NCBI RefSeq assembly: GCF_003334785.1
Contig: NZ_QOWV01000002.1
DNA from: Escherichia coli
GTDB taxonomy: Bacteria > Pseudomonadota > Gammaproteobacteria > Enterobacterales > Enterobacteriaceae
Length of the DNA stretch: 64,000 nucleotides
Reading direction: 5' to 3' (one strand)
How positions within the stretch are numbered: the first letter of the stretch is position 1; the number at the start of each line of letters is the position of its first letter. The position numbers were made by a program, and so were the translations under genes. Under the pieces are notes generated by a model. That model was not told the origin of the DNA, did not search any database, and saw only the letters and a program-made list of their open reading frames with translations. Shown piece by piece: positions 1 to 64,000 of the stretch.

Positions 1-461
1 CTGACGCAGGCGAGGTTCTCTGGCAAGGGCAGCCCTTGCATCAGGTACGCGACAGCTACCATCAAAACCTGTTATGGATAGGCCATCAGCCGGGGATCAA
101 AACCCGGCTGACGGCGTTAGAAAATCTGCACTTTTATCATCGCGATGGCGATACCGCACAATGTCTGGAAGCCCTGGCGCAGGCCGGGCTTGCCGGATTC
201 GAAGATATTCCTGTAAATCAGCTCTCGGCCGGGCAACAACGCCGCGTCGCTTTAGCGCGTCTGTGGCTGACCCGTGCCACGTTATGGATCCTCGACGAGC
301 CTTTTACCGCGATTGACGTTAACGGTGTCGATCGTCTGACCCAGCGTATGGCGCAGCATACGGAGCAGGGGGGGATTGTGATTCTGACTACCCACCAGCC
401 GCTCAACGTTGCTGAAAGTAAAATTCGCCGCATTTCACTGACGCAAACGAGGGCCGCATGA
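1..461 (+). CDS. ccmA: Cytochrome c biogenesis heme exporter ATP-binding subunit CcmA, 3' partial (5' end lies outside the window; first full codon at 3)
   Basis: In-frame translation from position 3 gives ...[31 protein letters not shown]...[15 protein letters not shown]...[10 protein letters not shown], an ABC signature and Walker B; stop overlaps the ccmB start. Confidence 0.93.
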
Positions 462-1120
462 TGTTCTGGCGCATTTTCCGTCTTGAGCTGCGTGTAGCGT
501 TTCGCCATAGCGCCGAAATCGCCAACCCGCTGTGGTTCTTCCTGATTGTAATTACCCTTTTTCCGCTCAGTATCGGTCCGGAGCCGCAACTGCTGGCGCG
601 TATTGCACCGGGCATTATCTGGGTTGCTGCGCTGCTTTCATCCTTGCTGGCGCTGGAACGACTGTTCCGTGACGATTTGCAGGACGGCAGTCTTGAACAA
701 TTGATGTTGTTGCCGTTACCCTTGCCCGCCGTTGTGCTGGCGAAGGTGATGGCGCACTGGATGGTAACCGGTCTGCCGTTACTCATCCTTTCGCCACTGG
801 TAGCAATGCTACTGGGAATGGATGTTTATGGCTGGCAAGTGATGGCGCTGACGCTGCTGCTGGGAACGCCTACGCTTGGCTTTCTCGGTGCACCGGGCGT
901 GGCGCTGACAGTGGGACTTAAGCGCGGTGGTGTGCTGCTCAGCATACTGGTGTTACCGCTGACTATCCCATTACTCATCTTTGCCACCGCCGCGATGGAC
1001 GCGGCTTCTATGCATTTGCCCGTTGACGGGTATCTGGCAATTTTAGGCGCGTTGCTGGCAGGCACCGCGACATTAAGTCCTTTTGCGACGGCGGCAGCGT
1101 TACGAATCAGCATTCAATAA
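458..1120 (+). CDS. ccmB: Heme exporter permease CcmB
   Basis: 220-aa hydrophobic ORF starting [15 protein letters not shown]; ATGA overlap with ccmA. Confidence 0.95.
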
Positions 1121-1161
1121 CGCTGGATTACTGATTTTTGTTCGAGTCTGGTATCGAAACT

Positions 1162-1899
1162 ATGTGGAAAACACTGCATCAACTGGCGATCCCACCACGG
1201 CTGTATCAAATCTGTGGCTGGTTTATACCGTGGCTGGCAATTGCCAGTGTGGTCGTGCTTACCGTCGGCTGGATCTGGGGATTCGGCTTTGCTCCGGCTG
1301 ATTATCAGCAGGGAAATAGCTACCGCATTATCTACCTGCATGTGCCTGCGGCGATCTGGTCGATGGGCATTTATGCATCAATGGCAGTGGCAGCGTTTAT
1401 TGGCCTTGTCTGGCAGATGAAAATGGCCAACCTGGCGGTGGCGGCGATGGCCCCCATTGGTGCCGTGTTTACCTTTATTGCCCTGGTTACCGGCTCTGCA
1501 TGGGGAAAACCGATGTGGGGCACCTGGTGGGTATGGGATGCACGTCTGACTTCTGAACTGGTGCTGCTGTTTTTGTATGTGGGTGTGATTGCCCTGTGGC
1601 ACGCCTTCGACGACCGCCGTCTGGCGGGCCGTGCGGCAGGTATCCTGGTGCTGATTGGCGTGGTGAATCTGCCGATTATTCATTACTCCGTGGAGTGGTG
1701 GAACACCCTGCATCAGGGATCAACGCGGATGCAGCAAAGTATCGATCCGGCGATGCGTTCGCCGCTGCGCTGGTCGATTTTTGGCTTCCTGCTCCTGTCT
1801 GCCACGCTGACGCTGATGCGGATGCGTAATTTGATTTTGCTGATGGAAAAACGCCGTCCGTGGGTGAGTGAACTGATACTGAAAAGAGGCCGTAAATGA
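1162..1899 (+). CDS. ccmC: Heme exporter protein CcmC
   Basis: 245 aa from the ATG at 1162 (MWKTLHQLAIPP...); the track ORF begins earlier at an in-frame TTG. WWD-type motif WGTWWVWDARL present. Confidence 0.93.
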   Translation: MWKTLHQLAIPPRLYQICGWFIPWLAIASVVVLTVGWIWGFGFAPADYQQGNSYRIIYLHVPAAIWSMGIYASMAVAAFIGLVWQMKMANLAVAAMAPIGAVFTFIALVTGSAWGKPMWGTWWVWDARLTSELVLLFLYVGVIALWHAFDDRRLAGRAAGILVLIGVVNLPIIHYSVEWWNTLHQGSTRMQQSIDPAMRSPLRWSIFGFLLLSATLTLMRMRNLILLMEKRRPWVSELILKRGRK

Positions 1900-2105
1900 C
1901 CCCTGCATTTGCTTCCTGGAATGAATTTTTCGCAATGGGCGGTTACGCCTTTTTTGTCTGGCTGGCGGTGGTGATGACCGTTATTCCGCTGGTGGTTTTG
2001 GTCGTGCACTCGGTGATGCAACATCGCGCAATTCTGCGTGGCGTGGCGCAACAGCGGGCGCGTGAGGCGCGTTTACGTGCTGCGCAACAGCAGGAGGCTG
2101 CATGA
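1896..2105 (+). CDS. ccmD: Heme exporter small subunit CcmD
   Basis: 69-aa single-TM ORF ([26 protein letters not shown]...); ATGA overlap with ccmC. Confidence 0.93.
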
Positions 2106-2581
2106 ATATTCGCCGTAAAAACCGCTTGTGGATTGCCTGTGCCGTGTTGGCAGGGCTGGCGCTGACTATCGGTCTGGTGCTATATGCGCTGCGCTCGAAT
2201 ATCGATCTCTTTTATACGCCGGGGGAAATTCTCTACGGCAAGCGTGAAACTCAGCAAATGCCGGAAGTCGGTCAGCGTCTGCGCGTTGGCGGGATGGTGA
2301 TGCCGGGTAGTGTGCAGCGCGATCCCAATTCGCTGAAAGTGACCTTCACCATTTACGATGCTGAAGGCTCAGTGGATGTCTCTTACGAAGGCATTTTGCC
2401 GGATCTGTTCCGTGAAGGGCAGGGCGTTGTGGTGCAGGGCGAACTGGAAAAAGGCAATCATATCCTCGCGAAAGAAGTGCTGGCGAAACACGATGAAAAC
2501 TATACGCCGCCAGAAGTTGAGAAAGCGATGGAAGCTAACCACCGTCGCCCGGCGAGTGTTTATAAGGACCCAGCATCATGA
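2102..2581 (+). CDS. ccmE: Periplasmic heme chaperone CcmE
   Basis: 159 aa, [44 protein letters not shown]...; ATGA overlap with ccmD. Confidence 0.95.
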
Positions 2582-4521
2582 TGCCAGAAATTGGTAACGG
2601 ACTGCTGTGCCTGGCGCTGGGAATTGCGCTGCTGCTGTCCGTGTATCCGCTATGGGGCGTGGCGCGCGGAGATGCGCGCATGATGGCGTCTTCCCGCTTG
2701 TTTGCCTGGCTGCTGTTTATGTCTGTGGCTGGCGCATTTCTGGTGCTGGTCAATGCTTTCGTGGTCAACGACTTCACCGTCACCTATGTTGCCAGCAACT
2801 CCAATACCCAGCTTCCGGTGTGGTATCGCGTGGCGGCTACCTGGGGCGCGCATGAAGGCTCGCTACTGCTGTGGGTGCTGCTGATGAGCGGCTGGACCTT
2901 TGCGGTGGCGATTTTTAGTCAGCGTATTCCGCTGGATATTGTGGCCCGTGTACTGGCGATAATGGGGATGGTCAGTGTCGGCTTTTTGCTGTTCATTCTC
3001 TTTACCTCTAACCCGTTCTCTCGCACGTTGCCGAACTTCCCGATTGAAGGTCGCGATCTTAACCCGCTATTGCAGGATCCGGGGCTGATCTTCCATCCGC
3101 CTCTGCTTTATATGGGGTACGTGGGTTTCTCGGTGGCGTTTGCTTTTGCCATTGCTTCTTTGCTGAGCGGGCGTCTGGACAGCACTTATGCGCGTTTTAC
3201 TCGTCCGTGGACGCTGGCAGCGTGGATCTTCCTGACGCTCGGCATCGTGCTCGGTTCCGCATGGGCCTATTACGAACTCGGCTGGGGTGGCTGGTGGTTC
3301 TGGGATCCGGTAGAAAACGCCTCGTTTATGCCGTGGCTGGTGGGGACTGCGCTGATGCACTCACTGGCGGTCACTGAACAACGCGCCAGCTTCAAAGCGT
3401 GGACATTACTGCTGGCAATCAGTGCCTTCTCGTTGTGTCTGTTGGGGACTTTCCTCGTGCGTTCCGGCGTGCTGGTATCGGTACACGCGTTTGCGTCTGA
3501 TCCGGCGCGCGGTATGTTTATCCTCGCCTTTATGGTGCTGGTGATTGGCGGTTCGCTGCTGCTGTTTGCCGCGCGTGGACACAAAGTTCGCTCACGCGTA
3601 AACAATGCGCTGTGGTCGCGGGAATCTTTGCTGTTAGCGAACAATGTTTTGCTGGTCGCTGCGATGCTGGTGGTGTTGCTGGGGACGCTGCTGCCGTTGG
3701 TGCATAAGCAACTGGGACTGGGCAGTATTTCGATTGGCGAACCGTTCTTCAACACCATGTTTACCTGGCTGATGGTGCCGTTTGCGCTACTGCTTGGTGT
3801 CGGTCCTCTGGTGCGCTGGGGGCGGGATCGCCCGCGTAAGATCCGCAATTTATTGATTATCGCCTTCATCTCTACGCTGGTGCTGTCGCTGCTGTTGCCG
3901 TGGCTGTTCGAAAGCAAAGTTGTGGCGATGACGGTGCTCGGCCTGGCAATGGCCTGCTGGATTGCGGTGCTGGCAATTGCGGAAGCTGCGCTACGTATTT
4001 CACGCGGCACGAAAACCACCTTCAGTTATTGGGGGATGGTGGCGGCTCACCTTGGGCTGGCAGTGACAATTGTTGGCATTGCCTTTAGCCAGAACTATAG
4101 CGTTGAGCGTGATGTGCGCATGAAGTCCGGCGATAGCGTCGATATTCATGAATATCGCTTCACCTTCCGTGATGTCAAAGAGGTGACTGGCCCGAACTGG
4201 CGTGGCGGTGTGGCGACTATCGGCGTAACGCGCGATGGCAAGCCGGAAACGGTGCTGTATGCGGAAAAACGTTATTACAACACTGCCGGGTCGATGATGA
4301 CCGAAGCGGCAATTGACGGCGGCATCACGCGTGACCTGTACGCGGCCCTCGGTGAAGAGCTGGAAAACGGCGCGTGGGCCGTGCGTCTTTACTACAAACC
4401 ATTTGTTCGCTGGATTTGGGCGGGCGGGCTGATGATGGCGTTGGGCGGACTGCTGTGTCTGTTTGATCCTCGCTATCGTAAGCGCGTGAGTCCGCAAAAA
4501 ACTGCGCCGGAGGCCGTATGA
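2578..4521 (+). CDS. ccmF: Cytochrome c-type biogenesis protein CcmF (heme lyase component)
   Basis: 647-aa polytopic membrane [23 protein letters not shown]...; ATGA overlap with ccmE. Confidence 0.95.
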
Positions 4522-5075
4522 AGCGCAAAGTATTGTTAATTCCGTTGATTATCTTCCTGGCGATTGCCGCGGCGCTGCTGTGGCAGCTGGCGCGTAATGC
4601 CGAAGGGGATGATCCGACCAATCTGGAATCGGCGCTCATTGGCAAGCCTGTGCCGAAGTTTCGTCTCGAATCACTGGACAATCCGGGGCAGTTTTATCAG
4701 GCGGATGTGCTGACTCAGGGCAAACCAGTACTGCTTAACGTCTGGGCGACCTGGTGTCCGACCTGCCGTGCGGAACATCAATATCTGAATCAGCTTTCTG
4801 CGCAGGGCATCCGCGTGGTCGGCATGAACTATAAAGACGATCGCCAGAAGGCAATCAGCTGGCTGAAAGAGCTGGGCAATCCTTACGCGCTAAGCCTGTT
4901 TGATGGCGATGGCATGTTAGGGCTGGATCTCGGTGTCTATGGCGCGCCAGAAACGTTTCTTATTGACGGCAACGGCATCATTCGCTATCGCCATGCGGGC
5001 GATCTGAATCCTCGCGTCTGGGAAGAAGAGATCAAGCCGCTGTGGGAGAAATACAGTAAGGAGGCCGCACAATGA
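4518..5075 (+). CDS. ccmG: Thiol:disulfide interchange protein CcmG/DsbE
   Basis: 185 aa with thioredoxin motif WATWCPTC; ATGA overlap with ccmF. Confidence 0.95.
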   Translation: MKRKVLLIPLIIFLAIAAALLWQLARNAEGDDPTNLESALIGKPVPKFRLESLDNPGQFYQADVLTQGKPVLLNVWATWCPTCRAEHQYLNQLSAQGIRVVGMNYKDDRQKAISWLKELGNPYALSLFDGDGMLGLDLGVYGAPETFLIDGNGIIRYRHAGDLNPRVWEEEIKPLWEKYSKEAAQ

Positions 5076-6124
5076 GGTTTTTATTGGGCGTGCTGATGCT
5101 GATGATCTCCGGCTCAGCGCTGGCGACCATCGATGTGTTGCAGTTTAAAGATGAAGCACAGGAACAACAGTTCCGTCAGCTCACTGAAGAACTGCGCTGC
5201 CCGAAATGCCAGAACAACAGCATTGCCGATTCCAACTCGATGATTGCCACCGACCTGCGTCAGAAAGTGTATGAACTGATGCAGGAAGGTAAAAGTAAAA
5301 AAGAGATTGTCGATTATATGGTGGCGCGTTACGGCAACTTCGTCACTTACGATCCGCCGTTAACGCCGCTGACCGTGCTGCTGTGGGTGCTGCCAGTAGT
5401 GGCTATTGGCATTGGCGGTTGGGTCATATACGCCCGCTCGCGGCGTCGGGTACGCGTGGTGCCGGAAGCGTTTCCTGAACAAAGCGTGCCGGAAGGTAAG
5501 CGTGCCGGATATGTTGTTTATCTGCCGGGTATTGTGGTGGCGTTAATTGTGGCTGGCGTCAGCTACTACCAGACTGGCAATTATCAGCAGGTGAAAATCT
5601 GGCAGCAGGCCACGGCACAGGCTCCGGCGTTGCTGGACAGGGCGCTGGATCCGAAAGCCGATCCGCTCAACGAAGAAGAGATGTCGCGTCTTGCGCTGGG
5701 GATGCGTACTCAACTGCAAAAAAATCCGGGAGATATAGAAGGCTGGATTATGTTGGGCCGCGTTGGCATGGCGCTGGGTAACGCCAGTATCGCCACCGAT
5801 GCATACGCCACTGCGTATCGCCTCGATCCGAAAAACAGTGATGCTGCACTGGGATACGCTGAAGCGTTGACTCGTTCATCTGATCCCAACGACAACCGCC
5901 TCGGCGGTGAACTGCTACGTCAGCTGGTGAGAACGGACCATAGCAATATCCGTGTGCTAAGCATGTATGCGTTTAATGCCTTTGAGCAGCAGCGATTTGG
6001 CGAAGCCGTTGCCGCGTGGGAGATGATGTTGAAACTCTTACCTGCCAACGATACTCGCCGTGCGGTGATTGAACGTAGTATCGCGCAGGCGATGCAACAT
6101 TTGTCGCCGCAGGAGAGTAAATAA
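5072..6124 (+). CDS. ccmH: Cytochrome c-type biogenesis protein CcmH
   Basis: 350 aa with LRCPKCQNNSIADS motif and a TPR-like C-terminal half; ATGA overlap with ccmG. Confidence 0.95.
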   Translation: MRFLLGVLMLMISGSALATIDVLQFKDEAQEQQFRQLTEELRCPKCQNNSIADSNSMIATDLRQKVYELMQEGKSKKEIVDYMVARYGNFVTYDPPLTPLTVLLWVLPVVAIGIGGWVIYARSRRRVRVVPEAFPEQSVPEGKRAGYVVYLPGIVVALIVAGVSYYQTGNYQQVKIWQQATAQAPALLDRALDPKADPLNEEEMSRLALGMRTQLQKNPGDIEGWIMLGRVGMALGNASIATDAYATAYRLDPKNSDAALGYAEALTRSSDPNDNRLGGELLRQLVRTDHSNIRVLSMYAFNAFEQQRFGEAVAAWEMMLKLLPANDTRRAVIERSIAQAMQHLSPQESK

Positions 6125-6183
6125 AAAGAGGCCCGATGGTGATGCCATCGGGCTAGACTGTTGACAAAGTGCGCTTAGTTTAT

Positions 6184-6283
6184 GCCGGATGCGGCGTGAA
6201 CGCCTTATCCGGCCTACAAAATTGTGTAAATTCAATAAATTGATCGATCCACGTAGGCCTGATAAGCGTAGCGCATCAGGCAG
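6184..6283. repeat. BIME: two REP elements in inverted orientation between ccmH and narP
   Basis: gccggatgcggcgtgaacgccttatccggcctaca (6184-6218) and gtaggcctgataagcgtagcgcatcaggcag (6253-6283), typical REP palindromes. Confidence 0.8.
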
Positions 6284-6305
6284 TTTTGCGTTTGTCATAA
6301 ATCTC

Positions 6306-6339
6306 AGCCCGATGATAAATCCATCGGGCTATTTTTATT
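6306..6339 (+). terminator. Hairpin plus T-tract at the narP 3' end; candidate intrinsic terminator for nap-ccm read-through
   Basis: agcccgatg / catcgggct 9-bp stem, 7-nt loop, followed by atttttatt; the T-tract overlaps the narP stop codon on the opposite strand. Confidence 0.5.
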
Positions 6340-6982
6340 GTGCCCCGCGTTGTTGCAGGAACAGAATGGTGGCCGCCACGCGTGAGCGGACATTGAGTTT
6401 ACGCAGCAGATTGCGAATATGTACTTTTACTGTCTGCTCGGAAATATTCAACACCGAGGCAATCTGTTTATTTGACAGCCCCTGTGCCAGCTCGTGCAGA
6501 ACATCCAGCTCGCGCTCCGTCAGCACGCTGAAGGGATCTTCTTCCGCGCCAAACATTTCACGTTCACGTAAGTACTGATTGACGCGTTCGCTAAAGACTT
6601 TGCTGCCTTTCGCTCCGGCACGAATCGCTTCCAGCAATACTTCCGGGTCGCTGTCTTTCAACAGATAACCGTCTGCGCCTGCGTCTATCAGCGCAAAGAC
6701 ATCGCTGGAGGCATCGGATACGGTCAGGATAATAATTTGCGCGGTAACGCCATCCCTGCGCAAGGCATTGAGAGTATCCAGGCCACTCATACCTTTCATA
6801 TTGAGATCCAGCAAGATCACGTCGATATCCAGTCTATTCGCCAGATCGATAGCGCTCGCGCCGTCGCCCGCTTCGGCGACCACTTCAAAGCCAGGATCAA
6901 GCTCCAGTAACTGACGAACACCGCGTCGCATAAGTGGATGATCATCCACAATCATCACCTGAAAAGGCGTTGCTTCAGGCAT
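6335..6982 (-). CDS. narP: Nitrate/nitrite response regulator NarP
   Basis: 215 aa from the ATG at 6982 (MPEATPFQVMIVDDHPLMRRG...), receiver domain plus LuxR-type HTH; track ORF starts at an upstream alternative codon. Confidence 0.93.
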   Translation of the reverse strand: MPEATPFQVMIVDDHPLMRRGVRQLLELDPGFEVVAEAGDGASAIDLANRLDIDVILLDLNMKGMSGLDTLNALRRDGVTAQIIILTVSDASSDVFALIDAGADGYLLKDSDPEVLLEAIRAGAKGSKVFSERVNQYLREREMFGAEEDPFSVLTERELDVLHELAQGLSNKQIASVLNISEQTVKVHIRNLLRKLNVRSRVAATILFLQQRGAQ

Positions 6983-7301
6983 AGTAGTCTCCTGAGGTTT
7001 TATTAGAATCATTATGTTTGAGCGTAGCGTTGGTAACGCTACCAGGCGCGTGAATGTTACCCCATTTTATGTATGGACATGTAGTGAAAACTACAACCTT
7101 GTCGTTCGCTTTGGCATCATTTTCATTATAAAGACGGAATTTTGCATCAGCTTCTCATCAAGAAAAACAACTAAAAAATCAATCACAATACTTGTGCATT
7201 TCTTTAAACAGTTTTTAAAAACTGACTCCGGGTATGGAGCTATGGGTATTTTCTGTACCCAATGCTTTTAACAGCAATTAATTTCATAGGATGAAAGCTC
7301 A

Positions 7302-9893
7302 ATGCATCAATCTGGTTCTGTTTCTCTTTGTCGTTCCGCAATATCTGTTCTGGTGGCTACAGCGTTATATTCACCCATAGCATTGGCATCAACTGTTGAG
7401 TATGGTGAGACAGTTGATGGTGTTGTCCTGGAAAAAGATATCCAGCTGGTTTATGGGACCGCCAATAATACGAAAATCAATCCTGGCGGAGAACAGCATA
7501 TAAAAGAATTTGGTGTAAGTAATAATACTGAAATTAACGGAGGGTATCAGTACATTGAAATGAATGGCGCCGCAGAATACTCAGTATTAAATGACGGTTA
7601 TCAAATTGTTCAAATGGGTGGCGCGGCAAACCAGACTACGCTCAATAATGGTGTGCTACAGGTTTATGGCGCAGCGAATGATACCACGATTAAAGGCGGG
7701 CGCTTAATCGTTGAAAAAGATGGGGGGGCCGTCTTTGTCGCTATCGAAAAGGGAGGACTACTGGAGGTTAAAGAGGGGGGATTTGCATTTGCGGTAGATC
7801 AGAAAGCAGGCGGTGCTATTAAAACAACCACGCGGGCCATGGAGGTATTCGGAACAAACCGTCTCGGTCAGTTCGATATCAAGAATGGTATTGCTAATAA
7901 TATGTTGTTGGAAAACGGCGGAAGTTTGCGAGTTGAAGAAAATGACTTCGCTTATAATACCACTGTAGATAGTGGCGGCTTACTGGAGGTTATGGATGGC
8001 GGGACTGTAACTGGCGTTGATAAAAAAGCAGGCGGAAAATTAATTGTCTCAACGAATGCGCTGGAAGTGAGTGGTCCAAACAGTAAAGGCCAATTTAGTA
8101 TAAAAGATGGTGTGTCAAAAAATTATGAACTGGATGATGGTTCCGGGCTCATTGTTATGGAGGACACGCAGGCCATTGATACTATCCTTGATAAGCATGC
8201 CACTATGCAATCGCTGGGAAAGGATACTGGTACGAAAGTGCAGGCAAATGCGGTATATGATCTCGGTCGATCATATCAGAATGGAAGTATCACGTATTCC
8301 TCAAAAGCCATCTCTGAAAATATGGTTATCAACAATGGCCGCGCTAACGTCTGGGCTGGCACAATGGTTAACGTTTCAGTCAGAGGGAATGATGGCATTC
8401 TTGAGGTCATGAAGCCGCAAATAAATTATGCACCCGCAATGTTGGTGGGTAAGGTAGTGGTTTCTGAGGGCGCTTCTTTTAGAACGCATGGTGCCGTGGA
8501 TACCAGCAAAGCGGACGTTTCGCTCGAAAATAGCGTATGGACCATCATTGCCGATATCACTACGACGAACCAAAACACCCTCCTCAACTTAGCCAACCTT
8601 GCGATGTCTGACGCAAATGTGATTATGATGGATGAGCCAGTGACTCGTTCATCAGTGACGGCAAGTGCGGAAAATTTCATTACGTTGACCACCAATACCC
8701 TGTCGGGAAACGGCAATTTTTATATGCGTACCGATATGGCTAATCATCAGAGCGATCAGCTCAACGTCACCGGTCAGGCAACAGGTGATTTCAAAATATT
8801 CGTGACGGACACCGGTGCCAGCCCGGCAGCAGGAGATAGCCTTACACTGGTAACAACGGGCGGCGGTGATGCTGCATTTACGTTGGGCAATGCCGGAGGC
8901 GTTGTTGATATCGGTACGTATGAATATACCTTGCTGGATAATGGCAACCATAGCTGGAGTCTGGCAGAGAATCGCGCGCAAATTACCCCTTCAACCACTG
9001 ATGTGCTGAATATGGCGGCCGCACAACCGCTGGTATTTGATGCAGAACTGGACACCGTGCGTGAGCGTCTTGGTAGCGTAAAAGGCGTTAGTTACGATAC
9101 GGCGATGTGGAGTTCGGCAATTAACACCCGCAACAACGTGACCACTGATGCGGGAGCTGGTTTTGAGCAAACATTGACGGGCCTGACGCTCGGTATCGAT
9201 AGCCGTTTCTCCCGTGAAGAAAGCAGTACAATTCGCGGCTTGATCTTTGGTTACTCTCATTCTGATATTGGTTTTGATCGCGGCGGCAAAGGTAATATCG
9301 ATAGCTATACCCTGGGGGCTTATGCCGGTTGGGAGCATCAGAACGGTGCCTATGTTGATGGGGTGGTGAAAGTTGACCGTTTTGCCAACACCATCCATGG
9401 CAAGATGAGTAATGGGGCAACAGCGTTTGGCGATTACAATAGTAACGGCGCGGGTGCTCATGTTGAGAGCGGGTTCCGTTGGGTTGACGGATTGTGGAGT
9501 GTTAGACCCTATCTGGCCTTTACCGGCTTTACCACAGATGGTCAGGACTACACGTTATCAAACGGCATGCGCGCGGATGTGGGAAATACCCGGATATTAC
9601 GCGCTGAAGCGGGAACGGCGGTAAGCTATCACATGGACCTGCAAAACGGTACGACGCTGGAACCCTGGCTGAAAGCGGCCGTGCGTCAGGAATACGCCGA
9701 TTCTAACCAGGTGAAAGTTAATGACGATGGCAAATTTAATAATGATGTGGCTGGAACCAGTGGCGTTTATCAGGCTGGTATAAGGTCATCGTTTACCCCG
9801 ACGTTAAGCGGTCATTTGTCAGTCAGCTATGGCAATAGCGCAGGGGTAGAATCGCCGTGGAATACTCAGGCGGGTGTGGTCTGGACGTTCTGA
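7302..9893 (+). CDS. yejO: Autotransporter (type Va) outer membrane protein YejO, apparently intact
   Basis: 863 aa; N-terminal signal-like segment (SAISVLVATALYSPIALA), repetitive Gly/Asn-rich beta-helix-like passenger, C-terminal beta-barrel ending ...AGVVWTF (aromatic terminal residue). Confidence 0.9.
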   Translation: MHQSGSVSLCRSAISVLVATALYSPIALASTVEYGETVDGVVLEKDIQLVYGTANNTKINPGGEQHIKEFGVSNNTEINGGYQYIEMNGAAEYSVLNDGYQIVQMGGAANQTTLNNGVLQVYGAANDTTIKGGRLIVEKDGGAVFVAIEKGGLLEVKEGGFAFAVDQKAGGAIKTTTRAMEVFGTNRLGQFDIKNGIANNMLLENGGSLRVEENDFAYNTTVDSGGLLEVMDGGTVTGVDKKAGGKLIVSTNALEVSGPNSKGQFSIKDGVSKNYELDDGSGLIVMEDTQAIDTILDKHATMQSLGKDTGTKVQANAVYDLGRSYQNGSITYSSKAISENMVINNGRANVWAGTMVNVSVRGNDGILEVMKPQINYAPAMLVGKVVVSEGASFRTHGAVDTSKADVSLENSVWTIIADITTTNQNTLLNLANLAMSDANVIMMDEPVTRSSVTASAENFITLTTNTLSGNGNFYMRTDMANHQSDQLNVTGQATGDFKIFVTDTGASPAAGDSLTLVTTGGGDAAFTLGNAGGVVDIGTYEYTLLDNGNHSWSLAENRAQITPSTTDVLNMAAAQPLVFDAELDTVRERLGSVKGVSYDTAMWSSAINTRNNVTTDAGAGFEQTLTGLTLGIDSRFSREESSTIRGLIFGYSHSDIGFDRGGKGNIDSYTLGAYAGWEHQNGAYVDGVVKVDRFANTIHGKMSNGATAFGDYNSNGAGAHVESGFRWVDGLWSVRPYLAFTGFTTDGQDYTLSNGMRADVGNTRILRAEAGTAVSYHMDLQNGTTLEPWLKAAVRQEYADSNQVKVNDDGKFNNDVAGTSGVYQAGIRSSFTPTLSGHLSVSYGNSAGVESPWNTQAGVVWTF

Positions 9894-9952
9894 TAACAGA
9901 AAATAAACAGGCTGTGATGTGTCACGGTCTGTTTATCGAATTAATTGCAGAT

Positions 9953-9985
9953 ATAAAAAAACCAACCGTAAGGGTTGGTTTTTTC
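9953..9985. terminator. Bidirectional intrinsic terminator between yejO (+) and proL (-)
   Basis: aaccaacc / ggttggtt 8-bp stem with gtaag loop, flanked by an A-tract upstream and a T-tract downstream. Confidence 0.65.
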
Positions 9986-9995
9986 TTGGGATTTT

Positions 9996-10072
9996 TGGTC
10001 GGCACGAGAGGATTTGAACCTCCGACCCCCGACACCCCATGACGGTGCGCTACCAGGCTGCGCTACGTGCCG
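9996..10072 (-). tRNA. proL: tRNA-Pro (anticodon GGG)
   Basis: Reverse complement reads CGGCACGTAGCGCAGCCTGGTAGCGCACCGTCATGGGGTGTCGGGGGTCGGAGGTTCAAATCCTCTCGTGCCGACCA: cloverleaf with U33-GGG anticodon, T-loop GGTTCAAATCC and encoded CCA. Confidence 0.93.
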
Positions 10073-10146
10073 ACTCGTGGCTGCTAATACTACCGTTTTC
10101 CACACCGATTGCAAGTAAGATATTTCGCTAACTGATTTATAATTAA

Positions 10147-22104: not shown

Positions 22105-23919
22105 CTACTCTCCCTGTTTGCTGGCGGACGGCAGTTTGGCCGCTTTATTGACGTCATACCACCAGGTATCGATACCGAGGCTATAGATGGGGCGCACGGC
22201 CGGCTGGGAGAATTTATCCCACCAGGCGAGACGGTCTTCCGCCATGTACCACATTGGCAGCATGTAATAATTCCACGTTAATACGCGATCCAGTGCTCGC
22301 CCCAACGGCAGTAATTTTTCTTTATTTCCCTGCGCGGCAATAATTTGGTTGATCAGCGAGTCGATAACCGGGCTTTGCACGCCGGGGGCATTATAAGTGG
22401 AATTGATATATTCCGATGACCAGGAAATCTGTAAATCGGAACTGGGCCACGGCATCGCCCGCCATACGCGCGGCATCATGTCATAGTCGCGACTGCGCAT
22501 GCGGTTAGTGATTTGCGAGTTATCCACCTTGCGAATGTCCATGTTGATACCCAGCCGTTGCAGGCTGTGCTGGAACGGCAATACCCACTGACTATTGCTG
22601 CTTGCGGGAAGCAATAATTCAAAGCTGAGTGGCTGACCCGTTGTGGCATTAACGCGTTGCTGACCCTTCAGCACCCAGCCCGCTTCGTTGAGAAGTTTGT
22701 CGGCTTTTAACAGGTTGTCACGATCGTAGCCATCGCCTTTGGATACCGGCGGCTGGTAGATTTGTGTGAAGACTTCTGACGGTAGATCTTTTTTCATTGG
22801 TGCCAGAAGCACCAGCTCCGCGGCGTCGGGGTAATTTCTGGCCGCGTATTCGGTATTCTGAAAATAACTGTTCGTGCGACTCCAGGCATTGTAAAACAAC
22901 GCCTTGTTCATCCATTCAAAGTCAAAGGCGAGAGTGATAGCTTCCCGGACCCGGCGATCGCTGAATACCGGACGTTGGATATTAAACGCCAGCCAACGCG
23001 TATCCTGGGCTGATTCGTTCTTTTGCTCATCTTTGATGATGTATTTTTTATCGAAATTTTTACCGGTATAACGCGTGGCCCAGTTTTTGGCGTCGTTTTC
23101 CATACGCAAATCAAAGGCACCTGCTTTAAACGCTTCAAAGGCGACATTATCATCGAGGTAATAATCGTAGCGAATGGTGTCGAAATTCCAGCGTCCACGG
23201 TTTACCGGTAAGTTTGCTGCCCAGTAATCTTTCACACGGGAATAGACAATATTTTGCCCCATTTTCCAGGACGTAACGCGGTACGGACCACTGGCAAGCG
23301 GAGGCGTGGCGAGCGGGTCGCTAAGTTTGTGATCCTTCCAGTACTTTTCTGGAAATACCGGCAGCGAAAACAGACTCAGCATATCTTCTTTGCCGGGTTT
23401 AGCTAACTCAATGCGCACGGTTAACGGTGCAATGGCTTTGACGGTGGTGCCTTTGTAGACCAGACGAAATTGCGGCACGCCTTCGGTCATAAATTTTTGA
23501 AAAGTAAACTCTACATCGCGGGCAGTAATGGGCGAACCATCATGAAAACGGGCGCGCGGATTAATAGCGACCTCCACCCAGGAATAATCGTCAGCATAGC
23601 GTGCGCTTTCAGCAATCAGCGGGTAATAACTGCCTGGTTCGTCATCGGAAGTCGTAAATAGCGTGTCGTACAGCTGCTCGGTGCGTGCGCCCGGGTTGCC
23701 GCGCAGTGCATAGCGGTTGAAATTATCGAAGGTGCCGAGGGCTGACAACGTTATCTGCCCACCTTTTGGCGCGGCGGGGTTCACATAATCAAAATGGTTG
23801 AAATTAAACGCGTACCGGGGTTCGCCCAGCACGGCAAAGGCATAGCTTTCCTTGATAGCCTGCGCCTGCACACCAAAGGTGAACAGAGCGATAAACAGCA
23901 GCAGTATGCGCACAATCAT
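22105..23919 (-). CDS. yejA: Periplasmic substrate-binding protein YejA (oligopeptide/microcin C uptake)
   Basis: 604 aa from the ATG at 23919 ([28 protein letters not shown]...); track ORF starts 2 codons earlier at a TTG; family 5 SBP. Confidence 0.92.
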
Positions 23920-24000
23920 CTGCAACGGATTTCCTTTTACTCATCATTAGCCGCAATCCGGCATGCTTTCACTATGAATAATAAGGGACGTAAGCACACC

Positions 24001-25557
24001 TTACCACTGCGGCGTATACGGTTTCTTTAGCCAGCGAACAAAATCGTCCAGCGGTAACGGGCGGCTAATCCAGTAGCCTTGCATGAAATTAACGCCGCGT
24101 TCGCTTAGCCATCGCGCCTGTTCCGGCGTTTCGACCCCTTCAGCAACCGTCAGCATATTGAGGCGTTTCGCCAGCGTCAGCACCGCGTCAAGTACGGGGG
24201 AAGTGATCGTTTCCGTACCGATGGCGTTGATAAATCCACGGTCAATTTTCAGATAATCGAGCGTAAAACGCTCAAGATAGATAAGCGCGCTGTGCCCGGT
24301 GCCGAAGTCATCAATAGCAATTTCTACGCCGACCGAGTGCAGCCAGGCGAAGAGTTGTGTGGCTTCTTGCTCTTTCAACATATCGCGCTCGGTAATTTCC
24401 AGCACAATCTGGAAATGGTGTGCGGGCAGGGAAGTGAGCAGTTTCTGGATATCTGCTTTAAAGCTTTCGCTGTGCAGATGGTCCGGCGCAATGTTAATAC
24501 CAAATTTGACGCCTACCGGCAGCACTTTTTCTAATTCTGCGGCATCGCGGGCAATTAACTCAAACAGGTGCTGAGTCAGCGGCACAATCATCTTTTGCGA
24601 TTCGGCAAAGTTAATGAAGGCATCCGGGGGAATTTCTCCCGCGACAGGATGCCGCCAGCGTAGCAGTACTTCCAGGCCCGTTACTCGCAAAGCTTGTGTA
24701 TCCACCACCGGTTGATACGCCACGTAAAATTGTTCGCGCTTGATGGCGGTCATGATTTCTCTGCCGGGGCGCATACGTACGCTCATCAGGTAATAGCAGA
24801 GCAGGCCAACGACAGTTCCACTCATGCCGCCCAGTAAAAATGCGTACCACACATCGTTCCATGTCCAGTCATCTGCATAAAGCCGAACGGTCAGAGGAAT
24901 GCCCGCAATTTTAGTTTCACGGACTGGCATGTCGGTTAATTCGTTAACGTTCATCAAACGTGAAGAAAAGGTAGATAGCGCAGTATTGCCAATAATGAGG
25001 GCGACGCCATCGTAATCTTCCTGCCGTGAACTATAAAAGAGTGAAGGCGTCAGGTTGAGATTCAGAGCGGCAAAGACGCCGCTATTTTTCAGCAAAGGGT
25101 TGCGATACCAGATGACGATTGCGGGTTTGTTCGGCACCATCGGCGTGCCGGGTAAGATCGCCATATCGACGTTTTTATTAATGTCGAGCGCCGGAATCAA
25201 TTCATTGAGTGGAATGTCCATCTCACCGGTCGCAGATGAACAGAATGTTTTTTTATCTTTCACCAGCACAAACGTTCGGACATTCATGCTAAACGCTGCG
25301 CGGGCGGTCAGTTCGGGGTTAGCTTGCTGGCAGGTATCTAAGGTCAGCGGCTGGAGCCGGTCAGTAGTGGATTTCAGGTCGGCAAAATAGGTATCGAGAT
25401 ACTTTTGTACGTCGGTAATCAGTGTGTCGTATTTGACTTCGTGCTTATGCCAGGCCACTAAAAACTGAAGGCAACTCACCAGTATCGCAATCATTACGCC
25501 TGCAACAATGCAGGTAAGCAGGAGCTTACGTCCAAAATTGGGAGCGCGTATGAACAT
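24001..25557 (-). CDS. pdeN: c-di-GMP phosphodiesterase PdeN (Rtn), membrane-anchored EAL-domain protein
   Basis: 518 aa; N-terminal TM plus periplasmic CSS-like region, C-terminal EAL domain (QPVVD...EVLLRW...IAIDDFGTG). Confidence 0.92.
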   Translation of the reverse strand: MFIRAPNFGRKLLLTCIVAGVMIAILVSCLQFLVAWHKHEVKYDTLITDVQKYLDTYFADLKSTTDRLQPLTLDTCQQANPELTARAAFSMNVRTFVLVKDKKTFCSSATGEMDIPLNELIPALDINKNVDMAILPGTPMVPNKPAIVIWYRNPLLKNSGVFAALNLNLTPSLFYSSRQEDYDGVALIIGNTALSTFSSRLMNVNELTDMPVRETKIAGIPLTVRLYADDWTWNDVWYAFLLGGMSGTVVGLLCYYLMSVRMRPGREIMTAIKREQFYVAYQPVVDTQALRVTGLEVLLRWRHPVAGEIPPDAFINFAESQKMIVPLTQHLFELIARDAAELEKVLPVGVKFGINIAPDHLHSESFKADIQKLLTSLPAHHFQIVLEITERDMLKEQEATQLFAWLHSVGVEIAIDDFGTGHSALIYLERFTLDYLKIDRGFINAIGTETITSPVLDAVLTLAKRLNMLTVAEGVETPEQARWLSERGVNFMQGYWISRPLPLDDFVRWLKKPYTPQW

Positions 25558-25659
25558 GATTCCGTTAATTTCCTGAAATTACGACAACATTTAAAAGATA
25601 ACAATGACCGGACTATAGCCTGGATCAAGACGCGGAAACATCATTTTCTCTGATGAATG

Positions 25660-25690
25660 AAAACAAAAAAGCACTGCCTAAGCAGTGCTT
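25660..25690 (-). terminator. Intrinsic terminator downstream of mepS
   Basis: On the minus strand: gcactgc-ttag-gcagtgc followed by ttttttgtttt. Confidence 0.65.
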
Positions 25691-25737
25691 TCAGTTAACT
25701 CGTCAGGATAGCCAAGGGATTGCATCCAAACGGTTTA

Positions 25738-26304
25738 TTAGCTGCGGCTGAGAACCCGGCGTGCTTCGTTGTAACGCTTCTTCCAGTACGGTTCATTCAT
25801 GCTGGAAATAATAACACCACTGCTGGTGGAAGCATGGACAAACTGATTGTTGCCGATATAAATACCGACATGGCGTCCCGTTGAACCGGCACGGAACAGA
25901 ACTAAATCACCCGTACGCAAATTACTGCGGGAAACAGATTTACCCATTTCCTGCTGTTCGTAAGTCGAACGCGGAAGTTCTAAGCCAAATTGCTCACGGA
26001 ATGTACGCTGTACGAAACCAGAACAATCGATACCTTTTTTAGTGCTGCCGCCCAGACGATAACGTACGCCTTTCCAGTCAGCATACTGATCCATAATTCG
26101 CGATTTTACGTCGACATTACGAACCAGGTTTTCAAATTCATCCTGAGAAGCTTGCAGTGATGATGTTTCACTACCCACTGCACGTGTCTCAGGATGCATA
26201 TTCTTTGCGGTGTTATTTGCACTACATGCAGAAAGCAGAACCGCTACTGCAATCGCGGGAATCCCGCGCAAGATATATCTCAAAATCGGTTGAGATTTGA
26301 CCAT
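25738..26304 (-). CDS. mepS: Murein DD-endopeptidase / lipoprotein MepS (Spr), NlpC/P60 family
   Basis: 188 aa, lipobox LLSAC, NlpC/P60 catalytic region [12 protein letters not shown]...HVGIYIG. Confidence 0.95.
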
Positions 26305-26715
26305 GTTGTTTGTTTTCCCTTGAAGTCCTTAACGACAAATATCGTTATAAAAAAATGCCAAGCGACACGAGACTAATTACCTGGGCATGTTGAAACAATT
26401 CCTTAAGGCCAAATCTGTGGACTAACGCACAAAATTATATGCTGTGAGGATAATCTACCGCCGAGGCAAAACGAGTTCGAGATTACCCGATTGGTGCGGT
26501 CTTGGCGAGCGGTTTTACATGATTTTTTATAAGAAAAAGTGATACAGAAAGTTAATAAGCGGGGTTGGTCAATTAAAGTACAATTGAGTGAAACGCATGC
26601 AATCCATTCATTTACTTAGAGAATGATTTTTGCGTTCGATAGATGAAAGCACGGTGCGCATCATCAGGATTATCCTCACTATAAAAATAACCCTGATGAT
26701 GTTAATTACTGTGAG

Positions 26716-27429
26716 TTATTTGTTTTGGAAATGTTTGTTTTTTCCTGGTAGTGATTTGTCAAAAAAGGTGATTAATCGATCACTTAATGGCGTCAGCAAC
26801 ACCCAGGGCAAACCGATCAATATCACGGTCATCGAACCGACAATGATGTCAGTAAACCAGTGTGCGCCAATCATTACTCTGGGAAATGCAAAAACCACAA
26901 AAATAATAAGGGCGATAAGGCCTGCAACTTTGCCGAAATAACGCCACATGAATGCCGAAAAAATAAGCAGCATCATGCCGTGATCGCCGGGAAAGCTATC
27001 TCGTGAGGCATCTTTCGTGGGAACAGAGAGCAGTTCGCTGACGCGGTTAATATCGGTAAAAGTCAATGTTGGGCTGGCCCGTTTTACAGGAATTAATGCC
27101 TGACCCAGCTGGTTTAATACCACTGCAGTTAATAGCATGACCAGACCAATAATCACGATACGTCGTCTGCCAGGGGCGTTTTCTTTCAGCCAGAAACTCA
27201 GCATCAACATACCCATCGCCAGCAGTGAACAACCGTCGAAGGCGCGATTGTTGGTCAATGCAACCAGCCACAAAAAGGCCTTACTTTCGACCAGTTTCTG
27301 ATTAAAGAAATAAAAAATATCCGCATCAATCGGCAACCAGAATCCATGATTAACGGGGATATACCAGGAAAGAAACAGCGCGAGGCCGACAATATTCAAC
27401 AACACTATTTGCGGCAAATTTTTAATCAT
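26716..27429 (-). CDS. lpxT: Lipid A 1-diphosphate synthase LpxT (YeiU), PAP2 family
   Basis: 237 aa from the ATG at 27429 (MIKNLPQIVLLNIVGLALF...); PAP2 motifs (PSGH-like, SRDSFPGDH). Track ORF starts 12 codons earlier. Confidence 0.92.
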   Translation of the reverse strand: MIKNLPQIVLLNIVGLALFLSWYIPVNHGFWLPIDADIFYFFNQKLVESKAFLWLVALTNNRAFDGCSLLAMGMLMLSFWLKENAPGRRRIVIIGLVMLLTAVVLNQLGQALIPVKRASPTLTFTDINRVSELLSVPTKDASRDSFPGDHGMMLLIFSAFMWRYFGKVAGLIALIIFVVFAFPRVMIGAHWFTDIIVGSMTVILIGLPWVLLTPLSDRLITFFDKSLPGKNKHFQNK

Positions 27430-27467
27430 ATTTTCTCTAATTATCTTACTGAAAAACGCAGGCAACC

Positions 27468-28454
27468 TTACGCGGTAGTCGCTAAACGAAGCTTCAACAG
27501 CGCGCTCTGCAAGGCATTCCAGTCAGCTTCGCTGCTGGAAATCAGCTCAATACGGCTGTCCGGTGGCGCAACGTTTTGCGTTTCAATGTGCAGGTCATCG
27601 CCCTGACGGTTGATTCGCACCAGCCCTTCGGGAATACGCAGCACGCCTTTGACGCGTTCCACCGGTGCAAGTCGCGCCCATTCCAGAATGCCAATGGTGT
27701 CGAATACCGTATCAGCGTCGAATATCCAGCCGCAGGCCTGATATCCTTGCCCGCTGTTCAGACTGCGACGCCAGCGTTGATGCTCTGGCAGGCTTAACGC
27801 TGCTAACCCTTTTTTCACGACATGCTGATGAGAATGCGCGGCGCTGGCGGGCAACTCGGCTAAATTGCGACGCGGCAAATCCAGAAGATGACCGTCAACT
27901 TTCCCATGCTCACTGTGAATTAATTGTCGATCGCCACCATTTTGCTGCCACCAACGCTGTAGCGCTTGCTCACTTTCGGGCGTCGTACGGTCGGATTTAT
28001 TGGCGACAATGATGTCTGCGGCAGCCAGCTGGTCACGGAAGTTTTCATTGCTGGCGCTTTTTTCGTCCAGCAGCAAGCGCGGATCGAGAATGCACAAGGT
28101 GGCGCGCAGATCTATCCACGGTTCATAGACTGGTGCGGTTAACAGATCGAGGATCTGTTTCGGATGGCCCAGCCCGGTCGGCTCTATCAACAAGCGGTCT
28201 GGTTTTCCCTGACGCAGTAAGGTATTCAACCCTACCTGCATGGGTAAACCATTAACGCAGCACATGCAGCCGCCGGGGATCTCTTTCAGCAATGCGCCGC
28301 TATCGGCGAGCAAAGCACCATCAATTCCGACTTCCCCAAATTCATTAACCAGTACCGCCCATTTTTCGTTGGGATCTTTATGGGCTAACAGATGAAGAAT
28401 CGACGTGGTTTTCCCGCTGCCGAGAAAACCGGTGATGAGGTTGGTCCTGGTCAC
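27468..28454 (-). CDS. yeiR: COG0523-family zinc-associated GTPase YeiR
   Basis: 328 aa, GTG start; Walker A GFLGSGKTT and CxCC metal motif (GGCMCC). Confidence 0.92.
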   Translation of the reverse strand: MTRTNLITGFLGSGKTTSILHLLAHKDPNEKWAVLVNEFGEVGIDGALLADSGALLKEIPGGCMCCVNGLPMQVGLNTLLRQGKPDRLLIEPTGLGHPKQILDLLTAPVYEPWIDLRATLCILDPRLLLDEKSASNENFRDQLAAADIIVANKSDRTTPESEQALQRWWQQNGGDRQLIHSEHGKVDGHLLDLPRRNLAELPASAAHSHQHVVKKGLAALSLPEHQRWRRSLNSGQGYQACGWIFDADTVFDTIGILEWARLAPVERVKGVLRIPEGLVRINRQGDDLHIETQNVAPPDSRIELISSSEADWNALQSALLKLRLATTA

Positions 28455-28571
28455 AACGGCTCCGCAATACTCTGGTAAGTTAACTGAGCGTTAATCCTGG
28501 CTAAAAAAGGCAGAAAAGAGAAGGGGAGAGCGGACGAAGGTGAGCTTCATCCGCTTTAACCGCAGAAATCG

Positions 28572-30038
28572 TTAAATTTTGAGGGTGTTTAATAGCGCCT
28601 GATGTGCGCCGAATTGTACGATTTGTTGCCAGGCTTGTTCGATGGCCTGCACAAAATGCGGGTTATCTGGCAGATCATCACCGAAAACTTCACGCAGGGA
28701 AAGCAGGGCGGTTACGCGTTGTTCACTGCTGCTGCCCGCAACAAGTTCGCGAATTTTATCGCTAAGCGGATCGCGAACATCAATGGCATTTCCGGCATCA
28801 TCAACGCCGCTGACGTAACGCATCCAGCCTGCAACGCCTAATGCCAGCAACGACCAGTCCGTTTCGCGCCCCTGATGTATGCGAATACCTGCCAGCATGC
28901 GTTGCGGTAATTTCTGGCTGCCATCCATCGCGATTTGCCAGGTCTTATGTTTCAGCGCCGGATTAGCAAAACGTGCAATTAACTTATCCGCATATTGTGT
29001 TAAATCGACATCTTTAATTTGCAGTGTCGGCGCTTGCTCATCCAGCATTAATGTTCTGGCGGCATGGCGAAATGCGCGATCCTGCATGCAATCACTGATA
29101 TGGGCGAATCCTGAGAGGTAACCCAGATAAGCGAGAAAAGAGTGGCTGCCATTAAGCATCCGCAGTTTCATCTCTTCCCATGGCAGGACATCATTCACCA
29201 TTTGTACACCTGCGACTTCCCAGGCAGGACGCCCAGCGACGAAGTTATCTTCCACCACCCACTGGATAAACGGTTCGCAGCTAATCGCGCAGGGATCATT
29301 CACCCCCAGATGCTGGCTGATTTCCACCAGTGATTCGTCGGTTGCAGCCGGAACAATGCGGTCGACCATGGTTCCCGGAAAACTGACGTGCTCTTTTATC
29401 CACCCGGCGAGTTCTGGCGAACGTTTTTCTGCCATTCCCAGCACCGCGTTTTTCACCACATGACCATTGTCGGGAATATTGTCGCAGGAGAGCACGGTAA
29501 ACGGTGTAAGGCCGCGCTCACGGCGGCGTTTCAGTGCTTCGACGAGAATACCCGGTGCGGAGTGAGGTTCTTCAGGGGTTTGTAGATCGTGAATAATCCG
29601 CGGATTACTGGTGTCGAGTGCACCGGTGGCCGGGTCAATACAATAGCCTTTTTCGGTAATCGTCAGGGAAACAATTGCCACCTGTGGCTCGCAAAATTTC
29701 TCAATAATTGCCGCTAAGGAATCCAGTTTTGCATTAAGGCATTCGTGAACGGCACCGACAATTATCACCTGATTGCCGTCCGCACCTTTCTCCAGCACGG
29801 TATATAAATGGTTCTGTGCGCGGAGCTGGCTCATCAGTTGATCACCGCTGAACAAGCTGATTTCACAGATCCCCCAGTCGCCGCCCTGGGCATTCAGCAC
29901 ACGATCGGTCAGTAACGCCTGATGAGCGCGGTGAAAGGCTCCAAAGCCAAAATGAACGATACGTGATTGCAACTGCTGGCGATCATAGCGTGGAGCGTGT
30001 ACATGATGCGGGAGCGTAACGGAGGCGATTGTATTCAT
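28572..30038 (-). CDS. yeiQ: Mannitol-dehydrogenase-family oxidoreductase YeiQ
   Basis: 488 aa from the ATG at 30038 (MNTIASVTLPHH...); Rossmann HFGFGAFHRAHQA. Track ORF begins 3 codons upstream at a GTG. Confidence 0.9.
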   Translation of the reverse strand: MNTIASVTLPHHVHAPRYDRQQLQSRIVHFGFGAFHRAHQALLTDRVLNAQGGDWGICEISLFSGDQLMSQLRAQNHLYTVLEKGADGNQVIIVGAVHECLNAKLDSLAAIIEKFCEPQVAIVSLTITEKGYCIDPATGALDTSNPRIIHDLQTPEEPHSAPGILVEALKRRRERGLTPFTVLSCDNIPDNGHVVKNAVLGMAEKRSPELAGWIKEHVSFPGTMVDRIVPAATDESLVEISQHLGVNDPCAISCEPFIQWVVEDNFVAGRPAWEVAGVQMVNDVLPWEEMKLRMLNGSHSFLAYLGYLSGFAHISDCMQDRAFRHAARTLMLDEQAPTLQIKDVDLTQYADKLIARFANPALKHKTWQIAMDGSQKLPQRMLAGIRIHQGRETDWSLLALGVAGWMRYVSGVDDAGNAIDVRDPLSDKIRELVAGSSSEQRVTALLSLREVFGDDLPDNPHFVQAIEQAWQQIVQFGAHQALLNTLKI

Positions 30039-30214
30039 AGGAGTCACGTCTTAGTAACGATTAATTAACAACGACAGTGTAAAGTTATATGACAGCAATT
30101 GAAATTGGTCTGGATTGTTAATGCGATGAAGTGTGAGGGCGATCAATCAACGAGTGAAAATTGAGGGCGTAAGGTGTTCAGGAAGCGCAAAATAGAAGAT
30201 TGGTATAATAAATT

Positions 30215-30246
30215 AAAAAAGGGACAGCCTGAGCTATCCCTTTTCT
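30215..30246 (-). terminator. Intrinsic terminator downstream of yeiP
   Basis: On the minus strand: gggatagc-tcag-gctgtccc (one G-U pair) followed by tttttt. Confidence 0.6.
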
Positions 30247-30260
30247 GCATGCGGCTGAAG

Positions 30261-30833
30261 TTAGTCAGCACGCCCCATATAACGGCGTTCTTCGATATGG
30301 ATACGAATTTTTTCGCCCGGGCTTAAGTATTCTGGTACCTGAATCACCAGACCAGTGCTCAATGTCGCCGGTTTGTTACGGGCGCTGGCAGATGCCCCTT
30401 TGATGCCTGGTGCGGTTTCAACGATTTCCAGATCAACGGTCTGCGGCAGCTCAAGCGCCAGCAGTTGACCGTCCCAGGTCAGCACCTGCATGTCCGGCAT
30501 GCCGCCCTCTGGCATAAACAGCAACTCTTCTTCAATCTGATCTTTGGTGAAGGTATACGGGGTATAGTCTTCTTTATCCATAAAGACATATTCGTTGCCA
30601 TCGACATAGGAGAAGTCAACGTAACGGCGGGTCAGCGTCACGGTGTCAACGATATCATCACCTTTGAAACGCTCTTCTACTTTCAGCCCGGTACGGACAT
30701 CAGAAAAACGCATTTTGTACAGCGTAGCGGCACCGCGGGCAGTGGGCGACTGAATATCAATATCCTTAACCAGCAGCAGTTTGCCGTTGTAATTCAGTAC
30801 CATACCTTTTTTAATTTCGTTCGCTCTTGGCAT
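30261..30833 (-). CDS. yeiP: Elongation factor P-like protein YeiP (EfpL)
   Basis: 190 aa from the ATG at 30833 ([30 protein letters not shown]...); the track ORF is extended 5' through an alternative start. Confidence 0.93.
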
Positions 30834-30987
30834 CGAAAAATTCCTGTAGTCGAAAATGTCAAAAATATCGCGACAAAGTACTCGCGACGGGCCTTTCGGG
30901 CAAGTGGTATTCGCACTTTTGCTGGTGCAAAAAAGGTGGTACTGTGCGCGCTCATCAATCCGGTGGTTAACCTTAAGAGAACAACGT

Positions 30988-31242
30988 ATGGAATGCCGTC
31001 CGGGTTGCGGGGCGTGTTGCACTGCCCCTTCAATTTCCAGCCCTATTCCCGGTATGCCAGATGGCAAGCCCGCCAATACGCCCTGCATTCAGCTTGATGA
31101 ACAGCAACGCTGTAAAATTTTCACCTCGCCACTGCGACCGAAAGTCTGTGCAGGCTTACAAGCCAGCGCTGAAATGTGCGGTAACTCGCGTCAGCAGGCC
31201 ATGACCTGGCTTATCGATCTGGAAATGCTGACCGCGCCTTAA
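30988..31242 (+). CDS. yeiW: Small cysteine-cluster protein YeiW (UPF0153)
   Basis: 84 aa from the ATG at 30988 ([19 protein letters not shown]...), eight Cys; the track ORF begins 44 codons upstream. Confidence 0.85.
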
Positions 31243-32420
31243 ACATCTTTAATCCGCAGTAAGCAAAACAGAGTGGCGATAATCATCACCATCGCAAACC
31301 AGAACACAGCGTGATAATTCCAGATCTCGGCGACGATGCCCGCCACTGATCCTGCGATGATCCAGCCCACGCGCGAAGTGTTGGTATAGAGCGTGGTGGC
31401 TGAACCCGCCTGACCGGGCATCAGATCCTGAAAATAGAGCATCCCGATGCCGCCCAGAATGCCAATAAAAATAGCATTTAGCAGCTGCAAGCCCAACAGA
31501 ATGACAGGTGAATGCGCCATCAGCATTCCTGCGTAAAAACAGACGCCACCCACGGCAGCAACGCGCATTAAGAAACGCTTACCCAGACGTTTGGCGAAAT
31601 ATCCGGCAATCAACATCGTCGGGATTTCCAGCCCGGCGGCGGTCCCCATCATCACACCGGCCAGTTTCTCGGGAAGATGCAGTTCGTTGATAATAAATAG
31701 CGGCATGTTGATGATGTACAGGCTGTTCGAGCCCCACATCAATGTACAAATGACAAACAGCAGCAGCGTATCGCGACGGTTACGGCGCGGCGCTTCGATC
31801 GTGCCGGTCGCCAGCGGAAGCTCTTTTTGCATCGACGGTAAAAACAGCCACACCATCACACCGCAAACAATAAACGCTACCGCTGCGCTCAGATACATTA
31901 CCGTAAAGCTGAAACCCATCGCTAAGGCATAAGCCAGCGGTGGGCCAATGACCCATGCCAGTGAAACCTGAGCGCGTAAAAAAGAGCTGAACATCACCGC
32001 CTCACGTCCGGTTTTGTCGGCATGTTCACGGGCAAGGGCAAACATTTGCGGGTTAGCGGTCGAGCCAAAGCTGCTAAGAAAGACGCCAACGAATAGCAAA
32101 ACAAAGTAGTTGCGATTCCAGGCAAAAAGGGTGCAGGCCAGCACGCCTAACAGGCAGCAAAAGACAATCAGCGATTTGCGATCGCCGCGCTTATCAGAGC
32201 GCCCGGCGAGAAACTGACTTACCAGAATCCCAATGACAGCGCTGCCGGTAAAGAAGAATCCCACCATCGCCGGACGGGCATGTACTTCATCGGTAAGAAA
32301 AATACTGAGTGTCGGGGTTTGCAGAGCGCCCGCAATACCGGTGAGAAAGGCAACGATTAAAAACGCCGTCGAGGTCAGGTCAAACGATTTCGCGCTGGAG
32401 ACTGCGGGGGAGTTATGCAT
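31239..32420 (-). CDS. setB: Sugar efflux transporter SetB (MFS)
   Basis: 393 aa, 12-TM MFS; [42 protein letters not shown]... Confidence 0.93.
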
Positions 32421-32687
32421 GCTGGTCGATCACTGGAAGAGGAAGACGCGGAGTTTACGCTGCTTGTCAGAAAATAAACAGACAGCGAAATCAAAAGCGC
32501 CACGAATAGTCAAAATGCCATTTCACTGTTGCTGATTGGCTGCTGACGCTGCTGAAATGAAATTGCTGATAACGGATTTTCCCATCAGCAATTAGGAAAA
32601 ATGGCAAAAAATTGTGCAGCACATCAAACTTTTGCTCATAACTTTACGGCTTTCCTTGCGTGCTGAAACAGAAGTATTATGCTTTCT

Positions 32688-32699
32688 TGAAACGTTTCA
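32688..32699. promoter_or_regulatory. Cra (FruR) operator, perfect palindrome, in the fruB promoter
   Basis: TGAAAC|GTTTCA at 32688-32699; an upstream GCTGAAAC half-site lies at 32662-32669. Confidence 0.75.
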
Positions 32700-32752
32700 G
32701 CGCGATCTTGTCTTTAACCCTAAGCCAGGTTGGCGCTTTTTTTCTCATAGAG

Positions 32753-32766
32753 GCTGAATCGTTTCA
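32753..32766. promoter_or_regulatory. Second Cra (FruR) operator upstream of fruB
   Basis: GCTGAATCGTTTCA, about 20 nt upstream of the fruB ATG. Confidence 0.7.
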
Positions 32767-32787
32767 ATTCAGCAAGAGAGGAGAACT

Positions 32788-33918
32788 ATGTTCCAGTTAT
32801 CCGTACAGGACATCCATCCGGGCGAAAAGGCCGGAGACAAAGAAGAGGCGATTCGCCAGGTCGCTGCGGCGCTGGTGCAGGCCGGTAATGTAGCAGAAGG
32901 CTACGTCAATGGCATGCTGGCGCGCGAACAGCAAACCTCAACGTTCCTCGGCAATGGTATTGCTATTCCACACGGCACTACCGACACCCGCGATCAGGTG
33001 CTGAAAACCGGCGTTCAGGTATTTCAGTTCCCGGAAGGCGTCACCTGGGGTGACGGTCAGGTAGCGTACGTGGCAATCGGTATTGCTGCCAGCTCGGATG
33101 AACATCTGGGCCTGCTACGCCAGCTGACCCACGTACTGAGCGATGATTCCGTTGCTGAACAACTGAAGTCAGCAACAACAGCAGAAGAACTTCGCGCATT
33201 ACTGATGGGCGAAAAGCAGAGTGAGCAGCTGAAGCTCGACAACGAAATGCTGACACTGGATATCGTCGCCAGCGATCTGCTGACTCTTCAGGCGCTGAAC
33301 GCTGCGCGTCTGAAAGAGGCGGGGGCAGTTGACGCCACTTTCGTCACCAAAGCCATCAATGAACAACCGCTGAATCTCGGACAGGGTATCTGGCTGAGCG
33401 ATAGCGCCGAAGGCAATCTGCGTAGCGCGATTGCGGTAAGCCGTGCGGCAAATGCTTTTGATGTGGACGGCGAAACGGCAGCCATGCTGGTGAGTGTGGC
33501 GATGAATGACGATCAGCCCATCGCGGTTCTTAAGCGTCTCGCTGATTTATTGCTCGACAATAAAGCTGACCGCTTGCTGAAAGCGGATGCGGCAACGTTG
33601 CTGGCGCTGCTGACCAGCGATGATGCGCCGACCGACGACGTGTTAAGCGCGGAGTTTGTGGTGCGCAATGAACACGGCCTGCATGCTCGTCCAGGTACCA
33701 TGCTGGTCAATACCATTAAACAATTTAACAGTGATATTACCGTGACAAACCTTGATGGTACCGGCAAACCGGCAAACGGACGTAGTCTGATGAAAGTTGT
33801 GGCACTTGGCGTTAAGAAAGGTCATCGCCTACGCTTTACCGCCCAGGGTGCAGATGCTGAACAGGCGCTGAAAGCAATCGGCGACGCTATCGCTGCTGGT
33901 CTTGGGGAGGGCGCATAA
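32788..33918 (+). CDS. fruB: Fructose PTS multiphosphoryl transfer protein FruB (EIIA-Fru / FPr)
   Basis: 376 aa; N-terminal IIA domain and C-terminal HPr-like domain ([11 protein letters not shown]). Confidence 0.95.
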
Positions 33919-34856
33919 TGAGCAGACGTGTTGCTACTATCACCCTTAATCCGGCTTATGACCTTGTTGGTTTCTGCCCGGAAATTGAACGCGGCGAAGT
34001 GAACCTGGTGAAAACCACCGGTCTGCATGCGGCGGGTAAAGGCATCAACGTGGCCAAAGTATTAAAAGACCTGGGAATTGATGTCACCGTTGGCGGCTTC
34101 CTGGGTAAAGACAATCAGGATGGTTTTCAGCAACTGTTCAGCGAGCTGGGCATTGCCAACCGTTTCCAGGTTGTACAGGGGCGCACCCGAATTAACGTTA
34201 AGCTGACGGAAAAAGACGGCGAAGTGACCGACTTCAACTTCTCGGGTTTTGAAGTCACCCCCGCCGACTGGGAACGCTTTGTGACTGATTCTCTGAGCTG
34301 GCTCGGTCAGTTCGATATGGTCTGTGTCAGCGGAAGCTTACCGTCAGGCGTCAGCCCGGAAGCGTTCACCGACTGGATGACTCGCCTGCGTAGTCAGTGT
34401 CCTTGCATTATCTTTGATAGTAGCCGTGAAGCGTTAGTAGCAGGTTTGAAAGCGGCACCGTGGCTGGTGAAACCTAACCGCCGCGAGCTGGAAATCTGGG
34501 CAGGCCGTAAACTGCCTGAAATGAAAGATGTGATTGAAGCTGCACATGCGCTACGTGAACAAGGCATCGCGCATGTTGTTATTTCACTGGGTGCCGAAGG
34601 CGCGCTTTGGGTTAATGCCTCCGGCGAATGGATCGCCAAACCACCGTCAGTCGATGTCGTAAGCACCGTTGGCGCAGGGGATTCTATGGTTGGTGGCCTG
34701 ATTTATGGCTTGCTGATGCGTGAATCCAGTGAACACACACTGCGTCTGGCGACAGCTGTTGCAGCCCTGGCGGTAAGTCAAAGCAATGTGGGTATTACCG
34801 ATCGTCCGCAGTTGGCCGCAATGATGGCGCGCGTCGACTTACAACCTTTTAACTGA
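33918..34856 (+). CDS. fruK: 1-phosphofructokinase FruK
   Basis: 312 aa, PfkB family; ATG overlaps the fruB stop. Confidence 0.95.
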   Translation: MSRRVATITLNPAYDLVGFCPEIERGEVNLVKTTGLHAAGKGINVAKVLKDLGIDVTVGGFLGKDNQDGFQQLFSELGIANRFQVVQGRTRINVKLTEKDGEVTDFNFSGFEVTPADWERFVTDSLSWLGQFDMVCVSGSLPSGVSPEAFTDWMTRLRSQCPCIIFDSSREALVAGLKAAPWLVKPNRRELEIWAGRKLPEMKDVIEAAHALREQGIAHVVISLGAEGALWVNASGEWIAKPPSVDVVSTVGAGDSMVGGLIYGLLMRESSEHTLRLATAVAALAVSQSNVGITDRPQLAAMMARVDLQPFN

Positions 34857-34872
34857 CAGCAGGAGAGGCATA

Positions 34873-36564
34873 ATGAAAACGCTGCTGATTATTGACGCTA
34901 ATCTCGGTCAGGCACGCGCCTATATGGCGAAGACCCTGCTGGGCGCGGCGGCGCGAAAAGCAAAACTGGAAATCATCGACAATCCGAACGACGCTGAAAT
35001 GGCGATTGTTCTCGGTGATTCCATCCCGAACGACAGCGCGCTGAACGGTAAAAATGTCTGGCTGGGCGATATTTCCCGGGCAGTTGCGCACCCTGAGCTG
35101 TTCCTGAGTGAAGCCAAAGGCCATGCGAAACCTTACACTGCGCCGGTCGCTGCGACAGCACCAGTTGCCGCCAGCGGTCCGAAACGCGTAGTTGCGGTGA
35201 CTGCTTGCCCGACTGGCGTAGCACACACCTTTATGGCGGCTGAAGCCATTGAAACCGAAGCGAAAAAACGTGGCTGGTGGGTGAAAGTTGAAACCCGTGG
35301 TTCTGTTGGCGCGGGTAATGCAATCACTCCCGAAGAAGTCGCAGCAGCGGATCTGGTGATTGTGGCGGCAGATATCGAAGTGGATCTGGCGAAATTTGCT
35401 GGTAAACCGATGTATCGTACCTCTACCGGTCTGGCGCTGAAGAAAACCGCGCAGGAACTGGATAAAGCGGTTGCTGAAGCAACGCCGTATGAACCGGCGG
35501 GCAAAGCTCAAACGGCGACCACTGAAAGTAAGAAAGAGAGTGCAGGCGCATACCGTCACTTGCTGACGGGCGTTTCTTACATGCTGCCGATGGTCGTTGC
35601 AGGTGGTCTGTGTATCGCGCTTTCTTTTGCTTTTGGTATCGAAGCGTTTAAAGAGCCGGGTACGTTGGCTGCGGCGCTGATGCAGATTGGTGGTGGTTCA
35701 GCCTTTGCGCTGATGGTGCCGGTACTGGCAGGTTATATTGCCTTTTCCATTGCCGATCGTCCGGGCCTCACTCCGGGTCTGATTGGCGGTATGCTGGCGG
35801 TCAGCACCGGTTCTGGCTTCATTGGTGGTATTATTGCGGGCTTCCTGGCTGGTTACATTGCGAAGTTAATCAGTACGCAATTGAAACTGCCACAGAGTAT
35901 GGAGGCGCTGAAACCGATCCTGATCATTCCGCTAATTTCCAGTCTGGTGGTCGGTCTGGCGATGATCTACCTGATCGGTAAACCAGTTGCTGGCATTCTC
36001 GAAGGGCTGACTCACTGGCTGCAGACCATGGGGACTGCGAATGCGGTTCTGCTGGGGGCGATCCTCGGTGGCATGATGTGTACTGACATGGGCGGTCCGG
36101 TAAACAAAGCAGCGTACGCATTCGGTGTGGGTCTGCTGAGTACTCAAACCTATGGCCCGATGGCGGCGATTATGGCGGCAGGTATGGTGCCACCGCTGGC
36201 AATGGGTCTGGCAACAATGGTGGCGCGTCGCAAATTCGACAAAGCGCAGCAGGAAGGTGGCAAAGCCGCTCTGGTATTGGGACTGTGCTTCATTTCGGAA
36301 GGTGCAATTCCGTTTGCTGCTCGTGATCCGATGCGTGTGCTGCCGTGCTGTATCGTGGGTGGGGCGCTGACTGGCGCAATCTCAATGGCGATTGGTGCGA
36401 AACTGATGGCACCGCACGGTGGTCTGTTTGTTCTGCTGATCCCTGGCGCTATTACGCCGGTATTGGGTTACCTGGTAGCAATTATTGCCGGTACGCTGGT
36501 GGCGGGTTTGGCCTATGCCTTCCTGAAACGTCCGGAAGTGGACGCAGTAGCGAAAGCAGCGTAA
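34873..36564 (+). CDS. fruA: Fructose PTS EIIB'BC component FruA
   Basis: 563 aa; IIB domain with CPTGVAHT motif plus polytopic IIC domain. Confidence 0.95.
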   Translation: MKTLLIIDANLGQARAYMAKTLLGAAARKAKLEIIDNPNDAEMAIVLGDSIPNDSALNGKNVWLGDISRAVAHPELFLSEAKGHAKPYTAPVAATAPVAASGPKRVVAVTACPTGVAHTFMAAEAIETEAKKRGWWVKVETRGSVGAGNAITPEEVAAADLVIVAADIEVDLAKFAGKPMYRTSTGLALKKTAQELDKAVAEATPYEPAGKAQTATTESKKESAGAYRHLLTGVSYMLPMVVAGGLCIALSFAFGIEAFKEPGTLAAALMQIGGGSAFALMVPVLAGYIAFSIADRPGLTPGLIGGMLAVSTGSGFIGGIIAGFLAGYIAKLISTQLKLPQSMEALKPILIIPLISSLVVGLAMIYLIGKPVAGILEGLTHWLQTMGTANAVLLGAILGGMMCTDMGGPVNKAAYAFGVGLLSTQTYGPMAAIMAAGMVPPLAMGLATMVARRKFDKAQQEGGKAALVLGLCFISEGAIPFAARDPMRVLPCCIVGGALTGAISMAIGAKLMAPHGGLFVLLIPGAITPVLGYLVAIIAGTLVAGLAYAFLKRPEVDAVAKAA

Positions 36565-36574
36565 TAAAAGGTGT

Positions 36575-36605
36575 GTTACAGGGCAGAAATTTCCTGTCCT
36601 GTAAC
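36575..36605 (+). terminator. Hairpin downstream of fruA (weak T-tract)
   Basis: gttacagggcag...ctgtcctgtaac, roughly 11-bp imperfect stem; followed by attt only. Confidence 0.35.
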
Positions 36606-36986
36606 ATTTGATGAGCGCAAAGAGAATGACCGGTTTGTGAATGTAATTTTATGAATTTAAATGGTTTTATCTTTCAGTAGAAACTTCAAACGTTCATCAA
36701 ACACTCAGGTTATTTCCTCAAGGGCAGATTATTTTCTGCCCTTTTTTATTGTTCTGTTCTGTGCATCCCGTCACAAATTCCTCGCTTTTGTAATTCAGGC
36801 ATTTAATCGCATTTTGTGAGCCTGCTCAAATCTGCCCATTTTGCCTCTCTGGCGGTAATTTACTTTACGTAAAACATGCATACTATGAGCACATGTTTAA
36901 ATATGAACACATGTTTAAACCGTCTTTGCAGTATCTATATTCTTGTGGATTGACAGGGTTGGTAATTTTTTACCAGAGGACGTGCT

Positions 36987-37928
36987 ATGCGCGAAAAGGA
37001 TTATGTCGTAATTATAGGTTCGGCGAATATTGATGTCGCCGGATATTCACATGAATCATTAAATTATGCGGATTCAAATCCAGGTAAAATAAAATTTACG
37101 CCTGGTGGAGTAGGGCGCAATATTGCACAAAACCTGGCGTTGCTGGGTAACAAAGCCTGGCTACTGAGCGCCGTAGGCAGTGATTTTTATGGTCAATCGC
37201 TGCTAACGCAAACCAATCAATCTGGCGTTTATGTCGATAAATGCCTGATTGTGCCGGGAGAAAATACGTCGAGTTATTTATCATTACTCGATAATACCGG
37301 TGAAATGCTGGTTGCTATAAATGACATGAATATTAGCAACGCTATTACAGCTGAATATCTCGCACAGCACGGTGAATTTATTCAGAGGGCAAAGGTCATT
37401 GTCGCGGACTGTAATATCAGTGAAGAGGCACTGGCATGGATTCTGGATAATGCCGCCAACGTACCCGTATTTGTCGATCCGGTTTCGGCATGGAAATGTG
37501 TCAAAGTGCGCGACCGTCTAAATCAGATCCACACTCTCAAGCCAAACCGCCTTGAAGCGGAAACCCTGAGTGGGATTGCGCTGTCAGGGCGTGAAGATGT
37601 GGCAAAAGTTGCTGCCTGGTTCCATCAACATGGCCTGAACCGACTGGTATTGAGCATGGGCGGCGACGGCGTTTATTACAGCGATATCAGCGGTGAAAGT
37701 GGCTGGTCTGCGCCGATCAAAACCAATGTTATTAATGTTACCGGAGCGGGCGATGCCATGATGGCGGGACTTGCTTCGTGTTGGGTAGACGGAATGCCGT
37801 TTGCCGAATCTGTTCGTTTCGCACAGGGATGTTCGTCAATGGCGCTCTCCTGTGAATACACCAATAACCCCGATTTATCGATTGCCAACGTTATATCGTT
37901 AGTGGAGAACGCAGAATGTCTGAATTAA
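36987..37928 (+). CDS. psuK: Pseudouridine kinase PsuK (YeiC), PfkB family
   Basis: 313 aa, MREKDYVVIIGSANIDVAG...GGVGRNIAQNLALLG... Confidence 0.93.
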   Translation: MREKDYVVIIGSANIDVAGYSHESLNYADSNPGKIKFTPGGVGRNIAQNLALLGNKAWLLSAVGSDFYGQSLLTQTNQSGVYVDKCLIVPGENTSSYLSLLDNTGEMLVAINDMNISNAITAEYLAQHGEFIQRAKVIVADCNISEEALAWILDNAANVPVFVDPVSAWKCVKVRDRLNQIHTLKPNRLEAETLSGIALSGREDVAKVAAWFHQHGLNRLVLSMGGDGVYYSDISGESGWSAPIKTNVINVTGAGDAMMAGLASCWVDGMPFAESVRFAQGCSSMALSCEYTNNPDLSIANVISLVENAECLN

Positions 37929-38854
37929 AAATTTCCCCTGAATTATTACAAATTTCCCCGGAAGTGCAGGACGCTTTAAAAAACAAAAAACCGGTTGTGG
38001 CGCTGGAATCGACCATTATTTCTCACGGGATGCCGTTCCCACAAAATGCCCAGACCGCAATTGAAGTTGAAGAAACTATTCGTAAACAGGGCGCTGTACC
38101 TGCCACGATCGCCATTATTGGCGGCGTGATGAAAGTGGGGTTAAGCAAAGAAGAAATTGAATTACTGGGTCGTGAAGGGCATAACGTGACCAAAGTTAGT
38201 CGTCGCGATTTACCTTTTGTTGTTGCCGCCGGAAAAAATGGCGCAACCACTGTGGCTTCAACGATGATTATTGCGGCGCTTGCCGGAATTAAAGTATTTG
38301 CCACCGGGGGAATTGGTGGTGTGCATCGCGGGGCGGAACATACCTTCGATATTTCTGCCGATTTGCAAGAACTGGCAAATACTAATGTCACCGTTGTTTG
38401 TGCCGGGGCGAAATCTATTCTCGATTTAGGATTAACCACTGAGTATTTAGAAACCTTCGGTGTGCCGTTAATTGGCTATCAGACTAAAGCGCTGCCTGCG
38501 TTTTTCTGCCGCACCAGCCCGTTTGACGTCAGCATTCGTCTCGACAGCGCCAGCGAAATTGCCCGTGCAATGGCGGTGAAATGGCAAAGCGGTCTGAACG
38601 GTGGCCTCGTGGTAGCGAACCCGATCCCGGAACAGTTTGCTATGCCGGAACACACTATCAATGCGGCGATCGATCAGGCGGTAGCTGAAGCTGAAGCTCA
38701 GGGAGTCATTGGTAAAGAAAGTACGCCATTCCTGCTGGCGCGCGTTGCTGAACTGACCGGCGGTGACAGCCTGAAATCCAACATCCAGCTGGTGTTCAAC
38801 AACGCCATTCTGGCGAGCGAAATTGCCAAAGAATATCAGCGTCTCGCGGGTTAA
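37916..38854 (+). CDS. psuG: Pseudouridine-5'-phosphate glycosidase PsuG (YeiN)
   Basis: 312 aa, MSELKISPELLQISPEVQDALKNKKPVVALESTIISHGMP...; 13-nt overlap with psuK. Confidence 0.93.
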   Translation: MSELKISPELLQISPEVQDALKNKKPVVALESTIISHGMPFPQNAQTAIEVEETIRKQGAVPATIAIIGGVMKVGLSKEEIELLGREGHNVTKVSRRDLPFVVAAGKNGATTVASTMIIAALAGIKVFATGGIGGVHRGAEHTFDISADLQELANTNVTVVCAGAKSILDLGLTTEYLETFGVPLIGYQTKALPAFFCRTSPFDVSIRLDSASEIARAMAVKWQSGLNGGLVVANPIPEQFAMPEHTINAAIDQAVAEAEAQGVIGKESTPFLLARVAELTGGDSLKSNIQLVFNNAILASEIAKEYQRLAG

Positions 38855-38947
38855 TTTCTGACGGGCAGAAAGCCGTCGCCCGTACTCATCAAGCATACCA
38901 AAACCTGGCGCTGACGCCGGGTTTACCGGCATGAAGGGAAAATCATT

Positions 38948-40198
38948 ATGGATATAATGAGAAGTGTTGTGGGGATGGTGGTGTTACTGGCAATAGCATT
39001 TCTGTTGTCAGTGAATAAAAAGAGCATCAGTTTGCGCACGGTTGGAGCCGCACTGCTGCTGCAAATCGCTATTGGTGGCATCATGCTCTACTTCCCACCG
39101 GGAAAATGGGCAGTAGAACAGGCGGCATTAGGCGTTCATAAAGTGATGTCTTACAGTGATGCCGGTAGCGCCTTCATTTTTGGTTCGCTGGTTGGGCCGA
39201 AAATGGATGTCCTGTTTGACGGTGCGGGTTTTATCTTCGCCTTTCGCGTACTTCCGGCGATTATTTTCGTTACTGCGCTCATCAGTCTGCTGTACTACAT
39301 TGGCGTGATGGGGCTGCTGATTCGCATCCTTGGCAGCATTTTCCAGAAAGCCCTCAACATCAGCAAAATCGAATCTTTTGTTGCGGTTACTACTATTTTC
39401 CTCGGGCAAAATGAGATCCCGGCGATCGTTAAACCGTTTATCGATCGCATGAATCGCAACGAGTTGTTTACCGCAATTTGTAGCGGGATGGCGTCCATTG
39501 CTGGTTCGATGATGATTGGTTATGCCGGAATGGGCGTACCAATTGACTACCTGTTAGCGGCATCGCTGATGGCGATCCCTGGCGGGATTTTGTTTGCACG
39601 TATTCTTAGCCCGGCAACCGAGCCTTCGCAGGTCACATTTGAAAATCTGTCGTTCAGCGAAACGCCGCCAAAAAGCTTTATCGAAGCGGCGGCGAGCGGT
39701 GCGATGACCGGGCTAAAAATCGCCGCTGGTGTGGCGACGGTGGTAATGGCGTTTGTCGCAATTATTGCGCTGATCAACGGCATTATCGGCGGAATTGGCG
39801 GCTGGTTTGGTTTCGCCAATGCCTCTCTGGAAAGTATTTTTGGCTATGTGCTGGCACCGCTGGCGTGGATCATGGGTGTGGACTGGAGTGATGCCAATCT
39901 TGCGGGTAGCCTGATTGGGCAGAAACTGGCGATTAACGAATTCGTCGCTTACCTGAGTTTCTCCCCATACCTGCAAACGGGCGGCACGCTGGAAGTGAAA
40001 ACCATTGCGATTATCTCCTTTGCGCTTTGTGGTTTTGCTAACTTTGGTTCTATCGGTGTTGTCGTTGGCGCATTTTCGGCTATTTCGCCAAAACGCGCGC
40101 CGGAAATCGCCCAGCTTGGTTTACGGGCGCTGGCAGCAGCAACGCTTTCCAACCTGATGAGTGCGACTATTGCCGGGTTCTTTATTGGTCTGGCGTAA
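38948..40198 (+). CDS. psuT: NupC-family nucleoside transporter PsuT (YeiM)
   Basis: 416 aa, close paralog of the nupX product at 42138-43388. Confidence 0.92.
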   Translation: MDIMRSVVGMVVLLAIAFLLSVNKKSISLRTVGAALLLQIAIGGIMLYFPPGKWAVEQAALGVHKVMSYSDAGSAFIFGSLVGPKMDVLFDGAGFIFAFRVLPAIIFVTALISLLYYIGVMGLLIRILGSIFQKALNISKIESFVAVTTIFLGQNEIPAIVKPFIDRMNRNELFTAICSGMASIAGSMMIGYAGMGVPIDYLLAASLMAIPGGILFARILSPATEPSQVTFENLSFSETPPKSFIEAAASGAMTGLKIAAGVATVVMAFVAIIALINGIIGGIGGWFGFANASLESIFGYVLAPLAWIMGVDWSDANLAGSLIGQKLAINEFVAYLSFSPYLQTGGTLEVKTIAIISFALCGFANFGSIGVVVGAFSAISPKRAPEIAQLGLRALAAATLSNLMSATIAGFFIGLA

Positions 40199-40207
40199 TG
40201 CTCGATT

Positions 40208-40246
40208 TGTAGACCGGATAAAACGTATTAAGCGTTGCATCCGGCA
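40208..40246. repeat. REP element between psuT and yeiL
   Basis: gtagaccggataaaacgtattaagcgttgcatccggcaa. Confidence 0.7.
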
Positions 40247-40268
40247 ATCGCGCTATTGAAAATAATTT

Positions 40269-40928
40269 TTACTGCATCATCCCGGAGAATTTATTCTCCG
40301 GGTCCATCTCCAGCGCCAGTCCTGACAACTGCTTTCTGTTTTTAATGAGATATCCTTTCTTGCTTTTAATTAATAAACCGTCGTGAATGAACTGCGCGAG
40401 AACATATAAAAGATGTCGATAAGAAACGCCTAAATACTCTGCCGCTTGCGTATGCTTTTCGTGATAAAGATCACCTTCCTGCGAGAGTAATATAAATGCT
40501 GCCAGGCGATTCACTAACGGAAATGATTGATTCTGAGTTAAAGAAACAATATTACGATAATTTTTATGACTTAAGGTGACGCAGAGTTTTCGTAAAAATA
40601 GCGTGTCGTTTAATAACAGCGGACGGTAATGTTTCATAGGGAGCGCAAGGCACCAACACTCTTCAATAGCCTGCACCGCACGCGGTTCATGGTCTTTATC
40701 GATTAACTCAATCTCGCCAATAAAACAGGGGGCGGCAAAGAAATCGATCAGCGACACGCGACCATTAGCTAGCGTGGCGTAAAGCCTGGCGCGGCCTCGC
40801 GTCAGGTAAAACAGCCAGGACGGCTGTTGCCCTTCCTGCACAATGTAGTCACGCGCTAAAAAATGAAACAGCCGCGTATCGGCTGAAACATCCGTTAAAA
40901 AGCAATCCTTAAACGCGGATTCACTCAT
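40269..40928 (-). CDS. yeiL: Crp/Fnr-family transcriptional regulator YeiL
   Basis: 219 aa from the ATG at 40928 ([11 protein letters not shown]...); cNMP-binding-like domain plus C-terminal HTH; track ORF starts 13 codons upstream. Confidence 0.88.
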
Positions 40929-41096
40929 CAATTGCTGCTTAAGATCATTATTGTGGATTTCTTTCACGATGTTTATCCGCTATGAGATTTCTCATATTTA
41001 GCATACGTACGCTGTTGTTAAGATTCAATCATCGGCCCGGTCGAATTTTCTTTGCTGTAGAAAAAATAACGCAACTGGAAACAGAGGAAATAAACA

Positions 41097-42038
41097 ATGG
41101 AAAAGAGAAAAATTATTCTGGATTGTGATCCGGGTCATGATGATGCTATTGCTATAATGATGGCGGCGAAACATCCGGCAATAGATTTATTAGGCATCAC
41201 TATTGTAGCGGGTAATCAGACGCTTGATAAAACATTAATTAATGGCCTGAATGTTTGCCAGAAACTGGAGATTAATGTTCCGGTTTATGCGGGGATGCCG
41301 CAGCCCATTATGCGTCAACAAATCGTTGCCGATAATATTCACGGTGAAACCGGACTGGATGGCCCGGTATTCGAGCCGCTGACCCGCCAGGCAGAAAGCA
41401 CTCATGCGGTGAAATATATCATTGATACCCTGATGGCAAGCGATGGCGATATCACTCTGGTGCCGGTTGGTCCGCTTTCAAATATCGCGGTGGCAATGCG
41501 TATGCAACCCGCGATCCTGCCCAAAATCCGTGAAATTGTGCTAATGGGCGGCGCTTACGGTACAGGCAACTTCACGCCATCTGCCGAGTTCAACATCTTT
41601 GCCGACCCGGAAGCCGCACGCGTAGTGTTCACCTCCGGCGTTCCATTAGTGATGATGGGCCTCGATCTCACCAACCAGACCGTTTGCACCCCGGACGTGA
41701 TTGCTCGGATGGAAAGGGCAGGCGGCCCCGCCGGAGAGCTGTTCAGCGACATCATGAACTTCACTCTCAAAACGCAGTTCGAAAACTACGGCCTTGCTGG
41801 CGGCCCGGTGCACGACGCCACCTGCATCGGTTATCTGATTAACCCTGATGGCATTAAAACCCAGGAGATGTACGTCGAAGTGGACGTCAACAGTGGCCCT
41901 TGCTATGGGCGTACCGTCTGCGACGAGCTGGGCGTTCTTGGCAAGCCCGCCAATACCAAAGTCGGCATCACTATTGATACAGACTGGTTCTGGGGATTAG
42001 TCGAAGAGTGCGTGCGCGGCTACATCAAAACCCATTAA
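41097..42038 (+). CDS. rihB: Pyrimidine-specific ribonucleoside hydrolase RihB (YeiK)
   Basis: 313 aa with IU-NH family N-terminal motif [11 protein letters not shown]. Confidence 0.95.
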
Positions 42039-42137
42039 GTGTTGATAACAAGCCGGGCCGGTATCGCAAGATGCAGGCCTGGCTATTTCTGATGGGCAGA
42101 AAGCCGTCGCCCAATATGACATGAAGAGATAATCACT

Positions 42138-43388
42138 ATGGATGTCATGAGAAGTGTTCTGGGAATGGTGGTATTGCTGACGATTGCGTTTTTACTGTCA
42201 GTAAACAAGAAGAAGATCAGCCTGCGTACCGTTGGCGCGGCGTTAGTGTTACAGGTCGTGATTGGCGGCATTATGCTTTGGTTACCGCCAGGGCGTTGGG
42301 TCGCTGAAAAAGTCGCTTTTGGCGTGCATAAAGTGATGGCGTACAGCGACGCGGGTAGCGCATTTATCTTCGGTTCTCTGGTCGGACCGAAAATGGATAC
42401 CTTATTTGATGGTGCAGGATTTATCTTTGGTTTCAGGGTGTTACCGGCAATTATCTTCGTCACCGCGCTGGTGAGTATTCTCTACTACATCGGTGTGATG
42501 GGGATTTTAATTCGAATTCTCGGCGGTATCTTCCAGAAAGCATTAAATATCAGCAAGATCGAGTCATTCGTCGCGGTCACCACCATTTTCCTCGGGCAAA
42601 ACGAAATTCCGGCAATCGTCAAACCCTTTATCGATCGTCTGAATCGCAATGAATTATTTACAGCGATTTGTAGTGGCATGGCCTCGATTGCTGGTTCGAC
42701 AATGATTGGTTACGCCGCACTGGGCGTGCCTGTGGAATATCTGCTGGCGGCATCATTAATGGCGATCCCTGGCGGGATCTTGTTTGCCCGCCTGTTAAGC
42801 CCGGCAACGGAATCTTCGCAGGTTTCCTTTAATAACCTCTCTTTCACCGAAACACCGCCAAAAAGCATTATTGAAGCCGCTGCGACAGGGGCAATGACCG
42901 GGCTGAAAATCGCCGCAGGTGTGGCAACAGTGGTGATGGCATTTGTTGCAATAATTGCGTTGATTAACGGTATTATCGGCGGCGTTGGTGGCTGGTTTGG
43001 TTTTGAACATGCCTCGCTGGAGTCCATTTTAGGTTACCTGCTGGCTCCACTGGCGTGGGTGATGGGTGTGGACTGGAGTGATGCGAATCTTGCCGGGAGT
43101 TTGATTGGACAGAAACTGGCAATAAATGAATTTGTCGCTTATCTCAATTTCTCACCCTATCTGCAAACGGCTGGCACTCTCGATGCTAAAACTGTGGCGA
43201 TTATTTCCTTCGCGTTGTGCGGTTTCGCTAACTTTGGTTCTATCGGGGTGGTGGTGGGGGCGTTTTCTGCGGTTGCGCCACACCGTGCGCCGGAAATCGC
43301 CCAGCTTGGTTTACGGGCGCTGGCGGCGGCGACGCTTTCCAACTTGATGAGTGCGACCATTGCCGGGTTCTTTATTGGTTTAGCTTGA
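42138..43388 (+). CDS. nupX: NupC-family nucleoside permease NupX (YeiJ)
   Basis: 416 aa, paralog of PsuT. Confidence 0.92.
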   Translation: MDVMRSVLGMVVLLTIAFLLSVNKKKISLRTVGAALVLQVVIGGIMLWLPPGRWVAEKVAFGVHKVMAYSDAGSAFIFGSLVGPKMDTLFDGAGFIFGFRVLPAIIFVTALVSILYYIGVMGILIRILGGIFQKALNISKIESFVAVTTIFLGQNEIPAIVKPFIDRLNRNELFTAICSGMASIAGSTMIGYAALGVPVEYLLAASLMAIPGGILFARLLSPATESSQVSFNNLSFTETPPKSIIEAAATGAMTGLKIAAGVATVVMAFVAIIALINGIIGGVGGWFGFEHASLESILGYLLAPLAWVMGVDWSDANLAGSLIGQKLAINEFVAYLNFSPYLQTAGTLDAKTVAIISFALCGFANFGSIGVVVGAFSAVAPHRAPEIAQLGLRALAAATLSNLMSATIAGFFIGLA

Positions 43389-43395
43389 GTGTCAT

Positions 43396-43488
43396 TGCCT
43401 GATGCGCAAGCTTATCAGGCCTACATTTACTTGCTGAAATTGCCTGATTTGTAGGCCGGATAAGACGCGTTAAGCGTCGCATCCGGCA
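43396..43488. repeat. BIME: two inverted REP elements downstream of nupX and yeiI
   Basis: gcctgatgcgcaagcttatcaggcctac and gtaggccggataagacgcgttaagcgtcgcatccggca. Confidence 0.8.
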
Positions 43489-43494
43489 ACATTG

Positions 43495-44583
43495 TTACAC
43501 CATTGGCACTAATGAAAGCGCGTTATCGGCAGACAGGGTAGGGTTGTTTAAGCTGCCGCTGGCGCGCGAAATTGCCGCGCAGGCTACCGCAAAACGGGCG
43601 CTGTCGCGGAAACTGTATCCTTCAAGAAAGCTATATACCAGGCCCGCCATAAAACCATCGTCAGCACCAAAACTGTCTACTGTCGTATGCGCTGGCGCGG
43701 TCAGCAAAAATTGTTCTCCATCCTTTTCGCTGCAATAAACTGACTCATCGGGCAAATAAACAAACAGTTGCTGAACACCTTGCTGATGCAATGCATTCAC
43801 TGCGGTATTACGGTCAGCATCGCTGGTGATCGCCTGTCCCCATAAAATTTCCAGCTCCGGTAAAGTGGGTTTCAGGGTGTGAATATGCACCAGCCAGTGT
43901 TTGATTTTGCCCGCTTTGAATTCTGAAACGGTATCGACAAACACCGGGATTTCATCAGCGAGGGTAAAGACCCATTCCAGCGCCTCGGCTGTCAGGTTGC
44001 AATCAGCCAGTACCACGCCCGCATGACGAAGTAAATCGCGCGACCCGTTCAGTAGTTGCGGTGTCAACTGTTCCAGCAGATGGGTATCGTTAATCGCCAG
44101 CACGGTTTGATCGTCTCGATTGGCAATTGCCAGATACGTCGATGTGCTTTGACCATGCAAACGAACGCAGCCGGAGACATTCACGCCGGCACGGCGCGTT
44201 TCTTCCAGGAGCATTTCGCCATAAAAGTCATCGCCAATCACTGAAAGCAAATGGACGTCACGGCCTAACAGCGCCAGATTGTGGGCGATGTTGCGTCCCA
44301 CGCCGCCCGCTGAGCAATGAATTGTACCGGGATGAGAAGCCGATTGCGGGTAACGGATATCCGCCATCCCGCGAATATCCATATTGATTGTCCCCACCAC
44401 TACGCAGTATTCCTGCTCGGTGAGAATGTAACCTTTGCCTTTAATCCGGCCTTTGCGCATTAAATCCATAATATGCGCCGCAACGCGCGAACGGCTGATT
44501 TGCAGCATGTCCGCAATTTCGTTCTGCTGAATCAGCGGGTTACGCCGTAAAATTGCAAGGATCTCCTTTTCCCGGTTATTCAT
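43495..44583 (-). CDS. yeiI: HTH-domain-fused PfkB-family kinase YeiI (substrate unknown)
   Basis: 362 aa; N-terminal winged-helix-like segment (MNNREKEILAILRRNPLIQQNEIADMLQISRSRVAAHIMDL), then a PfkB kinase domain with GGVGRNIAHNLALLG, paralogous to PsuK. Confidence 0.9.
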   Translation of the reverse strand: MNNREKEILAILRRNPLIQQNEIADMLQISRSRVAAHIMDLMRKGRIKGKGYILTEQEYCVVVGTINMDIRGMADIRYPQSASHPGTIHCSAGGVGRNIAHNLALLGRDVHLLSVIGDDFYGEMLLEETRRAGVNVSGCVRLHGQSTSTYLAIANRDDQTVLAINDTHLLEQLTPQLLNGSRDLLRHAGVVLADCNLTAEALEWVFTLADEIPVFVDTVSEFKAGKIKHWLVHIHTLKPTLPELEILWGQAITSDADRNTAVNALHQQGVQQLFVYLPDESVYCSEKDGEQFLLTAPAHTTVDSFGADDGFMAGLVYSFLEGYSFRDSARFAVACAAISRASGSLNNPTLSADNALSLVPMV

Positions 44584-44585
44584 CT

Positions 44586-45443
44586 TCAGGCTACCGCTTT
44601 TTCAGTTTGTTGCGCTTTCAGCCAGGCGATCTCTTCTGCCCAGATATCCGGGTTGATGGTTTCGAGGATCAGCGGAATGCCGTCGAAACGGTCGTCCTGC
44701 ATGATCCAGCGGAACGCATCATGACCGATATTGCCTTCACCGAGGCTATGATGGCGGTCAACGCGGCTGCCAAAGGTGCTTTTCGCATCGTTAAGGTGCA
44801 TCCCGCGCAGATACTTAAAGCCGACAGTACGGGCAAAATCCGCGAATGTTTTCTCGCATTCGGCTGGAGTACGCAAATCATACCCGGCAGCGAAAGCATG
44901 GCAGGTATCAATGCAGACGCCGACGCGGGATTTATCTTCCACGCCGTCGATAATCGCCGCGAGATGTTCGAATTTAAACCCTAAGTTACTGCCCTGACCG
45001 GCGGTGTTTTCTATCACCGCTGTCACACCTTGAGTTTTATCCAGCGCAATGTTGATGGATTCGGCAATACGCGCAAGGCAATCCTCTTCTGAAATCTGCA
45101 TCAGATGGCTGCCAGGGTGGAAGTTGAGCAAAGAAAGCCCCAGCTGTTCGCAACGCTGCATTTCATCTATAAAGGCATCGCGCGATTTTTCCAGAGCTTC
45201 AGTGACCGGATGTCCGAGGTTAATCAGATAACTGTCGTGGGGAAGAATTTGCGCCGATGTGTAGTGATATTTTTCACAGGCGGCTTTGAATTCATCGATG
45301 GTTTGCGTCGTGAGCGGTGCGGCACGCCACTGACGTTGGTTTTTGGTGAACAAGGCAAACGCGGTTGCGTCGATTTCGGCGGCGCGAATTGCGGCATTTG
45401 CCAGACCGCCAGCAGCACTAACGTGCGCTCCAATGTATTTCAT
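44586..45443 (-). CDS. nfo: Endonuclease IV (AP endonuclease)
   Basis: 285 aa, [39 protein letters not shown]... Confidence 0.95.
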
Positions 45444-45516
45444 GCGAGGACTCCTGTTAAACCCGCTGGAGGAAAACGGTAATGATAGCGGGTTAACAGG
45501 AGCAAGATGTAGTGGT

Positions 45517-46566
45517 TTATGCGATGACGCTTTGAATCACATAGTTAATCGCACCACCACCAACAATCAGCCAGGCAAACAGTACCAGTGCCATCAGCAG
45601 AGGTTTCGCCCCAGCTTTTTTCAGCGCGCTGACGTGAGTGGTCAGACCCAGCGCCGCCATCGCCATTGCCAGCAGGAAGGTATCCAGCGTTACCAGCATG
45701 TTCACCACGCTCTGCGGTAACAGGTGGAACGAGTTAAAGATGGCAACTACGATGAACAAGATGGCAAACCACGGAATAGTGATTTTGCTTTTCTCGCCGC
45801 TGTTCGCCCCAGACAGCTGTTTAACACGCGCCGCCAGCAGGATGAGGAACGGAGCCAGCATCATCACGCGCAGCATTTTGGAAATAACTGCTGCGTTTTC
45901 CGCATCCGGGCTGATGGCATGACCTGCCGCCACCACCTGCGCCACTTCGTGCACAGTAGAACCAATGTAGATACCGAAAGTTTCCGGACTAAACCATTGA
46001 GACATCAGCGGATATATCGCCGGGTAGAGGAAAATCGCGACGGTCCCGAAGATAACAACGGTTGCAACAGCCACGGTTACTTTACTGGCTTCCGCTTTCA
46101 CTACCGGCTCAGTCGCCAGTACCGCGGCAGCACCACAGATACTGCTACCGGCACCGATCAACCAGCTGGTGTGCTTATCCAGACCAAACACTTTCTGCCC
46201 CAGGAAGCAAGCCAGCAGGAAGGTACTGGACAGCGTCAACACGTCAATGATGATCCCACTGATACCGACATCGGCAATTTGCGAGAACGTCAGACGGAAG
46301 CCATAAAGAATGATACCCAGACGTAATAAATATTGCTTGGCAAACAGCACACCACCGTCACAGCTTTTCCAGATGTGCGGATAGATGGTGTTGCCTAAAA
46401 CCATCCCCAACAAGATTGCGAGGGTGAGGGCACTAAACCCGGCACCCGCAACCGCGGGAATGGAACCACCCCACAGGGCGACCCCGGTGATAACTGCACT
46501 CAGGGCTAACCCCGGAATAAAATGCCACAGTGTACGATGTTGTTTCTGTAAGGTGATATTCGTCAT
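45517..46566 (-). CDS. yeiH: UPF0324 inner membrane protein YeiH
   Basis: 349-aa polytopic membrane protein; divergent from the LysR-type regulator gene yeiE. Confidence 0.9.
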
Positions 46567-46622
46567 AACCCTCTCCTTTAACCGGGCATAAGGTTACGAC
46601 TAACTGGTTTAAAAATAAAATT

Positions 46623-46644
46623 GATTATATATTTATAATTAATC
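46623..46644. promoter_or_regulatory. Candidate LysR-type (T-N11-A-like) box in the yeiH-yeiE divergent region
   Basis: GATTA-N12-TAATC inverted repeat about 20 nt upstream of the yeiE ATG; assignment to YeiE is an inference from position only. Confidence 0.3.
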
Positions 46645-46664
46645 TTTATAAGTGGTAAGCGACT

Positions 46665-47546
46665 ATGCACATCACCCTCCGGCAGTTGGAAGTTTTTGCA
46701 GAAGTATTGAAAAGTGGATCAACCACCCAGGCGTCGGTGATGCTGGCGTTGTCGCAATCAGCAGTGAGCGCAGCCTTGACCGACCTGGAAGGGCAGCTTG
46801 GCGTGCAACTGTTTGATCGCGTGGGGAAAAGACTGGTTGTTAATGAACACGGGCGGCTGCTCTATCCGCGTGCGTTGGCATTGCTTGAACAGGCGGTTGA
46901 AATCGAACAACTGTTTCGCGAAGACAACGGCGCGATTCGTATCTATGCCAGTAGTACCATCGGTAACTACATTCTGCCTGCAGTTATCGCCCGTTATCGC
47001 CATGATTATCCGCAGTTGCCGATTGAACTTAGCGTTGGGAATAGCCAGGACGTGATGCAAGCGGTGCTGGATTTCCGCGTTGATATTGGCTTTATTGAAG
47101 GACCGTGCCACAGCACTGAAATCATTTCTGAACCGTGGCTGGAAGACGAGCTGGTGGTTTTCGCCGCGCCGACTTCGCCGTTGGCCCGTGGTCCGGTCAC
47201 CTTAGAACAGCTGGCCGCTGCGCCGTGGATCCTGCGTGAACGCGGTTCCGGCACGCGGGAGATTGTCGATTATCTGTTGCTGTCACATTTACCGAAGTTT
47301 GAGATGGCGATGGAATTAGGTAACTCCGAGGCAATCAAACATGCGGTGCGTCATGGGTTGGGAATTAGTTGCCTGTCGCGACGTGTGATTGAAGATCAAT
47401 TGCAGGCAGGCACATTAAGTGAAGTTGCGGTCCCTCTGCCGCGCCTGATGCGTACGTTGTGGCGTATACATCATCGGCAAAAACACCTTTCCAACGCGCT
47501 ACGGCGCTTTCTGGACTATTGCGATCCCGCAAATGTGCCGCGTTAA
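46665..47546 (+). CDS. yeiE: LysR-family transcriptional regulator YeiE
   Basis: 293 aa, N-terminal [45 protein letters not shown]. Confidence 0.92.
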
Positions 47547-47750
47547 GTTGCTGTACAAGAACATGCTGGTGCTGTGTCGATTTCGTGACGCAGCGCCTTC
47601 AGCATGCATTCGCCAGAAAAGAGATTGGCTGCTTTACTTATAATCCCTGGGCGATCATGAAGGTGTCTTATAACCGTGAATTTCTGCCGGAAGGATTGCC
47701 AATCGTCTGCTACAATCGCGCCTCATTTTTAAGATGGATAGCATTTTTGT

Positions 47751-49220
47751 ATGGTTTCCGAAACTAAAACCACAGAAGCGCCGGGCTTACGCCGTGAATT
47801 AAAGGCGCGTCACCTGACGATGATTGCCATTGGCGGTTCCATCGGTACAGGTCTTTTTGTTGCCTCTGGCGCAACGATTTCTCAGGCAGGTCCGGGCGGG
47901 GCATTGCTCTCGTATATGCTGATTGGCCTGATGGTTTACTTCCTGATGACCAGTCTCGGTGAACTGGCTGCATATATGCCGGTTTCCGGTTCGTTTGCCA
48001 CTTACGGTCAGAACTATGTTGAAGAAGGCTTTGGCTTCGCGCTGGGCTGGAACTACTGGTACAACTGGGCGGTGACTATCGCCGTTGACCTGGTTGCAGC
48101 TCAGCTGGTCATGAGCTGGTGGTTCCCGGATACACCGGGCTGGATCTGGAGTGCGTTGTTCCTCGGCGTTATCTTCCTGCTGAACTACATCTCAGTTCGT
48201 GGCTTTGGTGAAGCGGAATACTGGTTCTCACTGATCAAAGTCACGACAGTTATTGTCTTTATCATCGTTGGCGTGCTGATGATTATCGGTATCTTCAAAG
48301 GCGCGCAGCCTGCGGGCTGGAGCAACTGGACAATCGGCGAAGCGCCGTTTGCTGGTGGTTTTGCGGCGATGATCGGCGTAGCTATGATTGTCGGCTTCTC
48401 TTTCCAGGGAACCGAGCTGATCGGTATTGCTGCAGGCGAGTCCGAAGATCCGGCGAAAAACATTCCACGCGCGGTACGTCAGGTGTTCTGGCGAATCCTG
48501 TTGTTCTATGTGTTCGCGATCCTGATTATCAGCCTGATTATTCCGTACACCGATCCGAGCCTGCTGCGTAACGATGTTAAAGACATCAGCGTTAGTCCGT
48601 TCACCCTGGTGTTCCAGCACGCGGGTCTGCTCTCTGCGGCGGCGGTGATGAACGCAGTTATTCTGACGGCGGTGCTGTCAGCGGGTAACTCCGGTATGTA
48701 TGCGTCTACTCGTATGCTGTACACCCTGGCGTGTGACGGTAAAGCGCCGCGCATTTTCGCTAAACTGTCGCGTGGTGGCGTGCCGCGTAATGCGCTGTAT
48801 GCGACGACGGTGATTGCCGGTCTGTGCTTCCTGACCTCCATGTTTGGCAACCAGACGGTATACCTGTGGCTGCTGAACACCTCCGGGATGACGGGTTTTA
48901 TCGCCTGGCTGGGGATTGCCATTAGCCACTATCGCTTCCGTCGCGGTTACGTATTGCAGGGACACGACATTAACGATCTGCCGTACCGTTCAGGTTTCTT
49001 CCCACTGGGGCCGATCTTCGCATTCATTCTGTGTCTGATTATCACTTTGGGCCAGAACTACGAAGCGTTCCTGAAAGATACTATTGACTGGGGCGGCGTA
49101 GCGGCAACGTATATTGGTATCCCGCTGTTCCTGATTATTTGGTTCGGCTACAAGCTGATTAAAGGAACTCACTTCGTACGCTACAGCGAAATGAAGTTCC
49201 CGCAGAACGATAAGAAATAA
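47751..49220 (+). CDS. lysP: Lysine-specific permease LysP (APC family)
   Basis: 489 aa, MVSETKTTEAPGLRRELKARHLTMIAIGGSIGTGLFVASG... Confidence 0.95.
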   Translation: MVSETKTTEAPGLRRELKARHLTMIAIGGSIGTGLFVASGATISQAGPGGALLSYMLIGLMVYFLMTSLGELAAYMPVSGSFATYGQNYVEEGFGFALGWNYWYNWAVTIAVDLVAAQLVMSWWFPDTPGWIWSALFLGVIFLLNYISVRGFGEAEYWFSLIKVTTVIVFIIVGVLMIIGIFKGAQPAGWSNWTIGEAPFAGGFAAMIGVAMIVGFSFQGTELIGIAAGESEDPAKNIPRAVRQVFWRILLFYVFAILIISLIIPYTDPSLLRNDVKDISVSPFTLVFQHAGLLSAAAVMNAVILTAVLSAGNSGMYASTRMLYTLACDGKAPRIFAKLSRGGVPRNALYATTVIAGLCFLTSMFGNQTVYLWLLNTSGMTGFIAWLGIAISHYRFRRGYVLQGHDINDLPYRSGFFPLGPIFAFILCLIITLGQNYEAFLKDTIDWGGVAATYIGIPLFLIIWFGYKLIKGTHFVRYSEMKFPQNDKK

Positions 49221-49240
49221 GTTTCCTCCCTTCCTTGCTA

Positions 49241-49266
49241 AGCCCTCTCAACCGAGAGGGCTTTTT
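49241..49266 (+). terminator. Intrinsic terminator downstream of lysP
   Basis: agccctctc-aacc-gagagggct followed by ttttt. Confidence 0.8.
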
Positions 49267-49317
49267 CAATTCCATTTCCCTGACAAATCATGCGGATATA
49301 AAATTTAACATTTGGAT

Positions 49318-49345
49318 TGATAATTGTTATCGTTTGCATTATCGT
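49318..49345. promoter_or_regulatory. Fur box(es) in the cirA promoter
   Basis: tgataattgttatcgtttgcattatcg, overlapping GATAAT-type hexamer repeats, about 170 nt upstream of the cirA ATG. Confidence 0.7.
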
Positions 49346-49513
49346 TACGCCGCAATCAAAAAAGGCTGACAAATCAGAGGCTGTTCCGGCTTTCTGGGAT
49401 GATCACCTGCATAAAAAATAAGTCCACCGCGATGCTGCCGTACGCAAGGGGACGTGAAGAAGATGTGAGCGATAACCCATTTTATTTTCGTAGTTACCTC
49501 ATGGAGATATGGA

Positions 49514-51505
49514 ATGTTTAGGTTGAACCCTTTCGTACGGGTCGGGCTGTGTTTGTCCGCTATTTCTTGTGCATGGCCTGTGTTAGCGGTCGATGATGAT
49601 GGCGAAACGATGGTTGTCACTGCATCTTCCGTGGAACAAAATCTTAAAGATGCACCTGCCAGTATCAGCGTCATTACCCAGGAAGACCTGCAGCGAAAAC
49701 CGGTACAGAATCTGAAGGATGTCCTCAAAGAAGTGCCTGGCGTACAACTGACGAACGAAGGGGATAACCGTAAGGGCGTTAGTATTCGTGGTCTGGACAG
49801 CAGCTATACCCTGATTCTCGTCGACGGTAAACGCGTGAACTCCCGCAATGCCGTCTTCCGCCACAATGATTTCGATCTGAACTGGATCCCGGTCGATTCC
49901 ATCGAACGTATTGAAGTGGTCCGTGGCCCGATGTCGTCGCTGTACGGTTCCGATGCGCTCGGCGGTGTAGTGAATATCATCACCAAAAAAATCGGTCAGA
50001 AATGGTCGGGTACCGTTACCGTCGATACCACCATTCAGGAACATCGCGATCGCGGTGACACCTATAACGGTCAGTTCTTTACCAGTGGACCATTAATTGA
50101 TGGTGTGCTGGGAATGAAAGCTTACGGCAGCCTGGCAAAACGTGAAAAGGATGACCCGCAAAACTCAACGACCACCGATACCGGAGAAACGCCGCGTATT
50201 GAAGGATTCTCCAGCCGCGACGGCAATGTCGAATTTGCCTGGACACCGAATCAAAATCACGATTTTACTGCCGGATACGGTTTCGACCGTCAGGATCGTG
50301 ATTCCGACTCGCTGGACAAAAACCGCCTGGAACGCCAGAACTACTCCGTCAGCCATAATGGGCGTTGGGATTACGGCACCAGCGAACTGAAATACTACGG
50401 TGAGAAAGTCGAGAACAAAAACCCTGGCAACAGCAGCCCGATAACTTCCGAAAGCAATACGGTCGACGGCAAATACACGTTGCCGCTGACGGCGATTAAT
50501 CAGTTTCTCACGGTTGGCGGTGAATGGCGTCACGACAAACTTAGCGATGCGGTGAACCTGACCGGGGGAACCAGCTCCAAAACGTCTGCCAGCCAGTACG
50601 CGCTGTTTGTGGAAGATGAATGGCGGATCTTCGAGCCGCTGGCGCTGACGACCGGCGTGCGTATGGACGATCACGAAACCTACGGTGAACACTGGAGTCC
50701 GCGTGCCTACCTGGTTTATAACGCCACCGACACCGTAACGGTGAAAGGGGGCTGGGCGACGGCATTTAAAGCACCTTCTCTGTTGCAACTTAGCCCTGAC
50801 TGGACGAGCAATTCCTGCCGTGGCGCATGTAAGATTGTGGGTAGCCCGGATCTGAAACCAGAAACCAGCGAAAGTTGGGAGCTGGGGCTTTACTACATGG
50901 GTGAAGAAGGCTGGCTGGAAGGGGTTGAATCCAGCGTTACCGTTTTCCGTAACGATGTGAAAGATCGTATCAGCATCAGCCGTACGTCTGACGTCAACGC
51001 TGCACCGGGCTACCAAAACTTTGTTGGTTTTGAGACGGGCGCTAACGGACGGCGCATACCGGTATTTAGCTACTACAACGTTAACAAAGCTCGTATTCAG
51101 GGCGTGGAAACCGAACTGAAAATTCCGTTCAACGATGAATGGAAACTGTCGATCAACTACACCTACAACGATGGTCGTGATGTCAGCAACGGCGAAAACA
51201 AACCGCTATCCGATCTGCCGTTCCATACTGCTAACGGTACGCTGGACTGGAAACCGCTGGCGCTGGAAGACTGGTCATTCTATGTTTCTGGGCACTATAC
51301 CGGGCAGAAACGCGCCGACAGCGCGACGGCTAAAACACCGGGCGGTTATACCATCTGGAATACCGGCGCGGCCTGGCAGGTGACTAAAGACGTCAAACTG
51401 CGCGCAGGCGTGCTGAACCTTGGCGACAAGGATCTCAGTCGTGACGACTACAGCTATAACGAAGACGGACGTCGTTACTTTATGGCAGTGGATTATCGCT
51501 TCTGA
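49514..51505 (+). CDS. cirA: TonB-dependent catecholate siderophore / colicin I receptor CirA
   Basis: 663 aa; signal peptide, TonB-box-like ETMVVTA, C-terminal ...YFMAVDYRF. Confidence 0.95.
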
Positions 51506-51536
51506 TGAGAAGATGCCCGGCGAACCGGGCGGACTT

Positions 51537-52406
<870 letters not shown>

Positions 52407-52630
52407 TCATCATACCGTTTATTCAATGTGCTGTGAGTAACTTTCACTTCCGTATTTGCATAACGATGTTTTAACATCTGCTGATGAAAGGCAGCGGCAA
52501 TTACAATAATTATCGCTGTGAATACTGGATTATGTGCGCCGCCTCACGCACAATAATCAGGCTGTAAATCAGCTTAATAACTTTGCCCCCACGCAGGGCG
52601 GAGGCGTCACACCTGCAGGAGAAATCATAA

Positions 52631-53299
52631 ATGCCATCACTCAGTAAAGAAGCGGCCCTGGTTCATGAAGCGTTAGTTGCGCGAGGACTGGAAACACCGC
52701 TGCGCCCGCCCGTGCATGAAATGGATAACGAAACGCGCAAAAGCCTTATTGCTGGTCATATGACCGAAATCATGCAGCTGCTGAATCTCGACCTGGCTGA
52801 TGACAGTTTGATGGAAACGCCGCATCGCATCGCTAAAATGTATGTCGATGAAATTTTCTCCGGTCTGGATTACGCCAATTTCCCGAAAATCACCCTCATT
52901 GAAAACAAAATGAAGGTCGATGAAATGGTCACCGTGCGCGATATCACTCTGACCAGCACCTGTGAACACCATTTTGTTACCATCGATGGCAAAGCGACGG
53001 TGGCCTATATCCCGAAAGATTCGGTGATCGGTCTGTCAAAAATTAACCGCATTGTGCAGTTCTTTGCCCAGCGTCCGCAGGTGCAGGAACGTCTGACGCA
53101 GCAAATTCTTATTGCGCTACAAACGCTGCTGGGCACCAATAACGTGGCTGTCTCGATCGACGCGGTGCATTACTGCGTGAAGGCGCGTGGCATCCGCGAT
53201 GCAACCAGTGCCACGACAACGACCTCTCTTGGTGGATTGTTCAAATCCAGTCAGAATACGCGCCACGAGTTTCTGCGCGCTGTGCGTCATCACAACTGA
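52631..53299 (+). CDS. folE: GTP cyclohydrolase I FolE
   Basis: 222 aa, [24 protein letters not shown]...CEHHFV... Confidence 0.95.
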
Positions 53300-53315
53300 T
53301 TAAAAGGCAGGAACC

Positions 53316-54473
53316 ATGGAGCGCAACGTCACGCTCGATTTTGTTCGCGGCGTCGCCATTCTGGGGATCCTGCTATTAAACATCAGCGCCTTTGGGCTAC
53401 CAAAGGCGGCTTATCTCAATCCCGCCTGGTACGGTGCTATTACGCCGCGGGATGCATGGACTTGGGCATTTCTTGATCTCATCGGCCAGGTGAAATTCCT
53501 CACGCTTTTTGCGCTACTGTTTGGTGCGGGCCTGCAAATGTTGCTGCCCCGTGGCAGACGCTGGATCCAGTCGCGGTTAACGCTGTTAGTCTTGTTGGGC
53601 TTTATTCACGGTTTATTGTTCTGGGACGGCGATATTTTGCTGGCTTACGGGCTGGTGGGCTTAATCTGCTGGCGGCTGGTGCGCGATGCGCCATCGGTAA
53701 AAAGCCTGTTTAATACAGGCGTCATGCTTTATCTGGTGGGGCTTGGCGTTTTGCTGTTATTGGGGCTGATTTCCGACAGCCAGACCAGCCGCGCCTGGAC
53801 GCCGGATGCATCGGCTATTTTGTATGAAAAATACTGGAAGCTTCACGGCGGCGTTGAAGCGATCAGTTATCGTGCCGATGGTGTTGGCAACAGTTTACTG
53901 GCACTGGGCGCACAGTATGGCTGGCAACTGGCAGGGATGATGCTCATTGGTGCGGCGCTGATGCGCAGCGGCTGGCTGAAAGGGCAGTTCAGCTTACGTC
54001 ACTATCGTCGTACTGGTTTTGTGCTGGTGGCGATTGGGGTGACCATTAACCTTCCTGCCATCGCCCTGCAATGGCAGCTGGACTGGGCGTATCGCTGGTG
54101 TGCCTTCTTACTTCAAATGCCGCGGGAACTGAGTGCGCCGTTTCAGGCGATTGGCTATGCGTCGCTGTTTTATGGCTTCTGGCCGCAATTGAGCCGCTTT
54201 AAGCTGGTGCTTGCGATCGCCTGCGTCGGACGGATGGCGCTGACCAACTATCTATTGCAAACGCTGATTTGTACCACGCTTTTTTACCACCTCGGTTTGT
54301 TTATGCATTTTGACCGCCTGGAGCTGCTGGCGTTTGTTATTCCGGTATGGCTGGCGAATATCCTCTTCTCTGTTATCTGGCTGCGTTACTTCCGCCAGGG
54401 GCCGGTGGAATGGCTCTGGCGTCAGTTAACTTTGCGTGCTGCCGGACCGGCAATATCTAAAACATCAAGATAA
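53316..54473 (+). CDS. yeiB: Uncharacterized inner membrane protein YeiB (DUF418)
   Basis: 385 aa, polytopic; 16 nt downstream of folE. Confidence 0.9.
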   Translation: MERNVTLDFVRGVAILGILLLNISAFGLPKAAYLNPAWYGAITPRDAWTWAFLDLIGQVKFLTLFALLFGAGLQMLLPRGRRWIQSRLTLLVLLGFIHGLLFWDGDILLAYGLVGLICWRLVRDAPSVKSLFNTGVMLYLVGLGVLLLLGLISDSQTSRAWTPDASAILYEKYWKLHGGVEAISYRADGVGNSLLALGAQYGWQLAGMMLIGAALMRSGWLKGQFSLRHYRRTGFVLVAIGVTINLPAIALQWQLDWAYRWCAFLLQMPRELSAPFQAIGYASLFYGFWPQLSRFKLVLAIACVGRMALTNYLLQTLICTTLFYHLGLFMHFDRLELLAFVIPVWLANILFSVIWLRYFRQGPVEWLWRQLTLRAAGPAISKTSR

Positions 54474-54503
54474 CGATCTGGATCACATTCGTTAACAAAA
54501 CGG

Positions 54504-54519
54504 CTGTAACCGTTTCCAT
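54504..54519. promoter_or_regulatory. GalR/GalS-type operator in the galS promoter
   Basis: cTGTAACCGTTTCCAt, matching the GTGNAANCGNTTNCAC class at every core position. Confidence 0.6.
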
Positions 54520-54522
54520 TGC

Positions 54523-54538
54523 TGTGACTCGATTCACG
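54523..54538. promoter_or_regulatory. CRP binding site in the galS promoter
   Basis: TGTGActcgatTCACg, i.e. TGTGA-N6-TCACg. Confidence 0.65.
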
Positions 54539-54614
54539 AAGTCCTGTATTCAGTGCTGACAAAATAGCCGCCAGCAAGCAGTCATTTACTGCAATCTCAT
54601 AACAGGTAGTGAAT

Positions 54615-55655
54615 ATGATCACCATTCGTGATGTAGCGCGTCAGGCTGGCGTCTCTGTGGCAACGGTTTCCCGGGTGCTCAATAACAGCACGCTGGTCAG
54701 TGCCGACACGCGTGAAGCAGTAATGAAAGCCGTGAGTGAGCTGGATTATCGGCCAAACGCCAATGCCCAGGCGCTGGCAACTCAGGTTAGCGACACCATT
54801 GGCGTGGTGGTGATGGACGTTTCTGATGCGTTTTTCGGCGCGCTGGTAAAAGCGGTGGATCTGGTCGCTCAGCAGCATCAGAAATACGTGCTAATCGGCA
54901 ATAGCTATCATGAAGCGGAAAAAGAGCGTCACGCCATTGAGGTGTTAATTCGCCAGCGTTGTAATGCGTTGATTGTTCACTCAAAAGCATTGAGTGACGA
55001 TGAACTGGCGCAATTTATGGATAACATTCCCGGTATGGTGTTAATCAACCGCGTTGTGCCGGGGTACGCCCATCGTTGCGTTTGCCTGGATAATCTCAGC
55101 GGTGCCCGAATGGCGACGCGCATGTTGCTGAATAACGGTCATCAACGTATTGGTTATCTTTCTTCCAGCCACGGCATTGAAGATGACGCCATGCGTAAAG
55201 CAGGCTGGATGAGTGCGTTGAAAGAGCAGGATATTATTCCGCCGGAAAGCTGGATTGGCGCTGGTACGCCGGACATGCCGGGCGGTGAGGCGGCGATGGT
55301 TGAACTGCTGGGGCGCAATCTACAACTTACCGCTGTATTTGCTTATAACGACAATATGGCCGCTGGCGCACTGACAGCATTAAAAGATAATGGCATTGCG
55401 ATTCCGTTACATCTCTCAATCATCGGTTTCGATGATATTCCCATCGCCCGTTACACCGACCCGCAATTAACGACCGTGCGTTATCCCATTGCTTCAATGG
55501 CGAAATTAGCCACCGAACTGGCCTTGCAGGGGGCAGCAGGCAATATTGATCCTCGTGCCAGCCACTGTTTTATGCCGACGTTAGTGCGTCGCCATTCTGT
55601 CGCAACACGCCAGAATGCGGCGGCGATCACTAACTCAACAAATCAGGCGATGTAA
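54615..55655 (+). CDS. galS: LacI-family repressor GalS (mgl/gal isorepressor)
   Basis: 346 aa from the ATG at 54615 ([25 protein letters not shown]...); the track ORF starts 2 codons upstream at a GTG. Confidence 0.93.
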
Positions 55656-55665
55656 CCGCTTTCAA
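55650..55665. promoter_or_regulatory. GalR/GalS-type operator upstream of mglB, overlapping the galS stop codon
   Basis: aTGTAACCGCTTTCAa, same class as the galS operator. Confidence 0.6.
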
Positions 55666-55667
55666 TC

Positions 55668-55683
55668 TGTGAGTGATTTCACA
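55668..55683. promoter_or_regulatory. CRP binding site upstream of mglB
   Basis: TGTGAgtgattTCACA, a perfect TGTGA-N6-TCACA. Confidence 0.7.
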
Positions 55684-55934
55684 GTATCTTAACAATGTGA
55701 TAGCTATGATTGCACCGTTTTAACGTTGTAACCCGTATGTAACAGTGAATAATCACTTTTGCCGAGGTAACAGCGTCATAACAACAATTAAAGCCGTTTT
55801 CTGGAGCGTTACCGGGCATGGAAGAACGAATTTTAAAAAGTGAGCTTCGGCGTTCAGTAACACTTCATTAACTCTACTGCCCCGCCGAGCATTTATCTCA
55901 AGCACTACCCTGCATAAGAAAAACCGGAGATACC

Positions 55935-56933
55935 ATGAATAAGAAGGTGTTAACCCTGTCTGCTGTGATGGCCAGCATGTTATTCGGTGCCGCTGCACAC
56001 GCTGCTGATACTCGCATTGGTGTAACAATCTATAAGTACGACGATAACTTTATGTCTGTAGTGCGCAAGGCTATTGAGCAAGATGCGAAAGCCGCGCCAG
56101 ATGTTCAGCTGCTGATGAATGATTCTCAGAATGACCAGTCCAAGCAGAACGATCAGATCGACGTATTGCTGGCGAAAGGGGTGAAGGCACTGGCAATCAA
56201 CCTGGTTGACCCGGCAGCTGCGGGTACGGTGATTGAGAAAGCGCGTGGGCAAAACGTGCCGGTGGTTTTCTTCAACAAAGAACCGTCTCGTAAGGCGCTG
56301 GATAGCTACGACAAAGCCTACTACGTTGGCACTGACTCCAAAGAGTCCGGCATTATTCAAGGCGATTTGATTGCTAAACACTGGGCGGCGAATCAGGGTT
56401 GGGATCTGAACAAAGACGGTCAGATTCAGTTCGTACTGCTGAAAGGTGAACCGGGCCATCCGGATGCAGAAGCACGTACCACTTACGTGATTAAAGAATT
56501 GAACGATAAAGGCATCAAAACTGAACAGTTACAGTTAGATACCGCAATGTGGGACACCGCTCAGGCGAAAGATAAGATGGACGCCTGGCTGTCTGGCCCG
56601 AACGCCAACAAAATCGAAGTGGTTATCGCCAACAACGATGCGATGGCAATGGGCGCGGTTGAAGCGCTGAAAGCACACAACAAGTCCAGCATTCCGGTGT
56701 TTGGCGTCGATGCGCTGCCAGAAGCGCTGGCGCTGGTGAAATCCGGTGCACTGGCGGGCACCGTACTGAACGATGCTAACAACCAGGCGAAAGCGACCTT
56801 TGATCTGGCGAAAAACCTGGCCGATGGTAAAGGTGCGGCTGATGGCACCAACTGGAAAATCGACAACAAAGTGGTCCGCGTACCTTATGTTGGCGTAGAT
56901 AAAGACAACCTGGCTGAATTCAGCAAGAAATAA
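55935..56933 (+). CDS. mglB: Periplasmic D-galactose/methyl-galactoside binding protein MglB
   Basis: 332 aa with signal peptide [23 protein letters not shown]. Confidence 0.95.
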
Positions 56934-56942
56934 GACTGATTG

Positions 56943-56968
56943 GGCGCAGTCTATTACTGCGCCCTTAT
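56943..56968 (+). terminator. Intercistronic hairpin between mglB and mglA (candidate partial terminator or stabilising element)
   Basis: ggcgcagt-ctatt-actgcgcc followed by cttattg. Confidence 0.4.
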
Positions 56969-56993
56969 TGTATGGCCAACAAGGTAAAATTAT

Positions 56994-58514
56994 ATGGTCA
57001 GCTCAACGACTCCGTCCTCCGGGGAATACTTGTTGGAAATGAGCGGTATCAACAAGTCCTTTCCTGGTGTTAAGGCACTTGATAACGTTAATTTAAAAGT
57101 CCGGCCACATTCTATCCATGCATTAATGGGGGAAAACGGTGCAGGAAAATCGACATTATTAAAATGCCTGTTTGGTATTTATCAAAAAGACTCCGGCACC
57201 ATTTTATTCCAGGGTAAAGAGATCGATTTCCATTCTGCAAAAGAAGCCCTGGAAAATGGTATTTCGATGGTACACCAGGAGTTAAACCTGGTATTACAAC
57301 GTTCGGTGATGGATAACATGTGGCTGGGGCGATATCCCACCAAAGGCATGTTTGTCGATCAGGACAAAATGTACCGCGAAACCAAAGCGATTTTTGACGA
57401 ACTGGATATTGATATCGATCCGCGTGCGCGCGTCGGCACATTATCCGTTTCGCAAATGCAGATGATCGAAATCGCCAAAGCGTTTTCCTATAACGCGAAA
57501 ATTGTGATTATGGATGAACCGACTTCTTCGTTAACCGAAAAAGAGGTCAATCATCTGTTCACTATTATTCGTAAATTAAAAGAGCGCGGCTGCGGTATTG
57601 TTTATATCTCGCATAAAATGGAAGAAATCTTCCAGTTATGTGATGAAGTTACCGTATTGCGCGACGGTCAGTGGATCGCCACCGAACCGCTGGCAGGACT
57701 GACGATGGACAAGATCATCGCCATGATGGTTGGGCGTTCTCTTAACCAGCGTTTCCCTGACAAAGAAAACAAACCGGGCGAAGTCATCCTCGAGGTACGT
57801 AACCTGACGTCACTGCGCCAGCCGTCGATTCGCGATGTCTCGTTTGATCTGCATAAAGGGGAGATCCTCGGTATTGCCGGTCTGGTGGGGGCGAAACGTA
57901 CCGATATTGTTGAGACGTTATTTGGTATTCGCGAGAAATCGGCTGGCACCATAACGTTGCACGGCAAACAGATCAATAACCATAATGCCAACGAAGCCAT
58001 AAACCATGGATTTGCACTGGTAACTGAGGAGCGCCGCTCAACGGGAATTTATGCCTATCTGGATATTGGTTTTAACTCGTTAATTTCCAATATTCGCAAC
58101 TACAAAAATAAAGTTGGTTTACTGGATAACTCGCGGATGAAAAGCGATACCCAGTGGGTGATTGATTCGATGCGGGTAAAAACGCCGGGTCATCGGACGC
58201 AAATTGGTTCGCTCTCCGGTGGTAATCAGCAAAAGGTGATTATTGGTCGCTGGCTACTAACGCAACCAGAAATATTAATGCTCGATGAACCGACGCGCGG
58301 TATTGATGTCGGGGCGAAGTTTGAAATTTATCAGTTAATTGCCGAACTGGCGAAGAAAGGCAAGGGGATTATTATTATCTCCTCTGAAATGCCTGAGTTG
58401 TTAGGGATAACAGACCGTATTCTGGTCATGAGCAATGGTCTCGTTTCCGGAATTGTCGATACAAAAACAACAACGCAAAACGAAATTCTGCGTCTTGCGT
58501 CTTTGCACCTTTAA
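56994..58514 (+). CDS. mglA: Galactose/methyl-galactoside ABC transporter ATP-binding protein MglA
   Basis: 506 aa, tandem ABC domains (GENGAGKST ... LSGGNQQKV). Confidence 0.95.
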
Positions 58515-58529
58515 GATTAGGGGCTTCCC

Positions 58530-59540
58530 ATGAGTGCGTTAAATAAGAAAAGTTTTCTTACTTACCTGAAAGAGGGCGGTATTTACGTCGTTCTTTTAGT
58601 TTTGCTGGCGATTATTATTTTCCAGGACCCAACATTTTTAAGTCTGTTGAACTTAAGTAATATTCTCACCCAGTCATCGGTGCGTATTATTATCGCGCTC
58701 GGTGTGGCAGGGTTAATTGTCACCCAGGGGACCGATCTTTCTGCTGGTCGTCAGGTAGGGCTGGCGGCAGTGGTGGCTGCGACATTATTGCAGTCCATGG
58801 ATAACGCCAACAAAGTGTTCCCGGAAATGGCGACGATGCCGATTGCGCTGGTTATTCTGATTGTCTGTGCCATTGGTGCGGTGATCGGTTTGATCAACGG
58901 TCTGATTATCGCTTATCTCAACGTGACGCCGTTCATTACCACGCTCGGCACGATGATCATCGTCTATGGCATCAACTCGCTCTATTACGACTTTGTCGGG
59001 GCGTCGCCAATTTCTGGTTTTGACAGTGGCTTCTCTACCTTTGCTCAGGGCTTTGTCGCGCTGGGGAGTTTCCGTCTCTCTTACATCACCTTCTACGCGT
59101 TGATTGCGGTGGCGTTCGTCTGGGTGTTGTGGAACAAAACCCGCTTCGGTAAGAACATTTTTGCCATTGGCGGTAACCCGGAAGCGGCAAAAGTATCTGG
59201 TGTCAACGTCGGCCTGAACCTGCTGATGATCTACGCGTTGTCTGGCGTGTTCTATGCCTTTGGCGGGATGTTAGAAGCCGGACGTATCGGCTCTGCCACC
59301 AACAACCTCGGCTTTATGTATGAGCTGGATGCTATCGCGGCGTGCGTGGTAGGCGGTGTATCGTTCAGCGGCGGTGTGGGGACGGTGATTGGCGTGGTGA
59401 CCGGGGTAATTATTTTTACCGTCATCAACTATGGCCTGACGTATATCGGCGTAAACCCATACTGGCAGTACATCATCAAAGGGGCGATTATTATCTTCGC
59501 CGTAGCGCTGGATTCACTGAAATACGCGCGTAAGAAATGA
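58530..59540 (+). CDS. mglC: Galactose/methyl-galactoside ABC transporter permease MglC
   Basis: 336-aa polytopic permease. Confidence 0.95.
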   Translation: MSALNKKSFLTYLKEGGIYVVLLVLLAIIIFQDPTFLSLLNLSNILTQSSVRIIIALGVAGLIVTQGTDLSAGRQVGLAAVVAATLLQSMDNANKVFPEMATMPIALVILIVCAIGAVIGLINGLIIAYLNVTPFITTLGTMIIVYGINSLYYDFVGASPISGFDSGFSTFAQGFVALGSFRLSYITFYALIAVAFVWVLWNKTRFGKNIFAIGGNPEAAKVSGVNVGLNLLMIYALSGVFYAFGGMLEAGRIGSATNNLGFMYELDAIAACVVGGVSFSGGVGTVIGVVTGVIIFTVINYGLTYIGVNPYWQYIIKGAIIIFAVALDSLKYARKK

Positions 59541-59598
59541 TGTGAATGTGGTCCGCATTCGGTCATAAACGCACATAACATCATGATCTGTGTGGTTT

Positions 59599-59777
59599 TG
59601 TAGGCCGGATAAGGCGTTCACGCCGCATCCGGCAACAGGAGCCAAATGCCGGATGCAACGCTGGCGCGTTTTATCCGGCCTACAATAAGCTCAACATACT
59701 GATTTGTATGGTTTTGTAGGCCGGATAAGGCGTTCAAGCCGCATCCGGCGACAGGAACCAAATGCCGGATGCGTCTC
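59599..59777. repeat. BIME cluster: three to four REP elements in two tandem units of about 115 bp, between mglC and preA
   Basis: gtaggccggataaggcgttcaCgccgcatccggcaac and gccggatgcaacgctggcgcgttttatccggcctaca, then a second copy gtaggccggataaggcgttcaAgccgcatccggcgac plus a partial gccggatgcgtctctgg. Confidence 0.8.
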
Positions 59778-59782
59778 TGGTT

Positions 59783-61018
59783 TTACAACGTTACCGGGTG
59801 TTCTTTCTCGCCTTTCTTAAACTTCACTTCCCCGAGCTCAATACAACCCACCGGGCAGACGTGACCACAAAGCAGACAACCCACACATTTCTCGGTATTA
59901 CAATGCGGTGTGCGGGTTTTCTCGCTCCATTCCATCGCCTGGTGACCGCCGTCGTAACAGGAAATATAACAGCGTCCACAGCCAACACATTTATCAAGAT
60001 TGATACGGGGATAGACAATATAACTGCGGTCTAAATCTTCCGCCGGGACAATATTGTTATTCGCCAGACCTACCATCTCCTGCAGCGAATCAAATCCCTG
60101 ATCGGCGAGATAATGCGACAACCCGCTTGCCATATCTTCCACTATCCGATACCCGTACTGCATGATGCCGGTGGTCACCTGTAACGTTGCTGCGCCGAGC
60201 AATAAAAACTCAGCCGCATCCTCCCAGGTTTCAATGCCGCCGATACCGCTGATTGGGAAATCGCGCAGTTCTGGATGGGTGCGCATTTGCTGAATGAAGC
60301 GCAGGGCGATCGGTTTTACCGCTTTACCGGAATATCCGGAAATACTCGATTTTCCGTTAACGATCGGCATACCGATTTTCTGATTAAGATCGATATTGGT
60401 GATGGATTTAACGGTGTTAATCGCCGCAATGCCATCTGCGCCGCCGCGCTTCGCCGCCAGCGCCACTTCGCACATATCACCGATATTCGGCGTCATCTTC
60501 GCCAGCATTGGCAGCGTGGAACCCCGTTTCACTGCCCGACAATATTTTTCTACCAGCTCCGGGCTTTGCCCGACATCGCTACCCATCGCATGAGAAGTCA
60601 TTTGCGGACAGGAGAAGTTACACTCGATCATATCCGCGCCAGCTTCTTGCACCAGGCGCGCCAGCTCCTCCCATTGCTGCTCATTTTCCCCCATGATCGA
60701 AGCGATCAATACTTTGTCCGGGTAATCTTCCTTCAGCCGACGCAGGGCGGCCAGATTCTCTTCCAACGGATGTTCAGCAATCTGCTCCATATTTTTGAAG
60801 CCGATAAAACCGGTATCTTCTTTCACCAGATGATCAAAACGCGGCGAGACTTCGTTGGCGATAAAAAAGCCGATCGTTTTAAACACCACACCGCCCCAAC
60901 CTGTGTCGTAGGCTTTGGCACACATCTCATAGCAGTTGCCTACCGGCGAAGAAGAGAGGCAGAACGGGTTGGGAAACTTCACGCCGCAAAAAGTAATCGA
61001 AAGATCTTTCGTTAACAT
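59783..61018 (-). CDS. preA: NAD-dependent dihydropyrimidine dehydrogenase subunit PreA (YeiA)
   Basis: 411 aa from the ATG at 61018 ([19 protein letters not shown]...); C-terminal 4Fe-4S ferredoxin motifs CVGCGRC and [12 protein letters not shown]. Confidence 0.92.
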
Positions 61019-62250
61019 GAGCAAGCTCCCTCTAAATAGTGATGAATCGCCTCGGCGGCTTCTTTCCCGGTTTTCACGGCATAGACCACGGTTTTGTCAC
61101 CCTCAACAATCTCGCCAGCAGCAAAGACTTGCGGGTCGCGGGTCTGGTAATTTTGTGTTTTGATGGTGTTACGCTGCGGCTCTAACTCCGCAAAGGCATC
61201 TAGTCTGGCATGCTGACCGACGGCGAGAATAATTTTATCTGCCGCCATCGTCAGTTCGCCCGATAACCGTACATGCTTAAACGTGACTTTATTGCCTTCC
61301 ACGGCTACTGGCGTGAATCCATCGATGATCGAAACGCCCAGCTCCCGGGCGCTGGTAAACTCTTTTTCGCTTGCCGGAAACTCATCTAACTCTTCACGCG
61401 CTACGCAAGTTACCGCCTGACAGCCGAGAACTTTCAGCGTGCTGGCTACGTCCATCGCGACATCACCGCCGCCGATAATTAATGCGCTTTGTGGAATGCT
61501 GATATCGCCTTGCGCCTGTCGTGCACGTTGCAAGAAGTCGACGGCAATCTCAACGTCACTATGCTCAAACAGCGGTAGCCCGGAACCGCTTGATAACCCC
61601 ACGGTGACCAGTACCGCGCGGTTTTCTGCTTTCAGCTGCTCAAGGGTGAGTGTGTTACCGACTTCGTTGTTGCACTTAATGGTCACGCCCATTTTTTCAA
61701 TACGGGCGATCTCTGCATCCAGCACTGATTGCGGTAACCGGAATTGCGGAATACCGTTACGCAACCAGCCACCGGGGTGCGCTTCTTTCTCATAAATCGT
61801 GACGTCATAACCCTGGTTTGTCAGTGTCACACTGGCCTGCAATCCGGCAGGACCTGCGCCAATAATCGCGACTTTGCCGAGCGTTTTAGTACCGGGCTGA
61901 TAAATTTCCATTCCGGTTTGTTGTTCAAAATCAGTAACAAAACGCTGTAAGCGGCCGATATCAATGGGAGCATCAACACCGGCACGGGTACAACCGCTTT
62001 GGCATAATTTCTCCGTCGGGCACACTCTGGCACAAACGGCACCGAGGGCATTATTTTCGCGAATTGTCTCGGCAGCGCCTTTAAAATTACGAAAGTAGAT
62101 TGAGCGAATAAATTTCCCCGGATCGGTCTGTGCCGGGCAAGCCTGACTACAGGGAGCGTCGTGACATAATAAACAGCGAGAGGCTTCTTTAATCGCCAGT
62201 AAAGACGTAAAAGCCGGAGTGAGTTCATCCAGATAATTTTGTTGCGGCAT
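61012..62250 (-). CDS. preT: NAD-dependent dihydropyrimidine dehydrogenase subunit PreT (YeiT)
   Basis: 412 aa; FAD/NAD-binding GAGPAG motif and an N-terminal Cys cluster; 7-nt overlap with preA. Confidence 0.92.
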
Positions 62251-62443
62251 GTGATCTTCCTTAATGCTATAGGTAATTAAGGCGAGCGTTTAGTAAATAA
62301 TAATGTACTGATATTAAGGCTAAGCGTGCGGGGGAATTTAAACTGTGAAAAGATTCACAAATAGCTGCGGTTAGGAATGTGATATCCGCAGCTTATCAGG
62401 TGAAGTAATAATTATTCTCAATAATTAACTGGAGAGGGGAATA

Positions 62444-64000
<1,557 letters not shown>

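Follow-up and report, generated by a model that had tools for sequence, protein, structure and literature searches.

Why should the spacer between two convergent genes of Escherichia coli carry the same hairpin stem twice, once on either side of a pair of REP elements? The question is raised by the ccmH-narP region of the window, by which we mean the whole 64,000-nucleotide stretch of E. coli DNA analyzed here (assembly GCF_003334785.1, contig NZ_QOWV01000002.1). The answer that we consider likely is that the twin hairpins are two copies of a REP-like terminator stem placed around a BIME-1 within an otherwise single bidirectional terminator, an arrangement that would undergo recurrent deletion and of which the long form would be the older allele.

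ccmH and narP converge on a 210-bp spacer that is 100% identical to that of E. coli K-12. The genes, the hairpins and the sequence tracts attached to them are arranged as follows, in window coordinates.

5072 to 6124, plus strand: ccmH coding sequence, the last gene of the ccm cluster, with its TAA stop codon at 6122-6124 (from the open reading frame list and the RefSeq annotation of identical K-12 BW2952/MG1655 DNA).
6120 to 6130, minus strand: A-run, equivalent to the U-tract CUCUUUUUAUU on the minus strand and part of the narP terminator (terminator scan).
6131 to 6153: hairpin 1, GCCCGATGG / TGATG / CCATCGGGC, terminator-like on the minus strand (narP sense) only.
6145 to 6155, plus strand: left copy of the 11-nt direct repeat CCATCGGGCTA.
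6306 to 6330: hairpin 2, AGCCCGATG / ATAAATC / CATCGGGCT, terminator-like on the plus strand (ccm sense) only.
6321 to 6331, plus strand: right copy of the 11-nt direct repeat CCATCGGGCTA.
6331 to 6339, plus strand: T-run ATTTTTATT, the U-tract of the predicted ccm terminator, overlapping the narP stop codon.
6335 to 6982, minus strand: narP coding sequence, 215 aa, with its stop codon at 6335-6337 (from the open reading frame list and the RefSeq annotation).

Six nucleotides separate the ccmH stop codon from the start of hairpin 1. A preliminary description of this DNA had pointed to two hairpins with the same stem, gcccgatgg/ccatcgggc, flanking the REP pair, and both their coordinates and their sequences are confirmed here. 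It was right about the arms GCCCGATG/CATCGGGC, which are common to hairpin 1 and hairpin 2, and missed that the ninth pair of its stem is an A·C mismatch in hairpin 2, so that the core shared by the two hairpins is 8 bp together with the flanking CTA. In a repeat search the two hairpins come up as a direct repeat of 25 nt with 84% identity and a spacing of 176 nt, and the four differences between hairpin 1 and hairpin 2 all fall inside the loop. The 64-kb window contains 8 occurrences of the 8-mer GCCCGATG, where 3.3 are expected, and 4 of the 8 lie within this one 200-bp stretch. For each hairpin, on both strands, the folding energy is between -16.4 and -20.5 kcal/mol, with z-scores of -4.6 to -5.5.

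Furthermore, the region 6120-6339 as a whole is one long imperfect palindrome, with 75% identity between its left half and the reverse-complemented right half, and in the global minimum-energy fold of the region outer arm pairs with outer arm and inner arm with inner arm. The outer arms, GCCCGATGG of hairpin 1 on the left and CATCGGGCT of hairpin 2 on the right, are invariant across five long alleles of the locus; the inner hairpin arms carry about eight changes across five long alleles, a sample too small to interpret, and have decayed in some lineages, as in hairpin 1 of E69 and A30. It might be that selection acts on the long-range pairing between the outer arms, with the whole BIME acting as the loop of one giant terminator.

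Between the hairpins lie the two REPs that had also been noticed beforehand, one of Y type and one of Z1 type, and these prove to belong to a larger unit with the following parts.

6155 to 6305: complete BIME-1 unit of 151 bp, with 88-90% identity to the fepA-entD copy in strains without the ccmH-narP copy.
6155 to 6183: A arm of the BIME-1.
6184 to 6217: Y REP, GCCGGATGCGGCGTGAACGCCTTATCCGGCCTAC.
6218 to 6252: L linker, 35 nt.
6233 to 6245, minus strand: IHF-consensus-like site GATCAATTTATTG in the L linker, agreeing with WATCAANNNNTTR at 12 of 13 positions (regular-expression scan).
6253 to 6282: Z1 REP, with GTAGGCCTGATAAGCGTAGCGCATCAGGC at 6253-6281.
6283 to 6305: B arm of the BIME-1.

The typing of the two REPs follows the BIME-1 definition cited below and the Y and Z1 consensus sequences. 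The two are inverted (tail-to-tail), as BIME-1 requires, the L linker sequence AATTCAATANATTG is conserved in six BIME-1 copies, the A and B arms are conserved too, and the ends of the unit are imperfect 14-nt terminal inverted repeats, AGACTGTTGACAAA / TTTGTCATAAATCT. By definition, a BIME-1 consists of a Y REP, an L linker that frequently has an IHF site, and a Z1 REP (PMC3333891); judged by its parts, 6155-6305 is an ordinary BIME-1 in that sense. In a table of terminators, this BIME-1 falls under the label REP160 (preprint 10.64898/2026.03.23.713779). Full-length paralogues of the element are found at fepA-entD, gcd-cueO, psuK-fruA, yjiR and yvcK-uvrB, all dispersed and all single units.

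A search of 5900-6600 against Rfam in E-value mode gave no match for either hairpin and, below threshold, REP-derived matches only (naRNA4 at 6178-6214; ES036 at 6218-6260, scoring 35.6 bits where the gathering score is 37.6), and the MG1655 RefSeq record holds no repeat_region features at ccmH-narP. Beyond the locus itself, a metagenome scan with the 14-mer from the B arm returned 120 loci, 4 of which are enterobacterial BIME-1s, a viral-contig scan with the linker pattern returned the fepA-entD copy only, and no BIME-1 was present in a random 50-kb piece of MG1655.

The locus exists in two lengths among E. coli strains. The long allele is present in 1505 of 5426 complete E. coli genomes (27.7%), and nearly all the others (about 3900 of 5426, or about 72%) have an allele that is exactly 176 bp shorter, the missing DNA being the following.

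6156 to 6331: 176-bp segment missing from the short allele, in one of twelve equivalent placements within the 11-nt repeat.

These 176 bp equal the 151-bp BIME-1 plus one 25-bp copy of the hairpin, and in K-12-type DNA an exact 11-nt repeat, CCATCGGGCTA, marks both boundaries of the indel. What is left in the short allele is AAATAAAAAGAG-GCCCGATGGTGATGCCATCGGGC-TATTTTTATT, or, in its wider context, ...GAGAGTAAATAAAAAGAG-GCCCGATGGTGATGCCATCGGGC-TATTTTTATTG..., a single hairpin with the A-run on one side, the T-run on the other and no REPs. That REP-less strains carry exactly one hairpin between the two tracts, at a difference of 176 bp, bears out the earlier suggestion of a duplicated terminator module. 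A two-hairpin intermediate without the BIME does not occur among the matches listed. The idea of two independent terminators that are alike by chance was also considered, and is ruled out by the exact 176-bp indel together with the shared arms.

More than one kind of short allele has been preserved. In TR01, a single genome of the 5426, the hairpin has a chimeric loop, GCCCGATGGTAAATCCATCGGGC, that corresponds to positions 1-10 of hairpin 1 followed by positions 11-23 of hairpin 2, and the short allele of E. whittamii, GCCCGATGGTTAATCCATCGGGC, shows one further difference from the TR01 chimera. For a short allele with a pure hairpin-2 loop there was no exact match in any genome, the best match being the TR01 chimera itself. 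The alleles also occur on closely related backgrounds: O157 AR-0429 (common short allele), TR01 (chimeric short allele), and A30 and 33E (long allele) show at most 3 differences per 430-nt flank, and the K-12-like long allele of the window shows 1 difference on the narP side from the short allele of ATCC 8739. The short alleles of B2 strains lie 9-14 differences away from the AR-0429/TR01/A30/33E group, and the short allele is the only one in the two B2-type genomes sampled. Long alleles of E. coli, in turn, come in two types, that of K-12 and that of A30/33E/PE164, which are 96% identical and sit on different flanking haplotypes.

How, then, did a terminator come to possess its hairpin twice? 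The reading that we prefer, and that we regard as evenly poised between right and wrong, is that the second copy is a target-like duplication of 20-25 bp made at the insertion of the BIME-1. The empty ccmH-narP allele has one hairpin copy, and in the long allele the two copies have identical arms and loops that differ at 4 of 7 positions. A comparable structure is found at psuK-fruA in B2-type strains (1194 of 5426 genomes), where GGGCAGAGATGTTTCTGCCC and GGGCAGAGATGTCTCAGCCC stand on either side of the BIME-1 as a 20-nt direct repeat with 18 of its 20 positions in agreement. This repeat contains a terminator hairpin that is not a REP and whose loops agree in direct orientation and, as at narP, the gene-proximal copy is without a U-tract and the distal copy has one. 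Seven BIME-1 loci were examined in all, one of which (L207) is cut off on one side, and the duplication is present at two of the seven, namely ccmH-narP and psuK-fruA. No flanking hairpin duplication is seen at fepA-entD, gcd-cueO (where the empty allele was compared), yjiR or yvcK-uvrB, four BIME-1 loci that are readable on both sides. In four of the seven cases a terminator-type hairpin lies immediately next to the B end of the BIME-1. Perhaps BIME-1 integrates at the foot of GC-rich terminator hairpins and at least sometimes duplicates a 20-25 bp target spanning the hairpin, a generalization that we hold to be decidedly doubtful. The difference between the two hairpin loops predates the split of E. 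coli from E. albertii, which implies either that a simple duplication is much older than the crown of the genus or that the copies were never identical. An inverted duplication, such as palindrome extension would produce, was tried as the origin of the pair and rejected, the hairpin-2 loop matching the reverse complement of the hairpin-1 loop at 1 of 5 positions, against 2 of 5 in direct orientation.

It is possible, if on balance unlikely, that hairpins 1 and 2 are instead the decayed remains of two older 'GCCCGAT...ATCGGGC' REPs that made up an earlier BIME at this site, that the BIME-1 was nested there later, and that the shared stem is a family consensus. Indeed, the arms GCCCGATG/CATCGGGC agree with the REP stem pattern GCC-N-GATG...CATC-N-GGC and are the stem of the REPs at the orthologous site in Citrobacter, where a tail-to-tail REP pair lies at ccmH-narP with GTAGGCCCGATAAGCGTAGCGCCATCGGGCA as its narP-proximal member and, in other Citrobacter species, GCCCGATGGCG...TTATCGGGCC as its ccmH-proximal member. 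These Citrobacter REPs share the outer stems of hairpins 1 and 2 and are placed as those are with respect to both stop codons, and the two hairpin loops show no relationship, whether compared directly or inverted. However, such an origin would need two independent truncations to near-identical hairpins of 23-25 nt with identical arms of 8-9 nt. The two REPs are of different stem classes in each Citrobacter species examined, and in Salmonella enterica subsp. diarizonae ccmH-narP contains just one short hairpin, GCCCGGTGGTGCCAGGCCATCGGGC. Neither hairpin has the GTAG/CTAC head expected at the foot of a REP stem (hairpin 1 is followed by TAGAC, or by CAGAC in other lineages, and hairpin 2 is preceded by CTCA), and in place of the hundreds of copies per genome that are typical of REPs, a hairpin-1 query finds one place per genome. 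Furthermore, psuK-fruA shows that a true direct duplication of a non-REP hairpin can accompany BIME-1.

Returning to the preferred reading of a duplicated terminator hairpin, the geometry of the long allele suggests how it could be lost. Deletion between short direct repeats is stimulated by a palindrome between them, as in the precise excision of Tn10 or Tn5. Two direct-repeat hairpins bracketing a palindrome of 150 bp would likewise favor slipped-strand or short-homology deletion, and such a deletion would take with it the BIME-1 and one copy of the hairpin and restore a single A-run/hairpin/T-run terminator. A crossover in the right arm would yield the common short allele of E. coli, in which the loop of hairpin 1 is kept; a crossover at the boundary between left arm and loop would yield the chimeric loop, as in TR01 and, with one further difference, in E. 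whittamii. The single-hairpin allele of E. coli is probably a deletion product that has formed more than once, a view based on about ten flanking haplotypes and no genome phylogeny, so that very short conversion tracts could mimic repeated deletion.

We find it improbable that a RAYT enzyme, with no slippage involved, cuts C^T at the 3' foot of each hairpin (GGGC^TA, at 6153/6154 and 6329/6330) and excises the intervening DNA as a single-stranded circle. This proposal would follow Ton-Hoang et al., who reported C^T as the dinucleotide conserved at the cleavage site and put forward an excision model for BIMEs, and both hairpins of K-12 type are indeed followed by C^TA, with which the boundaries of the indel coincide. 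Yet GTAG/CTAC, where one of the two reported iREP cleavage sites lies, is missing from the hairpins, and the foot of hairpin 1 reads GGCC^AGAC in the long alleles of A30 and E. albertii and thus lacks the CT, even though a short allele occurs on an A30-like haplotype. Moreover, alleles with a chimeric loop cannot come from cuts at the 3' foot, and are among the products for which slippage between the two hairpins would account.

Species-representative genomes were scanned with NarP for ccmH-narP alleles, and the long allele was found with both hairpins in E. albertii NBRC 107761 and in 'E. coli' SCPM-O-B-8794 (flanks 88-93% identical to the window), and with hairpin 1 partly decayed in 'E. coli' E69 (flanks 92-95% identical to the window). 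Between long-allele lineages the spacer and insert are 86-89% identical and the flanking coding DNA is 84-95% identical; since the insert has diverged along with its flanks, descent looks vertical, with no recent transfer. The loop of TR01, in which hairpin 1 is joined to hairpin 2, likewise requires a two-hairpin parent. From the alleles compared we conclude that the two-hairpin allele is the older state within Escherichia. At a deeper level, before Escherichia, a single hairpin may have been the state of the site, as it is in S. enterica subsp. diarizonae.

The reverse polarity, a single ancestral hairpin within E. coli, had been raised in the preliminary description and is not supported. 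It would make the long allele a derived insertion that spread by recombination and passed horizontally to other Escherichia, and we judge it very improbable. The short allele is the majority one (about 72%) and the sole allele in the two B2-type genomes sampled, E. whittamii is short, and S. diarizonae has one hairpin, all of which a late insertion would accommodate, but the long allele is present in E. albertii and two other divergent lineages, and across the four long-allele lineages the inserts are 86-89% identical and have diverged about as much as their flanks. The K-12-type and A30-type inserts, at 96% identity, are found on distinct haplotypes, and long and short alleles share near-identical flanking haplotypes. 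It is implausible that one element was inserted again and again at a single nucleotide, each time with identical junctions. Short alleles with a chimeric loop exist as well, and that of TR01 needs its two-hairpin parent.

Weakest of all, and hardly credible, is the thought that the mobile palindromic unit has the hairpins as its own terminal inverted repeats, as the long imperfect palindrome at 6120-6339, with its 75% identical halves and paired outer arms, might suggest, but paralogous BIME-1 copies end AGAYTG...TCTC without such hairpins (fepA-entD, gcd-cueO, yvcK-uvrB), the flanking hairpin at psuK-fruA differs in sequence and matches the local terminator, and the hairpin-1 query matches a single place per genome. 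The unit at ccmH-narP ends AGACTG...AATCTC and, given where its paralogues stop, does not include the hairpins. The query, which consisted of hairpin 1 with its own loop and flanks, gave a median of one match per genome in 5423 genomes (by BLAST, from which stem-only copies would escape), and among 256 loci examined the stem pattern GCCCGATG...CATCGGGC was found at ccmH-narP only. The preliminary suggestion that the hairpins are the ends of a small inserted palindromic unit is therefore refuted at the sensitivity used.

The two alleles also differ in how transcripts of the convergent genes are brought to an end. In a terminator scan, hairpin 1 is called on the minus strand only, with the tail CTCTTTTTAT, and hairpin 2 on the plus strand only, with the tail ATTTTTATTG; each hairpin keeps its outer U-tract only, and the canonical terminator of each gene is consequently the distal hairpin. 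Term-seq places a 3' end at MG1655 2291359(+), ...GCCCGATGGCATCACCATCGGGCCTCTTTTT|ATTT, in at least 2 conditions (Adams et al., 2021, supplementary file 1). Converted to the window (window = 2297482 - MG1655), this is position 6123, which is the final U of the tract that follows hairpin 1 and falls within the stop codon of ccmH. For log as well as stationary phase, a table in preprint 10.64898/2026.03.23.713779 has an overlapping bidirectional termination site at MG1655 2291323-2291356, which it associates with REP160. In window coordinates that site is 6126-6159, i.e., hairpin 1. We take the columns of the table to resemble those of the SEnd-seq table that Ju et al. presented in 2019.

These published 3'-end data show that narP transcripts continue past hairpin 2 and the BIME-1 to stop at hairpin 1, in agreement with hairpin 1 and the A-run being a hairpin plus U-tract on the narP strand. 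It follows that the 3' UTR of narP in the long allele is about 210 nt, contains the BIME-1 and ends inside the ccmH stop codon; in the short allele the narP 3' UTR is predicted to be about 35 nt. In the ccm direction, the Term-seq table (from cultures that were probably not ccm-inducing) has no ccm-sense 3' end at hairpin 2 and no coordinate starting 22911. Because no 3' end is listed at hairpin 2, its role on the ccm side is one that we infer from sequence, hairpin 2 and the T-run together being the predicted terminator of the ccm operon or a back-stop to it. A literature search found no publication on the narP-ccmH terminator.

Taken singly, the components of this arrangement are familiar, with an ordinary BIME-1 at the core and, in hairpin 1, a terminator that had been catalogued before. 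In the searchable literature we found neither the hairpin duplication around the BIME-1 nor the alternative crossover products described. On the reading given here, the locus would be a clean, datable case of BIME-1 loss by recombination between duplicated flanking hairpins, and at least two classes of crossover are preserved in nature at ccmH-narP. Furthermore, the long and short alleles form a natural pair for testing the effect of a BIME on mRNA stability, on termination and on interference between convergent genes. If hairpin duplication generally marks BIME-1 insertion, for which two loci are thin evidence, it would constrain models of how the element spreads. If true, target duplication combined with inverted ends would also constitute a transposon-like footprint, of a kind reported absent for REPs, and the first sequence-level clue to the movement of BIME-1.

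It is worth setting the locus beside the systems that it most resembles. With the BIME-1 family (also known as RIP or RIB), the core at 6155-6305 shares inverted Y and Z1 REPs, a 35-nt linker, an IHF-consensus-like site, its occurrence as a single unit, and its paralogues; the two flanking hairpins of ccmH-narP do not belong to the family. Bachellier and colleagues are said to have described, in 1997, the loss of whole BIME-1 units between E. coli isolates. The ccmH-narP locus shows the same clean presence or absence of a complete BIME-1, with the difference that its indel is bounded by a duplicated terminator hairpin and that alternative crossover points are visible. The precise excision of Tn10 and Tn5 offers the same plan of an 8-11-nt direct repeat around a long palindrome, with one copy of the repeat left behind; at ccmH-narP such a process is proposed from sequence. 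Elements of the MITE type compare with BIME-1 in that the latter likewise has imperfect 14-nt inverted ends and, at two loci, direct repeats of local sequence. The BIME-1 repeats, however, are 20-25 bp long, span a whole hairpin and are missing at most loci, and reviews hold that REPs show no MITE signatures (PMC3184786). Finally, among the overlapping bidirectional terminators revealed by SEnd-seq (Ju et al., 2019, per 10.1101/2022.10.23.513370), the short allele is a textbook case of A-run, hairpin and T-run, and hairpin 1 of the long allele appears in a published table of such sites; the long allele as a whole, in contrast, is a split module, with one tract to each hairpin and 176 bp, including the BIME-1, between its halves.

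Across five divergent long alleles of the ccmH-narP spacer, those carrying both same-stem hairpins with the BIME-1 element between them, the outer arms, namely the left arm of hairpin 1 (6131-6139) and the right arm of hairpin 2 (6322-6330), show no change; the inner arms (6145-6153 and 6306-6314) carry approximately eight changes in the same five alleles. Directly past the T-run of hairpin 2, the spacer of E. coli strain 33E holds a copy of IS200C (L094:2728-3480). The insertion (...CCATCGGGCTATTTTT|GTGCACAG...) separates hairpin 2 from the stop codon of narP and is a further case of an element inserting at the foot of hairpin 2. Among short alleles, which have one hairpin and lack BIME-1, the loop TAAAT, a hybrid of the two hairpin loops, was found in a single one of 5426 complete E. 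coli genomes, that of O157:H7 strain TR01 (L091:487-509). Because the TR01 flanks differ from another O157 genome at four further positions in ~1 kb, this region may be recombinant, or else its assembly may be imperfect.

BIME-1 also adjoins hairpins at other sites. The psuK-fruA spacer of B2-type E. coli (L150:3206-3839, - strand) contains a second BIME-1 with a 20-nt direct repeat on both sides (18/20 matching) that includes a terminator-type hairpin (GGGCAGAGATGTTTCTGCCC ... GGGCAGAGATGTCTCAGCCC), an arrangement found in 1194 of the 5426 genomes. The K-12-type allele, present here at 36590-36760 (- strand reading), is without BIME-1 and runs from a hairpin, GGGCAGAAAATAATCTGCCC, and its U-tract through ~130 bp of unrelated AT-rich DNA to a second hairpin, which contains GGGCAGAAAT in inverted orientation; its fruA 3' end is also unlike that of the B2 type. 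At gcd-cueO, BIME-1 adjoins a terminator hairpin, ATGCCCGGAGAGATCCGGGCAT, without any duplication on its flanks (L125, L256 and L255). E. coli genomes have this spacer in one of three lengths:

764 bp: BIME-1 plus an extra A-arm/Y-REP unit
701 bp: plain BIME-1
546 bp: empty site

In Citrobacter sedlakii, a 33-bp tandem duplication, CAGCAGCTTTCGCCGCCGAAGGAGTAACCTTA, takes in the ccmH stop codon and sits just upstream of the REP (L032).

Five further REP/BIME clusters occur in the window, none of them a full BIME-1:

13361-13400: REP/BIME cluster
40206-40246: REP/BIME cluster
43394-43490: REP/BIME cluster
59596-59775: REP/BIME cluster
63518-63548: REP/BIME cluster

Elsewhere in the window, the yejO autotransporter ORF (7302-9893) is uninterrupted at 863 aa; in MG1655 an IS5 interrupts yejO, so the sequence probably derives from a K-12-like strain and not from MG1655.

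Within the ccmH-narP BIME-1, two Rfam sRNA families match below their gathering scores: ES036/CssrF on the linker (6218-6260; 35.6 bits, gathering score 37.6) and naRNA4 on the Y REP (6178-6214; 38.3 bits, gathering score 59.5). Both families appear to have been constructed on BIME/REP sequence.

Follow-up and report, generated by a model that had tools for sequence, protein, structure and literature searches.

The 64,000-nt stretch of Escherichia coli DNA that we analyzed (the window) carries the autotransporter gene yejO in the gene order ccmH–narP–yejO–tRNA-Pro–yejM, the conserved position of this gene and one that also holds for alleles of 92 and 75% identity (Table 1). The list of open reading frames places the start codon ATG at 7302 and the stop codon at 9891–9893 on the plus strand; no in-frame start lies between the upstream stop and 7302, and on identical DNA the RefSeq annotation has both ends at these positions. 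The product and its flanks are those of RefSeq YejO (b2190 in K-12), a protein of 863 aa in BL21 and O157:H7 as well. The yejO DNA is 100% identical to that of FDAARGOS_1248 and LR-64-2, both of which encode WP_021544686.1, and the surrounding 3.9-kb interval is colinear with many genomes at 99.9–100% identity. A protein cluster built at 90% identity around an 863-aa representative holds 16,859 member sequences, and the window YejO is 98% identical to that representative; among the matches listed, the nearest representatives of non-YejO clusters show at most 44% identity.

Table 1. Features of the narP–yejO–tRNA-Pro interval, in window coordinates
Feature	Position	Strand	Remarks
narP, nitrate/nitrite response regulator, 215 aa	6335..6982	-	Divergent from yejO; annotated start 6982
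narP–yejO intergenic region, AT-rich, 319 bp	6983..7301		Expected site of the yejO promoter (uncharacterised) and the narP promoter
yejO CDS	7302..9893	+	863 codons plus stop, intact; protein RefSeq WP_021544686.1, "autotransporter YejO"
Sec signal peptide (predicted), residues 1–29	7302..7388	+	Cleavage after ALA; sequence inspection, AF2
TTAT, 4-bp IS5 target, codons 22–23	7365..7368	+	Flanks the 1,195-bp IS5 (IS5K) as a duplicate in K-12 MG1655; unoccupied in the window
Passenger, residues 30–561	7389..8984	+	Predicted AIDA-I/Ag43-type beta-helix, rungs of roughly 19 residues; Pfam, PDB sequence search, AF2, Foldseek
Tandem duplication, 2 x 74 residues (166–239, 240–313)	7797..8240	+	Pair quoted in the preliminary description
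Pertactin-type C-terminal passenger domain, residues 431–555	8592..8966	+	Junction/autochaperone position; PF03212, 3.2e-45; PDB pertactin 1dab, Vag8 7akv
Alpha-helical linker, residues 563–592	8988..9077	+	Predicted in the barrel pore; AF2 helix, Foldseek pre-cleavage EspP and BrkA barrels
Outer-membrane beta-barrel translocator, residues 600–863	9099..9890	+	Ends ...GVVWTF; PF03797, TIGR01414, Foldseek
tRNA-Pro (GGG), 3' of yejO	9996..10072	-	No element inserted in the window

The preliminary description of this DNA had reported an intact 863-codon autotransporter ORF and named it yejO, and the RefSeq-identical protein and the narP and tRNA-Pro/yejM flanks bear this out; compared with the common 863-aa allele, the ORF carries no frameshift and no stop. 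Its boundary at 7013 stems from a mechanical narP ORF that reaches 7012. An Rfam scan of the interval returned the tRNA alone and nothing else. In other genomes, the tRNA-Pro site serves as an attachment site for phages and islands, and it is occupied in Z1323CEC0016 and in Shigella flexneri 1c (PMC4924310).

Pfam, NCBIfam, AlphaFold and Foldseek together indicate that the predicted protein is a classical type Va autotransporter. On inspection, the N-terminus reads MHQSGSVSLCRSAISVLVATALYSPIALA, followed by ST after the putative cleavage site, with a basic n-region (R11), a hydrophobic core at residues 12–26 and the ALA motif at 27–29; the AF2 model (mean pLDDT 85.2) leaves residues 1–27 disordered at pLDDT < 50 and begins the first beta-strand of the beta-helix at residue 29, in agreement with the signal-peptide-like start noted earlier. 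The model continues with a beta passenger and a helix at 563–592 immediately ahead of a barrel at 600–862, and its confidence is lower at residues 160–270 (pLDDT 43–71 by 10-residue block). The C-terminal beta-barrel, described as complete, is indeed so: PF03797 spans residues 602–841 (8.8e-45), TIGR01414 covers 456–863 over its full model length with 367.6 bits against a cut-off of 16, and the terminal residue is Phe, the aromatic beta-signal for recognition by BAM. A structural search with the barrel gave BrkA (3qq2, TM 0.90) as well as the barrels of EspP, Hbp, AIDA-I and NalP.

Internal duplications in the passenger had also been proposed. A BLASTP comparison of YejO against itself gave the diagonal only, and the duplication was instead demonstrated by a Smith–Waterman alignment of residues 166–239 to 240–313, whose score of 131 compares with 36.7 +/- 7.6 (maximum 72) in 300 shuffles. 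Two strong Pfam AIDA repeats match the two copies (184–245, 7.7e-24; 257–315, 1.5e-21), three weak PF16168 matches accompany them, and the strand-loop-strand repeat TIGR04415 reaches 65.3 bits (cut-off 30). A sequence search of PDB found Ag43 at 1e-36, together with Vag8, an AIDA-I-family adhesin, TibA, the BrkA barrel and pertactin, and Foldseek matched the predicted passenger to Ag43 (7koh/7ko9) at E of about 1e-20. The repeats are thus of the kind found in beta-helical adhesins of the AIDA/Ag43 type, as had been suggested. Among the NCBIfam models, generic barrel domain and repeat models scored above their cut-offs, and no YejO-specific model did so.

The preliminary description had placed an IS5 copy at the narP–yejO junction of K-12 MG1655 and mentioned an annotation of yejO as disrupted. 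Alignment of the two sequences confirmed the element in K-12 and its absence from the window, and the MG1655 annotation splits yejO into two pseudogene pieces, but the position given was wrong: the 1,195-bp element interrupts the coding sequence in its signal-peptide part, behind codon 23. The K-12 interval equals that of the window plus 1,199 bp, and the window, colinear with many genomes, holds no IS element there, neither an IS5 between codons 23 and 24 nor a duplicated TTAT. With the element removed in silico, S846G is the single difference between K-12 YejO and the window protein, and over 4.9 kb around the locus the two sequences differ by three substitutions, two in narP and this one in yejO. 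The insertion is a known, lineage-specific one, which splits the signal peptide from the remaining protein and leaves the promoter untouched; K-12 yejO has been listed as a pseudogene with IS5K near the start codon (PMC11005336), and the element has been described within yejO in direct orientation (PMC11677980).

The upstream region is AT-rich, as first noted, with a GC content of 33–37% across 7000–7300 against about 52–54% in the adjoining genes. It is also native, although its length is 319 bp from the annotated narP start at 6982 and not the 290 bp counted from 7013. The same 319 bp are 100% identical in K-12 MG1655, so having them in native form does not set the window strain apart; of the earlier proposal that the DNA comes from a strain with both yejO and its promoter intact, the intact gene and the non-K-12 background stand, while the promoter is nothing special. 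Blocks of the intergenic sequence are conserved even in the allele of 75% identity. A scan of its plus strand for consensus sigma-70 promoters gave no match and we assigned none; a "putative PyejO" has been named in PMC11677980. From its sequence, the window gene may be expressible, and the AT content suggests that it may be silenced by H-NS. In the searchable literature we found no study of how yejO is regulated or what it does, whether in connection with H-NS, autotransporters or adhesins.

To place the window allele in the population, we surveyed 5,426 complete E. coli genomes. Of these, 5,050 have the IS5 site without interruption and 358 show it split in the K-12 manner. The barrel-coding segment was present in 4,294 genomes and absent from the remaining 1,132 (20.9%), which are deletion pseudogenes. 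This deletion spans 9235–9863, is seen in UPEC 536 and ATCC 25922, and is common to a set of nested yejO deletions; B2/UPEC-type alleles lack 7704/7774–8777/8857 in addition to 9235–9863, whereas the window retains both segments. Roughly 3,900 genomes carry colinear full-length yejO, a count made on DNA that pools any frameshift or nonsense alleles with the intact ones. The gene is intact, at 863 aa, in BL21-AI and O157:H7, and it is interrupted by IS2 after codon 72 in AW1.7. Earlier reports agree with this distribution: PMC3426408 cites Wells 2010 for the presence of YejO in commensal and diarrhoeagenic genomes and its truncation in UPEC, and yejO is missing from ST131 (PMC5654935). Most E. 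coli strains have an intact yejO, and the disruption in K-12 is a lineage-specific exception; the window allele is ordinary, and the pseudogene of K-12 has already been published, as has the truncation in UPEC.

Repeated loss or disruption shows that yejO is dispensable in many lineages. An intact ORF could still be cryptic: a silent gene, repressed for instance by nucleoid proteins acting on its AT-rich promoter, drifting toward loss and without a phenotype. Such a state would fit the upstream GC content of 33–37% and the plus strand without a consensus sigma-70 promoter, the several independent inactivations (IS5 in K-12, IS2 in AW1.7 and the nested deletions in 20.9% of genomes) and an RNA-seq compendium of K-12, which has the same upstream sequence and shows almost no yejO signal. 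The expression data are confounded, however, since IS5 separates the promoter from the gene body in K-12, and a functional adhesin that is expressed conditionally could well be silent in the laboratory. The substitution pattern also argues against drift. Overall dN/dS of yejO is 0.15–0.30, with 0.07–0.17 in the barrel and 0.20–0.42 in the passenger, and the values stay low to dS of about 0.8, in alleles that are 92 and 75% identical, syntenic and still carry full-length ORFs, which would be unexpected for a gene without function. We consider a cryptic yejO unlikely, and the dN/dS of 0.15–0.30 indicates a gene that is maintained and presumably functional.

The repeated independent destruction of yejO could alternatively reflect lineage-specific selection against a surface protein, in the sense of pathoadaptation or antigen avoidance, and not neutral decay. 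In the lineages that have not lost the gene, purifying selection goes on (dN/dS 0.15–0.3). We regard such selection for loss as doubtful; if it were real, YejO in its intact form would be a working colonisation factor for particular niches, at a cost to extraintestinal lineages.

We conclude that the interval very probably represents the wild-type, uninterrupted chromosomal allele of yejO, encoding a type Va (classical) autotransporter that resembles the AIDA-I/Ag43 class of adhesins. By analogy with the established secretion pathway of type Va autotransporters, the 29-residue signal peptide would direct Sec export into the periplasm, BAM would insert the C-terminal domain (about 600–863) as an outer-membrane beta-barrel and the alpha-helical linker at 563–592 would fill its pore. 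The passenger (30–561) would then be threaded outward to form a beta-helix at the cell surface, with the pertactin-type junction domain at 431–555 nucleating its folding. The exposed AIDA-type rungs, including the 74-residue tandem duplication, would most likely mediate adhesion or cell–cell aggregation, a role suggested by homology to Ag43, AIDA-I and TibA. In the searchable literature, we found no experiment on YejO function, surface display or autoaggregation, and the passengers of autotransporters vary in function, so that an enzymatic or toxin-like passenger, comparable to those of SPATE proteases or esterase autotransporters, could be envisaged in place of an adhesin. Yet Pfam and NCBIfam return AIDA repeats, pertactin and barrel with no protease, lipase or esterase domain, and the best structural matches are Ag43, TibA and pertactin and not protease passengers of the Hbp or EspP type; an enzyme or toxin is accordingly very improbable.

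Across its first 25 kb, the window matches natural isolates, NCTC9100, ML35 and LR-64-2 among them, at about 100% identity. The best 25 records for positions 1–25000 are all non-K-12, most of them isolated from humans, animals, food or the environment (for example LR-64-2, FDAARGOS_1337, NCTC9100 and ML35), with a displayed identity of 100.0% and a few base differences at most. That the window is instead a K-12 derivative with yejO restored through precise excision of IS5, for which one could cite the mere three substitutions in 4.9 kb and the one case of precise IS5 excision mentioned in the introduction of PMC11677980, is scarcely credible and we rejected it, since the two narP substitutions and S846G set the window apart from K-12, the natural isolates match it better and the exact protein WP_021544686.1 occurs in such strains.

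The reading of the interval as an ordinary wild-type allele has little import beyond annotation hygiene. At this locus, the K-12 reference is the exception. With the reference in that state, K-12-based studies, including those in which Keio delta-yejO serves as the "wild-type-like" control strain, are uninformative on YejO function. Most E. coli, BL21 and O157:H7 among them, carry an intact AIDA/Ag43-like autotransporter. YejO is a predicted surface protein, conserved and under purifying selection, and as such a reasonable if unsurprising target for work on adhesins and biofilms.

Among known systems, the Bordetella proteins pertactin, BrkA and Vag8 share two parts with YejO, the barrel and the C-terminal passenger domain of pertactin type. 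Vag8 aligns to residues 459–860 and the BrkA barrel superposes with a TM of 0.90, but the N-terminal passenger repeats of YejO are of the AIDA type, and the protein gives no sign of serum-resistance or RGD-type functions. The C-terminal NCBIfam model of BafA scores 203.7 bits against a cut-off of 700. With AIDA-I and TibA, the glycosylated autotransporters of diarrhoeagenic E. coli, YejO has the AIDA repeats PF16168 and TIGR04415 in common, and the barrel fold of AIDA-I (4mee) resembles that of YejO. The TIGR04415 repeat is the target of O-heptosylation in AIDA-I and TibA. The YejO passenger is much shorter, however, and the genes next to yejO are narP and tRNA-Pro/yejM, with no heptosyltransferase gene like aah or tibC among them; we found no glycosyltransferase gene near yejO in the annotated 50 kb. 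The AIDA-I equivalog of NCBIfam gives YejO 73.8 against a cut-off of 1200.

The closest comparison is with the self-associating Ag43 (Flu/Cah; PDB 4kh3, 7koh, 7ko9), which is likewise of type Va, with an AIDA-type beta-helix, a pertactin-like junction and a barrel, and is the best match to the YejO passenger in both sequence and fold. The identity in structural alignment is nevertheless only about 22–24%, the Ag43 equivalog scores 130.7 bits against a cut-off of 1200, and YejO is not known to self-associate, to vary in phase or to be processed. With the Ag43 and AIDA-I scores so far under the equivalog cut-offs, YejO is, as judged by sequence similarity, not an orthologue of any characterised adhesin but a protein resembling Ag43 and AIDA-I.

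We identified yejO in the window as a single open reading frame of 863 codons, opening at the first start codon past an in-frame stop (see table). In genomes with 100% identical DNA over 6300-10200, annotation gives "yejO: autotransporter YejO" (WP_021544686.1) these same boundaries, and the window's frame shows no inactivating change relative to the common 863-codon allele. We found no insertion sequence in the window's yejO interval, and the preliminary description of an intact gene preceded by AT-rich DNA is thus borne out. The upstream region had been given as 290 bp and is longer, the boundary at 7013 having been set by a mechanically lengthened reading frame for narP: that frame begins with an ATG at 7012, 30 nt upstream, and adds MILIKPQETT, while every RefSeq annotation inspected places the narP start at 6982. 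Over its first 25 kb the window scarcely differs from many natural isolates, NCTC9100, ML35, LR-64-2 and FDAARGOS_1337 among them, and the remainder belongs to the ordinary core chromosome, running from ccmA to cirA. Two matches at the Rfam gathering level, naRNA4 and the L25 leader, are expected features of this E. coli region.

Features of the yejO locus and its surroundings (window coordinates)
Feature	Coordinates	Strand	Remark
narP	6335-6982	minus	left neighbour of yejO
narP-yejO intergenic region	6983-7301		319 bp; 33-37% GC
terminator-like hairpin	7243-7261	plus	about 40 bp 5' of the yejO start codon
yejO	7302-9893	plus	863 codons
TTAT	7365-7368		duplicated around IS5 in K-12
strand-loop-strand repeat (TIGR04415)	7797-8240		residues about 166-313
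yejO-proL spacer (102 bp) and tRNA-Pro(GGG)	9894-10072		empty attachment site
tRNA-Pro(GGG)	9996-10072	minus	right neighbour of yejO; then yejM
L25 ribosomal-protein leader	13788-13813	minus	upstream of rplY
naRNA4	59603-59680	plus	CssrE, REP-derived nucleoid-associated RNA; 88.3 bits

The preliminary statement that K-12 carries IS5 here and has a disrupted yejO proved right; alignment places the element inside the gene. A 3.9-kb query matched an MG1655-derived genome in two pieces spanning 1.2 kb extra, and the annotation there runs narP, a 23-codon fragment, an IS5 transposase and "yejO, missing N-terminus". By base-by-base comparison, the 1,195-bp element lies directly after codon 23, within the signal-peptide coding region and not at the narP-yejO junction as first proposed, with one copy of the duplicated TTAT on each side. 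Removing IS5 and one TTAT in silico restored an intact 863-codon frame differing from the window protein only by S846G. Nor does the upstream region distinguish the window from K-12, the 319 bp being the same at every position. A published account likewise places IS5 within yejO, directly oriented and 3' of a putative promoter, PyejO (PMC11677980). The duplicated motif departs at one of four positions from the IS5 target consensus C(A/T)A(G/A) (CTAA/CTAG type; PMC11677980) and is thus a non-canonical target.

To place the two states in the species, we used 5,426 complete E. coli genomes, all of which match the locus. A 120-bp probe with the IS5 site at its centre was uninterrupted in 5,050 genomes and matched in two places, the split pattern of K-12 and Stbl4, in exactly 358. 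A 541-bp probe within the barrel-coding part was present in 4,294 genomes and absent from the other 1,132 (20.9%). Intact yejO is therefore the rule in E. coli, which is the second correction, after the position of IS5, to an otherwise supported interpretation. BL21-AI and O157:H7 both have the intact 863 codons, in agreement with the published distribution: YejO occurs in commensal and diarrhoeagenic genomes and is truncated in UPEC (Wells et al. 2010, as cited in PMC3426408), and yejO is missing from ST131 (PMC5654935).

The genomes lacking the barrel carry deletion alleles, which keep window positions 6307-7773 (or to 7703) and 8778 (or 8858)-9234 and resume at 9864, having lost about 1.0-1.15 kb of the passenger and 629 bp of the barrel. 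Annotation treats them as pseudogenes, either frameshifted or partial, and in ATCC 25922 and UPEC 536 the name yejO gives way to the generic product label used for this class. In the two deletion alleles, exactly the same stretch of barrel is missing (9235-9863, with 4 nt overlapping where the ends join). Their passenger deletions differ, one (7774-8777, 1-nt overlap) being nested in the other (7704-8857, 6-nt overlap). The pattern points to a single ancestral loss and subsequent decay, by illegitimate rather than repeat-mediated recombination.

With IS5 in K-12, IS2 after codon 72 in AW1.7, and IS1 within the narP-yejO spacer plus an IS4 separating yejO from tRNA-Pro in SCU-172 (908-1605 and 4613-5959 of that locus; 863-codon frame intact), the AT-rich 5' end of the locus looks like a recurrent IS target. 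At the attachment site, empty in the window, Z1323CEC0016 carries a phage-like element between yejO and the tRNA (9700-15699 of its locus) encoding a prohead protease/capsid fusion, SSB and primase; in Shigella flexneri 1c, tRNA-Pro and yejO bound a gtrIC prophage remnant (PMC4924310).

We compared the window gene with the alleles of O157:H7 and SCU-172 and with two alleles of 92 and 75% identity, both within ccmH-narP-yejO-yejM synteny. Overall dN/dS was 0.21-0.30, with 0.07-0.17 in the linker and barrel and 0.20-0.42 in the passenger; the flanking narP and yejM gave 0.00-0.04, and the near-identical BL21 allele 0.15 from very few substitutions. These values indicate that yejO has been kept by purifying selection over deep divergence (dS up to about 0.8), its exposed part evolving faster, as would be expected of a working surface protein. 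In the 75% allele (3001-5589 of its locus against window 7302-9890), dS is 0.80 for the gene as a whole and 1.26 for residues 331-560, exceeding narP (0.39) and yejM (0.59), which hints at old allelic lineages or passenger recombination.

Expression of yejO is uncertain, and no consensus sigma-70 promoter was found upstream of it on the plus strand. The hairpin inside the presumed leader, TGGGTA-TTTTC-TGTACCCA, then ATGCTTTTAA, is retained for the most part by the 92% allele and in part by the 75% one; it may act as an attenuator or have arisen by chance.

The K-12 pseudogene and the truncation seen in particular lineages have both been published, and the polymorphism is a known and ordinary one, correctly identified. 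The gene has been lost recurrently in certain lineages, possibly under selection.

The predicted protein has the architecture of a complete autotransporter, as originally described. Pfam gave two strong AIDA repeats (184-245 and 257-315), three weak ones, a Pertactin domain (431-555) and an Autotransporter beta-domain (602-841); among NCBIfam models, the generic autotransporter barrel scored 367.6 bits and TIGR04415 65.3 (cut-off 30), with the Ag43, AIDA-I and BafA equivalogs far under their cut-offs. The proposed internal duplication consists of two tandem copies of 74 residues (166-239 and 240-313), whose alignment scores 131 where shuffled sequences give 36.7 +/- 7.6. In an AlphaFold2 model from a 105-sequence alignment of diverse relatives (mean pLDDT 85.2), the signal peptide (1-27) is disordered, the passenger (29-561) is all beta, and a long helix (563-592) precedes the barrel (600-862). 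Given what is established for type Va autotransporters, YejO would be exported by Sec via a 29-residue signal peptide and its barrel inserted in a BAM-dependent manner with the linker helix occupying the pore; the passenger would then be secreted, its beta-helix folding nucleated at the pertactin-type junction. The displayed AIDA/Ag43-like helix would mediate adhesion or aggregation, a role argued from homology, as our literature search found no functional study of YejO.

The nearest solved structures by sequence are Ag43 (7koh, 1e-36), Vag8, an AIDA-I-family adhesin, TibA, the BrkA barrel and pertactin. In a Foldseek search of the PDB, the top match to the passenger was Ag43 (E about 1e-20), and the barrel matched BrkA (TM 0.90), EspP, Hbp, AIDA-I and NalP. 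No aah/tibC-type glycosyltransferase gene is annotated in the first 50 kb of the window. Glycosylation of YejO, if any, would need an enzyme encoded elsewhere; in AIDA-I and TibA, the TIGR04415 repeat that the YejO passenger repeats match is O-heptosylated.

Follow-up and report, generated by a model that had tools for sequence, protein, structure and literature searches.

Intrinsic termination in Escherichia coli is strongly dependent on a U-tract, and the 3' ends that it produces usually lie about 7-9 nt beyond the stem of the terminator. Intergenic palindromes of the REP/BIME type are able to stop 3' exonucleases. A further kind of 3' structure has been described for Rho-dependent transcripts of E. 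coli, whose steady-state 3' ends are precise and lie directly after stable stem-loops that carry no U-tract (Dar & Sorek 2018, NAR 46:6797). Such stem-loops are followed by a mild enrichment of C over G, and they guard the message against PNPase and RNase II following diffuse termination downstream (Dar & Sorek 2018, NAR 46:6797).

Here, we describe an inverted repeat between the genes lpxT and mepS, located in a window, i.e., the whole stretch of 64,000 nt of E. coli DNA that was analyzed. The repeat is like the stem-loops of Rho-dependent transcripts in that a stable U-less hairpin lies near the stop codon of a weakly expressed gene, with a precise RNA end directly 3' of it and an excess of C over G thereafter. 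It is unlike them in that the hairpin clearly has its origin in a canonical terminator still present in relatives, and in that the action of Rho and the trimming of the transcript are predicted steps at lpxT. With canonical intrinsic terminators it shares its position and its orientation, and it is homologous to hairpins with U-tracts in Klebsiella and other genera; however, in E. coli the U-tract is missing, the inner part of the stem is rich in A/U and G-U pairs instead of G+C, and the RNA ends 3 nt past the stem. Like a REP or BIME it is an intergenic palindrome able to stop 3' exonucleases, but it is present in a single copy, does not fit the REP consensus and keeps a syntenic position in different genera. 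The lpxT hairpin is thus a previously unannotated member of a well-described class, the terminator-derived, U-less 3' stem-loops. We assign a probability of about 0.78 to the reading that the repeat is the 3'-end-forming stem-loop of the lpxT mRNA, whether that end is formed through Rho or by intrinsic termination.

Results

The DNA of the window is that of E. coli K-12, and a sequence comparison showed that the 6 kb around the repeat are identical to MG1655. Window positions (w) were converted to coordinates of NC_000913.3 as K12 = 2269567 + (26716 - w). Both neighboring genes are encoded on the minus strand of the window: lpxT, the gene whose transcript ends at the hairpin, occupies 26716-27426 with its stop codon at 26716-26718, and mepS occupies 25738-26304 with its ATG at 26304. 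A previous reading of the window made from the sequence alone (hereafter, the sequence-only reading) had reported a perfect inverted repeat formed by catcatcagg (26659-26668) and cctgatgatg (26692-26701), and both 10-mers were found exactly at these positions. That reading had placed the repeat just 3' of lpxT and upstream of mepS, which is correct; its distances of 15 bp from the stop codon and about 360 bp from mepS, in an intergenic region of 410 bp, were recomputed as 14 nt from the stop codon and 355 bp from the mepS ATG, in an intergenic region of 411 bp (26305-26715). The 14-nt linker between the lpxT stop codon and the hairpin (26702-26715, minus strand) contains a conserved AATTAAC motif, which lengthens the stem in some Citrobacter.

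Next, we considered how often a repeat of this kind occurs. Perfect 10-nt inverted repeats with a spacer of 3-30 nt numbered 12 in the window, compared with 1.9 +/- 1.3 in first-order Markov simulations. A bare 10-nt inverted repeat is not rare, and roughly one in six of those in the window could be due to chance. The lpxT repeat was judged to be real because of its extended pairing, its conservation, and the transcript end that maps to it. The lpxT-mepS interval (421 bp) gave one match in each of the 5,426 complete E. coli genomes, and the repeat itself was found in one place per genome and once per locus in relatives. A dispersed repeat or REP element was ruled out by this single copy per E. 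coli genome and per relative locus; the sequence-only reading, which had called the element not REP-like, was right on this point, given the single copy and the lack of a REP consensus. The window-wide count of inverted repeats also brought up a REP-like cluster elsewhere in the window, at 59625-59764 (GCATCCGGCA, CCGGCCTACA).

An inverted-repeat search extended the DNA arms to 15 nt, of which 14 (93%) are complementary, with 13 nt between them. In RNA of the lpxT sense (window minus strand), positions 26659-26701 (K-12 2269582-2269624) fold into an uninterrupted 20-bp stem closed by a 3-nt loop, UAG, with a folding energy of -25.8 kcal/mol (z = -5.4); none of 200 shuffled sequences was as stable as the minus-strand fold. 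The outer part of the stem consists of 10 Watson-Crick pairs, including five G-C pairs, and its inner part is A/U- and G-U-rich, being closed on the lpxT-sense RNA by four or five G-U pairs. Folding of the complementary RNA strand is less complete and leaves A-C mismatches (z = -4.3). The structure is larger than the 10-bp repeat first described, both as DNA (arms of 15 nt) and as RNA (a stem of 20 bp). The 23-nt A/T-rich spacer had been taken as a loop too long for a terminator. This argument fails, since most of the spacer is paired and the RNA loop is only 3 nt long. The trait that truly sets the hairpin apart from terminators is the absence of a U-tract. A stem of 20 bp is also longer than expected for a typical terminator hairpin. 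A scan of the intergenic region with Rfam covariance models returned chance-level matches only (eukaryotic snoRNA and miRNA families), with E >= 0.47 and scores far under the gathering scores.

To compare the locus between species, an LpxT-based scan of species-representative genomes was performed, yielding 80 Enterobacteriaceae loci. mepS is the next gene after lpxT in 78 of the 80, and the spacer between them is near-constant at about 413 nt. The first 110 nt past each lpxT stop codon were folded, and a hairpin was accepted if its energy was <= -11 kcal/mol and it lay <= 45 nt from the stop. By this rule, a stable hairpin lies just 3' of the lpxT stop codon, typically at about 10-30 nt, in at least 71 of 79 loci; three of the apparent exceptions do contain the core palindrome, at an unchanged coordinate. 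The core CAUCAGGGAUCG-UUUU-CGAUCCCUGAUG is common to most genera. The Escherichia hairpin retains only the outer arms, into which an A/U-rich inner stem has been inserted, and its stem is longer than in other genera. The sequences of Salmonella (AUUACCUUCAGCGAUGG...) and Atlantibacter (AAACCGCCA...UGGCGGUUU) are unrelated, yet these fold at the same place. In Enterobacter, Kosakonia, Lelliottia and others, the core hairpin carries two symmetric GATC (Dam) sites (loci L024-L081, about 3720-3757; e.g., L044 3731-3754); the K-12 version has none.

Covariation was evaluated on an alignment of 52 sequences (alignment A1), in which 15 pairs were scored. Compensatory changes on both sides of the stem were found at 12 of these pairs. 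The covariation score was 0.302, compared with 0.127 +/- 0.010 for shuffled alignments (0/500 reached the real score), and it fell to <= 0.10 when the partners were slid by 1-3 columns. Judging from this alignment, the conserved trait is base pairing and not base identity. The counts of G-U (32) and A-C (30) combinations in the same alignment were uninformative. Conservation in other Enterobacteriaceae and mapped transcript ends were among the checks proposed in the sequence-only reading; for the former, the hairpin is kept across the family with compensatory changes, and the latter are considered below.

The comparison also bears on the U-tract and on the strand. In E. coli, a stable hairpin follows soon after the end of the transcription unit, 14 nt past the lpxT stop codon, as in an intrinsic terminator; however, the tail past its stem is CGCACCGUGC, with one U in 8 nt where about five or more would make it U-rich. 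For lack of a T-run after the stem, the E. coli hairpin was not called as an intrinsic terminator by the scan of the window. On the lpxT-sense strand, a U-tract comes after the homologous hairpin in Klebsiella, Raoultella, Atlantibacter and Pseudenterobacter, and in several Enterobacter and Lelliottia, and the hairpin passes the terminator scan in these groups, with the canonical form seen in K. oxytoca, Atlantibacter and Pseudenterobacter. No U-tract was found in Escherichia or Citrobacter. When the same rule was applied everywhere, terminator-like sites were present on the sense strand of 22/79 loci versus 7/79 on the antisense strand. These comparisons indicate that the E. coli hairpin descends from an intrinsic terminator conserved at this place across the Enterobacteriaceae; its U-tract has gone in Escherichia and Citrobacter, and in Escherichia its stem has grown to 20 bp.

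Folding energy was considered as a further indicator of strand and was dropped for the family as a whole, as the initial comparison had used hairpins picked on the sense strand. With fixed 80-nt regions, the sense strand had no energy advantage across the family, and the antisense strand was slightly more stable; the asymmetry holds only for the inner stem of K-12. The strand was assigned because of the U-tracts in relatives and the RNA end mapped by Term-seq.

This RNA end is found in a published dataset. In MG1655 grown in LB to OD600 0.4, Term-seq placed a 3' end at 2269627 on the plus strand, with an average count of 1323 (Adams et al. 2021, eLife 10:e62438, PMC7815308, supplementary file 1, curated set); the flanking sequence is ATTAACATCATCAGGG...CCTGATGATGCGC|ACCGTGCTTT (PMC7815308). 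The steady-state RNA 3' end corresponds to position 26656 of the window (minus strand), 3 nt past the base of the stem. It is missing from the sheets for LB at OD600 2.0 and for M63, i.e., it was called in one of three growth conditions and at a low count (PMC7815308), consistent with weak expression of lpxT. The "primary" class of that study is limited to ends no more than 50 bp away from a stop codon (PMC7815308), and the 2269627 end was tagged "orphan" only because it lies at +60 nt from the lpxT stop, past this limit. The published orphan end can now be assigned to lpxT, and the lpxT 3' UTR is thereby defined as 60 nt. Of the readings first offered for the repeat, a structured 3'-UTR element gains support from this end and from the covariation across genera. 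The feature that marks the Dar & Sorek stem-loops, a precise 3' end directly after a U-less stem, is present at lpxT in one condition and at a low count.

If the hairpin acts alone, then the mapped end could be the termination point itself. According to this alternative, the hairpin is a weak, non-canonical intrinsic terminator that needs no U-tract for the transcript to be released at or just past the stem, and the end has perhaps lost a few nucleotides to nibbling. Its stem is very stable, several genera have a canonical intrinsic terminator as its homolog, and Adams et al. list no Rho termination region at the locus; however, with a single U among the eight nucleotides of its tail the hairpin was not called by the window scan, and the mapped end lies closer to the stem than the distance usual for intrinsic termination. 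We consider this alternative unlikely, though a serious one. Under either route, the preferred reading of the repeat as the 3'-end-forming stem-loop of lpxT stands.

The length of the duplex raises a different question, namely whether the lpxT hairpin is a target for an enzyme or a protein. RNase III needs two helical turns of duplex, a length to which the unbroken stem of about 20 bp comes close, and the Escherichia stem is longer than those of other genera. The Escherichia duplex might then be a target of RNase III, or of a ProQ-type RNA-binding protein, that sets the decay of the lpxT mRNA beyond passive protection of its 3' end. However, the mapped 3' end lies outside the stem and not inside it, lpxT is absent from the RNase III target tables examined, and no link between ProQ and lpxT was found in the literature. 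Such a role is improbable.

The sequence past the hairpin was then inspected for features of Rho-dependent transcripts. The C/G ratio is 1.4-3.0 over w26658-26481 and peaks at 3.0, with 8% G, at w26598-26501; the region is also A/T-rich. Enrichment of C over G downstream of the stem-loop, a rut-like feature of the Dar & Sorek class, is thus present at lpxT. By its base composition, the untranslated C>G stretch past the hairpin (26501-26658, minus strand) is a candidate Rho-loading region. The Rho termination regions of Adams et al. 2021 (supplementary file 2) include no entry in 2,269,400-2,269,999, a comparison that has low power for a gene expressed as weakly as lpxT. Searches for lpxT and mepS together with terminators, in TERMITe 2025, in SMRT-Cappable-seq data and for bicyclomycin with mepS yielded nothing for the lpxT-mepS locus.

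On the other side of the intergenic region, mepS has two promoters, giving short and long leaders (Elgrably-Weiss et al. 2024, RNA 30:124, PMC10798246). The OxyS site occupies G37-G47 of the short mepS mRNA and G146-G156 of its long counterpart (PMC10798246), from which numbering the two starts would lie near w26364 and w26473. The hairpin would then be outside the known mepS leaders, with the mepS starts about 190 bp (P2) and 300 bp downstream of it.

These positions bear on two readings in which the repeat serves as DNA. The first, the dimeric protein-binding site that the sequence-only reading had offered as an option, takes the palindrome for the site of a dimeric regulator acting, e.g., on mepS or lpxT. 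Many genera show strong sequence conservation of the core TCAGGGATCG-N4-CGATCCCTGA, loop included, and folding energy shows no strand asymmetry across the family, both of which speak for an operator. However, the paired positions covary rather than hold their identity, and the spacing of the outer half-sites varies, from about 23 nt in E. coli to about 14-16 nt in Citrobacter and Enterobacter. Moreover, Salmonella and Atlantibacter have exchanged the whole sequence for unrelated palindromes, U-tracts occur on one strand only, other intergenic blocks are at least as conserved, and the site would be about 190 bp upstream of the P2 start, the nearest known mepS promoter. An operator is disfavored by these observations and is highly improbable.

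In the second reading, the sequence would also serve as a promoter, TTAACA-16-TATAGT (minus strand, 26705-26678), giving a third mepS transcript with a very long leader. Although it matches the sigma-70 consensus at 10/12 positions, a single match of this quality is in line with shuffled sequences, in which 1.6 are expected. In addition, the -10 hexamer, which falls in the hairpin loop and in the insert specific to Escherichia, lacks conservation beyond E. coli, and the genome-wide start-site studies cited in PMC10798246 give only two mepS promoters, both downstream. A promoter here is highly improbable. The formation of the lpxT 3' end remains the preferred account of the repeat.

Several further features of the mepS side were observed. 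Some intergenic blocks are more than 90% conserved across genera of the Enterobacteriaceae, e.g., 26545-26520 (CACTTTTTCTTATAAAAAATCA) and 26612-26595, both upstream of mepS P2; they are candidate mepS regulatory sites. Adams et al. 2021 also mapped Term-seq 3' ends 4-6 nt before the mepS start codon (w26308-26310; K-12 2269973/2269975) and inside mepS (w26147; 2270136), which point to mepS RNAs that derive from the leader or end prematurely. mepS itself ends in a canonical terminator at 25663-25691 (AAAGCACTGCTTAGGCAGTGCTTTTTTG), with a Term-seq 3' end at K-12 2270620, in contrast with the U-less hairpin of lpxT. Finally, the 3' arm of the hairpin (26668-26679) is matched perfectly over 12 nt by its reverse complement at 26444-26455 (GATTATCCTCAC / GTGAGGATAATC), which corresponds to about nt 18-29 of the long (P2) mepS leader. 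A rough estimate, in which about 88,600 position pairs are divided by 4^12, puts the chance expectation for 421 nt at about 0.005 matches of 12 nt. The half of the match in the hairpin lies in the Escherichia-specific insert, and the match may be a coincidence or a small inverted duplication.

Discussion

Herein, we describe the route by which the lpxT 3' end may be formed. Most RNA polymerases would probably read through the E. coli hairpin. Transcription would then stop in the untranslated, C>G and G-poor stretch before the mepS promoters, most likely through Rho. In the next step, 3'-to-5' exonucleases (PNPase, RNase II) would trim the tail until they are blocked by the hairpin, which would thereby fix the precise end 3 nt past the stem and stabilize the lpxT message. 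In this arrangement, the hairpin would also shield the mepS promoters, about 190-300 bp downstream, from read-through of lpxT. We infer the Rho step, the exonuclease trimming and the insulation of the mepS promoters from the likeness of the locus to the Dar & Sorek stem-loops and from its layout.

The lpxT and mepS transcription units are set apart by a conserved hairpin. Across the Enterobacteriaceae, one orthologous terminator hairpin differs between genera: in some the U-tract has been kept, and in Escherichia and Citrobacter it has been lost, the type of change expected in a shift between intrinsic 3'-end formation and formation by Rho plus trimming. It is also conceivable, if quite improbable, that the long U-less duplex was remodeled from the ancestral terminator into a regulated element, e.g., a decay switch sensitive to RNase III or ProQ or a conditional read-through point, coupling lpxT to mepS. 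If so, the expression of lpxT, which acts in lipid A phosphorylation, would be coupled to that of a peptidoglycan endopeptidase, MepS. The 12-nt match between the 3' arm and the mepS leader might in that case provide an alternative pairing in read-through transcripts.

Within E. coli, the hairpin is retained. The whole 421-bp interval is >= 95% identical in all the genomes, while a 101-nt query is 90-95% identical in 991 of them. One position of the stem is polymorphic (G/C/T, at the first G-U pair), and the change opens a single-base mismatch. The approximately 40 nt directly 3' of the hairpin (26620-26658) are more variable within E. coli than the rest of the interval. In one strain, E. coli 20A24 (NZ_CP147044.1), the 3' arm of the hairpin is interrupted by an IS1A element (L085 1564-2330), a natural disruption allele in which lpxT is parted from its stem-loop.

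Follow-up and report, generated by a model that had tools for sequence, protein, structure and literature searches.

The fruA-psuK intergenic region of Escherichia coli contains two adjacent 18-bp units, each of which encloses a dyad-symmetric site, and these units are almost certainly protein operators. They are predicted to lie over the -10 hexamer and the transcription start of psuK, and the protein that occupies them is probably YeiI, which possesses a winged HTH and a PfkB domain. We are moderately confident in the model as a whole, in which YeiI would repress psuKGT from an operator pair at the psuK promoter and would be released by pseudouridine. We analyzed a 64-kb region (64,000 nucleotides; hereafter, the window), which is identical to E. 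coli K-12 MG1655 and carries the genes fruBKA-psuKGT-yeiL-rihB-nupX-yeiI. Window position p corresponds to NC_000913.3 2259293 + (36990 - p). The fruA gene ends at 36564, upstream of psuK. On the plus strand, psuK (36987-37928), psuG (37916-38854) and psuT (38948-40198) were assigned from open reading frames, RefSeq annotation and NCBIfam, and together they form the predicted regulated operon psuKGT (36987-40198). On the 3′ side of psuT, yeiL is encoded on the minus strand and is followed by rihB and nupX on the plus strand and then by yeiI-nfo-yeiH on the minus strand. The gene for the candidate regulator, yeiI, occupies 43495-44583 (minus strand; assigned by Pfam HTH_24 and PfkB and by NCBIfam). 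A literature search found no described psuK operators, psuK regulator or YeiI function, and no data on DNA binding by YeiI, mapping of the psuK start or expression in a yeiI mutant.

The sequence ACATG occurs at 36874, 36891 and 36909 in the intergenic region, with spacings of 17 and 18 bp. A preliminary description of this DNA had reported three related elements phased at 17 bp, with ACATG at 36874, 36891 and 36908; the first two positions are correct, the third is 36909, and the regular phasing of three elements is not borne out. No other place in the window has three ACATG sequences inside 40 nt, and 0.6% of shuffled 422-bp intergenic regions contain three or more. The first element, cgtaaaACATGcatact (36868-36884, plus strand), has only the ACATG core in common with the other two. 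Its flanks match theirs at 3-4 of 12 positions, which is the level of chance, and its score with the motif model described below is negative (PWM score of -3.9 or lower). Therefore, only two of the three elements are related. The segment formerly regarded as the first repeat is the promoter spacer; it contains no motif site and holds the conserved sequence AAAACATGC (36871-36879), which is kept as AAAACAyGC across the Enterobacteriaceae in a 12-sequence alignment. The other two elements do form the near-perfect tandem repeat that had been described, with a period of 18 bp instead of 17 bp. Tandem Repeats Finder gave a single array at 36884-36919 (period 18, 2.0 copies, 94% matches), and a separate repeat search showed that the units TATGAGCACATGTTTAAA and TATGAACACATGTTTAAA are identical at 17 of 18 positions. 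When the window was searched for the 18-mer with up to three mismatches, only the two copies upstream of psuK were found (0.14 expected), and there were no further copies elsewhere in the 64 kb. The elements lie 68-116 nt from the psuK ATG in an intergenic region of 422 bp, in agreement with the earlier estimates (about 70-115 nt and 420 bp).

Each unit contains a 16-bp palindrome of the CAAACA-NN-TGTTTG type, and the centers of the two palindromes are 18 bp apart. Predicted operator 1 (36885-36900, center 36892.5, in the unit 36884-36901) is ATGAGCA-CA-TGTTTAA. Predicted operator 2 (36903-36918, center 36910.5, in the unit 36902-36919) is ATGAACA-CA-TGTTTAA. The dyad symmetry is seen in the cores TGAGCA-CA-TGTTTA and TGAACA-CA-TGTTTA. 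Thus, each site is a palindrome in its own right, and the earlier idea of an array of directly repeated half-sites does not hold. We defined the motif by palindrome-constrained EM on eight psu upstream regions, among which no Enterobacteriaceae sequence was included. The EM converged on GCAAACATATGTTTGC (consensus CAAACA-NN-TGTTTG) with a log-likelihood of 56.2 versus 21.0 ± 1.4 for shuffled sequences, the former value being somewhat inflated by the kinship of Yersinia and Serratia. With this non-Enterobacteriaceae PWM, operator 2 scored 16.6 bits and ranked first among 63,985 window positions, and operator 1 scored 11.4 bits and ranked fifth. As a pair at 18-bp spacing, they scored 28.0 versus 15.5 for the runner-up pair in the 64-kb window. 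A perfect GAACACATGTT at 21268 and the other PWM matches above 10 bits were rejected, all of them being within coding regions. The same PWM gave the psuK upstream pair as the top match in all 12 other Enterobacteriaceae loci.

We aligned the psuK upstream regions of 12 genomes from Escherichia, Citrobacter, Buttiauxella and Raoultella. Five conserved blocks stand amid variable DNA. The first, TTGTGA-N6-TCAnATCT (36814-36833), is a CRP-like box and is invariant in the 12 sequences. The second, ATTTACTTT, contains the -35 hexamer TTTACT; the third is AAAACAyGC in the promoter spacer; and the fourth is TAnnAT, which corresponds to the -10 hexamer TACTAT after a 16-bp spacer. The fifth consists of two GArCAyrTGyT cores exactly 18 bp apart. 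AACA and TGTT are constant among the genera, and the dinucleotide at the center is CA in some and TG in others, as is expected of a site for a symmetric dimer. Escherichia sequences do not vary from the -35 to the end of site 2, and the next 15 bp are variable or deleted. The operator region was found in 4214 of 4218 E. coli genomes with a K-12-type psuK. The flanks of unit 2 differ (TCTGAACACATGCTCTAA), and its core is unchanged, in about 1,200 E. coli genomes as well as in E. albertii and other genera. Because these alleles and genera share the core and not the flanks, the near-perfect direct repeat is specific to the K-12-type allele. Judged from the alignment, the two sites are ancient and only their direct-repeat form is peculiar to that allele. 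We considered whether the units might be a recent, functionless 18-bp tandem duplication. The identity of 17 of 18 positions in the K-12-type allele exceeds what function requires and would suit such an event. However, two sites are present at the same positions in alleles and genera with different flanks, and the segment is invariant within Escherichia while its neighbors vary, so that we regard a neutral duplication as having a negligible probability. The sites are conserved above the neighboring non-coding DNA in orthologous promoters. Absence of the repeats upstream of psuK in relatives had been named as an outcome that would refute an operator; they are conserved, and the proposal of a multi-site operator for psuKGT is supported, with conserved units on the predicted core promoter that number two, not three.

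The -35 hexamer of the psuK promoter (TTTACT, 36859-36864, plus strand) was assigned from conservation and from an adaptive SNP. The -10 hexamer (TACTAT, 36881-36886, plus strand) lies 16 bp from it. Both TTTAC-TT and TAnnAT are invariant across the genera of the alignment, and a TTTACT-type -35 is also present in Yersinia, Serratia, Xenorhabdus, Photorhabdus, Affinibrenneria and Salmonella. In mouse-colonizing E. coli, a recurrent A to C change has been reported at NC_000913.2 2257444 in the psuK/fruA intergenic region (PMC7518454, PMC9509342, PMC10340439), and this SNP, named the psuK promoter SNP, alters growth (PMC9509342). Coordinates of NC_000913.2 were converted to NC_000913.3 with an offset of 1978 bp, which was verified with four srlR mutations from the same table of PMC7518454. 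The gut-adaptive SNP is at window position 36861, where TTTACT becomes TTGACT by a T to G change on the plus strand (A to C on the genome strand). Read from the hexamer, this change is a textbook -35 up-mutation. An A to C "psuK promoter" change, which may be at the same position, has also been reported in three long-term stationary-phase populations (PMC7858067). The transcription start is predicted at about 36893. With this assignment, the palindromes would span about -8 to +26 (operator 1, about -8 to +8; operator 2, about +11 to +26), which is the position of a repressor. In other words, we infer that the two palindromes cover the -10, the start and the first 26 or so transcribed bases. 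The preliminary description had located the repeats upstream of the promoter; the sites are predicted to overlap the -10 and the start instead.

If the start were further downstream, the sites could serve activation. A promoter-like sequence with a -35 of TTTAAA (36914-36919) and a -10 of TATATT (36936-36941) was found by consensus scan with 9 of 12 consensus matches, and YeiI or HTH-PsuK might activate it, in which case the sites would be located at about -37 and -55. An activator would also agree with the fact that no yeiI loss-of-function alleles were reported from evolution experiments. However, the TATATT region is conserved only in the K-12-type allele, whereas TTTACT and TAnnAT are kept as far as Yersinia and Salmonella. 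Furthermore, the adaptive SNP makes a consensus -35 at the upstream promoter, and the first operator of Listeria and Ilyobacter directly adjoins a near-perfect -10 of the TATAAT type, in the same arrangement as that of the -10 and operator 1 in E. coli. For these reasons, we consider activation of a downstream promoter to be quite improbable. A start near 36893 would also mean that most of both units is transcribed. They might then act in RNA, as a 5′-UTR element bound by a protein or sRNA or as a structure, and a conserved hairpin is present further downstream. In this case, though, each dyad has a center of only 2 nt, so that a hairpin is impossible, and this center flips between CA and TG. 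Moreover, extra copies of the motif are located 240-280 bp upstream in Yersinia, Serratia, Xenorhabdus and Photorhabdus, and an Rfam search gave no credible match. An RNA element thus appears highly improbable, and DNA operators at the upstream promoter remain the reading that we prefer.

The weak psuK promoter is probably assisted by CRP. The CRP-like box TTTTGTGAgcctgcTCAAATCT (36812-36833, center 36822.5) contains TGTGA at 36815-36819 and TCAAA at 36826-36830. The sequence TGTGA-gcctgc-TCAAA is centered at about -70.5, which is a class I spacing that rests on the predicted start. The arrangement resembles that of malT, a class I promoter with a CRP site near -70.5: at psuK, TGTGA-N6-TCAnA lies about 70 bp upstream and the -35 is poor. 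Similar boxes about 70 bp upstream of an operator are found in Yersinia, Serratia, Xenorhabdus, Enterobacter, Affinibrenneria and Salmonella. PsuG and PsuK group with many catabolite-controlled proteins (PMC11039860). The psuK gene is absent from the CRP table of PMC12871828 and from the main text of PMC12871828 and PMC3105977.

YeiI is the sole wHTH-PfkB protein encoded in the window (Pfam HTH_24, 2.3e-10; PfkB, 2.5e-67). Its winged HTH comprises residues 1-48 (nt 44440-44583), and its PfkB domain is about 40% identical to PsuK. RefSeq annotates it as a "putative sugar kinase". YeiI is uncharacterized (PMC9061257, PMC12506659, PMC6055005), and yeiI is listed among the predicted, uncharacterized transcription factors of E. 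coli (PMC6055005). In all Enterobacterales loci compared, yeiI is syntenic with psuKGT. The preliminary description had named yeiI and yeiL as speculative candidates; gene neighborhood and motif co-occurrence strongly favor the former. In E. albertii, Citrobacter, Buttiauxella, Raoultella and Enterobacter, psuK-psuG-psuT is directly followed by a convergent yeiI, and the yeiL-rihB-nupX block was inserted in the E. coli clade. Affinibrenneria also has the module of psuKGT and yeiI, as does a Salmonella island, where a transposase and RelB/ParE lie next to it; the genomic contexts differ, and in both cases the operator pair precedes psuK. Operons that begin with an HTH-PfkB gene and include psuG occur in Yersinia, Serratia, Xenorhabdus, Photorhabdus, Pasteurella, Shewanella, Aliivibrio, a Burkholderiaceae MAG, Rhizobium, Ilyobacter and Listeria, and each of them carries a single motif site or two sites spaced by 16-19 bp at its promoter or start. 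In the first eight (Yersinia to the Burkholderiaceae MAG), the operon consists of HTH-psuK and psuG, in some cases with a transporter gene, and the sites are mostly paired at 18-19 bp, next to a TTTACT -35 or the start codon.

As a further test of co-occurrence, we searched PLSDB replicons carrying psuG. Where a wHTH-PfkB gene was present, strong sites abutting a -10-like box were found in Ilyobacter (Fusobacteriota; 17.9 bits), Rhizobium (18.0 and 10.0 bits) and Listeria (19.3 and 10.5 bits, 19 bp apart). In contrast, the motif was not found in the psuG locus of Bartonella, which has a PfkB protein without HTH, in that of Vibrio rotiferianus, which has psuG alone, or in the Paraburkholderia psuG replicon, which has no wHTH-PfkB near psuG. 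Taken together, the motif accompanies a wHTH-PfkB gene in about 25 loci from four phyla and is absent from three loci without one, a small set of negative controls. The exception is Deinococcus, in which a wHTH-PfkB gene is present, yet the palindrome and the recognition helix differ; in the other wHTH-PfkB proteins, the recognition helix ISRSxVAxHI is conserved. The wHTH-PfkB domain is the only DNA-binding domain common to the motif-bearing psu loci. It is mainly this comparative co-occurrence that makes YeiI the candidate, and on this basis YeiI is probably the protein at the operators.

The sites could instead be operators for an unlinked transcription factor, with the wHTH-PfkB association being a by-product of shared operon ancestry. 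Several observations would be in keeping with this. The yeiI gene, which lies 3 bp downstream of nfo, has no promoter or operator of its own, with no similar site upstream of nfo-yeiI, and no yeiI knock-outs are known among the adaptive mutants. The half-site GCAAAC also resembles PurR/LacI-type half-sites. However, the motif tracks wHTH-PfkB across four phyla and unrelated contexts, where this is the sole common DNA-binding domain, and is missing from the three psuG loci without it. LacI-type spacing (a central CG, no 4-bp insert) does not fit either. Thus, an unlinked factor is unlikely. In Affinibrenneria and Salmonella, the motif was not found upstream of yeiI, which suggests that YeiI is not autoregulated there. 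The region upstream of nupX in E. coli showed no such site either.

YeiL, a Crp/Fnr-family protein, would be another candidate, since yeiL adjoins psuT in E. coli. The 14-bp form of the sites, TGAACAnnTGTTyA, resembles the PrfA box TTAACAnnTGTTAA; among the 14-bp palindromes of the PrfA/Crp-Fnr type, tTAACAnnTGTTaA is nearly the same string. A 5-N4-5 geometry is typical of Fnr-type boxes. Nevertheless, yeiL-rihB-nupX is missing from loci that keep both sites (E. albertii, Citrobacter, Buttiauxella, Raoultella, Enterobacter, the Salmonella island and Affinibrenneria) and from all HTH-psuK operon loci. Therefore, YeiL, which does not co-occur with the psuK sites, is disfavored. Crp-Fnr sites are usually single and located at -41.5 for activation, whereas the psuK sites are paired, and no similar site exists in the yeiL-rihB intergenic region despite the reported autoregulation of YeiL. 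We consider binding by YeiL to be very unlikely.

Other known regulators were compared with the sites and rejected. LexA was examined in view of the lower PsuG and PsuK levels of recA mutants, where the proteins that fall together with them are mostly catabolite-controlled (PMC11039860). Between the sites, however, the sequence is TGT-N10-ACA without CTGT and not the SOS box CTGT-N8-ACAG. A DeoR/GlpR-type TGTT-N8-AACA reading between the sites matches the DeoR operator at only 11 of 16 positions, and the outer half-sites are conserved as well. An NsrR site was suggested by ATGCAT in the spacer, which is not kept in Citrobacter. The geometry is unfit for ArcA (11-bp phased TGTTA) and also for PurR, a central CG being absent. 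The operator of RutR, the repressor of pyrimidine catabolism in E. coli, is TTGACCAnnTGGTCAA, a 16-bp palindrome with a free 2-bp center like the psuK sites. The theme is related, being uracil-yielding catabolism. The half-site of RutR is ACCA versus AACA at psuK, and RutR is a TetR-family protein that is not linked to psu genes. Direct-repeat operators such as the (GGTATA)x3 of NanR are similar in that several adjacent units lie at a catabolic promoter, but psuK has two units, each internally palindromic, with a period of 18 bp.

The kinase-like domain of YeiI may serve as a sensor. The residues that contact pseudouridine in PsuK (N14, D16, S30, N112, N143 and K170) are kept in the YeiI clade (43 sequences), and K185 and the catalytic D256 are also conserved there; the roles of these residues in PsuK have been described (PMC9061257). 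The NxxGAGD motif of the clade is degenerate, with G255D and N250D in 43 of 43 sequences and T252F in 41 of 43. In the operon-encoded HTH-PsuK (42 proteins), the canonical NxxGAGD motif is intact. We infer that YeiI still binds pseudouridine and is impaired as a kinase. YeiI would then be a dedicated sensor that arose from a bifunctional ancestor by duplication and division of labor. Pseudouridine triggers a domain closure of PsuK that involves the neighboring subunit (PMC9061257), and a similar closure would be a plausible route from ligand to repositioning of the HTH.

From these observations, the following mechanism can be proposed. Two dimers of YeiI would sit side by side on the operators, covering -8 to +26, and the conserved spacing of 18-19 bp suggests contact between the dimers. 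Their occupancy would block initiation by RNA polymerase at the weak, CRP-assisted psuK promoter. Pseudouridine, or its 5′-phosphate, would enter the kinase-like domain of YeiI, and its binding would shift the HTH domains, so that YeiI leaves the DNA and psuKGT is derepressed. We give repression that is relieved by pseudouridine somewhat better than even chances. In most other bacteria, regulator and kinase would be one autoregulated protein, HTH-PsuK, whose gene opens the operon. The two functions would be split, in Enterobacteriaceae and Pectobacteriaceae, into PsuK, an enzyme without HTH, and YeiI, with an HTH and a degenerate GAGD. It is slightly favored over its negation that wHTH-PfkB proteins constitute a cross-phylum family of pseudouridine-sensing transcription factors on CAAACA-NN-TGTTTG pairs, in which the ancestral form would be a kinase-repressor and YeiI a pseudokinase repressor ("PsuR").

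The logic of this proposal is known from the kinase-derived repressors NagC and Mlc and from the enzyme-repressors BirA and NadR. Like YeiI, NagC and Mlc (ROK family) combine an N-terminal winged HTH with a sugar-kinase fold as ligand sensor, have paralogous true kinases in the genome and use palindromic operators over catabolic promoters that also use CRP. Unlike them, YeiI has a sensor fold of the PfkB (ribokinase-like) type instead of ROK, and the wHTH-PfkB family, with no characterized member, includes both apparently intact kinases (HTH-PsuK) and the degenerate YeiI. BirA and NadR carry an HTH and a pathway enzyme in one polypeptide, as does HTH-PsuK of Yersinia and Listeria, and binding of substrate or product controls their DNA binding, as is proposed for HTH-PsuK. 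The enzyme fold and the pathway are different, and in E. coli the functions are split between PsuK and YeiI. Moreover, the product of BirA is a co-repressor, whereas the psu ligand is expected to be an inducer.

If this proposal is true, a PfkB-based regulator family and a split into enzyme and pseudoenzyme would be new. It would give a function to yeiI, which is annotated merely as a sugar kinase, and would provide a first model of how bacteria regulate the breakdown of pseudouridine, which is an abundant modified nucleoside. It would also illustrate cleanly how one bifunctional enzyme-regulator can separate into an enzyme and a pseudoenzyme that acts as the sensor. The repeated sweep in the mouse gut and in long-term stationary phase would be explained as a -35 up-mutation of a deliberately weak promoter. 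In addition, YeiI and its operator pair could become a pseudouridine biosensor for strain engineering, for example in mRNA-vaccine supply.

In gut and stationary-phase evolution, knock-outs of repressors are common (frlR, srlR, dgoR and glpR), and psu shows only the -35 SNP and no loss of yeiI. The absence of yeiI loss fits a weak promoter that is limiting and is not predicted by a tight, simple repressor.

Finally, a palindrome, TGGTAA-TTTT-TTACCA (36960-36975, plus strand), lies directly 5′ of the Shine-Dalgarno sequence AGAGGA (36975-36980) and could form a hairpin that may be part of the regulatory unit. RNAalifold returned no structure for this hairpin from an alignment that had a one-base loop indel. 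When the pairs were read by eye, compensatory changes were seen in relatives: GGTAA/TTACC is exchanged for GGCAA/TTGCC, GGCAT/ATGCC also occurs, and there are G.U-type intermediates.

The recurrent A to C SNP at window position 36861, which corresponds to 2259422 in NC_000913.3, falls within the psuK -35 hexamer and changes it from TTTACT to TTGACT. This SNP has arisen repeatedly during evolution experiments in the mouse gut (PMC7518454, PMC9509342, PMC10340439), and the same SNP has possibly also recurred in long-term stationary-phase experiments (PMC7858067). The source papers describe it no further than as a promoter-region SNP. Between the -35 and -10 hexamers, the block AAAACAyGC (36871-36879) is invariant across Enterobacteriaceae. 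This block is not one of the motif sites and may represent an additional half-site or a polymerase contact. Directly 5′ of the psuK Shine-Dalgarno sequence is a hairpin or palindrome, TGGTAA-TTTT-TTACCA (36960-36975), which relatives retain via compensatory changes (GGCAA/TTGCC and GGCAT/ATGCC) and G.U-type intermediates. Because of these changes, the comparison favours an RNA structure for this element.

The proteins that fall most in recA mutants of several clinical E. coli isolates under ciprofloxacin include PsuG and PsuK, along with many catabolite-controlled proteins (PMC11039860). An SOS box was searched for at psuK and none was found.

In the HTH-psuK loci of Yersinia, Serratia, Xenorhabdus and Photorhabdus, a third palindrome, often perfect (for example, AACCAAACActTGTTTGGTT), lies 240-280 bp upstream of HTH-psuK (6749-6768 in the Yersinia locus L014, ~6743 in Serratia L015, ~6714 in Xenorhabdus L016 and ~4723 in Photorhabdus L031). 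In the first three genera, there is a CRP-like box about 70 bp upstream of this palindrome. The palindrome could mark a second promoter or act as a looping partner. The annotated start of HTH-psuK (MFKNKQVS...) falls within operator 1 in Yersinia and Serratia (7001-7030 in L014 and L015). The true start is probably nine codons downstream, at MTSREKQIL, in agreement with YeiI.

Within E. coli, the region (36565-36990 and 43495-44583) exists as two deeply diverged alleles. By megablast, the K-12-type psuK and upstream region was found in about 4,200 of 5,426 genomes, and yeiI nucleotide identity was 95-100% in 3,361 genomes and about 81% in 2,060. The other psuK-upstream allele is similar to that of E. 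albertii, and this likeness suggests an old introgression. The yeiL-rihB-nupX block (40269-43388) was inserted between psuT and yeiI in the E. coli clade and is absent in E. albertii, Citrobacter, Buttiauxella and Enterobacter. NupX and PsuT share about 87% protein identity, which makes nupX a recent duplicate.

Large conjugative E. coli plasmids (for example, pCP53-mcr) have captured psuKGT and the operator pair beside ISVsa5, without yeiI. In individual strains, IS1 either interrupts psuK or lies between the psuK -35 and -10, where the 5′ end of psuK has also been lost.

Two hairpins lie 3′ of fruA. The first (36574-36606), with 16-bp arms, directly follows the fruA stop codon; the second (36720-36743), 150 bp further on, is terminator-like with a T-run. 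Both have complementary AGGGCAGAAA / TTTCTGCCCT arms in common, and in some RefSeq genomes a small hypothetical protein is annotated between them.

Follow-up and report, generated by a model that had tools for sequence, protein, structure and literature searches.

The intercistronic spacers upstream of the sister nucleoside-transporter genes psuT and nupX of Escherichia coli share a 27-nt motif whose core, judging from comparative sequence analysis, is a small conserved RNA hairpin (hereafter hairpin 1) kept by selection. The motif lies in a window of 64,000 nucleotides (contig NZ_QOWV01000002.1; the whole stretch of DNA analysed), which corresponds, in reverse complement, to the 2.25-2.26 Mb region of E. 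coli K-12 MG1655 (2296283 minus the window coordinate gives the K-12 coordinate). As far as alignment across genera can tell, hairpin 1 is the first module of an ancestral leader of ~95 nt, homologous between psuT and nupX. With its compensatory changes, fixed position in front of one gene family and slower-than-silent evolution, the element has the features of a generic structured cis-regulatory mRNA leader element, and no earlier account of it was found in Rfam, RefSeq annotation or the literature searched. The reading that we favour, with confidence about evenly poised, is that hairpin 1 would function as a cis-acting intercistronic hairpin tuning transporter expression, and that gene conversion within Escherichia would add to this to account for the near-identity of the two E. 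coli motifs.

The features of the locus are collected in Table 1. The two 27-mers are identical at 26 of 27 positions, their sole difference being C/T at 38862/42093, and the near-identical motif reported before psuT and nupX in the first-pass annotation was thus confirmed, with both positions exact. A search of the 64 kb with up to three mismatches returned just these two 27-mers, with 0 expected from shuffled sequences. The same annotation had considered the flanks to be otherwise unrelated, which did not hold, as the ~25 nt preceding each ATG are also homologous between psuT and nupX (CATGAAGRGAWAATCAYT) and the whole leaders became alignable once further genera were added. It had also ascribed an extra ~45 nt to the psuT leader. 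The length gap is real, the distance from hairpin to ATG being 66 nt in psuT and 25 nt in nupX, but it does not reflect an insertion in psuT: the segment is ancestral and was lost from E. coli nupX, because the nupX leader of K. spallanzanii and many other leaders carry it. The TTTCTG flank is Escherichia-specific and lies outside the conserved element, other genera commonly having TAAAAAC or TAACAYC in its place. Neither the psuG-psuT nor the rihB-nupX spacer carries any RefSeq-annotated feature, and a permissive Rfam 15 scan of positions 36500-44000 placed no family on the motif at the gathering threshold; the best overlap, isrJ at 38851-38925, reached 18.9 bits where the gathering score is 37 (E = 7.1), which is at chance level.

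Table 1. Features of the psuT and nupX loci, in window coordinates.
Feature	Position	Strand	Basis or remark
psuK	36987-37928	+	gene in window
psuG	37916-38854	+	stop codon 38852-38854
27-mer, psuT side, TTTCTGACGGGCAGAAAGCCGTCGCCC	38855-38881	+	immediately 3' of psuG stop codon
TTTCTG 5' flank of psuT motif	38855-38860	+	directly after psuG stop
Hairpin 1, psuT copy	38861-38883	+	stem covariation, RNAalifold, covariance-model match 43.5 bits
C/A-rich, G-poor single-stranded linker ACTCATCAAGCATACCAAAA	38884-38903	+	conserved block in full-leader alignments
Hairpin 2	38901-38924	+	fold, 26 distinct versions, RNAalifold 9 pairs
Ribosome-binding segment ACCGGCATGAAGGGAAAATCATT	38925-38947	+	homologous to 42115-42137 before nupX; conserved in all leaders
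psuT	38948-40198	+	ATG at 38948
yeiL	between psuT and rihB	-	gene in window
rihB	41097-42038	+	gene in window
Separate strong hairpin past rihB stop, GCCGGGCC...GGCCTGGC, then TATTTCT	42052-42083	+	folds
27-mer, nupX side, TTTCTGATGGGCAGAAAGCCGTCGCCC	42086-42112	+	47 nt past rihB stop
Hairpin 1, nupX copy	42093-42113	+	covariance-model match 40.3 bits
Shortened nupX leader remainder ATATGACATGAAGAGATAATCACT	42114-42137	+	linker and hairpin 2 absent
nupX	42138-43388	+	ATG at 42138

Several other features of the locus are recorded here in their own right. A perfect 7-bp hairpin (38943-38960, UCAUUAU-GGAU-AUAAUGA) spans the psuT start codon and pairs the first AUG region with a second in-frame AUG; it is seen in most leaders of the family and is weaker in E. 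coli nupX, and it could limit initiation, or the second AUG could be the start that is used. REP-type palindromes follow psuT (40212-40299) and nupX (43454-43501), with weak naRNA4/REP Rfam matches. The gene yeiI, encoding an HTH domain fused to a PfkB kinase (~360 aa) and convergent with the transporter gene, was found wherever psuK-psuG-psuT occurs (L002, L003, L084-L087, L092, L093) and was missing from genomes with only yeiL-rihB-nupX (L081, L083, L088), a distribution by which it may be proposed as a regulator of the pseudouridine operon or a partner to it.

For the comparison, leaders were obtained by a protein-based scan of one genome per species, together with contigs encoding close homologues, and from metagenomes; 43 distinct leaders, from ~15 enterobacterial genera and metagenomes, made up the compared set. 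The named sources of the protein-based scan and the contigs were Escherichia, E. albertii, Citrobacter, Kluyvera, Klebsiella michiganensis, K. spallanzanii, Enterobacter/Leclercia, Buttiauxella, Salmonella, Superficieibacter, Dryocola and Entomohabitans; a metagenome scan using a start-codon-region pattern that excluded the hairpin added 53 distinct leaders. Gene order varies: some genomes have only psuKGT, some only yeiL-rihB-nupX, and others have both, in either order. In the genomes examined every transporter gene of the psuT/nupX clade was preceded by a homologous leader, which bears out across enteric genera the proposal of a conserved non-coding element before both paralogous transporter genes. 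In psuT-type leaders hairpin 1 begins 8-12 nt past the psuG stop codon, and in nupX-type leaders the stop lies 18-65 nt upstream. A covariance model built on the first 22 sequences recognised two copies only in the window (next match, 14.5 bits) and, in 0.8 Mb of enterobacterial contigs, sites solely before psuT or nupX; at 74 loci of more distant CNT transporters it gave no convincing match. At least one match was present in 5425 of 5426 E. coli genomes, with a median of two copies and at most three places per genome, a copy number on which a REP/BIME repeat was rejected. Six matches lie on plasmids, and some E. coli genomes have the element in three places.

Transporters 73% identical to these in Serratia, Hafnia and Klebsiella sp. 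BIGb0407 (L006-L009, ~3330-3500), encoded after a psuG-like gene, are preceded by a different conserved leader. It is composed of an invariant CUCCUUAAGUUUUAUCC, the same as the anti-Shine-Dalgarno end of 16S rRNA, followed by AAAUAAAAAC and a long hairpin, CCUGAAAGGUGG-N22-24-CCUUUCAGG, and may represent a separate regulatory leader that sequesters the Shine-Dalgarno sequence.

Hairpin 1 of psuT consists of a 5' arm ACGGGC (38861-38866), an 11-nt loop AGAAAGCCGTC (38867-38877) and a 3' arm GCCCGT (38878-38883), and that of nupX of the arms TGGGC (42093-42097) and GCCCA (42109-42113) around the same loop (42098-42108), so that its outer pair is U-A as opposed to C-G in psuT; the U-A outer pair is common to the nupX leaders of Salmonella, Buttiauxella and Dryocola. 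The motif region aligned without gaps in the 43 distinct sequences, among which CGGGC/GCCCG plus one outer pair forms a stem of 5-6 bp with 93.4% of cells paired. Compensatory changes (C-G to U-A, A-U to G-C and G-C to A-U) are found at pairs 12-32 (CG 29, UA 7, UG 4), 11-33 (AU 15, GC 11, GU 4) and 13-31 (GC 39, AU 3, GU 1). The covariation score of the stem, 0.255, compares with 0.166 in shuffled alignments, none of 500 of which reached 0.255, and with at most 0.155 when the 3' partners were slid by one to three columns. Many of these changes are shared by descent, and by lineage they amount to roughly five or six independent compensatory events, not dozens. Read on the + strand, the five inner pairs contain eight G-U cells and one A-C cell, and hairpin 1 is therefore interpreted as a + strand RNA in preference to a DNA palindrome or a structure of the opposite strand.

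All sequences have a loop of 11 nt (consensus A-G-N-N-N-G-C-N-G-U-C), with G18, G22, C23, G25 and U26 each conserved at 90% or more. In the nupX leaders of Leclercia/Enterobacter the loop bases have become self-complementary, resulting in an 11-pair hairpin in which the loop consensus is lost, and in the Entomohabitans psuT leader (L086, 2597-2708) hairpin 1 is swapped for an unrelated 13-bp hairpin, GCGCUGUUCCCGG...CCGGGAAACAGCGC, at the same spot; the hairpin as such is therefore kept even where its sequence has changed. Thermodynamic folding is less uniform: the two E. coli leaders folded singly give differing minimum-energy structures, the isolated E. coli hairpins exceed shuffled sequences in stability by a small margin only (z -1.8 and -1.2), and in long-context folds the probability of hairpin 1 spans 0 to 1 between species. 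Hairpin 1 was rejected as an intrinsic terminator, as it gave no match in the terminator scan and its 3' neighbour (GUACUCAU in psuT, AAUAUGAC in nupX) offers no U run directly after the stem. Within E. coli, common psuT variants alter the two outer stem pairs only to G-U (GGT, GGC), and some nupX variants break the outer stem pair (GAG...AAT; the metagenome loci L118 and L149 are among the sources of variants); these breaks suggest that constraint on the E. coli nupX copy may have been relaxed.

The first-pass annotation had drawn three mutually exclusive hairpins in the motif, of which the CGGGC/GCCCG pairing alone proved to be conserved. TTTCTG/CAGAAA was paired in 52% of cells in the 43 sequences, with a score barely above the slid-partner controls, and GACGG/CCGTC in 69%, with no covariation and with its fourth pair open in 30 of the 43; neither pairing is conserved, and both are confined to Escherichia. 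When 15 full leaders were given to RNAalifold, it returned hairpin 1 and a second, independent hairpin downstream (hairpin 2), with no alternative or long-range pairing. The leader switch or classical attenuator that had been envisaged accordingly found no supporting evidence. Covariation across enterobacterial relatives had been named as a check on the proposal, and since the stem does covary, the finding survives in a narrower form. Upstream "anti-hairpin" segments noted by eye in Buttiauxella, Entomohabitans, Superficieibacter and Escherichia were rejected as inconsistent in position and absent from most lineages. Inspection for pseudoknots revealed no complement kept across genera, either of the hairpin 1 loop in the linker, the hairpin 2 loop or the Shine-Dalgarno region, or of the hairpin 1 3' arm in the hairpin 2 5' arm. 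An upstream small open reading frame (ATGAAGGGA...) was discarded because neither its frame nor its presence is conserved, and a SECIS or recoding signal because the psuG stop varies (UAA/UGA) and nupX-type leaders lie far from a stop codon.

The consensus order of the complete leader is an A-rich flank (often TAAAAAC), hairpin 1, the linker (family consensus ATATCARRCATACCAAAAC), hairpin 2, CCUGGCAUGAAGGGAAAAUCAUU and AUG. In psuT, hairpin 2 is formed by AAA and CCTGGCG (38904-38910), the loop CTGA, and CGCCGGG (38915-38921) with TTT (38922-38924), or in RNA form AAACCUGGCG-CUGA-CGCCGGGUUU, placed between hairpin 1 and the psuT ribosome-binding site. Among its 26 distinct versions, which follow the form CCUGGC(G)-loop-(C)GCCGGG then UUU(U), the stem is almost invariant, the loop is free to vary and three to four U always follow. 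The stem is of ~ -16 kcal/mol. Hairpin 2 resembles a weak intrinsic terminator, yet it falls below the consensus of the terminator scan (at least five U in 8 nt). Hairpin 2 occurs in psuT-type leaders and in some nupX-type leaders (e.g., K. spallanzanii) and is missing from the nupX group of Salmonella, Buttiauxella, Kluyvera and E. coli. The hairpin 2 of Entomohabitans psuT has no U tract (CCCGGU-CAUGGU-ACCGGG-CGCUCG).

The linker is deleted in the E. coli nupX leader. Where this leader is shortened, the nupX leaders of another Escherichia genome (L001) and of Salmonella, Buttiauxella and Kluyvera keep ATAACGRGWTCAGACCTGRC, and the nupX leader of the window is 13 nt shorter than that of L001. 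The separate hairpin past the rihB stop can also be drawn as GCCGGGCC...GGCCUGGC, enclosing a GCAUC/GAUGC inner stem and running into UAUUUCU; TATTTCT adjoins this hairpin, and so the first, T-rich bases of the nupX motif also serve as its tail. In other genera the rihB-nupX spacer contains non-homologous hairpins at this place.

Two comparisons bear on the forces that have kept the leaders alike. Comparison of E. coli with Citrobacter or Kluyvera gives 77-82% identity for the leader and 45-49% for four-fold degenerate sites of psuT, which argues for purifying selection on the whole leader. PsuT and NupX share 88% protein identity and 79% DNA identity, and with only 47% identity at four-fold sites between the two genes, a non-coding identity of 26/27 requires selection, gene conversion or both. 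The genes 5' of the two transporters, psuG and rihB, are unrelated to each other, and the element therefore belongs with the transporter gene. In the protein tree, from which the L001 nupX branch was disregarded owing to a wrong gene start, the psuT clade stands apart from the nupX clade, so that the psuT/nupX duplication predates these genera. The motif pair of L001 matches at 25/27; the E. coli psuT motif matches that of Citrobacter psuT at 20-21/27 and the nupX motif those of Salmonella or Buttiauxella nupX at 22/27, and the psuT and nupX motifs match at 17/27 within Kluyvera and at 15/27 within Enterobacter. The core is also kept where a genus has psuT or nupX but not both (Citrobacter, E. 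albertii, Salmonella, Leclercia, Dryocola). The 26/27 identity thus probably reflects selection together with a short gene-conversion event within Escherichia, and conversion on top of selection on the core would best explain why the two copies also share the TTTCTGA flank and the variable loop bases. In the coding region, psuT and nupX share an identical run of 38 nt at gene positions 1150-1187 (window 40098-40134 and 43288-43324). It is longer than codon shuffling would lead one to expect (P = 0.017) and may be a further gene-conversion tract; third-codon-position identity is 78% over the last 30 codons.

The published tables of Adams et al. (2021; PMC7815308) list no transcription start in either spacer, the operons being weakly expressed in the conditions used, and a promoter scan of the window found no promoter-like site in either spacer; together this is weak evidence that fits co-transcription with the upstream gene. 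More broadly, the published tables of 5' and 3' ends have no entry at the motif, and the supplements of PMC7815308, PMC10954441 and PMC7213987 have none for either spacer, with both operons poorly expressed in the laboratory cultures of those studies. Two starts in the same table (PMC7815308) lie further upstream: K-12 2259533(-), at window ~36750 (+), just after the fruA terminator and 237 nt 5' of psuK, and 2255991(-), at window ~40292 (+), antisense within yeiL and ~800 nt 5' of rihB. They could mark the promoters of the operons, or else reflect pervasive initiation. In the Hfq CLASH data (PMC7213987), CpxQ-psuT and CyaR/CpxQ-nupX hybrids fall in coding regions and none at the motif; the CpxQ-psuT hybrids map to window positions 38966-39016 (psuT codons 7-23; 4 reads, -33 kcal/mol), and the data suggest sRNA control of both transporter mRNAs inside their coding regions.

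Under the favoured reading, the leader would be transcribed within the psuKG-psuT and rihB-nupX operon mRNAs, and hairpin 1 would act in cis and after initiation, setting the amount of transporter relative to the upstream enzyme. Most likely it would do so as a processing boundary or structural barrier governing decay or read-through into the transporter cistron, and where the terminator-like hairpin 2 is present the two would cooperate. Since hairpin 2 is absent from E. coli nupX, no mechanism requiring both hairpins can be general. A pure stability or barrier hairpin would have no need of a loop fixed at 11 nt or of conservation of at least 90% at five loop positions, and these conserved bases suggest that a trans-acting factor may also recognise hairpin 1. 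With the emphasis shifted to that factor, one arrives at an overlapping explanation, in which hairpin 1 is mainly a nucleoside-responsive recognition site for an RNA-binding protein or sRNA, contacted in its loop or in the C/A-rich linker, that would switch translation, decay or read-through of the transporter. Factor-binding hairpins typically show such a combination of a fixed loop, conserved loop bases and a covarying stem; the conserved linker is G-poor and single-stranded, and Hfq-dependent sRNAs touch the psuT and nupX mRNAs elsewhere (PMC7213987). Set against this, the examined loci have no linked candidate gene for an RNA-binding protein, the two interactome supplements searched contain no Hfq hybrid at the motif, and the hairpin persists in the Leclercia/Enterobacter nupX and Entomohabitans psuT leaders, in which the loop consensus is lost or the hairpin replaced, so that we regard this explanation, although the main rival, as doubtful. 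A more specific proposal, which we hold to be unlikely, is that hairpin 1 is the recognition element of an undescribed post-transcriptional regulator coupling CNT transporters to the supply of pseudouridine or pyrimidine nucleosides in Enterobacteriaceae; candidates for this role would be an RNA-binding protein, an sRNA and a very small ligand-sensing RNA working with hairpin 2.

The remaining explanations are less probable. Release of hairpin 1, linker and hairpin 2 of psuT-type leaders as a trans-acting small intra-operonic RNA, SroC-like, with a processed 5' end and a 3' end at hairpin 2, would agree with the layout of a 5' stem-loop, a conserved unpaired stretch and a G+C-rich hairpin with a U tail, and the sole Rfam hint over 38851-38925, at chance level, is itself an sRNA model (isrJ); it is quite improbable given a U tail of only 3-4 nt, the many nupX leaders that have hairpin 1 without hairpin 2, and the lack of a 3' end, start site or Hfq hybrid in the datasets searched. 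A ligand- or translation-sensing switch or attenuator toggling among the three mutually exclusive hairpins is very improbable, for the two further pairings fail as described above, RNAalifold yields no alternative structure, and hairpin 1 overlaps neither hairpin 2 nor the Shine-Dalgarno sequence and belongs to no Rfam family. All three pairings can nevertheless be drawn in Escherichia, the short distance from the psuG stop in psuT-type leaders means that a terminating ribosome could open the hairpin, and an upstream stretch pairs with the 5' half of hairpin 1 in Buttiauxella (8 bp), Entomohabitans (7 bp) and Superficieibacter (6 bp), but such complements vary in position and are absent in most lineages. 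Extremely unlikely is a DNA inverted-repeat operator, CGGGC-N11-GCCCG, for YeiL or YeiI at an internal promoter: the repeat does lie near linked regulators, with yeiL adjoining rihB-nupX and yeiI co-occurring with psuKGT, but almost all one-sided changes are compatible with G-U on the + strand (8 vs 1), the half-sites change complementarily and not identically, no promoter-like site or mapped start is nearby, and the hairpin is kept in genomes without yeiL or without an adjacent yeiI. Hardly credible, finally, is the absence of any function, the motif being a mere gene-conversion tract or duplication leftover. Conversion between the E. coli copies is likely, and the 38-nt coding run hints at it as well, but it leaves unexplained the core kept in one-gene genera, the compensatory changes and a leader far more conserved than silent sites.

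Regulation of psuT and nupX is essentially unstudied, the literature found being concerned with transport activity or engineered pseudouridine production, and the covarying leader hairpin offers an easily mutated handle on the balance between transporter and cytoplasmic enzyme within an operon. The element is also a candidate entry for RNA-family databases and illustrates, on a small scale, a regulatory sequence that accompanied a gene through its duplication and was probably homogenised afterwards by gene conversion. Being small and confined to one gene family in one bacterial family, it is of limited wider consequence unless it proves to have a specific binding factor or ligand.

Among known systems, antitermination leader hairpins, including lambda boxB, ANTAR dual hexaloop hairpins and the BglG RAT, have loops of 5-6 nt. 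The psuT/nupX element resembles them in combining a small hairpin, conserved in its loop sequence, with a terminator-like hairpin further downstream; it differs in its 11-nt loop, in having no second matching hairpin, and in that hairpin 1 does not overlap a terminator stem and has no cognate protein gene nearby. SroC is a small RNA derived from the gltI-gltJ spacer, one of the intra-operon attenuators and derived small RNAs. It shares with the leaders described here the order of the parts, in which a hairpin is followed by conserved unpaired sequence and then by a G+C hairpin with U residues, located between genes for a soluble protein and a transporter; unlike SroC, the psuT/nupX leaders have a U tail of only 3-4 nt, often lack hairpin 2 in front of nupX, and gave no RNA species in the datasets searched. 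Attenuation of the rph-pyrE type is coupled to translation of the upstream gene. Here the similarity consists in a pyrimidine-related operon and a psuT-type hairpin 8-12 nt past the upstream stop codon, and the difference in a hairpin 1 without a U tract and in nupX-type leaders whose stop lies 18-65 nt upstream. Intercistronic mRNA stem-loops, among them the REP hairpins of malE-malF, give the genes of an operon different expression levels. In contrast to REP hairpins, the psuT/nupX element is present in two copies per genome and not hundreds, travels with the downstream gene, and has a loop of fixed length with conserved bases. Similarly to the malE-malF hairpins, it is a stable hairpin between an enzyme gene and a membrane-transporter gene, and the persistence of its structure where the sequence has been replaced likens hairpin 1 to intercistronic REP hairpins.

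Follow-up and report, generated by a model that had tools for sequence, protein, structure and literature searches.

The 38-nt identity between the 3' ends of psuT and nupX in Escherichia coli K-12 is very probably a footprint of ectopic gene conversion

The genes psuT and nupX of E. coli K-12 share a perfectly identical run of 38 nt near their 3' ends, and this run is very probably the footprint left when the two paralogs recombined homologously at their 3' ends, that is, of ectopic gene conversion, and not a functional element. The K-12-type nupX is a mosaic, in which gene positions 1-1149 are ordinary nupX sequence and the remainder, which includes the stop codon and about 16 nt beyond it, is of the type found in psuT haplotypes B and C, which are described below. 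A preliminary description of this DNA had offered gene conversion as one of two explanations of the run and, as to the process, it is supported. Four points of it have to be revised, namely, that the tract is longer than 38 nt, starting at about 1150-1179 and ending in the flank about 16 nt past the stop codon, that the match is to the psuT haplotype of other strains and not to K-12's own psuT, that few differences were removed within the run itself, and that the exchange is recurrent and goes in both directions across Escherichia.

The region studied in the window (the whole stretch of DNA analysed, 64,000 nt) matches E. coli K-12 derivatives at 100% identity, and the gene order read along the + strand is psuK, psuG, psuT, yeiL, rihB, nupX, and yeiI, of which yeiL and yeiI are on the opposite strand (Table 1). 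psuT and nupX are direct repeats that lie 3.2 kb apart and are 21% diverged. Each of them is 1251 nt long and codes for 416 amino acids, and they are 88.2% identical in amino acids and 78.8% identical in nucleotides, which agrees with the equal length and the 85-90% amino acid identity that had been estimated by eye. Both have the domains of the CNT (NupC/NupG-type concentrative nucleoside transporter) family, and PF01773, PF07670, and PF07662 (Nucleos_tra2_N, Gate, and Nucleos_tra2_C) are precomputed on the identical NupX protein and on its relatives. It has been shown that NupX transports uridine and cytidine weakly, and uptake by PsuT was not detected (PMC11241209). The nupX-yeiI intergenic region of most strains is 55 nt long and has one REP-like palindrome, compared to the longer K-12 type with two that is listed in the table.

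Table 1. Positions in the window of the genes, the 38-nt run, the psuT-type segment, and the flanking features
Feature	Position	Strand	Basis
psuT (yeiM) CDS, CNT/NupC-family nucleoside transporter	38948-40198	+	ORF and RefSeq annotation of identical K-12 records
38-nt run, psuT copy (gene positions 1150-1187, codons 384-396)	40097-40134	+	exact match, codon table
psuT 3' end with ~55 nt of flank, including a REP-like palindrome	40097-40253	+	allele alignments
Sub-threshold naRNA4/REP match in psuT flank	40212-40299		Rfam scan
yeiL	40269-40967	-	
rihB	41097-42038	+	
nupX (yeiJ) CDS, paralogous CNT/NupC-family transporter	42138-43388	+	ORF, annotation, and Pfam
5' breakpoint of the psuT-type segment in nupX	within 43286-43316		
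38-nt run, nupX copy	43287-43324	+	exact match
psuT-type segment in K-12-type nupX	43287-43404	+	allele identities, max-chi2, shared stop and flank
nupX TGA stop (psuT-type segment continues ~16 nt beyond, gtgtcattgcc...)	43386-43388		
nupX-yeiI intergenic region, K-12 type, 107 nt, two REP-like palindromes	43389-43494	+	flank alignment
Sub-threshold naRNA4/REP match in nupX-yeiI intergenic region	43454-43501		Rfam scan
yeiI	43495-44583	-	

The two genes also resemble each other in their leaders, where a block of 27 nt is identical at 26 positions (38857-38883 and 42088-42114). This block contains a hairpin (38861-38883 and 42092-42114), (A)(C/U)GGGC - loop AGnnnGC(C/G)GUC - GCCC(G/A)(U), which is conserved ahead of the two genes across several genera. 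In an alignment of 14 sequences 92% of the cells were paired, three pairs were changed on both sides, and the covariation score was reached by none of 500 shuffles. A covariance model of the hairpin matched the leaders of psuT and nupX only, including that of the nupX in L103, which was not a training sequence and scored 33.6 bits. When 79 sources with other CNT-family loci were searched with this model no further copies were found, and the hairpin had no match in Rfam when 38800-43700 was scanned at E<=1. We regard it as a candidate cis-regulatory RNA.

The 38-mer, GCGCCGGAAATCGCCCAGCTTGGTTTACGGGCGCTGGC, has exactly two copies in the window, at the two positions that had been described and both on the + strand, and shuffled sequences are expected to have none. 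No other identical run between psuT and nupX is as long, the runner-up being 23 nt. The identity of the two genes was 0.91 at gene positions 1151-1250 compared to 0.77 at positions 1-100, and these values confirm the earlier figures of about 91% and 77% for the two ends. It was also correct that the synonymous sites are well diverged, as only 51% of the 349 conserved degenerate codons use the same codon in both genes, and the codon table bore out the presence of the rare codons CTT, TTA, and CGG in both copies of the run, which comprises 12 consecutive same-codon positions. When K-12 was considered alone, a permutation test for at least 12 consecutive same-codon positions gave p=0.048, and a scan statistic for the best 30-codon window (25 of 30 the same, codons 384-414) gave p=0.014. 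Thus, in K-12 alone the run barely exceeds chance and the signal is marginal (p 0.05-0.014). Part of the excess of identity at the 3' end arises because the C-terminal amino acids are conserved, the final 33 residues of PsuT and NupX being identical. Even for orthologues from other genera the identity to nupX is about 83% at the 3' end, compared to about 77% over the rest of the gene.

The evidence for an exchange comes from the 3' ends of 33 E. coli alleles, 17 of psuT and 16 of nupX, that were read base by base. The psuT alleles within E. coli diverge by up to 10.7% and three 3' haplotypes were found among those sampled. Haplotype A, which is present in K-12, BL21, and others, reads GCAGCAGCA...CTGGCGTAA and is followed by the flank tgctcgatttgtagaccgg. 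Haplotype B, which is present in L001, L003, and L007, reads GCGGCGGCG...AGC...ACC...TTAGCTTGA and is followed by the flank gtttcattgccggatg. Haplotype C, in L005 and L006, is A-like to about position 1220 and B-like afterwards. Most of the nupX alleles have an end, here called N1, that reads ...CGC...ACA..TCT...TTAGCGTAG and continues into the flank tgcgcaatttatgagccgg. The K-12-type end of nupX, here called N2, is like that of psuT haplotype B, and has CGG, ACG, TCC, GCG, and TTAGCTTGA and then gtgtcattgcc. K-12-type nupX shares with psuT haplotypes B and C the stop codon TGA and the post-stop sequence gt(g/t)tcattgcc, and the other nupX alleles have TAG and tgcgcaattta.

When the last 99 coding nucleotides of K-12 nupX were compared to these alleles it was found that 97 were the same as in L001 psuT, which is of haplotype B, whereas 93 and 89 were the same as in the N1 nupX alleles of L005 and L004, respectively. 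Over the first 1149 nt, K-12 nupX was 96.4% identical to L005 nupX and 95.5% to L004 nupX and only about 78% identical to any psuT. The 3' segment of K-12 nupX thus groups with psuT and not with the nupX alleles, and the 38-nt run is a stretch of elevated identity, bounded by a breakpoint, in genes that are 78.8% identical. A max-chi2 test was done with K-12 nupX as the child and with L005 nupX and L001 psuT as the parents, which were picked after the alignment was inspected, and it placed the breakpoint at gene positions 1149-1179, with the informative sites divided 224:11 to its left and 1:7 to its right (permutation p=2e-4). When the K-12-type nupX end together with its flank was used as the query against all E. 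coli genomes, it was present in full in 1267 of them. In many of the genomes without this end the top match was psuT, over query positions 1-167, and such best psuT matches reached 16 nt past the stop codon and came ahead of the nupX of those same genomes. Among the 33 alleles, K-12's own psuT is of haplotype A and not of the putative donor type B or C, and therefore the identity within K-12 stops at GCA/GCG (position 1188), leaving 38 nt. The reason why the identity breaks after 38 nt in K-12 is, then, that the nupX segment matches the psuT haplotype of another strain, and the two K-12 genes coincide perfectly only at 1150-1187 because all these haplotypes agree there.

Other strains carry other tracts. 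The genome L011 is filed as E. coli but belongs to a divergent Escherichia; its two paralogs are identical over 137 nt (1078-1214), its NupX has the PsuT residues ISPK in place of VAPH, and the max-chi2 breakpoint is at 1023-1034 (p=2e-4). The nupX of L096 has the N2 end only from 1197 to the stop codon, with a breakpoint at 1194-1197; at 1179 it still has CGC, and a further psuT-type micro-patch, of three sites, is found at 1119-1125. Exchange in the opposite direction is seen in psuT of strain 536, which has N1 nupX-type bases at 1188-1203, and GCGGCGGCG of psuT haplotype B is also nupX-like. The tracts in K-12, L096, L011, and strain 536 are thus lineage-specific and have differing end points, and since the patches vary and go in both directions across strains it follows that the exchange is recurrent and bidirectional and that its state is polymorphic. 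It had been proposed that a tract that is identical within the pair of a genome and different between lineages would indicate conversion, and by this test the answer is conversion. As for the K-12 run, CGG is present at 1179 in every sampled Escherichia psuT, including that of E. albertii, and CGC is present in 14 of the 16 nupX alleles, and the direction that appears to be favoured at this site is from psuT to nupX. The N2 end is also found in the divergent L011 lineage and therefore the K-12 event may be old or introgressed. It could have happened either inside the K-12 lineage or in another lineage from which it was imported by allelic recombination. L101, a metagenome contig, has an ordinary E. 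coli-type locus with an indel.

The frequency of the run in the population shows the same polymorphic state. A stringent search found the exact 38-mer in 3359 of 5426 complete E. coli genomes at 4444 places, with a maximum of two per genome, and therefore about 1085 genomes (about 20%) have it exact in both genes; about 2274 have one exact copy and about 2067 have none. Seven sites in the run are polymorphic among the 33 E. coli alleles, all of them synonymous (1152, 1155, 1164, and 1177 in psuT and 1152, 1167, and 1179 in nupX). Of the 16 sampled genomes with both paralogs, 13 have a pair that differs at one to four of the run sites, the difference being four sites in BL21, and zero differences were found only in K-12, in ETEC1717, which is identical to K-12, and in L011. 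Most of the other nupX alleles differ from psuT at merely one or two of the run sites, and being this near to psuT already they show that the K-12 exchange changed just one or two bases of the run. In other genera (psuT of Citrobacter, and nupX of Leclercia, Buttiauxella, Superficieibacter, L100, L102, and L103), four to nine of the 38 positions differ, and these differences are mostly synonymous, with several of these genes having a replacement of codon 392 from Leu to Met, Ile, or Val.

A probable mechanism is RecA-type homologous recombination between the direct repeats, which would be seeded at the longest perfectly identical stretches, for example, the 29 nt at 1150-1178 that are identical in unconverted psuT/nupX pairs. 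A length of 29 nt is about the minimal efficient processing segment for RecA-dependent recombination in E. coli. Because the last 33 amino acids are identical, an exchange at the 3' end would be tolerated and selectively silent, and the 3' end may in this way be a preferred and self-reinforcing site of exchange. The rare codons CTT, TTA, and CGG would then be common to both genes by descent or by copying and not by selection. Chi sites were considered as an explanation of the position of the breakpoint and were set aside, there being none between 36502 and 47150.

The history of the locus raises the question whether the 3' end of nupX was like that of psuT from an earlier time. In E. albertii and in three Citrobacter species psuK-psuG-psuT-yeiI is present and yeiL-rihB-nupX is absent. 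In Leclercia, Buttiauxella, L102, and L103 the arrangement is fruBKA-yeiL-rihB-nupX-nfo and the psu genes are absent, and L100 has yeiL-rihB-nupX-psuK-psuG-psuT-yeiI, where the order of the cassettes is the reverse of that in E. coli. The N1 end of the majority of nupX alleles with its flank, TTAGCGTAG and tgcgcaatttatgagccggataag..., matches the psuT end and flank of E. albertii, and the form that they share is TTAGCGTAG tgcgc(g/a)atttatgagccggataag. A tentative explanation, which we regard as possible but doubtful, is that all E. coli nupX genes are chimeric, the last 100 nt or so and the flank being the ancestral psuT end on which later exchanges were layered, and that this came about when a crossover, or a duplication and a deletion, within the transporter genes joined yeiL-rihB-nupX to psuKGT-yeiI. 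This would account for the two cassettes being separate in different genera and in the opposite order in L100, for the match of the majority nupX end and flank to E. albertii psuT, and for native nupX differing from Escherichia psuT at one to three run sites compared to four to nine in other genera. However, the similarity of the 3' end of E. coli nupX to Escherichia psuT in the coding region is only weakly above the baseline set by amino acid conservation (binomial p 0.003-0.17), and a flank adjacent to yeiI is expected under any insertion model. Moreover, the 3' end of E. coli psuT is likewise E. albertii-like, which is not predicted by a simple single-crossover (Campbell) model, and for this reason cassette insertion of the simple Campbell type was not adopted. 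The synonymous sites are saturated in comparison with all non-Escherichia nupX genes, so that the polarity cannot be set; the nupX genes of Leclercia, Buttiauxella, Superficieibacter, L100, L102, and L103, tried for polarising the nupX 3' end, were 76-79% identical to everything.

These data give a weak indication that the resemblance of the nupX 3' end to psuT dates from the joining of the cassettes. A chimeric origin complements the conversion explanation of the K-12 run and does not replace it. Somewhat less likely still, and rather speculative, is that the shared 3' end serves as a portable recombination joint by which psuK-psuG-psuT-yeiI and yeiL-rihB-nupX, as alternative cassettes for nucleoside catabolism that take up the same slot between fruA and nfo in different Enterobacteriaceae, were combined and re-ordered. 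If this were true, E. coli nupX would be a nupX::psuT chimera joined at about codon 383 and the continuing exchange would be one source of the allelic diversity of the locus, which is unusually deep.

It is improbable that there was no exchange at all and that the run reflects chance together with strong conservation of the C-terminal amino acids and shared codon ancestry. The permutation p of only 0.048 for the length of the run is in keeping with such an origin, as are the 33 identical residues, which lift the baseline to about 83% even in comparison with other genera, and the small number of run sites, one or two, at which native nupX differs from psuT. What it does not explain is that from 1150 on K-12 nupX is nearer to the psuT of other strains (97/99) than to nupX alleles (89-93/99), that the stop codon and the post-stop flank are shared as well, that the breakpoints have p=2e-4, and that the 137-nt tract in L011 brings non-synonymous PsuT states into NupX.

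The other explanation in the preliminary description, that the run is an RNA structure, an sRNA or RNase target, or a DNA site embedded in both genes whose synonymous sites are under purifying selection, is very unlikely; the run is indeed the longest identical stretch between the two genes, with three rare codons retained in both and a weak inverted repeat, GCGCC...GGCGC, but it is polymorphic at seven synonymous sites among E. coli alleles, is exact in both copies in only about 20% of the genomes, and differs at four to nine of 38 positions in other genera, and this polymorphism and the missing conservation across genera largely refute it. Relative to dinucleotide shuffles the folding z was -0.44 for the run, -0.13 and +0.13 for the 71-nt contexts in the two genes, and -0.53 for the reverse strand. 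The Rfam scan of 38800-43700 at E<=1 gave no match in the run or in the genes, with sub-threshold matches to naRNA4, which is REP-derived, in the downstream flanks only; a promoter and terminator scan found no such site within the run, and a literature search on nupX and Hfq gave nothing relevant to E. coli. Neither synonymous conservation across species nor structure beyond that of shuffles nor a match to a curated family was thus found. The run is of little consequence for regulation, as there is very probably no hidden signal in it, and the rare codons require no special explanation.

With gene conversion as the preferred explanation, psuT and nupX provide a clean, population-documented case of short bidirectional conversion patches between E. 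coli paralogs that are 21% diverged. Caution is called for in read mapping, allele typing, dN/dS analysis, and phylogenetics of psuT and nupX because their 3' ends differ in history from the rest. The analysis also flags the fruA-nfo locus as one with unusually deep allelic diversity and with cassette rearrangement across Enterobacteriaceae. In a literature search, no paper was found on gene conversion between yeiJ and yeiM (nupX and psuT) and no earlier description of it.

The process itself is a previously known one, and the psuT/nupX case is ordinary ectopic gene conversion between bacterial paralogs. Its likeness to RNA elements at the 3' ends of coding sequences, such as sRNAs derived from the 3'-UTR or CDS and RNase E sites, is superficial and lies in the low synonymous divergence near the stop codon, whereas psuT and nupX lack the conservation across species, the structure signal, and the family match. 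With the concerted evolution of rRNA operons and of IS- or REP-flanked repeats it shares that repeats within a genome are homogenised by recombination, but in rRNA operons this is near-complete and is maintained across species, while in psuT and nupX the homogenisation is partial, comes in patches, and is still segregating among members of the species. Gene conversion between tufA and tufB in Salmonella and E. coli was reportedly described by Abdulkarim and Hughes in 1996. There, too, paralogous coding genes of the same genome exchange by homologous recombination and are left with tracts of identity at synonymous sites. The tuf exchange is RecA-dependent, and the tuf genes are almost identical, far apart, in inverted orientation, and homogenised over nearly the whole length, whereas the patches in psuT and nupX are short (from three sites to about 140 nt), lie mainly at the 3' end, and are polymorphic among strains. 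Ectopic conversions in bacterial multigene families are said to have been reviewed by Santoyo and Romero in 2005 and detected with GENECONV-type methods by Morris and Drouin in 2007. These are likewise short tracts between diverged paralogs, recognised by runs of identity and by phylogenetic incongruence, and they are commoner between closely spaced copies; the difference is that for psuT and nupX the evidence consists of haplotypes at the population level and not of a scan of a single genome.

It was found that psuT and nupX share a conserved hairpin in their leaders. The element TTTCTGA(C/T)GGGCAGAAAGCCGTCGCCC is common to both and is identical at 26 of 27 positions, whereas the two coding sequences are only 78% identical. 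The stem of this hairpin is (A)(C/U)GGGC/GCCC(G/A)(U) and it closes a conserved 11-nt loop, AGnnnGC(C/G)GUC. The hairpin is also present in psuT leaders of E. albertii, Citrobacter and the corresponding locus L100, and in nupX leaders of Superficieibacter, Buttiauxella, the Salmonella-labelled locus L103 and Leclercia/L100, the last in a longer form with a 12-bp stem. When 14 leader sequences were compared, pairing was found in 92% of cells and three pairs were changed on both sides, and the covariation score was reached by none of 500 shuffles. A covariance model of the hairpin matched only psuT and nupX leaders in about 1.06 Mb from 79 sources, and in addition it matched the L103 nupX leader (33.6 bits), which was not in the training set. 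No Rfam family matched the hairpin. We consider this leader hairpin a candidate cis-regulatory RNA.

The psuT leader carries a second hairpin with a trailing TTT (cctggcgctgacgccgggttt), a possible attenuator or weak terminator. It is kept in the psuT leaders of E. albertii and Citrobacter and is not found in the nupX leader of K-12.

Coordinates of the features in the window and in corresponding loci of other strains
Feature	Location	Strand	Context
Conserved leader hairpin, psuT copy	38855-38889	+	psuG-psuT intergenic, 65-93 nt upstream of ATG
Conserved leader hairpin, nupX copy	42086-42120	+	rihB-nupX intergenic, 26-52 nt upstream of ATG
Hairpin followed by TTT (cctggcgctgacgccgggttt)	38908-38928	+	psuT leader
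Additional REP-like palindrome gcctgatgcgcaagcttatcaggcctaca	~43396-43425		K-12-type nupX flank (intergenic 43389-43494)
nupX remnant region	L001 5705-5872		strain AVS0247
IS1A element	L010 3251-3948		strain 8600; in place of 3' psuG, whole psuT and yeiL, 5' rihB

The two genes belong to two alternative cassettes that occupy the fruBKA-nfo slot in different Enterobacteriaceae (L012-L015, L021, L098-L100, L102 and L103 compared with window positions 36987-44583). The psuK-psuG-psuT-yeiI cassette is found in E. albertii and Citrobacter, and Leclercia, Buttiauxella, L102 and L103 carry yeiL-rihB-nupX. E. coli has the two cassettes together, with psu first, and so does L100, with nupX first.

Within E. 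coli the psuT-nupX locus (38948-43388) is unusually diverse, as judged from loci L001-L009 and L091-L097. The nucleotide identity to K-12 falls to 89.3% for psuT alleles and to 94.7% for nupX alleles, and the most divergent psuT alleles are as distant from K-12 as is E. albertii psuT, which is 87.8-90.6% identical to that of E. coli. Over the 4.4-kb region just 391 of 5431 records were at least 99% identical to K-12, and 2580 fell in the 90-95% band. The 80-90% band held 971 records, and all five rows sampled from it (H25-H29) were of a 3.27-kb form with a nupX remnant. This remnant of about 110 nt, in which the first ~64 nt of nupX are joined to the last ~49 nt, is shared by a large set of E. 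coli genomes, and the nupX of strain 536 carries a frameshift in its annotation; therefore, nupX appears to be dispensable in some E. coli lineages. The REP-containing flanks downstream of psuT and nupX are themselves variable: the region 3' of K-12-type nupX is 107 nt long with the additional palindrome, compared to 55 nt, and in strain Ecol_517 about 130 nt are inserted 3' of psuT (L007 2273-2468).

In L011, a GTDB representative that is listed under 'E. coli SCPM-O-B-8794' and whose psuT and nupX are 93.5% and 92.5% identical to those of K-12, the paralogs share an identical 137-nt tract (7078-7214 and 10279-10415), in which four NupX residues are switched to the PsuT state. Separately, a NupC/NupG-family transporter gene on the 240-kb plasmid NZ_CP182175.1 (20696-20837, match H70) is 85.9% identical to the nupX 3' region over 142 nt. 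No Chi site (GCTGGTGG) lies within 36503-47149. The whole window has 16 Chi sites against about 2 expected, 14 of them on the + strand, and this excess and strand bias are usual for E. coli.

Follow-up and report, generated by a model that had tools for sequence, protein, structure and literature searches.

YeiI, a winged-helix paralogue of pseudouridine kinase in Escherichia coli, as a candidate regulator of the psuKGT operon

Introduction

Enzyme-derived one-component repressors, a kind that includes BirA, NadR, RbkR, the ROK repressors and NrtR, combine a DNA-binding domain and an enzyme-like domain in a single protein. The ROK repressors Mlc and NagC carry an N-terminal winged helix-turn-helix (wHTH) and a sugar-kinase-like domain that serves as ligand sensor, and they have enzyme paralogues, the ROK sugar kinases, that are devoid of HTH. 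RbkR is an archaeal bifunctional riboflavin kinase and regulator that was found by comparative genomics of operators (PMC5397151), and the NrtR proteins are Nudix-related regulators of NAD metabolism (PMC2330246). In the pseudouridine kinase PsuK, the binding of pseudouridine (Psi) closes the dimer from about 66 to about 51 Å (PMC9061257).

YeiI from E. coli also fuses a DNA-binding domain to an enzyme-like domain. Its function was stated to be unknown in two papers (PMC9061257, PMC12506659), in agreement with the initial annotation of the locus considered here. The literature searched contains no functional study of YeiI, PsuR or a pseudouridine regulator or regulon, no description of a regulator of a pseudouridine catabolic operon and no experiment on the binding of YeiI to DNA or Psi or on the effect of yeiI on psuKGT. 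The comparison reported below, which spans about 85 species and includes 29 YeiI orthologues and 73 PsuK-type proteins, suggests from sequence, with a probability of about 0.6, that YeiI would be the transcription factor dedicated to psuKGT, acting most likely as a repressor that responds to Psi, and that it would result from the split of an ancestral kinase/repressor.

The yeiI locus

The window, i.e. the whole stretch of 64 kb that was analysed, belongs to the E. coli chromosome. The genes under consideration are the following:

43495–44583, minus strand: yeiI CDS, 362 aa, HTH_24 and PfkB domains (NCBIfam NF007416)
44586–45443, minus strand: nfo (endonuclease IV), stop codon 2 nt ahead of the ATG of yeiI
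36987–40198, plus strand: psuK-psuG-psuT operon, predicted target of YeiI
40269–43388: yeiL on the minus strand, with rihB and nupX on the plus strand, a block inserted between psuT and yeiI in some lineages only

The yeiI ORF is 100% identical to the yeiI gene of strain H3, annotated as 'sugar kinase', and its product scores 811 bits over residues 1–362 against the YeiI equivalog (NF007416/PRK09954, 'sugar kinase'), above the cutoff of 561. The gene was found in 5423 of the 5426 complete E. coli genomes. Because its start (44583) lies only 2 nt from the stop codon of nfo (44586), both genes are probably carried by one transcript, and nfo adjoins yeiI in the 29 sampled species of Enterobacteriaceae harbouring an intact yeiI. 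This spacing had been overlooked in the initial annotation.

The same annotation rightly described yeiI as convergent to rihB-nupX (nupX ends at 43388), NupX as a close paralogue of PsuT (88% identity) and YeiL as a protein of the Crp/Fnr type (cNMP_binding and HTH_Crp_2 domains). Its proposal of two parallel modules, one of them pairing yeiI with rihB-nupX, does not withstand the comparison between genera: the yeiL-rihB-nupX block is a patchy insertion, its presence between psuT and yeiI being confined to Escherichia, one Citrobacter, Phytobacter diazotrophicus and Entomohabitans, and the neighbour conserved beside yeiI in Enterobacteriaceae, Brenneria and Affinibrenneria is psuKGT. Most enteric genera have yeiI and psuT-psuG-psuK in direct convergence; in the 29 species of Enterobacteriaceae with an intact yeiI, Affinibrenneria and Brenneria, it is either convergent to a psuKGT operon whose PsuK lacks the HTH or parted from it only by yeiL-rihB-nupX. 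From these sequence comparisons, yeiL-rihB-nupX is outside the predicted YeiI system. One genome, that of Escherichia sp. MOD1-EC7003, in which yeiI is intact and psuK and psuT are gone, counts against a link of YeiI with psuKGT. Outside of Enterobacteriaceae, psuG is immediately preceded by a gene encoding an HTH-PfkB protein, a CNT transporter gene being present in some cases and absent in others.

The winged-helix domain

YeiI consists of two domains, encoded as follows:

44422–44583, minus strand: winged-helix DNA-binding domain, residues 1–54 (Pfam HTH_24, AlphaFold2)
43540–44412, minus strand: PfkB (pseudouridine-kinase-like) domain, residues 58–348 (Pfam, PsuK alignment, AlphaFold2)

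The N-terminal winged-helix-like domain proposed in the initial annotation is directly supported by a match to Pfam HTH_24 (residues 1–48, E = 2.3e-10) and by the AlphaFold2 model (pLDDT 88), where three helices (3–14, 20–27 and 31–43) are followed by a short beta hairpin forming the wing. It is the sole HTH of its type in the 64-kb window, and a tblastn search with the HTHs from Yersinia and Shewanella, aimed at traces of a lost HTH ahead of E. coli psuK, matched yeiI alone. The HTH of YeiI is 54–72% identical to those of the HTH-PsuK proteins linked to psuG (kinase parts: 39–49%), and they share the recognition helix SRSxVAxHIMxL (in YeiI residues 31–43, SRSRVAAHIMDLM). Clustering at 50% identity gives over 100 clusters with the HTH + PfkB architecture.

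The kinase domain

The PfkB domain (PF00294, residues 58–348, E = 2.5e-67) displays a ribokinase-like fold, as its AlphaFold2 model matches PUKI and ribokinases, with a target-normalised TM-score of 0.94–0.95 against E. coli pseudouridine kinase. As the initial annotation had recognized, YeiI is an HTH-fused paralogue of PsuK: both proteins are collinear, share 39% identity over 307 aa (E = 7e-76) and possess the block GGVGRNIA[HQ]NLALLG. The latter includes the N-terminal GG dipeptide motif of PfkB proteins (GGVGRN, residues 93–98), which is invariant in the alignment. Several motifs are altered relative to PsuK:

43855–43866, minus strand: TLPE replacing the NxxE motif of PfkB proteins (PMC9247573), Thr240 standing for Asn187 of PsuK (putative Mg site)
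43657–43668, minus strand: GADD replacing GAGD, the second Gly (anion-hole position of PfkB) being Asp308 and the catalytic base Asp309 being kept
43741–43752, minus strand: yeiI segment drawn from the alignment and PMC9247573

TLPE occupies residues 240–243 of YeiI; its first residue is Thr in 28 of the 29 orthologues and Ala in the remaining one, and Asn is found there in 73/73 PsuK-type proteins. The Gly to Asp change in GADD is found in 29/29 orthologues. Taken as a whole, Asn187, Gly255 (changed to Asp) and Gly225/Gly228 (GxxG) of PsuK are altered in every YeiI orthologue and invariant in the 73 PsuK-type proteins (roles of these ATP/Mg motif residues according to PMC9247573). Since three ATP/Mg motifs are altered in all 29 orthologues, it is doubtful that YeiI is an active kinase, and these changes suggest that the activity has been lost or weakened. 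The catalytic base Asp309 and Lys238, the counterpart of PsuK Lys185, are retained, and YeiI may therefore still be a kinase. Degenerate catalytic motifs were also sought among HTH-fused proteins in general (24/111 versus 2/28 for HTH-less ones); no enrichment is claimed because the difference is not significant (Fisher p = 0.10) and several of the proteins scored as 'degenerate' resemble fragments produced by frameshifts.

The ligand pocket has been preserved. All polar contacts with Psi identified in PsuK (N14, D16, S30, Y97, N112, N143 and K170 in PsuK numbering; PMC9061257) are kept in 29/29 YeiI orthologues, including the three hallmark recognition residues Ser30, Asn143 and Lys170 (S83, N196 and K223 of YeiI). 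The hydrophobic residue Met114, replaced by Thr in 29/29 orthologues, is the sole contact that has changed; near the base pocket, D29A and M107T are, like M114T, fixed in all orthologues.

These data bear on the view of the initial annotation that YeiI is an active kinase for a nucleoside other than Psi, whose HTH would regulate its own gene or rihB-nupX. The retention of Asp309 and Lys238, the purifying selection acting on the kinase domain and the three fixed changes near the base pocket are compatible with it, and the strict conservation of GADD could reflect an altered rather than a lost chemistry. This view is nevertheless unlikely, as YeiI has preserved the hallmark Psi residues and every ribose contact, its Mg site, GxxG loop and GAGD glycine are altered, most yeiI-bearing genomes lack rihB-nupX and operator-like sites are missing upstream of nfo/yeiI, rihB, nupX and yeiL (see the next section). 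Another modified nucleoside as ligand is in particular disfavoured by a pocket that differs from that of PsuK in a single contact.

Machine-learning annotators present YeiI as a redundant second pseudouridine kinase (EC 2.7.1.83). PsuK is indeed its closest characterised relative, the Psi pocket is conserved and some sources give the name 'pseudouridine kinase' to homologues. This proposal is improbable, even more so than the previous one: YeiI scores 255 bits against the PsuK equivalog (NF007355, EC 2.7.1.83), below the cutoff of 540, its ATP/Mg motifs are altered, and yeiI is not in operon with psuG but on the opposite strand, behind nfo or other genes. Furthermore, the prediction was rejected in PMC12506659, where PsuK was found to carry the activity and a psuK mutant could not use Psi.

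The degenerate catalytic motifs, the long branch of YeiI in the tree and the frameshift of yeiI in Citrobacter koseri might also evoke a decaying relic of duplication without present function. Such a relic is extremely unlikely, as yeiI is under purifying selection (dN/dS 0.06–0.10 over both domains, 0.03–0.05 for the HTH), 5421 of the 5423 E. coli genomes with a match carry it at full length and the substitutions are identical across 29 species; the psuK, psuG and transporter genes of C. koseri are fragmentary as well.

Operator boxes upstream of psuK

The region upstream of psuK, where the predicted YeiI sites lie, includes the following elements:

36815–36830, plus strand: CRP-like site TGTGAGCCTGCTCAAA, centre about −70 from the inferred transcription start
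36859–36886, plus strand: inferred psuK promoter, −35 TTTACT (36859–64), 16-nt spacer, −10 TACTAT (36881–86)
36887–36898, plus strand: operator box 1 (GAGCACATGTTT), predicted YeiI site
36905–36916, plus strand: operator box 2 (GAACACATGTTT), 18 bp from box 1

Two 12-bp palindromic boxes (AAACAnnTGTTT), 18–19 bp apart, precede every psuK-psuG(-psuT) operon headed by an HTH-PsuK gene and every enteric HTH-less psuK sampled. Among 74 regions, 73 have a pair with this spacing of 18 or 19 bp as their best-scoring one in the 200 nt that precede psuK; the exception is Entomohabitans, whose pair is located further out, at about 210 nt. At the threshold of the scan, no locus has more than one pair, all pairs precede psuK and the remainder of the 1.58 Mb contains none, and the pair was found in 0/200 shuffled windows; the matrix of this locus-wide scan was trained on the same sites that it recovers, which is only partly offset by a matrix built from non-enteric sites only. 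With the latter, the E. coli boxes rank first and second in the 64-kb window, their best single score (17.8 bits) being inside the range of the best scores of shuffled windows (mean 14, highest 21). The window contains a single box pair, the one upstream of psuK, and both boxes are the sole occurrences of the exact 12-mer CACATGTTTAAA.

No operator-like site was found upstream of nfo, yeiI, rihB, nupX, yeiL or yeiH/yeiE, where the best scores range from −12.9 to −0.2 bits. Autoregulation of yeiI and regulation of rihB-nupX were rejected on these scores, and control of yeiL likewise finds no counterpart in the position of the box pair. The suggestion of the initial annotation that YeiI might be a ligand-sensing regulator of neighbouring genes remains the best reading as far as psuKGT is concerned and finds no support for yeiI itself, rihB, nupX and yeiL.

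The box pair follows the HTH-PfkB family in Shewanella, Vibrio, Neisseriales, Pasteurellales, Orbales and Enterobacterales, and Brenneria possesses both a YeiI-like gene and the pair. As expected for an operator that co-occurs with its regulator at a promoter of the same pathway, the pair is absent from 4–5 loci without HTH, namely four distinct HTH-less psuK loci (L087/L088, L091, L092 and L093) and a short contig (L089); these loci lack any HTH-PfkB gene within about 6–7 kb on each side, and these genomes may carry an HTH partner further away. It is this footprint that points to sequence-specific DNA binding by YeiI. A covariation of the YeiI-specific residues R33, A36 and D40 with the outer box position was considered and dropped, this position being mixed G/A among enteric boxes.

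The boxes might instead be bound by a different transcription factor, YeiI having other targets or not binding DNA. Their nature of AT-rich palindromes and the existence of a yeiI-positive genome without psuK (L007) are in favour of this alternative. It is rather unlikely, although less so than a second pseudouridine kinase, because the boxes track the HTH-PfkB family and are lacking at loci without an HTH-PfkB gene close by, species carrying the fusion show no other regulator as a regular neighbour and yeiL is missing from most box-bearing enteric loci. No E. coli regulator is known to recognize this box motif.

In the reading of YeiI as regulator of psuKGT, the position of the boxes relative to the promoter matters: they lie just downstream of TTTACT/TACTAT, which was read by hand and not listed by the consensus promoter scan. 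This promoter is conserved across enterics, and a published evolved SNP at −126 from psuK (PMC7858067) maps to 36861, changing TTTACT to TTGACT. The scan listed a weak candidate, TTTAAA-16-TATATT (36914–36941); TTTACT/TACTAT is preferred because it is conserved across genera and altered by the SNP. All 28 enteric regions upstream of psuK have the CRP-like site at an identical position, and it is a consensus match only (8–9/10 consensus positions).

The annotated 'MFKNKQVS' N-terminal extensions of the homologues from Yersinia and Serratia overlap the operator. Their start codons have probably been mis-called for this reason.

Proposed origin and function

The following model can be drawn. In many Gamma- and Betaproteobacteria, HTH-PsuK heads a psuK-psuG(-psuT) operon and would presumably act both as kinase and as autorepressor. 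The HTH-psuK gene would have been duplicated in the ancestor of Enterobacteriaceae and some Pectobacteriaceae. One copy would have lost the HTH and remained an enzyme, PsuK; the other, YeiI, would have kept the HTH and the Psi pocket, undergone alteration of the ATP/Mg motifs and come to lie on the opposite strand beside the operon. In the tree, the YeiI clade and the enteric PsuK clade have 99–100% bootstrap each, without supported placement relative to the fusions from Yersiniaceae and Pasteurellaceae.

YeiI dimers would sit on the two boxes, which extend from about −8 to +26 relative to the psuK promoter, and obstruct RNA polymerase. Binding of Psi would then close the dimer of YeiI kinase domains, as in PsuK, shifting the two HTHs and releasing the DNA, and CRP would probably contribute catabolite control of psuKGT. 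In this model, the regulation would be negative and Psi would be the effector; a modulation of DNA binding by Psi is envisaged because YeiI retains the Psi pocket and because Psi closes the dimer of PsuK.

On a larger scale, HTH-PsuK proteins may form a large family of bifunctional kinase/repressors of Psi catabolism across Proteobacteria, probably beyond, the Enterobacteriaceae being the split case with the enzyme PsuK and the catalytically impaired sensor-repressor YeiI. This generalization is tentative, with a likelihood slightly short of even.

yeiI is among the remaining genes of unknown function of E. coli K-12, and a specific hypothesis is now available for it, i.e. binding to the two boxes of the psuK promoter and response to Psi. 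The locus calls for caution about the machine-learning annotation of YeiI as pseudouridine kinase and would provide a well-resolved example of an enzyme/regulator fusion split into two genes. If the tentative generalization above is true, YeiI together with the 36-bp operator would offer a ready-made biosensor for pseudouridine. In practice, the analysis is relevant to the construction of such a biosensor and to strains engineered for the production of pseudouridine for mRNA vaccines. Pseudouridine is abundant in urine. The yeiC and yeiN genes were reported to be up-regulated in an isolate adapted to the urinary tract (PMC2928814).

Comparison with known systems

PsuK/PUKI (YeiC; PDB 7VKP, 7VTD and 7VVA) and YeiI have the same fold and hold in common all polar contacts with Psi, those with the ribose, the catalytic Asp and the lysine at position 185 of PsuK. 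Unlike PsuK/PUKI, YeiI possesses an additional winged helix of 54 aa, has TxxE and GADD motifs, has lost GxxG, carries Thr instead of Met114, falls below the PsuK equivalog cutoff and is encoded outside of the psuG operon.

The HTH-PsuK fusions linked to psuG in Yersinia, Serratia, Photorhabdus, Pasteurellaceae, Shewanella, Vibrio and Neisseriales are uncharacterised and annotated as PfkB or carbohydrate kinases. They share with YeiI the two-domain architecture and the HTH (identity given above), and the same operator motif with the same spacing precedes psuK in their operons and in those associated with YeiI. They differ from YeiI by their canonical NxxE and GAGD motifs and by their position as first gene of the psu operon, and are presumably bifunctional, whereas YeiI is encoded by a separate gene and has altered ATP motifs.

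Like YeiI, RbkR fuses a winged helix to a small-molecule-kinase domain, and it controls genes of its own pathway; it differs by its fold, which is that of a CTP-dependent riboflavin kinase and not PfkB, by being an active enzyme and by the lack of a split between enzyme and sensor paralogues. The ROK fold (ROK/actin-like ATPase) of Mlc and NagC is unrelated to the PfkB/ribokinase-like fold of YeiI. NrtR, like YeiI, associates a winged helix with an enzyme-like domain whose catalytic residues are degenerate, and senses a metabolite of its pathway, but has a Nudix fold and a C-terminal HTH and belongs to a different pathway.

Domain architecture and genomic context of yeiI

The window is E. coli chromosome and carries, in this order, fruA, psuK, psuG and psuT (plus strand), yeiL (minus), rihB and nupX (plus), then yeiI, nfo and yeiH (minus), followed by yeiE and lysP. 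The 1089-bp ORF of yeiI (43495–44583, minus strand) is 100% identical to that of strain H3, annotated 'sugar kinase', and the gene is present in 5423 of the 5426 complete E. coli genomes. The function of YeiI is stated as unknown in PMC9061257 and PMC12506659, one of which rejected the machine-learning label 'pseudouridine kinase' for this protein. Its main features are as follows:

YeiI residues 1–48: HTH_24 domain (Pfam E 2.3e-10)
YeiI residues 58–348: PfkB domain (Pfam E 2.5e-67)
43855–43866, minus strand: TLPE, at the NxxE position
43741–43752, minus strand: PDES, at the GxxG position
43657–43668, minus strand: GADD, at the GAGD position

The AlphaFold2 model of YeiI (pLDDT 88, pTM 0.83) starts with three helices and a beta hairpin, and its kinase part superposes on structures of E. 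coli pseudouridine kinase (target-normalised TM-score 0.94–0.95); YeiI and PsuK share 39% identity over 307 residues. NupX is 88% identical to PsuT, and YeiL combines a cNMP-binding domain with a Crp-type HTH. The factual elements of the initial annotation are therefore all confirmed, i.e. YeiI is an HTH fused to a PsuK-like PfkB domain, NupX a close paralogue of PsuT and YeiL a Crp/Fnr-type protein.

The HTH_24-PfkB architecture is widespread (>100 full-length clusters, with representatives at 50% identity, aligning from residue 1). Two arrangements were seen among 80 fetched loci (one genome per species, annotated by tblastn with the proteins of the window; handles L0xx). Outside Enterobacteriaceae, the HTH-PfkB gene lies directly upstream of psuG, often with a CNT transporter gene next, as in Yersinia, Serratia, Hafnia, Photorhabdus, Gilliamella, Pasteurellaceae, Shewanella, Vibrio, Paludibacterium, Vogesella and Hydrogenophaga; this was also confirmed on Pfam-annotated contigs. 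There, the fused protein (HTH-PsuK) is the kinase of the psuG-linked operon, and its kinase domain resembles E. coli PsuK more than YeiI (~60% vs ~49% for Yersinia). Where yeiI is intact in Enterobacteriaceae (29 species), lysP, yeiE, yeiH, nfo and yeiI are followed on the opposite strand by psuT, psuG, psuK and fruA, and psuK lacks the HTH. Affinibrenneria and Brenneria (Pectobacteriaceae) also have a YeiI-like gene that converges on an HTH-less psuK-psuG-psuT, but it does not adjoin nfo. Conservation of gene order therefore pairs yeiI with psuKGT, and neither with rihB-nupX nor with nfo. The yeiL-rihB-nupX block (40269–43388) is a patchy insertion between psuT and yeiI, found only in Escherichia, one Citrobacter (L011), Phytobacter diazotrophicus (L023) and Entomohabitans (L032) and absent from E. 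albertii, most Citrobacter, Enterobacter, Klebsiella and Leclercia; nupX has the appearance of a psuT duplicate. The proposal that rihB-nupX and yeiI form a module parallel to psuKGT thus had to be abandoned.

Some loci depart from these arrangements. Xenorhabdus (L054, L060–L062, L066–L067) carries an extra HTH-PfkB paralogue (355–365 aa, canonical NxxE and GAGD) that does not adjoin psuG and has only degenerate upstream boxes. Citrobacter koseri NCTC10786 (L033) has a frameshift in yeiI and only partial matches to psuK, psuG and the transporter, so that the locus seems to be decaying as a whole. Escherichia sp. MOD1-EC7003 (L007) retains an intact yeiI but has lost psuK and psuT and keeps psuG only in part.

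The initial annotation had missed that the nfo stop codon is 2 nt from the yeiI ATG (44583–44586). The gap is 0–8 nt in nearly all other Enterobacteriaceae (exception: Entomohabitans, ~90 nt), and such short distances imply a probable co-transcription of yeiI with nfo, an oxidative-stress-inducible gene. Between the two genes, genomic SELEX work places a constitutive RpoD promoter (PMC3946193), and nfo itself contains a weak promoter-like site (44877–44904).

Putative operator boxes upstream of psuK

The sequence CACATGTTTAAA occurs twice upstream of E. coli psuK, at 36890 and 36908, with no other exact copy in the 64 kb, and the same motif precedes the HTH-psuK gene of Yersinia. A tandem pair of palindromic boxes (consensus ATAAACAyrTGTTTAT, core AAACAnnTGTTT) was found upstream of 28/28 enteric psuK and 46/46 psuG-linked HTH-psuK genes. 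The best two boxes within 200 nt are spaced by 18 or 19 bp in 73 of 74 regions, the exception being Entomohabitans, where the pair lies ~210 nt upstream; pairs from Enterobacterales, Pasteurellales and Orbales are 18 bp apart, and most of those from Shewanella, Vibrio and Neisseriales 19 bp. At a few loci (Lonepinella, Vibrio, one Paludibacterium), the pair is weak and falls below the scan threshold. In a scan of all 1.58 Mb of fetched loci, no locus had more than one pair and every pair lay upstream of psuK; 0/200 shuffled windows contained one. The pair is also absent from HTH-less psuK-psuG operons without any HTH-PfkB gene within 6–7 kb on either side (Aeromonas, a Pasteurellaceae MAG, Bartonella sp. 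and a metagenomic contig sampled twice) and from L089, a locus of 1.8 kb only; it is present in Brenneria, which has a YeiI-like gene. The HTH of YeiI is the only one of its type in the window; it is 54–72% identical to those of the fused proteins and has the same recognition-helix core, SRSxVAxHIMxL.

As the locus-wide box matrix is partly circular, a matrix trained on non-enteric sites alone served as control. It ranked 36903 (17.8 bits) first and 36885 (13.5 bits) second in the window, and its best scores were negative in the yeiL-rihB, rihB-nupX, nupX-yeiI, yeiH-nfo and yeiH-yeiE spacers, which argues against the suggestion that YeiI regulates its own gene or rihB.

A single box-like sequence without partner, TCAAACTTTTGCTCAT (32624–32639; 12.5–14 bits), precedes the fru genes; chance alone would yield about one such match in the window. 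Annotated HTH-PsuK proteins of Yersinia, Serratia and Hafnia bear an 'N-terminal extension' MFKNKQVS(I/N)M (MLKNKQVFM in Gilliamella) that is encoded by the operator boxes ATGTTTAAAAACAAACAAGTGTCC (L002/L003, 7993–8030; L035, L039–L046, L048–L049). The true start is probably the downstream ATG, giving a protein that begins with MTSREKQIL.

The putative psuK promoter

Directly upstream of box 1 lie conserved TTTACT (36859–64) and TACTAT (36881–86) hexamers separated by a 16-nt spacer; an automatic consensus scan did not list them and gave another weak candidate. A long-term stationary-phase evolution study reported a psuK/fruA intergenic SNP, 'A->C, (-126/+297)', counted in 3/4 populations and also listed as distinguishing the parental strains from the reference (PMC7858067), so that truly parallel evolution is uncertain. 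Both offsets map to 36861, the third base of TTTACT, and the change on the psuK strand (T to G) gives TTGACT, nearer to the -35 consensus. The SNP thus anchors the inferred promoter, and the boxes then span about -8 to +26, where a repressor would be expected to sit. A CRP-like site, TGTGAGCCTGCTCAAA (36815–36830), lies ~70 bp upstream of the inferred transcription start and at the same position in 28/28 enteric loci. Together with similar TCACA-containing sites upstream of many HTH-psuK genes, it suggests a possible cAMP-CRP control of pseudouridine (Psi) catabolism.

Ligand pocket and ATP side of YeiI

Among 110 family members surveyed for motifs, all psuG-linked kinases, fused or HTH-less, have NxxE and GAGD. 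In the 29 YeiI orthologues, NxxE is replaced by TxxE (one reads MARQD), and GAGD by GADD in 29/29. An unbiased comparison singled out 19 positions with at least 93% conservation among 73 PsuK-type proteins and a replacement in every YeiI orthologue, including (PsuK numbering) N187T, G255D, S223, G225, G228, D29A, M107T and M114T. G225–G228 is the small ATP-binding loop 'GxxG' of PsuK, and putative Mg density surrounds D164, N187, E190 and D256 (PMC9247573). Of the Psi contacts of PsuK, defined by crystallography and mutagenesis (PMC9061257), N14, D16, S30, Y97, N112, N143 and K170 are retained in 29/29 orthologues, as are K185 and the catalytic base D256, the sole differing contact being the hydrophobic M114. 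Retention of these seven contacts speaks against another modified nucleoside as ligand, as had been envisaged. The ligand pocket is intact and the phosphotransfer side altered, a pattern that does not prove inactivity but fits a sensor binding Psi with poor or no turnover. HTH-fused members of the family at large show no significant excess of degenerate motifs (p = 0.10).

The classification of YeiI as a pseudouridine kinase was rejected, as it failed two canonical PfkB kinase motif tests, the PsuK score cutoff and the PsuK operon test.

Selection, phylogeny and alleles

Compared with E. albertii, Citrobacter and a second E. coli allele, yeiI has a dN/dS of 0.06–0.10 (HTH 0.03–0.05, kinase domain 0.08–0.11). 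As these values are similar to those of psuK, yeiI is not decaying. In a distance-based neighbour-joining tree of the kinase domain, which does not resolve the deeper order, YeiI and the Affinibrenneria protein form one clade (100% bootstrap) and enteric PsuK a separate one; the YeiI branch is longer (distance to Yersinia HTH-PsuK 0.86 vs 0.57 for PsuK).

Two deeply divergent yeiI alleles exist in E. coli (43344–44640; L086). In 2060 of the 5423 genomes, yeiI has only ~81% DNA identity (85% protein) to the allele of the window. This divergence is limited to yeiI (dS 0.91 vs 0.015–0.12 in nfo, psuK, psuG, psuT and yeiH) and steepest in the central kinase domain (65–79% identity per 100 nt). Both alleles have GADD and TxxE, with an identical operator; they could stem either from a segment imported long ago or from a polymorphism of long standing.

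Proposed model and comparison with known systems

The following model can be drawn. The ancestral HTH-PsuK probably phosphorylates Psi and represses its own operon. In enterics, these two jobs would have been split between PsuK (the enzyme, HTH lost) and YeiI (HTH and Psi pocket, ATP motifs altered). The PsuK dimer closes from ~66 to ~51 Angstrom on Psi binding, via Ser30 of the partner subunit (PMC9061257), and, with the HTH attached directly to this domain, ligand binding could plausibly be relayed into release of the DNA. We infer DNA binding, repression, effector and reduced catalysis of YeiI alike, and give the overall model a probability of about 60%.

A literature search found neither a characterised regulator built on a PfkB kinase nor a described pseudouridine regulator. 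ROK repressors and BirA are enzyme-derived one-component regulators. So are RbkR (PMC5397151) and NrtR (PMC2330246), and YeiI would belong to the same kind as all these proteins.
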